Numbered from the stretch's first letter, positions 1-39,424 are shown. The stretch: 39,424 bases of DNA from Rozella allomycis CSF55 (GCA_000442015.1 KE560971.1:62001-101424), one strand, 5' to 3'. Notes: generated by a model from the letters alone, not told the origin. A program made the numbers and translations.

Positions 1-508
1 TTCATTTTCTCTTCAACACGTCTTTGCAATTTAATATCATATGAATATGCAATACTAAGATCCATCAAATCTTTATTTTTTCGCTGAAGAGTTTGCCATT
101 CAGCCCGTTTCACAATTAATTCAGCAGCTAATTCCTAGAAATCTTGAATCACAGCATTACTTGATTGGTTTGATCAGCTACTTGTAATTCTTTCTCCAAA
201 TCTTTAGAGTACTGCTTTGATGTTAACGAGTCTTGTGCTTCATGTTGCCACTTTTCTTTTCTGTCATAAAATACAAAGTCGATTTACAATTCGAAAAACG
301 CATTTTGCATTGATTCTAGTTGCGACTTTGTCTTGTATAATGCAATTCCTAGTTCCTTTTTGTCATTCGCAACCAAATTCAAATCATGATCCTTATCGTC
401 AATTAATTTCTTTAAAGAAAAATATTGTCTATCAAATGAATCTACAAGGGCCTTCTGAACCTTAATTAAGTGATCTTGCAAGGGATCTCTTTCGGTTGTA
501 TCTGTCAT
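1..508 (-). CDS. Coiled-coil protein, CCDC40-like axonemal ruler component (5' part; runs off the window)
   Basis: ATG at 508; the frame continues after removing two short GT-AG introns. Segment LIKVQKAL...KELGIALYKTKSQL resembles the CCDC40 N-terminal (R/K)xELGVxLY segment as I recall it; heptad-rich continuation. Confidence 0.5.
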
Positions 509-610
509 TCAATATTTGGTATCCAGGAAACAAATAAAAAACTTCTATTTCATGACAAAAAGTGAATTAATTTGAATTTCCATAAAAGGTAAATAATAAA
601 GAATTTCGAA

Positions 611-3448
611 ATGCTTCTAACGGGATTAAACAAGAGGTGCATTCACACAACCATTCCAAATTTCAAAGGTTTATTTTCAAGAATAAGAAAAGCTGCTACG
701 ATATCAGAATCAGAGGTGGAAGACGTTCCTGCAGAACCATCCACTGGACTTTCTCGTCTCACTATTCCTCAATTACTTCCAGAATTAATATCGATTCCAG
801 TGACGAAAAGGCCTTTATTTCCTAGCTTTTATAAATCATTTTCCGTCAAGGATCAAAATGTTGCCGACGCAATTCAAAAAACTATTCAAAAGGGACAGCC
901 ATATATTGGTTTATTTTTAAGAAAAACAGGTAAATGAATAATTTAAACAGTGTTTAAAGATGAAAATGCCAAAATGGAAGAAGTCCTTAGGACAAGAGAG
1001 AATGTAGAAGAAAACAGCGCCTTAAAAAGTATGTTAACAATGTTTTTTTAAAACAAGGTGAAACTATAAAAACAATAAATGAAGTTTACAGATTTGGTGT
1101 GCTGGCGCAAGTTGTAAATGTTGCCAAGACAGAGGATGCAACAGGTTTACATACTATTATATATCCACGAAGAAGAATAAGATTGTGTGATTTAACAACT
1201 CCAGTAGATGCATTGGTATCAAAAGCGCGCGTAGAAACATTGAAAGATGAAAAATTCGACAAGGAAAATGGAGTTGTAAAAGCCTTGACAAATGAGATAT
1301 ATTCTGGCCTTTCTGAAATTGCTCGAATGAATGGTTTTTTTCGAGAGCATATTGCGAATTTACAATTGACTGCCAATGTCTTTGACAATCCTGCCCAACT
1401 TGCTGATTTCGTAGCTGTCCTTGTTTCTGCGGAGCCAGAAGAATTACAAGAAGTTCTCGAGTCTTTAGTTATTGAAGAACGATTAAGAAAAGCATTGGTT
1501 CTGTTAAAGAAAGAGCTTGTTAATGCCAGACTTCAAAACAGTATCTCCAAGGATATTGAGCAACGAATTAACCAAAGACAGAGGGAATATTATCTGATGG
1601 AGCAAATGAAAAGTATTAAAAAGGAATTGGGATTAGAAAGTGACGGAAAAGAGAAAGTGATTGAAAATTTCAAGGAAAAGGCGAAAGAACTTAAGATGCC
1701 TGAACAAGCTGCCAAAGTGTTCAATGAAGTAAAAAACTATTACAAGATTTAAAAAAGGAAATTTCAAAATTGAATGTTTTGGAGCCTTCAGGGGCAGAAT
1801 TTAACATTACCAGGAGTTACATAGAATGGCTCGTTTCACTTCCATGGGGAAAGCAAAAAGAAGAAATATTGAATGTTGCTAAAGCTGGAGTTATCTTGGA
1901 TGAAGATCATTATGGTTTGAAGGATGTGAAGAAGAGGATTTTGGAGTTTGTTGCGGTAGGCAGGTTGAACCAGGGTGTTCAAGGGAAAATCATCTGCCTT
2001 GTCGGTCCACCTGGTAAGCCTAAAGAATAGTTAAGATAGGTGTTGGAAAAACATCTATAGGAAGAAGTATTGCAAGAGCATTGAATAGAGACTTTTTCCG
2101 TTTCTCAGTTGGCGGGCTTTCTGATGTGGCAGAGTTAAAGGGGCATAGAAGAACTTACGTTGGAGCGATGGTAAAACATTTAAAGCTTAATGAAATCAGC
2201 CTGGGAAATTAATCCAAGCTCTGAAAAGAGTTCAAAGTGAAAACCCATTGATATTAATAGACGAGGGTAAATTATTGCATTTCTAGTTTAATAAAGTTGA
2301 TAAATTGGGTAAAGGACATCAAGGAGACCCCGCGAGTGCATTGCTGGAAGTTTTAGATCCAGAACAGAACAATTCATTTGTTGATCATTATTTGGATGTT
2401 CCAGTTGATCTTTCAAAGGTCCTATTTGTGTTGACTGCAAATGATCAATCTTTAATTCCTGAACCCTTGCAAGACAGAATGGAAATTATAAATCTTTCTG
2501 GCTACGTTCAAGAAGAAAAAGTTGAGATTGCAAAACAATATTTAATTCCAAAGGCTTTGAAAGAATCTGGTCTGTCAAAAGATGAAATTGAATTTTCTGA
2601 TTCTGCATTAAATGATCTCATTCGTTGGTATTGCAGAGAGAATGGCGTTCGCTCGTTGAAGAAAAAGATCGAACAAATATTTAGAAGGGCCGCTTTAAAG
2701 AAAGTTGAAAATTCAGAAAAGATCGAAAATGAAAAGTCTGAATTATTAGATGAAAATGTTAAAACTGAAATCGTACCTGAAAACTTGAAAGATTTCATCG
2801 GACAACCAATTTATACATCTGATAGACTGTATGAAACAACTCCGCCTGGCATTGTAATGGGCTTGGCTTGGACTTCAAACGTAATTTTTAACGGTCATTT
2901 TGATTTTAGGGTGGTGCTGCATTTTTTGTTGAAACTTTAATAGATCCATCTGATAAGCCACAGATCCAAACTACTGGACAGCTTGGTAAAGTTATGGAAG
3001 AATCAGTTGAAATCGCATATTCATTCGCTAAATCATTTATTGCATCAAGATTTCCCGAAAACGATTTTTTTAAAAAACACGCTATTCATTTGCATGTTCC
3101 CGAGGGAGCCATGCCAAAAGATGGTACCCATATAATTTATTCTTTTAAAAAGGCCCATCCGCTGGCATTACAATGACATCTGCTCTAGTATCCCTCGCCT
3201 TAAATCAATCCATAAATCAAGGCATTGCAATGACTGGTGAAATTACTTTAACCGGAAAGGTTCTTGCCATTGGAGGATTGAAAGAAAAAACAATCGCTGC
3301 TAAAAGGGCTGGTGCAAATACCATCATTTGTCCAAAGGCAAACTTGAATGCATGGAGTGAACTTCCCGATTACATTAAAAAAGATGTTAATATTCATTTT
3401 GTAGACCATTTCAGTCAAGTCTATGACATTATTTTCAACAAGAGTTAA
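611..3448 (+). CDS. PIM1: Mitochondrial Lon ATP-dependent protease
   Basis: Spliced through 8 introns (930-959 or 930-950, 1029-1057, 1729-1757, 2014-2039, 2171-2199, 2267-2296, 2881-2909, 3124-3152): RPLFP N-domain, Walker [21 protein letters not shown], Walker B ILIDEVDK, catalytic [27 protein letters not shown]. Confidence 0.97.
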
Positions 3449-3615
3449 ACAATAAAATCATAATTTACTTTTAATTTTCTTCTTAAAATTAATCATTAAT
3501 CCCTCAAGGCCCTTATTATCATTAACAATTTAATTTTGCATTTTCTATTTAATCTTGTTGGAAACCAAAATTTCGACCTAGTTTCCAAATTCACGTGCCC
3601 TTGTCGATACACCAA

Positions 3616-4339
3616 ATGTTTTCGCTCCTCCAAAACAATTCCACATCCAATGAAAATGCAAATGACGGCGCCAAATTACGTCAACGTCATACCAAGAAAA
3701 CAAATTTCATTTCCTATACCTTTGCAGTCTTTGCCTCTATTGTCCAAAGCGTCCAGGGCCAAATAGTCGCCCAAACAACTTATTCCGTTCGTATTCTTGC
3801 AGCAGTATTGTTATTACCATGGGTAATTTCTGTAAAGCGGTTTTACTAGTTGATTATACCTGCCCTTTTGACGGTATGGTTTGTGGTACTGCCAATGGTC
3901 TGGTGCTCATTGTTTTTATATGCTGCAGTATATGACGGTTCAACTACTGTTGATCACTTGCAAGAAGCCTTTGCTGATGTGTACGGAGTTAAAATTCCAG
4001 TAATGTTGATATGTGTAGCTAAGATAGGCCACTGTGATTGTATATGCGAAAAAGTTTGCTGCATATTATGATAAGACTGCTGGATGGTTTTTATTTAGCA
4101 TTGTATCTGTAAGCATAGATTTACCAGTGTTATAGGCTGCCCAAAGATTGAACAAGGCTAGTGGCGGCATTAGCTCCAAGGCCCTCACCATTACCTATGC
4201 ATTCTATGTTGCCGCTTTTACCCATGCATTATCCATTATTGAAAATGTGTTTGGAAAGAATTCAAAAGTAGCCTCAGCTGTCAGCAGCCGTGCCCCTTCA
4301 CCAGCCCGTAATGATACTCCTGTTCAAAAAAAGCAATAA
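3616..4339 (+). CDS. Hypothetical membrane protein (4 exons)
   Basis: ATG 3616; three 27-28 nt GT-AG introns join the ORF pieces into one frame with hydrophobic stretches (ILAAVLLLPWLIIPALLTVWFVVLPMVWCSLFLY). Confidence 0.7.
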
Positions 4340-4412
4340 ACCAACTTGAAATATATTTCTTTTTTTACAAAGACAATCAATTTTTTAATAAGATACAATT
4401 TATTACTACAAA

Positions 4413-5759
4413 TTATCTTCTTCTTGACTGAAACACTTGTCTGGGTGACGCTGAATTGATTTCTTCGAGCATTCTCAATTTATTTTTTAAAATTTCATTT
4501 TCCTGTGAAATTGAATGGAATGCAGATGTCATTAAATTATTGTGCAAATCCATAGTTGACGAAAATGTTTGGATTTGAGCGTCGACGACTGTTGGGCGAC
4601 TTTGAGTGGGTTGATCAATCATATCAGTTTGAATTTCTTTATCATCAAATTCTTTAACAGTCAATTCTTTAACAGCCAATTCTTTAACAGCAAATTCTTT
4701 AACAGCCAATTCTTTATCAGCCAATTCTTTAACAGCAAATTCTTTATCATAGATTTGTTTATCATTAAATTCTTTATCATTAAANCCCGCAACGTATGCA
4801 ACTCTTTGAGCAAGGAATCCAGCTCTGCATTACTTACACGAGATGTGTTGTTTCTTGGAGTATTATTCTTTTTCGGCGNCATTAAATTCTTTATCATTAA
4901 AATGTTTGCTCACATCAGAAATTTCAATCCTATCAAAATCCCTGTTCAATAGTGGCGAATGGCATCCCGACGACATGAATTCCTGCATATCAATATCCGA
5001 CAAGCAACCGCTGTCCGACCTTTTTTCCACAATCCCATTACGGTTTGACACAACCTCCAACTGACTTTCATCCAATCCAACAAATTCACCCCTCTTGTGT
5101 ACAATCTCCCGCAACGTATGCAACTCTTTGAGCAAGGAATCCAGCTCTGCATTACTTACACGAGATGTGTTGTTTCTTGGAGTATTATTTTTTGGCGATC
5201 TTTTGTGAGATACTCTTCTGACTATTCTCCTTTCTGATGCCCTTTGTCGGGTTGAATTGTCCTTTTCGGGAGAGTAATGGTCCATTTCTCTTCGGACTCT
5301 TTTTGGGGTGTGTACATTTGAATCGTTTCTGGGATAATGTGATCCAGAACTGGAAGGGCCTGGATTAGTTGATGTAAATCTTTTGGGGGGCTCTTTATTA
5401 TTGGTCTTTTGGTCTGATTCTTTTTTGGAATTAAATGAGGAACTTTTATCATTATTATTGTTGGCGGAGGGATTATTTTTATCTGTTTTGTAACTCTGAC
5501 TGTCATTTTTGACGTTTAAATTTCTGCTTTTAGGGGTACCAATATTAAGGTTTTTATCTGGCACTTTAACTGGATCTTTCTTGAGTTGATCCCTTTTAAC
5601 TTGATCCCTATTGATTTGATTATGTTCCCTATTAACTGGATCTTTCTTGACTTGACCAACTTGCTCCTTTTTGACTGTATTTTTCCTCGACTTATTTTTC
5701 TTATCTTCGTCTGAAACCAAGTCAATGATATTAACAGGAAGGATACTTTTTCTTTTCAT
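4413..5759 (-). CDS. Hypothetical low-complexity basic protein with KELAV/KEFND repeats; interrupted by a misplaced N-flanked fragment
   Basis: ORFs 4863-5759 and 4413-4724 are separated by two Ns (4785, 4879) enclosing a copy of about 5108-5198; K/N/R/S-rich N-terminal half, short C-terminal coiled coil. Confidence 0.65.
4632..4900 (+). repeat. 15-bp coding minisatellite (AATTCTTTAACAGCC / AATTCTTTATCATTA variants)
   Basis: About ten degenerate tandem units directly visible; encode KE(L/F)(A/N)(V/D) on the minus strand; the array is broken by the N junctions. Confidence 0.9.
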
Positions 5760-6218
5760 GAATTTTGAAAAAATGCAGCCACCATCAATGAAAATGGAAG
5801 GTTAATAATTAATCATTGCATCTTTGATAAAATATAAATTAATGCAAAAAGACATGAAATGAATGTGAAATCAGATATGAGATGAAGAAGTCTATAAATT
5901 ACCCATGAGATCGAAATGATTAAAAGACAAGGGAATCAAAAAGATAAAGAAAAGTTGGAATGAAATTNTCAAAAAGAAGAATAAAAGTTGGAATGAAATT
6001 CACTCTTTGTTGCTTTGAATCTTTAAAAGTAGATTTGGGAGTGTCAAAAGGGTGAGACATAAAAGATGAAACTCCACACTTGATGTCTTGCAACGATAGA
6101 CTTGAGTACTAAATCACTTCACGACAAACAACTAAAAATCTTAAGAAAACTATTGTTAGTTTTAACATTTAAAGACAATATTATCTAAAACTCAAAACTA
6201 AAGAAAAGAAAAACTATT

Positions 6219-9200
6219 TTATTCAAGAACTAGACCAGACCCTTTATTTCCAAGACCACCAATCTAAAGTTAAGAAAGAATGTATAAATTACTTGACAGA
6301 TTGAACAGAGATTATCATTGTAGCAAGGATTAGCTTTTGCTAAACAATAGGGACAAGTGATGAAATCAGAGATTAATTTGAAAGAGATTGAACAGATTGA
6401 TAAAGATTGATCAAAGTCAATTTGAATAGCGTTTTCATTCTTCTTGTCGCAAACAGATAAAACTTTTTTAGCTTGAAGAATAATTTGATCGTTTCCATTA
6501 GCAAGAGAAATTAACTTTTTAGCAAATAAAGAAGCGTAGATGAAATTGTTTGATTTGAAATGAGAAACCATTGCAGAACGACAACTCAATAGTAAATGAG
6601 AAGGATTTAAATTGCATAAAGTAAAATAGGAAGATAATTCTAAATTTTCTTTTAAATCAGAAATAGATTTTCTTTTAACTTCCATTGATAACCCTAAAAT
6701 GTATTCTCTGCATTCATTTATTAAATTTTTCAATTCAGAATTATTTTTAGATAAAAGTGGAATCAAATTTAAAATTTTTCTAAAAATAAAAATAGATTCT
6801 GGAAATTTCCCAATTGTAGTTAAATTCAAAGCTTCATTTTTCATTTCAATTAATTTATTAAATTCATATGGACTTGAAATCTTTTCACCTTGTTTTATTC
6901 TTGGTGGAAACAAAGATTTGTTAATGTTTATTGCTCCTATTTGTTCTCTTAACAATTTCATTGCTCTATCATAATCCCCTAACAAAATTGAATGAATTGG
7001 AACTAAACTTTTCTCTTCTTTTGCTTCTCTTAAATCTTCTTCCAAGTCAACATTTCCCCATCCATCCATTGCATCATGAAATTCATCCAGAGTATTATCA
7101 GCTTTATATTCAGTGTGACTCTCATTATCATATCTTTCAACTTTTGCTTCATTTCTTTCACTATCATTTCTTTCACTATCATTTTCAGAAAATAATTCAC
7201 TTTGAGGCTTCATTGGCCAATCTCTAGAATTAATAAACGTTGGAATTGGTGGAACAATTAATTGATCTTTAACTTTAATTGACTTTTCCTTTTCTTGATT
7301 AATTTCAATTTCAATTCCATAATTCTTTGCCATTAAACAAGCTAATGCATTTTGATTATTTCTTTTCAATATTTCAATTTGATCCAAAATATTTCCTCTT
7401 AAAAGAGCATTTTGATAAGATAAACTTTCATCAAAATTTAAAACATTTTTCATCTTTTTCAACTTTTCTAAATTTCCAGAAATTGAATAAAAGAAATTCA
7501 ATTTTTCAAAATTTTTAATTTTTTGTAAACAAATTTCATAAATATTCACATTCCCTTGCTTTAACGCTTCTTGACTCAATTTATGCCAAAATTCTTCTTT
7601 ATTAATAATCTCAGCTGCTTCAAATGACACTTGCAAGTTCCCACTCTCAATCCCCAACTCAAATCTAGATTTTGGTTCTTTAACAAACATCAATGCAATC
7701 TCTGGATACCCTTGCTTCCACAAATATGAAATAACACTCTGGCCAATCAATCTCCCACTATTAATCATCTCCATCATCTTTTCATATTTATTCTCTTGCA
7801 ACGCCAACTTAAATTCACACTCAGTCAAATCAACCTTCATCATCTTCATCTCCCCCTTTCTATCCAAACAATAAACTTCATCTCCATTCAAATACCCCAA
7901 ATACATTCTACTCTCTATAGTCTTTATTATCCCTTCTAATAACATCATTCATTCTTTACCATTGTCTTCATAAATAGTCGCATACTTCAAATGTGTCAAC
8001 GTTGAATACAAAAATAAATTATTTCCCCTCCATATTCCACTCTTCAACTTTGAATGTTCTTGAAAACTACACACTTTCTTCAAATCTTTATCAAATATAT
8101 TCAAATCTATTTTAATCAAATAAATTTCTTACAATCTTTTGTTAACACAGCCACTTTAGATCCATCACGTGACCATATCACATGTTTAACGCCACTTATT
8201 TCATTCTCTCCAACAACATTTTCATTGGTTAAATCAATCAATTTAATCATCTTATTAAATATAACAACAACTTGATTAGTCGCTGCTGATGCCAAATCTT
8301 TTATTTCGTTATCCATTTCAATTGTTTTAATAATTTCATTTCTAACATTTCTCACAATCAATTTATTTCCTTCAAAATAACAAAATTTATTTTTAGAAAC
8401 AAAAACACCTGAATTGCCTTGAATGTTTTTAACTTCACTAGATCCCAACCCTTCTCTATAATTCTCTTCCAATTGAACATAATCTATATTCCCTTGCGTT
8501 GAAATTAATATAGTCTTTTCATATCCATTATACGATATCTTTCTAGGCTGATTGTTTATCTTCCCTGTTTCCCTTATAGTTCCAACTACCACATCATTTC
8601 CATTATCAACATTTATCATCCTTATAAACTTGTCCTTTACATAAATCATCTTGTTATCTTCAAACACAACAGCTGGTCTTTCTCTTTCAATCTTAAATGA
8701 CATCATTCCTCCATCATGTCCAGCTACAAACATATTCAAACTTGGATGAACACTCAACACCCAGAATCTAAAATTCTCCATTGAACACGTTGCCACACAA
8801 CTCCTCTTATTCATATCCCACACTCTTATGCTCTTATCTTCTCCATTGCTTAAAATATACTCTGCCCTAGGGTGAAATATCGCACATGACACATTGTTAG
8901 TATGTCCCCTAAATGAATCTACTTCCCACGCCTTTGTTTCTAATATTCAATATTTTCACACTCTTACCGCTATATCTCCACAATCTCACTGTTCTATCAT
9001 CACTCGCAGTTACTATCATTGGCAAAGTAGCATGGAACTCGGCCCAATTAACCCCTCTATCATGGCCCTCCAACACAAACTTTACACTTGTATCCATCGA
9101 TCCAAACAACTCCTACTTTACAATCACTATTCATCTCTACTGGCTGTTGAAATCTACGCTCTTCCATTGTTCTGGGTGCTGGCTTTGTATTCTTATTCTT

Positions 9201-9777
9201 CAATCCATTAATATCCCACACCCTCACAGTTTGATCCAAAGACGCTGACACAACCAATGCCTCCGTTGGATGAAACTGTGCACACATCACATAATGGCTA
9301 TGTCCCGCCAACACACTAATACACGATCTCGATTGCCAGTTCCATATTCTTATAGTCTGGTCATCACTCGCACTCACTATCCACGGATGCTCATTATGGA
9401 AAAACACACTTCTTATATAATCCAAATGTCCATTCAATGTAAACAAACATCTTCTCTGCTTATAATTCCAAACCTTTCCTCTTCTTCGCATTCTATTACC
9501 TTGATCTTAAAATCATCGCCACCAGATACAAAGAGCGGCTGGCTCGAATGGAAACTCACTCCTCTAACAGGCCCTTTTTTATTTCATTTCATGCACACAT
9601 ACCTTGGTGCTCCTCAAACTTGTCTACAAGCGTTCGGCTACGGTAATCCCATAGCTGAATCGTCCCGTTATGAAGAGATGCTAATATCCATGGTCTTTGC
9701 GGGTGAAAGGAAACTCCCTTCACTCGGCTACTCTTGGTATCAAATCTTTGCAAAAGCGTTGCACTAGAGGTCGTCAT
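6219..9777 (-). CDS. COP1: Coatomer subunit alpha (alpha-COP)
   Basis: [69 protein letters not shown] repeats; [16 protein letters not shown]-terminal [12 protein letters not shown] and CPYC..CSIC. Several short introns; final exon [14 protein letters not shown] ends at 6219. Confidence 0.97.
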
Positions 9778-9782
9778 GATTG

Positions 9783-9791
9783 AACCAGGGT
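9783..9791 (-). promoter_or_regulatory. Start-proximal ACCCTGGTT element (COP1)
   Basis: 5 nt upstream of the ATG; identical 9-mer at 27316-27324 (minus) and 17725-17733 (plus). Confidence 0.6.
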
Positions 9792-10070
9792 CGTTTCCGA
9801 AAATTACCTTTATCGCAATAATAGTACCCAGTGTAAAATTATTATATTATGAACTCCATTACGTTAATATTTCGCATCAGTATACTATTAGTATACAAAA
9901 TTGGATAAATTCTCACGAGTGATTAGTGGATTTCTCATTGATTAAGTATTCAAACTAATGCTCATCAATGACCAAATTTACATCTAAATAGATATTAAAA
10001 AATTAAAATATATTTTATCACTTCTAGTTTGATTTATTCTTAATTTATGTCCACAGACTTACCGCCAACC

Positions 10071-10999
10071 CTATTTTTTGGGTTTGCTTTTAACTTTCTT
10101 TTTATTGGCCTTTTCTTTTCCTAAAGCTAAACATTTTTGATAGCCTCTAGGTTTCATTCTTGAAGGAGTTTCGTTGCTGCAGTTAGCACTCATCTGTCCA
10201 ATTCGTACTTCATGGCACTTATCGATGTAATTGTAATATGCTAAACACCTACCGTCTTTTTTGTGTACATCACCCAAAGACGCAGAGCACTGACCCTTTG
10301 TACTTACTTTGGAGTCATCGCGAATCGCAAAGTCATGGCAGGAAACCCAACTAGGAAGAGCAGATTTAACATCTCCATAGTATATCCCCATACCATAGGC
10401 AATCCATTGCNTCTACCGTCGTTTTTGTGTACATCACCCAAAGAAGCAGAGCACTGACCCTTTGTACTTACTTTGGCGCCATCGCGAATCACAAAGTCAT
10501 GGCAGGAAACCCAACTAGGAAGAGCAGATTTGACATCTCCATAGTATATCCCCATGCCATAGGCAATCCATTGCAGCGTATAATTACCATTCGGAAGGTT
10601 TCGTGGAATGGTCAATTTTGAGTGGCATCTTGTTTTCCACTCTTCTGTTCCGTCGTCAGAAAACTTGTTACTTGGATCTCTTCCACCACAGTCTGATTCG
10701 TAACATGCATATTTGACTATATTGGCTGGATCATTAAACGCTTTTTGAGACTTTGATTGGTCTCGTGGCACAATGGACACGCGGATAAATCCACCTGCAT
10801 GATTATTCCTAGCCCATTCTAAGGGAATAACTTGACCTCTTTTGTAAGTGCCAGATGATTTGGGAGTAGCGGTTCCACATGGACCGTCACCTGATAATGT
10901 TACCGCCGTTCTAAGCGGTAGTCTAGGAAGCGGCTTTAATAATTGTGTATGGCTAACAACGTAAGGTAGAATGAAACAGAGAGTAAGCAGAAAAAACAT
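10071..10999 (-). CDS. Secreted His-brace LPMO-like / chitin-binding protein (assembly duplication at N 10411)
   Basis: Signal peptide then His as first mature residue (VVS-HTQLLKPLPR), GPCG, WARNNHAGG (second His), YTLQW, WVSCHD; collapsing the 162-nt duplicate gives one intronless ORF with a Cys-rich, Lys-rich C-terminus. Confidence 0.7.
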
Positions 11000-11265
11000 T
11001 TGTTACGCGGGGTACCCCTAATTCATTAACAGGAATAGACTCAATTTCAAAGTTCAAGATATTCTTTTTACATTATACATTCATTATTAAAGAAAGAGTA
11101 AACAATCGTAAATAGTGGTTTATTCGTAAATATCACTTAATTTCAAACTAGCCATTCTACAGATAAAGATTTCATAAAGTCNTACATTATACATTTAGGC
11201 ACATAATTAAAGAAAGAGTAACAATCGTAAATAGTGGTTTATTCGTAAATAGTCATCACTTAATT

Positions 11266-12186
11266 TCAAACTAGCCATTCTACAGATAAAGATTTCATAA
11301 AGTCTATTCTTTTCTTTCTCAGACTAAAGTATGAATATGTCCACCACACACCATGTGCAATGTAAAACGCCACCAGAACATCCATCGAGTAGTGTGATCG
11401 ATTCATTATTATTAATACCATACCACTCGCAACAATCAACCAAACAACTATTGATACAAAGCCCTGGACAATATTTCTTTGCTTAAAATCACTTGACAAA
11501 TACAAGGCGCAAAGGGTCATTACCATTGTATGTCCGCTAAACATTGAGTCTATAACAAAAAATTTAAGTAATCTACCCCCACAGCGATGGACAGAAAGAT
11601 ACGTGTATATGTCATATTCGTTTACTGCTGCACATGATTCTCGTGGGTCTGGAATGCCTGTTATAGCTATAGTCGTACTTTGTGACCTCAATGAAGTCAT
11701 TACCTTCGCAAGATTAAGCCAATCATTATACATTCTAGCAATTTGATACCATCTTCCAGTGGACGTTTTGTGCAAAGTCTATAAAGAATGAACAGAGTTG
11801 ATATCACAATTAGTGTGAGCGGGGGTAAATCCGTTAAATATAGGCTGTCCAATTGACCGAAGATTTGAAATCCTATTACAAATTAACAATTATGTTACCT
11901 ATGTCAGGTAAGCGCGGTATACTTCTCGTCGGGGAAAGGTAACTTGCCACGTTGCCCATAATCGTCTATCGCATAGTAAACTTATTAATACTGATATATA
12001 CAAAACAGGAATCAAAAGAATCACGTCTACTATTATCCTCTTAACGCTTTTGTTGACAATGCCAAATTTTTGACTTTGCCTTTTTCTAGTACGTGTTTCG
12101 AACTTATCTATTTGTTTTGGTTCGATCTGGAAACGAGAATCATTTATTTTGAGCAAAGAACACGATTCTAATGTAATTGGCCACAT
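11266..12186 (-). CDS. Sphingomyelin synthase / IPC synthase-like protein (PAP2_C domain)
   Basis: After removing 4 short introns: PRLPDIGF, TGIPDP, CGDSMFSGHT (restored by removing in-frame intron 11550-11576) and HYSMDV, matching SMS-family D1-D4 motifs; several TM segments. Confidence 0.88.
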
Positions 12187-12514
12187 GTTTGTTTACAAAA
12201 TATAGGTCCCGCCGAATTGTTCTAAAGCAAAATACAAAGGATAGGAAGTGTATGGGATTTCATTGCCTTAAATTTCAGTAATATGCTATATAACGGCAAA
12301 ACATCAGTTCAAAAATGCTGCCTCAAATACAAGATTTCAAGGTTACCAAATTCGTGTTCGGGGCTCGAATTTTTTAATGGGTAGAACCGTAGAAACAAGC
12401 CATATAGTATTGAAACGACAAAGAAATACATTTGTAGTAAATACTGGCCAGGGTTGTACTGCGGCATTACCAGGGTAGATTATGCGCTCTGGACTAGTAT
12501 AAAATGAGAATTTT

Positions 12515-13168
12515 ATGAAATCAACCCCTGTCATGATATTGCCGTTTATTTTACTCTGCATTTCTAGTCTTTACTGCTTTTCGGTATCCTATGGTGAGTT
12601 CTGTGATGCTATCACTCAAAATCAAGGGCCTCATCCTACAATGGAACAGTACAGCAGCTTTGTTCGATCCGCCGAAAAATTCGCCATATCTGACAAGAGG
12701 GAGCTTGCCATGGTACTTTCTCAACTCCTTTGGGAATCGGACAGGTTAAGAACTAAAGAAGAATATGGGTGTGATAACAATAAATGCCTGAACACATACT
12801 TTGATGGAATTGGTGATCCTTCTAAAGCTTACCATGGGCGCGGGTATATCCAACTTACGTGGGGAAGTAATTATCTGAAAGCCTCAGAATCACTTTATGG
12901 AAACCGACGTCTACTTGAAAATCCTGATTTAGTTTGTAATGTCGACCAAATTGCTTGGGATGTCAGTTTCTGGTTCTGGAAAACAGTTGTCCAAGTCCAA
13001 CCAGGAGTGACGGATGGATGTTTCGGTGCTAGCACCAAGGCTATCAATGGAAATTTAGAATGCAATGGTTACAATGAAAAGGCTGTAAAGAGATTTCTTA
13101 TGTACAAAATCGTATTTGATACCTTTAACATAACTGGAAACCCAAACGAAAGTGGATGTTACAATTAA
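12515..13168 (+). CDS. Secreted glycoside hydrolase family 19 chitinase
   Basis: Signal peptide; ELAMVLSQLLWES (catalytic Glu), YHGRGYIQLTWGSNY, LLENPDLV, SFWFW, STKAINGNLEC; intronless. Confidence 0.92.
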   Translation: MKSTPVMILPFILLCISSLYCFSVSYGEFCDAITQNQGPHPTMEQYSSFVRSAEKFAISDKRELAMVLSQLLWESDRLRTKEEYGCDNNKCLNTYFDGIGDPSKAYHGRGYIQLTWGSNYLKASESLYGNRRLLENPDLVCNVDQIAWDVSFWFWKTVVQVQPGVTDGCFGASTKAINGNLECNGYNEKAVKRFLMYKIVFDTFNITGNPNESGCYN

Positions 13169-13246
13169 ACTTCATGTGTTACATATAGTCAATAAATATG
13201 CTTATATACATAGTTTAAGCATTTTCAGATTTATTCTCGCATGCTA

Positions 13247-14065
13247 TCAATTGACAGAGCTTCTTTGGTTCGTCGCTGTAATTTTGTTGTTTCCATTTGT
13301 ATTATTAGACATCTTTGTTCGTTCTCTGTTCGCAAGTTCTTTTGTTATAAGATCACCGACATTTTCCAACAAGAGAATAGTACTTTGGCAAATAATTGTT
13401 ATTGGGGTTAGATAGATTGTTCCTGAGAAGATGAAAATACTAATTCCGACAAAGAGCCACAAACCAATAACTAACATGTTTAAGATATTAACTGAAGTAA
13501 GGATGACGATGAACATTTTTCTGTTCTCAGCCATTCCGCGTATTTTTTTCCATAATTGAAAACAAAATAGAAATCCACCGACAAATAATGCAATAACGAC
13601 ATTGATAAATGATAAGGCACCATACATAACGGAATATTTCACTGGGAGGGTAACACTTTTAATGATGTCGTTGAATCCGATGGCAATCATTGCAATAGCT
13701 GTGGTTACAAGCACTACAATTATGACTCTTTGTGTCCTCAAACGATTGTTTACATTTAAGAGAACAGCTACATGTTTTAAAGACGATAAGGTAGTTAAGA
13801 AGCAGGTACCAATGCAAGCACACCCTACAAGAAGAAAAGGAATTACACGGTTTGACGTAGCTTCAGTTGGTTTTGTTGCGATTATAACAAATGATATACT
13901 ATAAATCGTAAGGAATGTAGTGACACCCATAGCCAAACGCGAACGAAGCGGATTAATCTTTTGAATAGCGTCACTTCTCACCCTTAGAATAGTAATAACT
14001 ATATTAACGATAAGAAACATCGAAATAAACCCACCAAGATATGCTCTTGCTATATCTATGTCCAT
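13247..14065 (-). CDS. Orphan seven-transmembrane protein
   Basis: 272-aa intronless ORF with seven roughly 20-aa hydrophobic segments, a short N-terminus and a polar C-tail. Confidence 0.7.
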   Translation of the reverse strand: MDIDIARAYLGGFISMFLIVNIVITILRVRSDAIQKINPLRSRLAMGVTTFLTIYSISFVIIATKPTEATSNRVIPFLLVGCACIGTCFLTTLSSLKHVAVLLNVNNRLRTQRVIIVVLVTTAIAMIAIGFNDIIKSVTLPVKYSVMYGALSFINVVIALFVGGFLFCFQLWKKIRGMAENRKMFIVILTSVNILNMLVIGLWLFVGISIFIFSGTIYLTPITIICQSTILLLENVGDLITKELANRERTKMSNNTNGNNKITATNQRSSVN

Positions 14066-14942
14066 TAATGTATGTTGCTAGGGAAACATTGTCACGACAG
14101 TGGTTGTTCTCGTCTCTCTCGCATTGCTTGAAACGCATTTCCTTTGTAGACAATCCACACAAAATGGCGAATAGAAACTAATTTTGTACATTTATGGCTT
14201 TTTATCCTCTCCTTCTCAATCCAATAGATTATTGAATAGCTATTTCGTATATACCTAAGTCTATATGTTATATATTGCAAGCAAGCAATGTCATTCAAGA
14301 CGGCCAGACCTACAAATTACAAGACTCGATTGTATATTTCATTATTTCTAAACTGCTGAGACTAGATGTTTTGGATCTCTAGTACTATTAATTGAACAAA
14401 CAGTGTTAAAAGCCTCTGAGATATTAAATAAGTAATTCGTTCTTATACGTTTCATGTTTAACTTTAAACCTATTTCTTTCTATTTCACTCATTTGGTATG
14501 AAGTCTCATCATTCGACAAGCGATACAATTCATTGCCGTATTAGCAACACTTTCTTCATGAACTATGATCTCTTCTTTCTTGTGTTGATTTCATTCTCCT
14601 CTTATTCTTTTTTTAGCTTTGGGCTTCGCATTTTGAATGTGACATTGTCTCACCAATTTTCTATTGTAGACATCAGCTCTATTGGTAGGCACAACCTACG
14701 ATATCTTTGAATCCCAAGATTTTGGCAAAAGATTTTAGTTGTTAGTCTTTGTTTCATTTTATTTTCTAAAGAATTCTCTAGCTGTAGGTGAATGAGTTTA
14801 GCCGAATCTGATTTACCTCATACTATTAAACTATTGTATTTGAAAAAGAAAAACTTTCGATGCTCCAATAGCATCGTTGATCGTATACTATTTTTAGATA
14901 CTATTTCTATTTTCCTGCGACATTACCCCTTAGCCCTGAAAC

Positions 14943-15980
14943 ATGTTACTTCAGTGTCTCACTGTGACTCTAATTGGCAGTTTGTTAAGCGCAAGCAATG
15001 TAGGAAGTAAGCAAGCTGGCGACAAATTAACGCCTTTTTCGAAATTCGTGTCGGCGGTATGTAAGCCAGGGTTTGTAGTTGAGCTATTAGAGGAAGGAAC
15101 CAAGAAGGATTGTTTTGACGTTTCTCAAACGAAACAACATTTGTCGCTGAGTGGAAGTTCCACGATAATGACTCCATACAAACAGTCCGTTGGATGTGTA
15201 GATGCTAGGAACCCACATCATGTTATAGGATCTCCGGGAGGCGATTTCGCAGAGTTTGTCTCGTCTTTTACCACAATATATCGCTTTAATAAGAATCAGA
15301 AGTATTTTAAAAACATGAGCAAAAACAAGGACTACTTCTTCAATTTGCTTTCTGAATTTGTCAAAAATATGCCTCCAGGTAGAAAGTTCTATCTCCATAC
15401 GACCAAAGAAGCAATATCTTCGGTTTTTCAAAAGTCTATTATTCCAGTGGAGCTCAAGGGAGAAAAACTTACAAGAGCATTGGATAGTCTGAGCAAAAGC
15501 AAAAACAATGGATGTGGCCATATAAAATATATGTTGGAAAATCCAGATAAATATTTTACACCTAAAGAACTCGTCAAAGGATTTTTGCAAGCATTTTGGA
15601 GAATTTACCTGACTAGCGATTTGAGGTCCAAGTTGCAGGTTGATTTATACGAAGGCAAACTTGATGCCAAAGCAGTGGTGATCGTTAAGCATTCAGCTTC
15701 AAAAGATGAACCTAAAGAATGTATGGACGCCTTTCCAGCATTTGTTCCACATCCGAATAAGAATAGTACCTTTGTATATCATCCGCAGGCTGCCAAAGTT
15801 TTTCGCAATCAAATCGTAATTAAATCGTTATTGAAGTTGCTGGGCATTAAAGAAAATGTCTATGATCGCATTGTCGAATACAACGATGCTCTGCACGACG
15901 TCCAAATGGAGAACACAGTGGCGAAGGTAGCAGAAGGTTTGCCAAAAATTGCTGCTCTTTTTCGGTATAAGGTTATATAA
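14943..15980 (+). CDS. Secreted carbonic anhydrase-like protein (CDCA/zeta- or beta-type Cys-His-Cys metal site)
   Basis: 345-aa intronless ORF; signal peptide; GCVDAR, GSPGGDFAEF, YLHT and GCGH motifs. Confidence 0.62.
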   Translation: MLLQCLTVTLIGSLLSASNVGSKQAGDKLTPFSKFVSAVCKPGFVVELLEEGTKKDCFDVSQTKQHLSLSGSSTIMTPYKQSVGCVDARNPHHVIGSPGGDFAEFVSSFTTIYRFNKNQKYFKNMSKNKDYFFNLLSEFVKNMPPGRKFYLHTTKEAISSVFQKSIIPVELKGEKLTRALDSLSKSKNNGCGHIKYMLENPDKYFTPKELVKGFLQAFWRIYLTSDLRSKLQVDLYEGKLDAKAVVIVKHSASKDEPKECMDAFPAFVPHPNKNSTFVYHPQAAKVFRNQIVIKSLLKLLGIKENVYDRIVEYNDALHDVQMENTVAKVAEGLPKIAALFRYKVI

Positions 15981-16010
15981 AAATAAAAATTTAGGCTAGT
16001 AGCTACAAAT

Positions 16011-16654
16011 TTACTTTTTCGTGAATTTAACAAATTTCTCATAAAATTCCAATATTCTCTGAGGGCATTTCTCCCGACAAATTGACATAGGAAAACGACA
16101 GCGCTTCCCATCGTTCCTTATTTATATAAAGTTATAATTCTTACCAATCAAGAATGACATATAAATTCTTTCTGTCTATCTTGTTCTAAAGTAACAACTT
16201 TTGAAACATTTTCTTCCCAATTTATATCATTAAACTCATCAGGATCATCACATCTCCCTGCAACAAAGTAGAAATATTTATGTACGAAGTATATCTTCCT
16301 CTAATAGTAAGGACTTATTCGTTGTTTCGGCTTGATCGCTTGTAACACCCTGACCCGAGTCAACTGGATTGTCAGGAGAGGATTCAAAAGCGGTACTAGA
16401 AGAACTAGCCAATCTGGAAGTTCCCTCAGCTCTGTAGCGCCTTGGTTTCCTTGCATAATGACTTTCATATTCTCTAATAAGGTCATCCGCATAAATATTG
16501 TCCTCATCCTCCCAGGTAGATTCCTCTAGGCTGTAGCCATCCCATTTAACTAAGTATTGGACTTTTCCCTGTCCATAATGAAAAAGTACATTACATTTCT
16601 AACTCGCCGATCAAGTATCTTTTCCACAGTATATATTTCCGTGTCAACGTCCAT
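16011..16654 (-). CDS. HP1/Swi6-like chromodomain plus chromo shadow domain protein
   Basis: Not in the ORF track. Four exons: [33 protein letters not shown] (chromo) and WEENVSKVVTLEQ..LYVILDWNDGK..CREKCPQRILEFYE (chromo shadow). Confidence 0.9.
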
Positions 16655-16682
16655 TTAAAAGAAATTCAAAAATATCGAAAGT

Positions 16683-17720
<1,038 letters not shown>

Positions 17721-17724
17721 TCGT

Positions 17725-17733
17725 ACCCTGGTT
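17725..17733 (+). promoter_or_regulatory. ACCCTGGTT element in the GTR1 / snoRNA / OAT divergent spacer
   Basis: 4 nt from the GTR1 ATG in inverted orientation; about 25 nt upstream of the snoRNA candidate in sense orientation. Confidence 0.55.
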
Positions 17734-17757
17734 GAAAACGCCAAAAGAGTAGCTAAG

Positions 17758-17835
17758 AAATTCAGTGATGATCTCTTTAGTAAGACGACTGTATTCTGTT
17801 GCAGACTGATTGTTAAAAGGCGAATCTGAGAATTT
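17758..17835 (+). ncRNA. Candidate box C/D snoRNA
   Basis: AAATTC (17758-17763) pairs with GAATTT (17830-17835); box C GTGATGA 17765-17771; box D CTGA 17826-17829; internal CTGA 17806-17809; 78 nt, intergenic. Confidence 0.72.
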
Positions 17836-17931
17836 ACTTTATTTTCAGCATAAAATAAACTCTATTAAAGGATAATATAGCTTTGCAACAAAATTTATTT
17901 AGCTTGGAGACGCTCCACGGAAAATTCAAGA

Positions 17932-19561
17932 ATGTTGTCGCGTCGTTGGTTCAGCACTTCGTCAAAATTGATTAATTTAGAGAAGGTGTTTAGTGCCAAA
18001 AAGTATGAGCATTTTCTTAAGTAGAGAAAGTTACCATCCCCTTCCTATTGTGTTTTCCAAAGCAAAGGGTATTTACGTTTGGGATCCAGAAGGGAGAAAA
18101 TATATGGACTTTTTATCTGCTTATTCAGCAGTCAATCAAGGTTGAACTTCTATTCACCTTCGAATTTAGGTCATTGTCATGACAAAATTGTTAAATCTCT
18201 AATTGATCAAGCGACGAAACTTTCGTTAAGTTCAAGAGCCTTTTACAACGATGTTTTCGGAGTATACGCTAAAGAAATAACTAAAGTAAGATGAATTAAT
18301 AACATCAAATTACAGTATTTTGAGTATGATAGAGTATTACCAATGAATACCGGAGCTGAGGCTGTTGAAACAGCAATAAAACTCGCTCGGAAATGGGCAT
18401 ATACAGTGAAGGGTGTGCCTGAAAACGAGGCCATGGTTTTAAGTGTGAAAAACAACTTCCATGGAAGGACCATTGGTGTTATTTCAATGTCTACTGACCC
18501 ACATTCAAGAAATGGTTTCGGCCCGTAATTCCTTTTAAAATAGCATAAGGTTAGTTTTCTTCCGTCTGTCGGACCAATATGTCCTGCCACAGGCCATGAT
18601 ATTCAATTTGGGATTGCAGAAGATTTGAGAAAAGCGATTGAAATTCACGGAAAAAGAGTGGCAGCGTTCTTGGTAGAACCAATTCAAGGAGAAGCAGGGT
18701 AATCTACAAATTTGTTAATAATGGAAGAGTAGTGGTTCCCCCTGATGGTTATTTGCAAGAATGTTATAACCTCTGTAAAAAGAACAACATCTTATTCATC
18801 GCTGACGAAATTCAAACTGGGTTAGGAAGAACTGGTATTTTACGATTTAAATTTTGAAAGGCAAACTGCTAGCAGTGGATTACGATAATGTCAAACCGGA
18901 TATTTTAGTTTTGGGAAAAGCCTTATCTGGAGGTAGCTGTTAATATTTCGAGTGCATTAGGGGTTTATCCTGTAAGTGCTGTTCTAGCAAACGATGGAAT
19001 TATGCTTTGTATTAAAGAAGGTTGTCATTATTTTGGGTTCTTATCAAAGGCGAACATGGATCAACGTATGGGGGAAATCCATTAGGTTCAGCAGTCGCCA
19101 TAACCGCATTACAGGTTCTCAAGGATGAAAATCTAACCCAAAATGTATAGCATAATCACATTTTCGTTTAGGCATTCAAAATGGGAGAAATTTTTCGCAC
19201 AAAACTCCATGAACTGAAGTCGCCAATCATTTCAAAAAGTATGAAGAACGATCAATGTATTTAAGTAAGGGGAAAAGGATTATTGAATGCAATTGTTATT
19301 GATTCTACCAAACTTAACCAAGGAAAAACTGCTTGGCAAGTTTGCCTATTAATGAAAAAGTATGGCTTACTTGCAAAGCCTACTCATGGAGATATTATAA
19401 GATTAGTAATATGAATATCTATTTCATTTATATTTTAGGCACCTCCGTTGTGCATCAATGAACACGAAATAAAATCAGGTGTGTCCATTATTGAACAATC
19501 CATTAATGAAGCGATTAGAATGAATATCGAAGAAATTAATCAATTAGAAAAGCAAAATTAA
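17932..19561 (+). CDS. CAR2: Ornithine aminotransferase
   Basis: 12 exons / 11 introns of 26-33 nt: [65 protein letters not shown] (PLP lysine), [17 protein letters not shown]. Confidence 0.97.
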
Positions 19562-19625
19562 ATATGGTTTTTAGCATTTTTCAAATTTCTTTTAAATTTT
19601 GCAATTGAAATTTTCTAATTATCAA

Positions 19626-20276
19626 ATGATTCGAAATAACTTCATTTTGTCCAGACGACTTATCAGCAGTCCGTTGTCCATGAACTTAAGATTTATTGGT
19701 AGCAGGCATTTTAGTGAAGATAAGAACTCTAAGGACAATATTGCTGAAGAAATAAACCCTGACATTAAAAATTCTGCCCAGAAAGACAACACTAATTCAT
19801 CAAAAGAAGCATCCAATAATGGAGATTTAAACCAAACTGCCGAAAAGTTTGATGAGTTGTTCCATAAATACCGGGAAACTAACGAAGATTTTAAGGCTAT
19901 ATTGGTTTACATGAAAAGGCTATTTCCTCCAGAAGCCGAGCATATTTCCCAAGGTAATTTACAAAAGAGCTCATAATAGTTTTCGATAAGTCAGCGAACA
20001 AAAACACTAGAAACGTTGCCTCTAAAGTTTTGAGATCGTATTTGATTTTTCTCGCTTTTGCCTTTCCCCTTGGATTAAGTACAAAACCTTAGAGCCTTTA
20101 AATTAGTGATATTTCCGCGCATATTTGGGGGAGATCTTAAGAATGATGAATCACGATTGAAGCGTCTTATGGCGCGTATGGGAATAATTGAAGCAAAGAT
20201 GTTCGATGGAAGAGTTATAAAAGTCGGTGAATCTAAAATCGATTCAATTAACTCTAATGATATCTATGATCAATAA
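19626..20276 (+). CDS. Hypothetical protein, probably mitochondrial with one TM helix (3 exons)
   Basis: Arg/Ser-rich acid-free N-terminus ending SRHFS; two short introns keep the frame; TM-like YLIFLAFAFPLGLMIF; stop at 20274-20276. Confidence 0.65.
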
Positions 20277-20374
20277 ATTTGACATGAAGTTTTAATTTAT
20301 GAAATTTAACATATTGCTAAGAATATATATCACCACATATACTCCGAAAAGTAACGGAGAATTTGTATAACATA

Positions 20375-22624
20375 ATGTCTCACAAGCAAAATCCTACAGA
20401 GAATCAGGAGGAAGACAGTTGGGATCATTATCAACGAGTAATAAGAAATTTGGTGCCTTATAGATGGCAGAAGCTTGGTCTGTTAAATGAAATTGATGAT
20501 GAAAAGACCAAAAAAGTCCCTTCAGATGCAAAGTCATTAACCGATAGATTGAGTCGAGTTTTGAGAATTAGAAAGAAGAAATATTCTACTTCCGAAAGTA
20601 GTATACCTGTATCCACTAATTCAAGTGTTGACAATCCAACATTATCAGTAAACTATTGTTAATGATTTAGTAAGGATTCAACCATCAGTAATAGCTCCGA
20701 AAAGAAATTGTCATCTGCCACTAAACCCCATAAGGGATCTGCACTTTGCTCTCCTTTGGTATGAAAATGACTACTTTATAAAGCCAGAAAGAGGAATCCA
20801 CCATTGATGCTTTCGAATACCTTGTGAATATTCAAGAAGCTCGGCCCCGTCCAAGAACTGCGTCAGTTGGGTCTCAACTAGCAAAGCATAGTTCCCGCCG
20901 AAGTTTAGCACAGTCATCTCATTATGGATCTAGGAGAAGTATAATAGAAACTTCATCAATACAAACAATATCTGATTGGAATGGAATAGAACAAGTCAAT
21001 CAATACGCGGTTGTTAAAGATATTGGACAAGGAACGTTCGGTCAAGTAAAAATGGGAAAAGATAATGAAACTGGTGAAATTATTGCCATGAAACAAATTT
21101 CAAAGAAAAGATTGAAAAAGAAATGGTTGCTATCAAATGCAAGTCCCATAAAGTCCAACTTTGGCAAGGAAAACCCCATATTCTCAGTACCCGACGGGGA
21201 AACAAAAAATGAAGACGCATACATTGATATCGTGAAGAGAGAAATAGCCGTTTTGAAAAAAGTTTCAAATCATCCTAACATTTTGTCACTATATGAAGTT
21301 CTCGATGATGAGGAACAAGACACAATTTTCATGAGTAGCAATTATGTGTAGACAAAATAGTATTTGAGTTGTGTCCAGGAGGTCCAATATATAACGTGCA
21401 GACTGGACATAAGTGCCAGCCGTTAGACCTCGAGCGGGCAAGGCAATACTTTAGAGATGTGGTTCTTGGAATAGAATATAGTAACGTAGACTTATTTAGG
21501 TGATTAGTGCATCACAAGAAAATTGTTCACCGAGACATAAAACCAGAAAACCTGTTACTGGATGTAGACGGAAATGTTAAAATTGCAGACTTTGGTATCA
21601 GCGAGCTCTTCAATGAACAATACGAAAGTCCCATGAGCAGTATTTCTTCTGGCTCACCCGCATTTAATCCTCCCGAAGTGTGCATGTCATATCAAGGTAA
21701 TATCTTATCATTGGTGTCATCTGCTACAATTGACTTAAAAGGGTTTAAAAACTTATGTGCCGCGGATGTATGGTCCCTTGGTGTTACTTTGTATAGCATG
21801 GTTCATGGTCACCTGCCTTTTGACTCGGAAAACATATTGGAACTTTATGAGAAGATTTCAAATGAGCCGTAATATTTTCACTGTTCTATCTTAAGAATTA
21901 AATTGAGGCCAGATTTAAATGAATCGTTAAAAGAACTATTACAAGGAATGCTAGAGAAAGATATTAACAGACGTTTGACTATTCCTGAAATAAAACAGAA
22001 TAATTGGATTACGCATTATGGAAGTGACCCCATGCTGTCCACTGAATTAAATTGTAACCGGGATGACGAAATTACAGAAGAGGAACTCTCAAAAGCTCTT
22101 AAACCCGCAGTCTCAATGTTTAGTAAAGTATGAATTGAAAACCTTCTACATAGATAATGCAGAGAGTTGAAAGATCGTTTAGTCAAATTAAACTGAGAGG
22201 TTCAACTCTTTCTCTTGAGAAAAAGGGAATTAACAATCTTGAAACATCGAAAAGAAATAGCAGACTATCTCTTTTCAGTATAAACAGTCCAACGAAACAA
22301 GAAAACGGAAGCTCCGTGGTATTTGAATTCGGTTCCAACCCCAGTTCCAGTGAACAAAACAATCTAGGCACACCTGGAACAAAATTGAATTCGGATGACT
22401 TGCCTGACAAGAACTATATGACGCGAAGTAATTCCTTCAAGACAGGTATGAGACCGAGAAGCCCTTCGCCTATTGCATTAAAACTGGATGATGGAAATGT
22501 CATTCCTAAAGCTTATTCTAATGAAAATGAGTCGGGCCTATTGAAAGCGGTAACTCGCGAAAGATCAAAGAACGATTTGATTAGAAGTTCGACTTTAGGT
22601 CTCATCCTAGAAGAAACTAAATAA
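20375..22624 (+). CDS. CaMKK / SNF1-activating-kinase family Ser/Thr kinase
   Basis: VNQY..IGQGTFGQV, REIAVLKK..HPNI..LYEVLDD, RQYFRDVVLGIEY, HRDIKPENLL, DFG, GSPAFNPPE, ADVWSLGVTLY; multiple short introns; 5' exon structure less certain. Confidence 0.88.
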
Positions 22625-22667
22625 AGTGTGCATTAATCATTTAGATAAATTAAGCGGCATTTATTTA

Positions 22668-22953
22668 TCAATGTTTTCTTTGATATCCTTGTCCAGTGTG
22701 ATGACGAGGATTTTCAAGAACTTTTTGAAAAGATGATTCGCTTAAATCACGTCTGAACATTTGCGTAGGACCTTGGGTTGGATGGTTCATTGACGTTTTG
22801 ACTGTTCCTAAATTTATGATTAAAGTGTGAGATACCGGTGGTGGGATAGTAGTCCATTTTCACGCCGCTTCTTTCATAAAACTCGACACGGCTTTGTTGG
22901 TTACTTCCTTGATAGTTCCAGCCATAGTCAGATGGATTAGACTTGTGAGTCAT
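22668..22953 (-). CDS. Small uncharacterised protein (about 85 aa, 2 exons)
   Basis: MTHKSNPSDYGWNY..KMDYYPTTG, 28-nt intron, TVKTSMNHPTQGPTQMFRR..LENPRHHTGQGYQRKH*; CCCTTG motif 7 nt before the ATG. Confidence 0.8.
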
Positions 22954-23222
22954 TTTTTTACAAGGGTTCGTATTCTGCTCATGATTATGTAATTCGCATA
23001 ATGAGATTTTCAGATCCATAAAGATGATGAATTTTTCTATCCACAATAAGATTTTCTTAATCCTGGAACTTGGCACTGTTAAACATCACAACGTGGGAAT
23101 CAACCGCTTTTTACATACAACTGTATAGGTATCCTTGTATTAAAGATCGCTAAGAATGCCAATCAAATGGTGAACAAATAAATTAATAATCACAACTATT
23201 GAAGTATGAACAAGAGAGTTTA

Positions 23223-23912
23223 TTATGACTTTTGAACGAGCATTTTAACAAGTGCTTCAATCATTTTTATGATTGCTTCAGCTTTCGGATCGCTTGTCGG
23301 GTCTTTAATAGCTGCATTTGCGGCTGCTAAAATGTCACCGGCGTTACTTGCCCCTGATGCTGATGCTTGATCTGTAGATGGAGATGCGGTGGTAGATGGT
23401 GCAGCATTGGAGCCTGCAGTAGCGGCATCTGGAACGGTTGCTTGAGTTGTTGGCGGAGTTGGAGGGGGAGCGCCGGCAGAAGACGAATCGTTTGCACTTG
23501 CTGAAGTTGCTGCTGATGGATCACCAGATGTTTCTTGGGCGCCTCCACTGCCAGAGGTTGATGCACTTCCTGAAGCTGATGGAGTTGTTGTTTGTCCAGA
23601 TGAGCTTCCACTTCCAGAAGTTGATGAACTACTTCCACTTCCTGAAGCTGATGGTGTTGTTGTTTGTCCAGATGAGCTTCCACCGCCAGAGGCTGCATTT
23701 CCAGCGCCAGAAGTTGATTGCGTGTGTCCGCTATGACCACCCGAAGCTGAAGAACCTCCAGTAGCATTAGTTGCCGCTGCGTTACCAGTCGATGAACCGC
23801 TGGTGGTATCACCACTACCTGCAACGGGTACAGGGATGCCAGATGGTATTGGAAAAGAAGAAACAGGTAGACTGTACAAAACTAGACAAGCGAGAAAAAA
23901 CAAAGATTTCAT
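23223..23912 (-). CDS. Secreted Ser/Gly/Thr/Ala-rich protein
   Basis: ATG 23912 gives signal peptide MKSLFFLACLVLYSLPVSS; low-complexity body with a duplicated SSSGQTTTPSASGS unit (72-nt period); amphipathic C-terminal helix. Confidence 0.82.
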   Translation of the reverse strand: MKSLFFLACLVLYSLPVSSFPIPSGIPVPVAGSGDTTSGSSTGNAAATNATGGSSASGGHSGHTQSTSGAGNAASGGGSSSGQTTTPSASGSGSSSSTSGSGSSSGQTTTPSASGSASTSGSGGAQETSGDPSAATSASANDSSSAGAPPPTPPTTQATVPDAATAGSNAAPSTTASPSTDQASASGASNAGDILAAANAAIKDPTSDPKAEAIIKMIEALVKMLVQKS

Positions 23913-24013
23913 ATTTGTTACTGATAGGGGTAAGAGTTTTACATTTAAATAAAAATAGTGATCTAAAAATAGAAATGTAACATGGATAAAACATTGATGG
24001 TTGCAATAAATCC

Positions 24014-24061
24014 TAATCAAAATATATTAACTTTCAATAATCAAAATATATTAACTTTCAA
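24014..24061 (+). repeat. 24-bp perfect tandem duplication, intergenic
   Basis: TAATCAAAATATATTAACTTTCAA occurs twice in tandem. Confidence 0.85.
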
Positions 24062-24096
24062 TAAATTACTTTCTTTTAACTTTTTTAAATGAAAAT

Positions 24097-27000
24097 TTAT
24101 TGAATGTTTAAAGCCTTCTTTAATCTAATAATCAACTGCCAATCATCATTAGTCATTTCATTTCTAAAATTTTCTTTGAGAACATCAATGGAAGCTCTCG
24201 TGATTTGCGAGACGAGATCATCTTTTTCCGTAAAATGCCTTCCAACCATTTTAGGGGTGTCGTAGGATGGCGTATCGATACGAATAGCAACTGATGGACC
24301 GCCCTTCTTTGCAGAGTCTTGTGGTTTGTGGTTCATTTCGATTGACGATACTTTGCCAATGAAGACGTTGTTTTGAGATGGAACGCAGATTGGAGTCCCA
24401 ACTCGTAGAGTGCCTAGAATGAAAAGATGGGGAAATGAAAACCTTCAATAACGTCGACACCGACAACGATTGGATCTCTTTTGTTAAAGACACAGCCAGA
24501 AACAATTCTTAAAACACAAGGAAAGATAGCTTGAGGGGCTGAATCTTTCTTTTTTTGTTCAATTAGTTCTTTCATGTAGTTGGTGAAATGATCAAACAAA
24601 TGATAAATAATTTCAGCTTTGAATATTTTAATTCCTTTAATGAAACTAAAATAGATTAGATTACCTAATTGATCAGCTAGTTCTTGAGCGTCCTTGTCAA
24701 CTTTAACATCGAATGCTAATAGGACTGCGTATTCTCTAGCGTGTTCTAACATTATAGAAGTTCTAATGACATCTTTTTTGTGTACAGGGCCAATGTTAAC
24801 ACCAGAGACTGGAATTTTAGAATCTTTAAGAAAAGATAGTAAAGCTTCAAGGGACCCAAGAGTTGATGCTTGAACACAAACACCTCTACCACTCTTATCA
24901 ATAGAGTTTAAGAGAGTTGTTAAATCAGTCATGACTTCTTCAGCTGCTTCATCTTCGTCTTCGTCATCTTCTATTTTAATGAGTCTAGAACCAGCAATAG
25001 CCTTGTCTAGATCTGACGCAACAATCTTAACACCCAATGCAGCCTTGACCATTTTATGATGAACATATTGACTCTAAGATTAAACAGGAATTAATTTAAT
25101 ACTTTAACTCTTAATTCTCTTAATGGTTGAGGTGTTAATAAAGCTCTAATAGTTGTAATGATTGGACCATTTAACCCACAAACAGCAATCTTGTCACCTT
25201 CTCTTAAAATTCCATTTGATAAAATAACATCAATTGTTGTTCCTAACCCTTCAATAACTTTAACTTCTAAAACTGTGCATTCTAATTCACTCAAATACAT
25301 TAAAGATTTGCTCATCATTTTTTGTGTTAAATGAATTAACAAATACAATAAATCTGGAATTCCTTCACCTGTTATTGCTGATGTTGGAACTAGAGAAACA
25401 TATTTTCTATAATCGTTATTGTTATAATATTCAATTGCATTCAATCCCTTTTAAATGAGTTAAACTATTCTTACTTGTTCAGCAAACGATAGAATTGTTG
25501 ATCTTAATCTTTCATGATATTCTTTTTTAACAGATTCACTTTGTTTTTCAAATGAATAATTAAAAGGTTTATTTGGATATTCTTGCCATCCATAAATTCT
25601 ATCAATCTTATTCAATGCTACAATAAATGGAGTCTTTCTTTGTCTCAATAAACTAATAGATTCCAATGTTTGTGGTTCTAAACCATGCATGATATCTACA
25701 ACTAACACTGCTATATTACACAACGATGACCCTCTGGTTCTTAAATTAGTAAACGATTCGTGACCAGGAGTATCAATAACTAACAACCCTGGTACCTCCA
25801 AATCAAACTGATCTTGTAAATCTATCGTCTTTTCTTGAATAACACTAGCTGGAAAATAAGTGGCACCTATCTGCTGTGTAATACCACCAGCTTCCCCTTC
25901 TTGAACATTCGTTTGTCTAATCTTATCTAATAGCTTTGTCTTTCCTGTATCTACATGCCCCAATATACAACAAATTGGTGATCTCAAATCTTTATTTGTT
26001 TTCAATGCCTTTTTAACAATCTGTGGCTTAGTAGATTGTGGCTTGGTTTCTACTTTTATTTTTTCTTCTTTAATTTCTTTTTTCTCTTCTTTTTCTTCTT
26101 CTTTTTCATCTTTTTTAATTTCATCAATTTCCCAATCTTCAACAACTTCATCATCTTCCCATGAATCTTTAATCTCTTCCTCTTCCTTTTCAATCTTTTC
26201 TTCTTTTTTATTTTCAATCTTTTTCTTCTTTTTAATATCATAAATTGAAAACTTTTTTGCTCCTTCTTTAGGAAATGAAACCCCTTGTTGTTGCAATTGT
26301 TCCAAAACTAATTTATTCTTTTGTTGTTTCTCTTTTTCAGCCTTTGTCAACAATTTTCCTTGTTTTCTCAATTCTTCCTTTTTCTGTTTTTCTCTTTCTT
26401 TCTTTCTCTTCTTTTTAGCTTCTTCTCTCATTTTCTCTTCTTCAATCTTTCTCTCTTCTTCTAATCTCTTTCTTTCCTCTTCTTCTTCAAGCCTTCTTTG
26501 CTCTTCTTCCAACTTTTGTTGCGCCAAAATTCTCTCCTTCAACGCAGCAATCGCAGCATTATTCTTTTTACTTGGCTTTTCCTTTTGTGCCTTTTCTTTC
26601 TCTTCCTTTGGTTCTTCTTCTACTTTCTCCTCTGCTTTATCTCCACTCTTTTTCTTCTTTTTTTTCTTCTTTTTATTAGCTCCTTCCTTCTCTTCATTAT
26701 CTTCTTCTACCTTTTCTACCTCAACCTTGTCTTCTTCAACTTGCTCTTTCTTTTCTTCCTCTTGTTTCTTCTTTTTCTCCTTCAACAATTCATTCAAAAA
26801 ATCATCTTCTTCCTTTTTATTATTATTCTTCTTTTCAACATTCTGATTACTCTTCTTTTTCTTCTTTTTATTATTGTTACTCTTCTTTTTCTCTTCAACA
26901 GCCATCTCTCCAAACTCATTCTCCAATCCATCCAAATCTCCCATCTCTTCATTCTCTTCAATCTTTTCACCCTTACCCTCATCACCTCTATCCTCTCCTT

Positions 27001-27313
27001 CCTCTTCCTTGGCTTTATTCGCCAAAGCATCCAAATCAATCACCTCCCCTTCCTCAAACATCAACGCCTCAAACGCATTCCCACTCTTCTTCTCACTCTT
27101 CTTTTTACTCTTCTTTTCTTTTTTCTTTTGACTGCCGGTTTTCGCTTGCTTCAATAAAGCCATAAACCCATCATCCTCCTCATGCTCGATAACGTCGGCA
27201 TTGCTATACTCGTTCAAATTCAACGCCTCGCGACTGTTCGATAACATATAGTCGGCTTCTGCGTCAGCGGACGTCCAGTAATCGTCTACCTCTTTTTGTT
27301 TTTTGCGCCCCAT
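24097..27313 (-). CDS. FUN12: Eukaryotic translation initiation factor 5B
   Basis: K/E-rich N-terminus; [73 protein letters not shown]; several short introns. Confidence 0.97.
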
Positions 27314-27315
27314 AG

Positions 27316-27324
27316 AACCAGGGT
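27316..27324 (-). promoter_or_regulatory. Start-proximal ACCCTGGTT element (eIF5B)
   Basis: Minus strand reads CAACCCTGGTTCT-ATG. Confidence 0.6.
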
Positions 27325-27422
27325 TGTTGGGCAGTTGGAAGTCTGAAGGTGAGTGAAAGAAAACGCTTAATACTAAATATTTAAATAAAGAAAACTATAA
27401 TATTTTAAAGACGAATTCTATT

Positions 27423-30400
27423 TTATTTATTCCCTTTTAATCCAACTACCACAGGCTTATTAACAGCCGGCTTGTTCCACCGAGCTTTCGCCTTTTTCTG
27501 ATTCATATTTTTCTATTCTAAAACCCATCACTACTTACATCATTCAAATTTAATTGCTGCTCCAGTTCATTCAAAGTCGCTCTCATCTCCATTTCAATCG
27601 CCGTCATTTGTTTCCACTTTTAAAATTACTCGAACACTTACCATATCATCTCTGGCTTCCTGCTCCTCATCCTTTTTCGAATCATTAAACACATCCTTAA
27701 TATAGAGCGTCTTTGTTAACAGTTTTGGAATTATCAGTGGATTCAAATCGGAAAATGATGGTTGGATCTATACAATCGCTAAAAATATTTTACTATTTCT
27801 TCTTGTATTTCGTTTGTAATTATCTGGCTGTCACCAACAGTTCTCACAGTAACTCTTCTTTGGCCCTTTTTAATGTACGCTTGCCATATTCTAACTGTTT
27901 GGTCCCATGAAGCAGAAACATACTATTAACCTCAATAATTGCATTTTACTTGATTTCTAGACGGAAAATGGATTATGCTTCGAATTGTATCAGTGTGCCC
28001 ATAGCTTGTCTGAACTAGAGTGTCATTCTTTTCTGGATCGTAAATGCGTATAACTTTATCGGAAGATCCAGTAATAATACATCCATTGAGACTATCCAAA
28101 CACAATGATGTAACAGGACCGTCATTATATATTACTCTATTGCACGGTATCCCATCTACAGGCTATAAACGTTAAACACATGTTTTACCCAAATTCTAAT
28201 CGTACGGTCTTCTGATCCAGTAATCCATTGCTCATTCTTTTTATCCCATTTCACCTTTAAATTAATCGCATAAATATTTTACTTGATTAACTTCGGCTTC
28301 ATGGCCCTGTAACACAGCAATCAATTTCATATTGCTAGTATCCTCATTAAACTTTCTCAAATATCCACACTTGTCAGTTGAAACGTACACAAAAAAGTTG
28401 TATTCTGTTGAATAGTCCATATCTAATATTGGTCCATCAGCAGCCAATTCATCTTTCCTTTCGGTTTTCATCACATCCTTTAAAACTCCTTTATTCAGGT
28501 CCCACAAACATAGTCGTTGGTCATACCCCGCACTTAACTGGATTAAAATAAAACAGTATTTATACTAGATAGTGAGTTTGCTTGAAATGAAACACGAAAA
28601 GTGAAGAAACTCCGTCTTTATGATCTTGCAAGGAATATTTGCAGGTTAATCCAGATACCCTATTGCTCACTCCAGACACCCCGCCGCTTTCCGCTTCTTT
28701 TGCAGGAACGTTCCTGTACTGATCTTCATTGTAGCCCCACACATCTGTCTATAACTATCATGCAATGTTACATATTCTAGAGTCTTCAAATCCTCCAATT
28801 AAAATATCCAAAGCTTCATAATAAAATATTTTCAGAGGACATGGTCGGTTGACTCTGTTCCTGTCTGATCTCTTCTGGTGGTAAAACAATGGTTCGATAT
28901 CAAGCCCCATCCTTTTCGCTTCACCTTTAATTATTTTTTCTTTTTGGTTGTATTTTAAAATACTTGAATTTGCTATCACCGTCTCTTTTTTCTTGTCCAA
29001 GGTTTGATAAGACTATGTACGCAACAACGATAAATTACGTTTTCTACTGCTTGAAATGTTTTTACATATGTAAGTCTTTCATTTATTCTTCTTCGAAGCT
29101 CTAATTGTCTTTTTCTTTTATCCTCTGGTTTAATTGAAGCTCCAACGTATGTTTGGATTTCATCGGTTAGAGTGTCATCGCGCATTAACGGCAAAATTTC
29201 ATGGCTATAATTATTAAAAATTATGAATTACCTGTACATGAATGCATTTAATTGTAATCTTTCCCATTTTCGTATCAATCCATCACCCCCTCCACTGAAA
29301 ATAAGCAATGGTTCTTTTGAAGCTAATTGATCGCAATATGAAACTTTACTAAAAGTAAGCGTTTCAACAATCTCTTCTCCGCAATTCAATGTCGTTAATG
29401 GCGCACATGGATTAAATTTCCAGAAAACGAGTGACTTTTTATTTGTTGTCCCGACAACTTGATTTAACTCTGGAATAAACATTAATTGTTTGAATCGCAG
29501 CTGAGCACGTCCTTGATGGAATGATGGATGATCCATGTCGAGAAAATCGGATATCTATAAATCAAGAAACCATTTTGTACATTTATGCCTCCTCGAGGAT
29601 CATATATTCCGGGAGTTGGTGAACTGGCAGTAACCCATAAGGTTTGTGTTGGCGGTATATAAACTATGGATGTTATATTATCACTATAACGTGCCTTTAG
29701 AAATAAGGTACCTGAAACCATCAAATCTTTGCAAACATTTTCCATCGAGGGACCACAATTTTACAACTCGATCGAATCCACCAGTGATTATCCTGTTTTA
29801 ATCCAACGTAGTTTTATTACCAGCTATTATCTGCGTCTTTTCCATAGACCATACTATTAATCGCGGCATCATGTGCATTTGTAATGGAATGTATCACTCG
29901 TAGTTTTACATCACCGTGATGCGGCGAATCATATACCACCAACCTTCCATCAAATCTACAAAAATCATAACATAGATATACCCGGCGGAATAGAACCTCG
30001 ACTCACATGTCACCAAACATTTAACGACATCAGAATGTTCAGCAGAGCTTACAGGCTTAGAAGTATCAATCTGGAATACAATATTAACTTGTGCATTATT
30101 CTGCGCCATATTCAGCATATCATCGTCAACATTGATCTGATAAACAAGCACTTTGGAATTAAGTCCAGTGAGCAGCTGAAGTCTCCTTGGATTGAAGCTG
30201 ATAGAATATATTGGAATCCTTGTCTATCTTGCCAACAAGTTATATCTACTTCGACTTTTTGAATAATCTTGTATGCTTGATTCCATGCGATTATCATTCC
30301 ATCAATGGATGCTGAAAAGAGAGACTTTAGTTCCTTGCAAGAGACAGTTAGATATTAAATTTTTACCAGTAGTATAGACTTGTAATCCAGCCTTTGTGTT

Positions 30401-30581
30401 CAGAGAGCGTGGCTAGGTGCTTGCCCGTGTCAATGTCCCAAACTTTAATGGAAGAATCTATGCATTATTAACATTAAAATGTACCCTCTGAGCCTGTGAA
30501 TATTTCTTTTCTTATTGGATGGTATGCTATACATGTTATACTTTTCGAATGGGTATCGTCAATTGTTGTTTTGTATTCCAT
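27423..30581 (-). CDS. Large WD40-repeat protein (many exons)
   Basis: MEYKTTIDDTHSKSITCIAYHP..FTGSEDSSIKVWD, ITGGFDRVVKLW, FSGGGDGLIRKW, LQGHEAEV, GSEDRTIR; start and end inferred from my splicing; family not identified. Confidence 0.8.
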
Positions 30582-30672
30582 TTCAACTTGACTACACCTC
30601 GAGTGGAGAAGAGTATACAAAACCTGAAACTTTGAATAAAAATAGTACAAACTTTATTGTTTATTTATATAT

Positions 30673-33600
30673 TCAACGTGCTGAAATTGATCTTTCAAGA
30701 TTAACCAAAGTTTTTCCAACGAGATATTCGTCATCCCTGACTGTTTTAATTAAACGTTCGAATGATTGAAAGCCCATGTTAAGTATCTTGTAAGCTGGAA
30801 AGAGAGCGTAAAAAGCAAGATACGAGTAGCGCAAAAGAGTATAATACAAATCAAGGGGCAGCTCCAAAACCAAATGCAAAGTAAAGGCGAATAAATAAGG
30901 TGTCAAGATTGAAGATGACAAAAATACCAAGGAAGGAAAAATAATTGAAGAGTTGAGATCTCTAATGTTTAAGGAATCTACATTTCTTAAATTGTTGACT
31001 GAAGAAAAGAATGGATGGTGGTTAATTAAGAATGGAGAGATATTGTAGATGAAGTGGCAAACAATAGCGCCCATAATCCATAGAACAGAAACCAAGTAGA
31101 GCGACATGACGTCTTGTTTCATGAATAATAGTTTAAGAGATAAACCAGCAAGCACAGGTATTACTAACCCGAGGAATACGAAAGCATAAAGATAATTTGC
31201 GATTACTTTAGAAGATTTAACAAGGGTAGAAAATAGTTGATCTAAAGTTAGTCCTCTTGGGAATTTGTAAATGATTGATGCTATGGAGATGAGGATTGAT
31301 TGACCTAAAAGAAGACTAGGAATATCAGATGAATTTTGTCCCGTTAAATTGAATATTAAGGATCTTCCAAGAGCCAAAGGAAGTACAAAGGTAGAGAAAA
31401 TGGAGCAAATCCAAGATAACCATAAAAGAAAATGAAACGAAATGATTCTTAATTTGAAATTATTTGGACGATAAACAATTGTGTATCTTTCTCTTATTTT
31501 CTTAAAATTAGAGGGTTTCTTCCATGAAATATCTGGAATTGGAGAGAAAGAATTTAGAGGTTCAGGGTCAGAATATTTTGTATCAAGTTGATATCTTTTT
31601 AAATAAACATTTGAAACTTTTCTGTTAGTAATATTTCTTCTTTCAGTTTTATCATAAATAAAATCAAAGCTTGGAACGAAAACAAAAGATCCATTTTCAT
31701 TTTCTTCATTAAGAAATCTACCACCGTAAAAGTAAGAAGATAAAGAAAGAAAAGAAAAATATTTTCTCAAAATGAATGTAAATGATGATTTTAGAAAATA
31801 TTTTAGATTTAATCTCTTTAATAGAAATGGAATTGCCAAATGAACAAACCAATCTTCATATGGAAGAGAAAAGTTGTTTAAACTCAAAGGGAAAATATTA
31901 AAGGGGTTAATAAGAGAAATTATTTTAAAAGAAAGTCCAAACAATATAAGAATTACAGATGAATAAATTAATGAAGAAATGTAAAATCTTTGAAGTTGTT
32001 GAGTCAATGGGCGATCTACTAATTCGCTTATGGGTCTAAAATTTGGATCATTTGGATTTCTAATAAAAAATAACACCCCTGGTCTAATTGTATTTCTCAA
32101 CCACAAAACAAACGTTGAAAATTCAATCATAAAAATAATTCCAATTGTAAAAAATCCCAATGTTATTGATCTTGGATGATTAAACAAAAATTCAATCAAA
32201 CTTTCAAAAGAATAATCAAAAATATTCTTAAATGAATAAATTATTAAAAATCCAATAAAAGTTGGAAACATAACCAATTCTAAAAATAGAATAAAAATCG
32301 TTGAAATTATCTTTTTGCTTAAATTATAAATTTCTCTCCCAGATGGAAAAAAGTTAAATAAATATTCTTTCACAATCAAAAATGGTATCAAAAGTGACAC
32401 TAAGCCACATATATAAATAGAAACAGGTGACGTCATTGAATCCAAATAATCTACTAAATCTTGATGTGAAAAATTTAAGCTCAATGGAATATTCAATAAT
32501 TGAATCCATGGATGAATCCACATTTTAAACAACTTGTAATTAAACGGAAGAGAAACAAATAGAAATGTACTTCCTGAAACAAAGGGAATAGAAATAAATG
32601 TAAAACATAAAACTGAAACAAATCCAATAACTATCAATGGATATTGAACTAAATTCCACAAAGATCCAGAAACACCAAAAATCTCTCCAGCTGTTAAATC
32701 GTTTTCAACTTCAGCAAATTCATTTCTATTCACGATATTTTCATTTTGATTCAAATCTAACACTAAATTTTCACCATCATTTTCATCTGGTTCAATTATT
32801 TCATCTTCTTCACTATCAGATGATTCCTGTTGTTCTTGTAATAGTTGTTGTAAAATAGCCCTGCCTCTTTCTCTTCTCTCTTCTTCTCTAGCTCTTTCCA
32901 TCAAACTTTCTTCTGATCTTCTTCTTTCTTCTCTTCGTTCAACATTATAGTTAATTCCAGATGATGTTGGAATATCTTCTAATCTAGCACTATCAAAACT
33001 AAAATTTCCATCCCTAGCAAAATCTTCTTCGTACACACTAATCCTACTGCTTGTTGTTGATCTTCTTCTTTCTTCAACAGCCTCAAACGCTCTTCTCAAT
33101 CTATCTGATTTCCATGTAGAGCCTGGACTCTTCAACGTAAACGAGGCTGACGCCATGGACACATTCTCTTCCTCACTTTCCGCTTCTTCTTCAGATTCCT
33201 CTTCAGATTCTTCTTCATCAGTAAATGGCTCATCATCCACTTCAGGTACCTGAACTTCATCCAACGTTTGATGAGTAGCGATGGCATCCCTGAAAAATAT
33301 CACACTCATCACAAATCCAACACAAAACAGCATTATACTCGTCCCAAGAAAATTGTGCAATACAATTTTAAATCCCTCATCCATATCTTCCGTCTCTTCA
33401 ACCAACGTAATCCCACTCAAATAAAAAAATATTCTATACGCAATCTGAGGAGTCAATATAGACCACACAAAAACTGCTAGCCAGTATCTGCTAAATTTTT
33501 TCAACACCATCGCTAGTCTCTTCAGCATGCCTAACAGGAAAACAGACAATGGTAATGCATTAGGCATATCTTCTCGATAAACAGACCGAAACTGAAACGG

Positions 33601-33830
33601 ATGTTTACACAGCTCACAATACCTTTTAAATATTTTTTCGTATTGTTACTTTTTCTGGGAATGATTCAACCACTCTACCAAACATTCCTGGTGAATATAC
33701 TTTATGGATCCCGAACACACACAGGGATAAAACAAAGGATTGTCTTCGGTTCCCTCACAGCGGCACACCCGACAGATCGCATCTATTATTGCGTCTTAAC
33801 ACACTTACCTTCGAAGATCGGTGATTCCAT
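30673..33830 (-). CDS. DOA10: ERAD RING-CH E3 ubiquitin ligase Doa10/MARCH6
   Basis: Exons upstream of the listed ORF give [41 protein letters not shown] domain [20 protein letters not shown]; many TMs; C-terminal [14 protein letters not shown]. Confidence 0.95.
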
Positions 33831-33942
33831 TTGTTATGGTAGTGGCTAGGTTGTCAACCAACTTTGATCATCAATCTTACTTTGCAATATCGGTTATCGG
33901 TGAAACATTACTGAAATAAGTCTAAAATAAATTGAAAAAAGT

Positions 33943-36759
33943 TTATTGAATTATATCTTGCGCTCTTGACATTCGAAAACTTTTGCTACTCCGATTGGTA
34001 TAACTCTGACTCGTTGAAAAATTTCGTCTCATCAAAACAGAATTGCTGTTGCTTATTCTTTTGGAATAGTAACTCTTTAACCAGTTTCTCACTCGCCTGG
34101 ATCTTCGTCGTCGGCGCGCTATGATAAAGGCTCCCGCTCCGACCAAAACTATAAGAGCGCCGCCAATGGAAGAACTAATTGCTAATGTACCTGATTGCGA
34201 ATTATCTGTTGTAATTTGACCTGATAAAAAACCTTTTAGCTATTTACCAGAATAGTTAATTGCGCTCGTTCTTGTGGTATTATAGAGCTTAGTAGTGGAT
34301 AATTCAAAACTATTCGGTATAGTAACATTAGGGGGGTTAATTACTGAAAAGTAAGGACTTGAGCGACGAGTGGAAGACTTTGATGTGACGCTGGACTGAG
34401 AATCAATTGAATACGAAACACCATAGGAGTAAGAATCACTTTGGTATATTGTGGTGGTCACATAGGTGCTTGAAGGCTTCCTTGTACTTGATATACTTAA
34501 AGTTGAAGTACTAATGCTCTTCGAAAGGGACGTTCTTGTTTCCACAAAACTTGATTCTGTAAATGCATTGGTAGTAGATATGCGCTCTATTACATCGTTT
34601 ATGTTTGTTGCTGAATCATACTTAGTGGAGATAGTAGAAATTGATATCGTCGTCAATGTAGAAGAGGTAGTAAAACTTGAGGCCGTTGTTCCTGATGAGG
34701 CAATACCGAAAAAGCTTGAATTTGTTAATGATACTGAACCTAAAGCCATAATTGATGACGTTGTTTCTGTTTCAGTTCCGTTACATTGTTGAGTCGACAA
34801 AGATTCTGATATCATAATCGGTATTGTAGGGGTAGGAATTGTCGATGTTGTGTCTGTTAAAACATTGTCGGAATTACTTGTATTCGCTAATGATGTTAAA
34901 GATGATTCCGTAGTTACTGAAACAATGTTTGATGATGTTATTTCCGTTTCTGTAGCGTTAAACTGATTTTGATTAATGCTGACAGAAAGAGATACTAATG
35001 GCGTATATGTTGAGTTTGTTGAAAAGATACCAGAGTAGTAGCTTGGATTCGTTACTGGTATTAAAGTTGATTCCATTGCTGTTTGAGAAATTGTTGCAAT
35101 ATTTGAAGATGTTGTTTCTGTTCCTGTTACGTTAAATACATTTTGGAATTGAGTTACTAGTAAGGATATTGTCTCTTTGGTGCGCTCTTCATTACCTGAT
35201 GTTGATAATATAGTTTGAGCTTTAGNAGGAATTGTCGATGCTGTGTCTATTGAAAAATTGTCGGCATTACTTGTATTTTCTAATGATGTTAAAGATGATC
35301 CCGTAGTTATTTGTGTTACTGAAACAATGTTTGATGATGCTATTTCCGTTTCTGTAGCGTTAAACTGATTTTGATTAATGCTGACAGAAAGAGATACTAA
35401 TGGCGTATATGTTGAGTTTGTTGAAAAGATACCAGAGTAGTAGCTTGGATTCGTTACTGGTATTAAAGTTGATTCCATTGCTGTTTGAGAAATTGTTGCA
35501 ATATTTGAAGATGTTGTTTCTGTTCCTGTTACGTTAAATACATTTTGGAATTGAGTTACTAGTAAGGATATTGTCTCTTTGGTGCGCTCTTCATTACCTG
35601 ATGTTGATAATATAGTTTGAGCTTTAGTCGAATATACTTCAGAAGTTGAGGCTACGTTTATGTTGGATGAATAAAATTCTGGAGTATTACTATCCGCACT
35701 CTCCGTAGAAGTTATCGTTGTTGATCGACTAGAAGTTACGGTGACAATACTGTCGGAGTAGAAATCTAATGAAATTAGAGACGATTGATCCGTGATTGTC
35801 GAAGAAGTCGTAATTGTTTCTGTTTTTGTCATTGAATCATTAAAGAACTCAGAAGTTATCATATAATTTGTTGCGGTCATCATCTTGCTCTCATTTGACT
35901 GAGGGGTGTGAGATGCATTAAGTGATGTTTGAGGTATTAAATCAGAGTTTGAAACCATTAAAGAAGGGGAAGTAAGAGTTGATACTGATGAGGTTTCACT
36001 ATATTGGTAAATGCTTGTTGAAATGCTTGATGCATATGACGAACGAATAGAAGTTTCAATGAATATTTGTCCACTAGAATGCGTTGAAGACAAAGTACTG
36101 TATTGGTTACTTTTTCCTGATAAAGATGATGAAATCGCTGAAGAAGAGAATATTAAATTCTGATAATATGCTGACGTTGTAGTTGAAATTGTAGACCTTT
36201 TTGAGGTTGACTGGCTATTTGATGTTACACAAGCACCTGTACTGTAGAATTGTAGATTAATAAACATAAACTGATAATATGATGGGGTGAACGATAAAAG
36301 CGTTATCATATAGATCTTTTTTAGGTCTACACCAGACATCGAGAAATCAGATAATGGAAAATAGACCGTCTGGTATTGATTTGAAAGGCTTGAGCTAGCG
36401 TAGCTACTTGATACAATCATAGCAGATGAACCAATCCCTGTACAACCCAAATTACCAGAGCTTAATTGAATATTGAAGGAAGCAGAAGCAAGGGGCAAGT
36501 AGACTTGAAGTTGAATATAGTTAAAACCTGATATATCGATGCATCCAGTGTTTGATGTTCGAATTGTATACGTTCCCGAATAACCGTAAATTTGTAGACT
36601 GTTCCCAGTAAAGCTTGCAAGCAAATTCGAAGTTGGAGCTTCAATACCACCTAATGCATTTGGAGAAAGCCCAGTTGAATAGCTATTAATTAATTTGATA
36701 CAGTATGCATTGACATTTGTAATATATATCGCAAAAGAAAGAAGGTAAAGAAATCGCAT
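33943..36759 (-). CDS. Mucin-like type I membrane protein with N-terminal beta-sandwich (CBM-like) domain
   Basis: Signal peptide from ATG 36759; globular domain with YQTVYFPLSDF..GVDLKKI; long S/T stalk; 26-nt intron then TM and RRRRRSRR tail. Contains a roughly 400-nt duplication at N 35226. Confidence 0.82.
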
Positions 36760-37009
36760 AATCTGATCGTTTCGATGGAGTATAAGAAAATATAAATATT
36801 GAATGGGTAGATCGGTCCAGAAAATCTTCTTTACGGGGTGACTGGTGTGAGCCGAATACAACTTGCTGGTTTTTTCTTATCTGTTACCCCACTTTTTAAT
36901 GGCTTTGATCAATAGAAAAAAATGCATGAAGAGTCAGACAAATCTTTTTTAATGCTCATGATATAAGGAGTTTTGAAAGCAGATATTTAATCAAGAAAAA
37001 TTAAAACAT

Positions 37010-39424
37010 TTATAACATTCTATTATTAGATCGATACGATGCTTGATTGTTTAAGGTGGCATTACTTCGAAGTTGTACCGCACTAGATATCTGAGCTGAA
37101 TGTATTTGTCTAATCCAGTTTCTTCTCATTTTAGATTTCCGCCGATATATAATCAACATGACCATACCGGATAACGCAACAAGCATTACTGTTCCAGTAA
37201 TACTAGAACCCAAAACTATTTTCCCCATATTGTCCGATCCGTCGTCTGCCTTGCTTTGACCTGTATATAGTAATTATCAGAGAGTACCTGTAGCATAACC
37301 TTGGGAAATCGAAGTTTCCAGACTAGTACCATATGAAGAAGAACTAAACATGGATAATGAAGATGAGTAACCAAAAGATAATGTGTTCGTAGAGGACAGA
37401 GTTCGAATATTTCGAGTACTATAGAAAGTCTTGCTTTCTATGGTGCTGGACGTGGATAATGTTGCAGTACTATGAGACAGAAAACCATGCCTACTCTGAC
37501 TAAACTCAATATTAGTTTCATATTTTGTAATAGAATTACTTATAATTAAGGATGATGTAAATCCAAAATGGGACACAACCATTGTTGACGTAAAAGACTG
37601 CGATGAATTTAAAACTACAGTTCTTATTGACATTGATGCTAATGTATCTATAAATGATCTTATTATGGTTTCACTGCTTTCGACTGACCTTGTTATATCT
37701 TGAGTACTATCATATGCCTCTTGAGTGGTAAAGGTATTCACTGTTGATATGGAAGTTGACACAATACTAGTAGATACAACAAAATCACCAGAGGCGGAAA
37801 CATCAGTTAGTGTAGAGTCAATGGAAGGGCTTTCTTGTGAATTTTCGGCCGGAATTGTTGTTTCTATTGACAAAGAGGTAATTGAAGATGTTGTTTGAGC
37901 GTTATGTGCCGAGAGGTCAGTTGTAAGAGTGGTTTCTGTAGTAACAAATATTATTGAAGTAGAAATAAATGAAGTTTCTGTGGTTTCATCAGTAGTTAAA
38001 TCCGCTGTCGTTAAACCAGTCGATGTTAGGGCATCATTATTTAATGAAGTACTGGCAACAGCATTCGTTTCATATGTTGGGGAAAAAACTGTTCTAGTTC
38101 CTGCTAAGTTTCCAGTCTCTGAAACAATGGTTGATATCGCTTGGGAATTTACTGTAAGAAATGTGGTGTTTAAAACAATTGATTCTGTAGATCCTATGTT
38201 TATAATTGGAATTGCCAAGGAAGAAGCAGATGTATTAGGAATTGAGATACCTTTTGTTGAAATTGATATACATTACTTGCAGTAGAAATTGCGTTTGTTG
38301 AACCCATTGTGGTAGGGGTGATTGAAGACAAAAGTTCATTTGTTGATGATTGAGTAATGGTATCCAGACTCTTTGATGTAACCGATAAAAAGGATTGAGA
38401 AGATGTTGTTTGGTCTGATATACTGGAGGAATTCGGAGTTGTACCCGTCGATTGAACACCTATTGTGGATTTTGCTTGAGTAGATGACGTAGGAATAATA
38501 AATGTTGCAGTTGAACTTTCTGTTTGAACAATGAGTGATGTAGTTATCGATTGAACACTTGATAGTGATTGTATGGAAGATGCAGAAAAAAAAGATTTTT
38601 CACTACTTGATTCAACATTTGTTGCGATATCAATCGATGTTGCACTTGTTTTTGTTGATTGCGGAGTTGTGATTGTTTGAGCTATCAAAGGTGTGCTTGA
38701 TGTTAATTGATCTGTTATGCTTGGAAAATCAGTGAATATACTTGTCCATTGAACAGTTGTTGTAGTTTGAACCACTAATGTTGTTGTTGAACTTGGGGTC
38801 GGCTGCATTGAGGTATTTAGGGCAATGGATAACGTACTTGTAGGTTGAATAGTCAATGTTGTTTGAGAGGATAAAGAAGGAAATATCGTTGTTTCTCTAC
38901 TTGTAGACTGAAAAGAAGGCCCGGTTTCTTGAAAGATCGACGTTACATTTGTTTTAAAGGAAACTATTGAAGAGGGATCGGTAGTCGCGGTGTTTGTTGA
39001 CAAATATGTTGCTGCGTCGAAAACCAATGTTGTACTTTTTGTCTCTTCGACCGTTGAGGTAGTAAAAATGGTTGAAGTAGTCGTAGTTGTTTGAAGTGTT
39101 GTAGTCGTTGGAACGTTTGTAGTAGTAATGGCGGTTGCAGTACTCGTTGTTTGAATAGTTGAAGTTGTTTGAATGTTTGAAGTAGTAACAATGGTTGTAG
39201 TACTAGTTGTTTGAAGGAAAGACGTAGTAACATCCGACGCTATGCTTGTTGTTGTATGAACATTTGTAATAGGAACACTCGTAGTTGTGCCGCTCATTGT
39301 TTGAACACTTGAAGTTGCTTGAGTACTTGTACTAGTAATGAAGATTGTAGTAATCGTTGTTTGAAGTATTGTAGTTGTTGGAATGTTTGAAGTGGTAACA
39401 GTCGTTGGAGTACTAGTTGTTTGA
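37010..39424 (-). CDS. Second mucin-like type I membrane protein (3' part; start outside the window)
   Basis: S/T-rich ORFs joined by short introns near 38250-38275 and 37261-37287; TM IVLGSSITGTVMLVALSGMVMLII followed by RRKSKMRRNW. Confidence 0.8.
39060..39424 (-). repeat. Degenerate Thr-rich coding repeats (TTSNIQTTST / TTNVPTTTTLQTT)
   Basis: Recurring TACTAGTTGTTTGAA and TGTTTGAAGT units. Confidence 0.7.

Follow-up and report, generated by a model that had tools for sequence, protein, structure and literature searches.

Very short introns of Rozella allomycis: distance from the donor predicts the acceptor, probably by way of an adenine at position +23

The introns of Rozella allomycis CSF55, a fungus-like parasite, are held to a nearly constant size, and their acceptors can be predicted from the distance to the donor. 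We consider it probable that this distance is measured by a ruler running from the donor to the branch: these would be U2-type introns of near-fixed geometry, in which the branch A is placed at about +23 from the donor and the next AG is taken as acceptor. The genes of Table 1 lie in a stretch of 39,424 nucleotides (KE560971.1:62001-101424, hereafter the window), and the wider counts come from 0.84 Mb of R. allomycis DNA. Literature searches outside the original genome paper gave no account of intron architecture in Rozella beyond a remark in the available text of PMC6349667.

Introns were called across the 0.84 Mb with a gene model devoid of any acceptor signal, its length prior being weighted towards short introns. 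The model contained no acceptor or branch sequence; the donor matrix was learned by it, so that the donor base counts may be somewhat inflated. The result was 906 confident introns with lengths of 24-35 nt and a phase ratio of 476:258:172, and introns longer than 35 nt were also predicted in some cases. Independently, a homology test compared each intron with every other in-frame GT/GC-AG pair within 40 nt, using profiles of non-Rozella homologues (54 of the 119 Lon hits and 95 of the 119 OAT hits). In three test genes the gene model made 18 right confident calls and a single wrong one, the latter because of a GT-TG intron. The density measured, about 2.4 introns/kb, stands beside a published value of 2.53 introns/kb (PMC8476143) and confirms that the genome is intron-dense, as an earlier note on the window had held.

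Intron lengths break off abruptly below 26 nt. Among the 906 confident introns 7 have 25 nt and 215 have 26 nt, and the summed posterior is 13 at 25 nt against 259 at 26 nt even though the prior favours shorter introns; 13 calls of 24-25 nt persist. Lengths of 26-29 nt account for 796 of the 906, and for 1,339 of the 1,676 introns in a parse with learned lengths; the median is below 30 nt, and a length of 29 nt is found in 156 introns, one of 30 nt in 48. In 884 of the 906, the acceptor is the first AG encountered from +26 onward. AGs ending at +24 or +25 were used in 6/36 and 7/23 cases, those ending at +26 or +27 in 215/220 and 223/225. Across 26 homology-fixed introns 28 AGs are skipped, all of them ending at +25 or before. 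Out-of-frame AGs at or beyond +26 show a depletion if AGAG offsets are included (6/616 versus 121/3914, p=0.0015) and none if these are excluded (4/161 versus 181/5414). Five of the 54 predicted introns of 48-130 nt split into abutting GT-AG units of 26-31 nt (mean 0.24 and maximum 2 in shuffles), and the other 49 do not. The acceptor is thus predicted by distance, as proposed earlier, although the measure appears to be routed through the A at +23.

Homology fixes 17 of the 19 introns of the Lon and ornithine aminotransferase (OAT) genes (Table 1), which win by 6-42 bits over the alternatives (one had none); with any acceptor allowed, AG was still top-scoring in all 17. The earlier description of these 19 introns, with lengths of 26-33 nt and a mode of 29, was borne out, although the mode in the 0.84-Mb sample is 26-28. 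The closer AGs said to be skipped in Lon intron 6 and in OAT introns 1 and 4 are as described: OAT intron 1 passes over AGs ending at +19, +22 and +24, and OAT intron 4 over a TAG at +19 and an AAG at +25. Lon intron 4 likewise passes over AGs ending at +12, +17 and +22. The ends left unfixed by homology are those of Lon introns 1 and 2, located in an unconserved region. For the end of intron 1 (950 or 959) the flat-prior gene model prefers 950, as does the NCBI model, and the +26 rule favours 959. One Lon exon matches the Lon of R. allomycis CSF55 at NCBI with 100% identity. In the coatomer alpha (COP1) gene, the exon before intron 2 covers residues 54-77 of alpha-COP 6pbg and the next exon continues from residue 78, so that the two abut directly; a profile search with one COP1 exon returned generic WD40 repeats only. 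That intron, whose placement is exact, had been put forward as an example of introns made almost wholly of purines; but only 11 of 1366 introns are at least 80% purine. A further gene on the minus strand we take, from a reading of its sequence, to encode a Gtr1/RagA-like GTPase.

Table 1. Genes and introns of the window, with positions counted from its first nucleotide; margins are from the homology test
Feature	Position	Strand	Length (nt)	Acceptor	A near +23	Remarks
Mitochondrial Lon protease gene	611..3449	+				8 introns; spliced frame open to stop
Lon intron 1	930..959	+	30	AAG		could also end in frame at 950 (21 nt, CAG)
Lon intron 2	1029..1057	+	29	AAG	+23	gene model p=0.91
Lon intron 3	1729..1757	+	29	AAG	+23	margin 18.4 bits
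Lon intron 4	2014..2039	+	26	TAG	+23	margin 8.8 bits
Lon intron 5	2171..2199	+	29	CAG	TGA at +21..23	margin 14.5 bits
Lon intron 6	2267..2296	+	30	AAG	+24	TAG at +20 skipped; margin 29 bits
Lon intron 7	2881..2909	+	29	TAG	TGA at +21..23	margin 23.2 bits
Lon intron 8	3124..3152	+	29	AAG	+24	margin 41.4 bits
Coatomer alpha (COP1) gene	6220..9775	-				7 predicted introns, 26-29 nt; gene model; exons match alpha-COP structures
COP1 intron 2	9474..9499	-	26	AAG	+23	22/26 bases purine
Gtr1/RagA-like GTPase gene (presumed)	16684..17670	-				4 predicted introns, 26-29 nt; gene model only
Ornithine aminotransferase (OAT) gene	17932..19561	+				11 introns; homologues; spliced frame open
OAT intron 1	18003..18030	+	28	AAG	+23	margin 8.1 bits
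OAT intron 2	18141..18169	+	29	TAG	+23	sole open in-frame GT/GC-AG pair
OAT intron 3	18286..18315	+	30	CAG	+23	margin 14.1 bits
OAT intron 4	18525..18554	+	30	TAG	+23	margin 37.7 bits
OAT intron 5	18699..18727	+	29	AAG	TAA at +21..23	margin 34.3 bits
OAT intron 6	18835..18860	+	26	AAG	TGA at +21..23	margin 19.9 bits
OAT intron 7	18933..18960	+	28	TAG	+24	margin 6.3 bits
OAT intron 8	19021..19049	+	29	AAG	+23	margin 6.1 bits
OAT intron 9	19145..19171	+	27	TAG	none at +22..24	margin 32.1 bits
OAT intron 10	19239..19265	+	27	AAG	none at +22..24	margin 21.7 bits
OAT intron 11	19406..19438	+	33	TAG	none at +22..24	margin 42.4 bits

An A occupies position +23 in 670 of the 906 confident introns (74%, against a background of 35%; p=5e-124), in 88, 73, 65, 78 and 60% of those of 26, 27, 28, 29 and 30 nt, respectively, and in 64-78% across all five sequence groups. 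Among the 26 homology-fixed introns it is present in 17, or in 22 when +24 is accepted. Anchoring is at the donor: the best 3'-anchored A position accounts for 462 of the 906 introns versus 664-670 for +23, and a constant spacing between a branch A and the AG was not found in this set. With increasing length the A moves away from the AG, lying at -4, -5, -6 and -7 in introns of 26, 27, 28 and 29 nt, and introns of 30-31 nt have an additional A peak at +24. No A enrichment was found at +8..+21 in the 906 introns. The surroundings of A23 are weakly conserved, with T-R-A at +21..23 in 217 of the 670 against 129 expected and T at -2 in 56% versus 46%; in introns of at least 28 nt both T at -2 (p=0.005) and R at -1 (p=0.003) relative to A23 are enriched. 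T-R-A with G avoided at the next position is the branch consensus for U2 pairing, and we infer from these sequence features that A23 would be the branch nucleotide. The earlier claim that there is no consistent branch point stands for the CTRAY motif (77 of 1366 introns) and missed the strong positional A, which resembles the fixed branch signal that the same note had named as contrary to its model.

The A at +23 is also coupled to length and acceptor. Introns of 26 nt make up 190 of the 670 with A23 and 25 of the 236 without it (p=8e-9); those of 26 nt end in AAG in 63/190 and 1/25 cases, respectively (p=0.002), a coupling confined to this length. Nine introns pass over an AG at or beyond +26, and five of these are without A23. 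No A is present from +23 to -4 in 105 of the 906, among them three OAT introns fixed by homology and devoid of A at +22..24; A is missing at +22..24 in 88 of the 906. All 24 YAGs at +24..26 in introns without A23 are used.

The 906 acceptors comprise 601 YAG, 276 AAG (30%) and 29 GAG, the AAG share being 25-38% by intron phase; AAG ends 12 of the 26 homology-fixed introns. It also ends 10 of the 19 Lon and OAT introns, provided that Lon intron 1 ends at 959 (P=0.036 for at least 10 at the sample rate). The proportion of about half given earlier is true of this small set and falls to about one third in 0.84 Mb. The donor is reduced to GTa, with GTA in 886 of the 906, GTAA in 652 and G at +5 in 158. 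The reported lack of a polypyrimidine tract was confirmed: pyrimidines make up 48.8% at -11..-4 versus 54.7% at +8..+15, and the mean longest pyrimidine run is 4.12 versus 4.06+/-0.04 in shuffled sequences. A hidden tract was rejected overall; the 109 introns in which +23..+25 contains no A seem rich in U ahead of the AG, partly by construction. Twenty-five of the 26 homology-fixed introns are GT-AG. The remaining one, in the methylmalonyl-CoA mutase gene, is a GT-TG intron of 27 nt that scores 41 bits above the best GT-AG alternative and passes over an AAG at +25; its end could be a base error. Of 9 TG calls made under a flat prior (p>=0.5), 7 fall at 26-31 nt, and 11 other dinucleotides have 0-2 each. 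With the learned length prior (p>=0.8) there are 27 calls of TG, 11 of GG and 5 of CG, against 3-8 for each of 12 control dinucleotides. This genome-wide comparison, which is no more than suggestive, points to about 1-2% TG acceptors and lends no support to CG.

Judged by their GT-AG ends and by the factors and snRNA motifs recovered, the Rozella introns belong to the major (U2) spliceosome. The snRNA search, which covered U1, U2 and U6, gave U2 at 139 bits with the branch-pairing GUAGUA intact, U6 at 88.5 bits with ACAGAGA intact, and U1 at 69 bits, just below the cut-off of 69.5 (E 2e-16), with an intact 5' end. U2AF65 and SF1 were found with the expected domains, U2AF35 with S34 kept in comparison with S. 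pombe 4yh8/7c08, and Slu7 and Prp18 genes are present. In Prp8 the equivalents of Q1594 and S1584 are kept and the alpha-finger is conventional. The divergence of U2 snRNA, U2AF or SF1 suspected earlier is unsupported, since the U2 pairing sequence is of the usual kind, as are those U2AF35 residues that were checked; a change in U2, U2AF35 S34 or Prp8 Q1594 was rejected as the cause of AAG use, all being conserved. A search for RED_N (PF07808) had no match in Rozella, nor in any control genome. The conserved loop of Prp18 is identical to that of budding yeast at 8/11 residues in 187-197 and at 2/13 in 198-210, with one insertion; loss of this loop in yeast loosens acceptor choice, according to the part of PMC10711555 consulted.

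In the model we propose, the donor GTA(A) would be bound and the branch placed by distance on the A at +23, sometimes +24, whose T-R-A context would pair weakly with an unaltered U2 snRNA. The acceptor would then be the first AG ending 3 nt or more past the branch A, leaving a tail of 3-6 nt; the pattern itself is observed, the mechanism proposed. Such a rule, applied from A23, sets the floor at 26 nt and the working window at about 26-29 nt (up to 31). Since the choice would be made by distance, a pyrimidine tract would be unnecessary and the -3 base loosely read, with T favoured, A tolerated and G avoided, and a TG inside the window may occasionally serve. A tail of this size falls within the range in which yeast has little need for Slu7 and Prp18. 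It is speculative that a short tail together with a half-altered Prp18 loop could explain the relaxed acceptor. A more detailed scheme is possible, if doubtful: a lariat loop fixed at 23 nt and ligation with a 3-nt tail, permitted by the changed Prp18 loop at the cost of AAG and some TG acceptors, in units of up to about 31 nt, longer introns being abutting units removed singly.

Against branching at A23 it must be considered that introns of 26 nt would have a tail of 3 nt. In the portions of the sources available, seven tail nucleotides are ordered in the yeast P complex (bioRxiv 212811), with which a 3-nt tail fits poorly, and longer tails are described for Stentor (5 nt; PMC9505925) and Yarrowia (spacing TACTAAC-AC-AG; PMC2483917). 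This lack of precedent in the literature examined, and the weakness of the U2-pairing context, would suit an A23 that is real without being the nucleophile, that is, a donor-anchored acceptor mark read by a protein or snRNA, with branching upstream and a longer tail. Such a mark is unlikely, since no other A is enriched upstream and the T-R-A context with G avoided next matches the U2-pairing consensus, U2 being unchanged. The ruler of the earlier note, running directly from donor to acceptor with no sequence-defined branch and any nearby nucleotide branching, draws on the regular use of the first AG from +26 onward, on the 88 introns without A at +22..24 and on the uniform use of YAGs at +24..26 without A23; as it leaves the A23 enrichment, its T-R-A context and the coupling to length and AAG unexplained, we hold it to be quite unlikely.

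Alternatively, there might be no upper ruler: scanning from the branch would obey a steric minimum onto which genome compaction has pushed the introns, and the narrow range would be an evolutionary outcome. This scheme and the donor-to-branch ruler have the lower bound in common. In other species a minimum distance is known to apply to either side of the branch, from the available parts of PMC5378181 and PMC11291888, the core factors are conventional, some predicted introns exceed 35 nt, and most of those of 48-130 nt are not divisible into units. Nevertheless, the TG at +27 is used over any later AG, long introns made of abutting normal-sized units exceed chance, and the counts collapse from 29 to 30 nt while the A peak shifts; we therefore give this view little credence. 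Finally, an artefact of gene modelling or assembly, to which the wrong confident call, the possible base error at the GT-TG end and the derivation of the introns from genomic DNA alone might point, is very improbable: the 26 introns fixed by independent homologues give the same lengths and A23, the phase ratio argues against it, and the length prior worked against the result.

The closest counterparts to a donor-to-branch ruler, in the accessible parts of the papers cited here, are the myxobolid myxozoans and Dicyema japonicum, with ultra-short introns and a donor-anchored A-rich patch (Hadjez et al. 2026, PMC13644364). They have in common with Rozella a median below 30 nt in an intron-rich parasite, a GTa donor, no pyrimidine tract, As further from the AG in longer introns, proposed as the branch site, and canonical U2 and U2AF. 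However, theirs is a run of 2-3 weakly conserved As, whereas Rozella, which is of a different kingdom, has mainly one position and a one-base cliff at 26 nt; the text seen gives no rule for choosing the acceptor, no ends other than AG and no change in Prp18. Long reads support their introns, whereas those of Rozella come from genomic sequence. The 15-16-nt introns of Stentor coeruleus are also AU-rich and of near-fixed length, with U2 GUAGUA intact and a branch A known by position without strong consensus (PMC9505925), but that A, at 10 of 15 or 11 of 16, is 3'-fixed with a tail of 5 nt, while that of Rozella is 5'-fixed with one of 3-7 nt, and Stentor is intron-poor. A donor-anchored branch in ciliates was not found in the available text of PMC5014332 and PMC13685798. 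Yarrowia lipolytica, Trichomonas and Giardia share the very short branch-to-AG distance and lack a 3' pyrimidine tract, which is missing in most fungi (PMC2483917); they are intron-poor, and their branch motif is strong and tied to the AG, in contrast to the weak, donor-anchored motif and ~2.5 introns/kb of Rozella. Microsporidia, the sister lineage, have short introns of similar size, and two putative introns of ~30 nt in Rozella S23 were described as lacking the motifs that E. cuniculi introns conserve at the 5' end and the branch (PMC6349667); microsporidia are intron-poor with strong donor and branch consensus, and Rozella departs on both counts, with its scarce CTRAY and 2.4 introns/kb. 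Yeast without Prp18 or its loop also uses RAG, BG (e.g. UG) and branch-proximal acceptors, as a low-frequency mutant phenotype, while Rozella keeps the gene and the role of its altered loop is putative (PMC10711555).

These comparisons suggest that independent lineages (Rozella, myxozoans, Dicyema) arrive convergently at a donor-anchored branch where introns become small yet stay numerous. The public Rozella gene models appear mis-spliced, in the three of three compared, which matters because Rozella is a key outgroup to microsporidia. If the donor-to-branch ruler is true, its 3-nt tail would be the shortest that we found described in the parts of the literature consulted, and Rozella would offer thousands of natural substrates at the geometric limits of the spliceosome, with 23 nt leading from the donor to the branch A and 3 nt on to the intron end, at one-base resolution. 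The minimum loop and tail, and the part of the Prp18 loop in acceptor reading, would thereby become testable.

An A stands at position +23, counted from the donor, in 670 of 906 predicted introns of Rozella, against a background of 35%. It is found in all length classes and hence falls at −4, −5, −6 or −7 from the intron end; it recurs in all five sequence groups and in 17 of the 26 introns fixed by homology. Its context is weakly T-R-A (217/670 versus 129 expected), and the introns of 30-31 nt have a second A peak at +24. A length of 26 nt occurs in 25 of the 236 introns without the +23 A versus 190 of the 670 with it, and among these 26-nt introns AAG ends number 1/25 and 63/190, respectively. 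The earlier note, which saw no consistent CTRAY branch point, had missed this positional A. We infer that it is probably the branch adenosine. Two points count against this reading: no A is found anywhere from +23 to −4 in 105 of the 906 introns, and a tail (branch A to acceptor) of 3 nt would undercut any found described in the accessible portions of the literature compared.

The sample was drawn with a self-trained gene model from the window and from 80 10-kb stretches on five contigs, 0.84 Mb in total. The inputs of the model were coding statistics, a learned donor matrix and a bare AG, with a 1/length prior over 14-500 nt, which is weighted toward short introns. Its confident calls in three test genes were 18 right and 1 wrong, the Lon 5′ region being excluded. 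The statistics rest on the 906 calls of 24-35 nt among the 1,010 with p ≥ 0.8; the other 104, shorter or longer than this, were left out of them. Counts rise abruptly at 26 nt: 24 nt (6 introns), 25 nt (7), 26 nt (215), 27 nt (223), 28 nt (202), 29 nt (156), 30 nt (48), 31 nt (30), 32 nt (9), 33 nt (5), 34 nt (4) and 35 nt (1). AGs ending at +24 or +25 are mostly skipped, serving as acceptors in 6/36 and 7/23 cases, whereas those ending at +26 or +27 are nearly always taken (215/220 and 223/225). The acceptor can thus be predicted by its distance from the donor, as previously proposed: the first AG ending at or beyond +26 is correct in 884 of the 906 introns, and a floor of 22 in only 812. Sample selection enriches introns without in-frame alternatives, and therefore out-of-frame AGs were counted as well, giving 6/616 at or beyond +26 versus 121/3914 at or before +25 (p = 0.0015); with AGAG offsets removed, the out-of-frame AGs showed no difference (4/161 versus 181/5414).

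The 19 introns described in Lon and OAT all exist, with lengths of 26-33 nt, a mode of 29 and AAG ends in 10 if the first Lon intron ends at 959. One Lon exon has 100% identity to an NCBI R. allomycis CSF55 protein and one OAT exon matches the same organism; the scoring profiles, free of Rozella sequences, used 54 of 119 Lon and 95 of 119 OAT matches. All in-frame, stop-free GT/GC-AG alternatives lying within 40 nt were enumerated and the spliced proteins scored against these profiles. Seventeen introns were fixed, by a win of 6-42 bits or by having no alternative at all; the first two Lon introns sit in an unconserved region, where homology does not fix their ends, and the first may span window 930-950 or 930-959. 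The skipped AGs reported earlier are present in the sequence, and none of the 28 skipped AGs in the homology-fixed set of 26 introns ends past +25. In COP1, tandem TAG/AAG acceptors at window 7959-7933 (−) lie at +24 and +27, and the +26 rule gives 27 nt. The NCBI proteins of both genes differ from the homology-fixed structures: P0001 (Lon, window 611-3449) lacks 7 residues, apparently present in Paramicrosporidium Lon, and P0125 (OAT, window 17932-19561) is without 15 conserved residues.

At −3, T occurs in 528 of the 906 introns, A in 276, C in 73 and G in 29, while the interior is 43% T, 35% A, 11% C and 11% G; by this comparison the introns avoid G here, show a mild preference for T and tolerate A. 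AAG ends, put at about half in the earlier note, make up 12 of 26 in the homology-fixed set but about one third of the large sample. Their share is 33-38% in phases 1-2; in phase 0, for which detection is biased by in-frame TAG stops, it is 25%. The pyrimidine tract is absent from the intron sample, as had been stated. The boundaries of the purine-rich COP1 intron proved exact, though only 11 of 1366 introns are of this kind.

A 27-nt intron of the methylmalonyl-CoA mutase gene (stretch L081:191-217, G000:C500:60191-60217, +) has GT-TG termini. It is fixed by 43 homologues among 118 matches, beats any GT-AG alternative by 41 bits and passes over an AAG at +25; an assembly base error may underlie it. 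At this site NCBI model P0242 loses 10 conserved residues, and it joins the mutase gene to a chaperonin gene. TG ends, estimated at about 1-2%, give 27 confident calls in the whole sample, modestly more than the 3-8 of control dinucleotides, and CG ends show no excess among confident calls. Of the predicted introns of 48-130 nt, 5 of 54 split into abutting units of 26-31 nt versus 0.24 by shuffle, which suggests stepwise removal; the remaining 49 may be true long introns or model errors. Intron length would then have an upper bound as well as a floor. At L070:3199-4059 (−), two Top2 exons and an intron are doubled in tandem, possibly by assembly duplication. Window 4650-5200 holds short tandem repeats and a segment of about 90 nt in two copies beside N positions, a possible assembly artefact.

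Atypical predicted introns, open frames and stacked introns
Feature	Location	Strand	Detail	Basis
WD40 gene, atypical predicted intron	window 30366-30334	−	33-nt GT-AG, rival 29-nt GT-TG reading	gene model
WD40 gene, atypical predicted intron	window 30420-30392	−	possible GC donor	gene model
WD40 gene, atypical predicted intron	window 27641-27617	−	25 nt	gene model
Open frame with GH19 chitinase domain	window 12503-13165	+		domain match
346-aa open frame	window 14940-15977	+	hydrophobic N-terminus	no Pfam match
232-aa open frame	window 11002-10307	−	hydrophobic N-terminus	no Pfam match
Stacked introns (two or three abutting 26-31-nt GT-AG units, no exon between)	L070	−	Top2-like gene	
Stacked introns, same definition	L057			
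Stacked introns, same definition	L095			
Stacked introns, same definition	L096			
Stacked introns, same definition	L099			
Stacked 28+28 intron	L134		Prp8 gene; beyond the 5/54	read by eye

Divergence of U2 snRNA, U2AF and SF1, suggested for inspection, was not seen: U2 retains GUAGUA, and U2AF65, SF1 and U2AF35, with its S34, are present. The recognition sequences of U1 and U6 are kept, and Slu7 and Prp18 are present. The sole departure found in the machinery is in the conserved loop of Prp18 (L129:1561-1752, contig G000:C1022), where 8 of 11 residues are identical to yeast residues 187-197 and the second half has 2/13 identities to yeast and one insertion. Outside yeast this second half is probably near-invariant as well. 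The accessible text of PMC10711555 and PMC5873924 describes the loop as the region of highest conservation in the protein and locates it at acceptor positions −3 and −4; when it is deleted, acceptor choice is loosened. Prp8 Q1594, which in yeast reads the −3 pyrimidine (bioRxiv 212811, accessible text), is kept in Rozella.

The sequence by itself shows the intron lengths and their floor, the A anchored to the donor, the loosely read −3 base and the missing tract. In the model that we propose, the donor would set the position of the branch A, +23 or in some introns +24, ligation would use the first AG at least 3 nt past this A, and the short tail, together with the altered Prp18 loop, would relax proofreading. 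Judged from sequence features, this mechanism as a whole is moderately probable. In the accessible parts of the reports on Stentor (PMC9505925), Yarrowia, Trichomonas and Giardia (PMC2483917) the branch is anchored to the 3′ end, whereas the A of Rozella is anchored to the donor. The closest published case, as far as the text available of PMC13644364 goes, is that of myxobolid myxozoans and Dicyema, whose ultra-short introns have weakly conserved As that lie farther from the AG as introns lengthen and are a proposed branch site; the logos of its supplement S9 may already show comparable spacing. On Rozella introns we found only a brief remark in the accessible text of PMC6349667, on two introns of about 30 nt without microsporidian motifs, and a density figure (PMC8476143). 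The intron pattern is real, and the earlier account of it is right in part. Rozella introns are a sharper, fungal-side version of the recently published myxozoan/Dicyema type.
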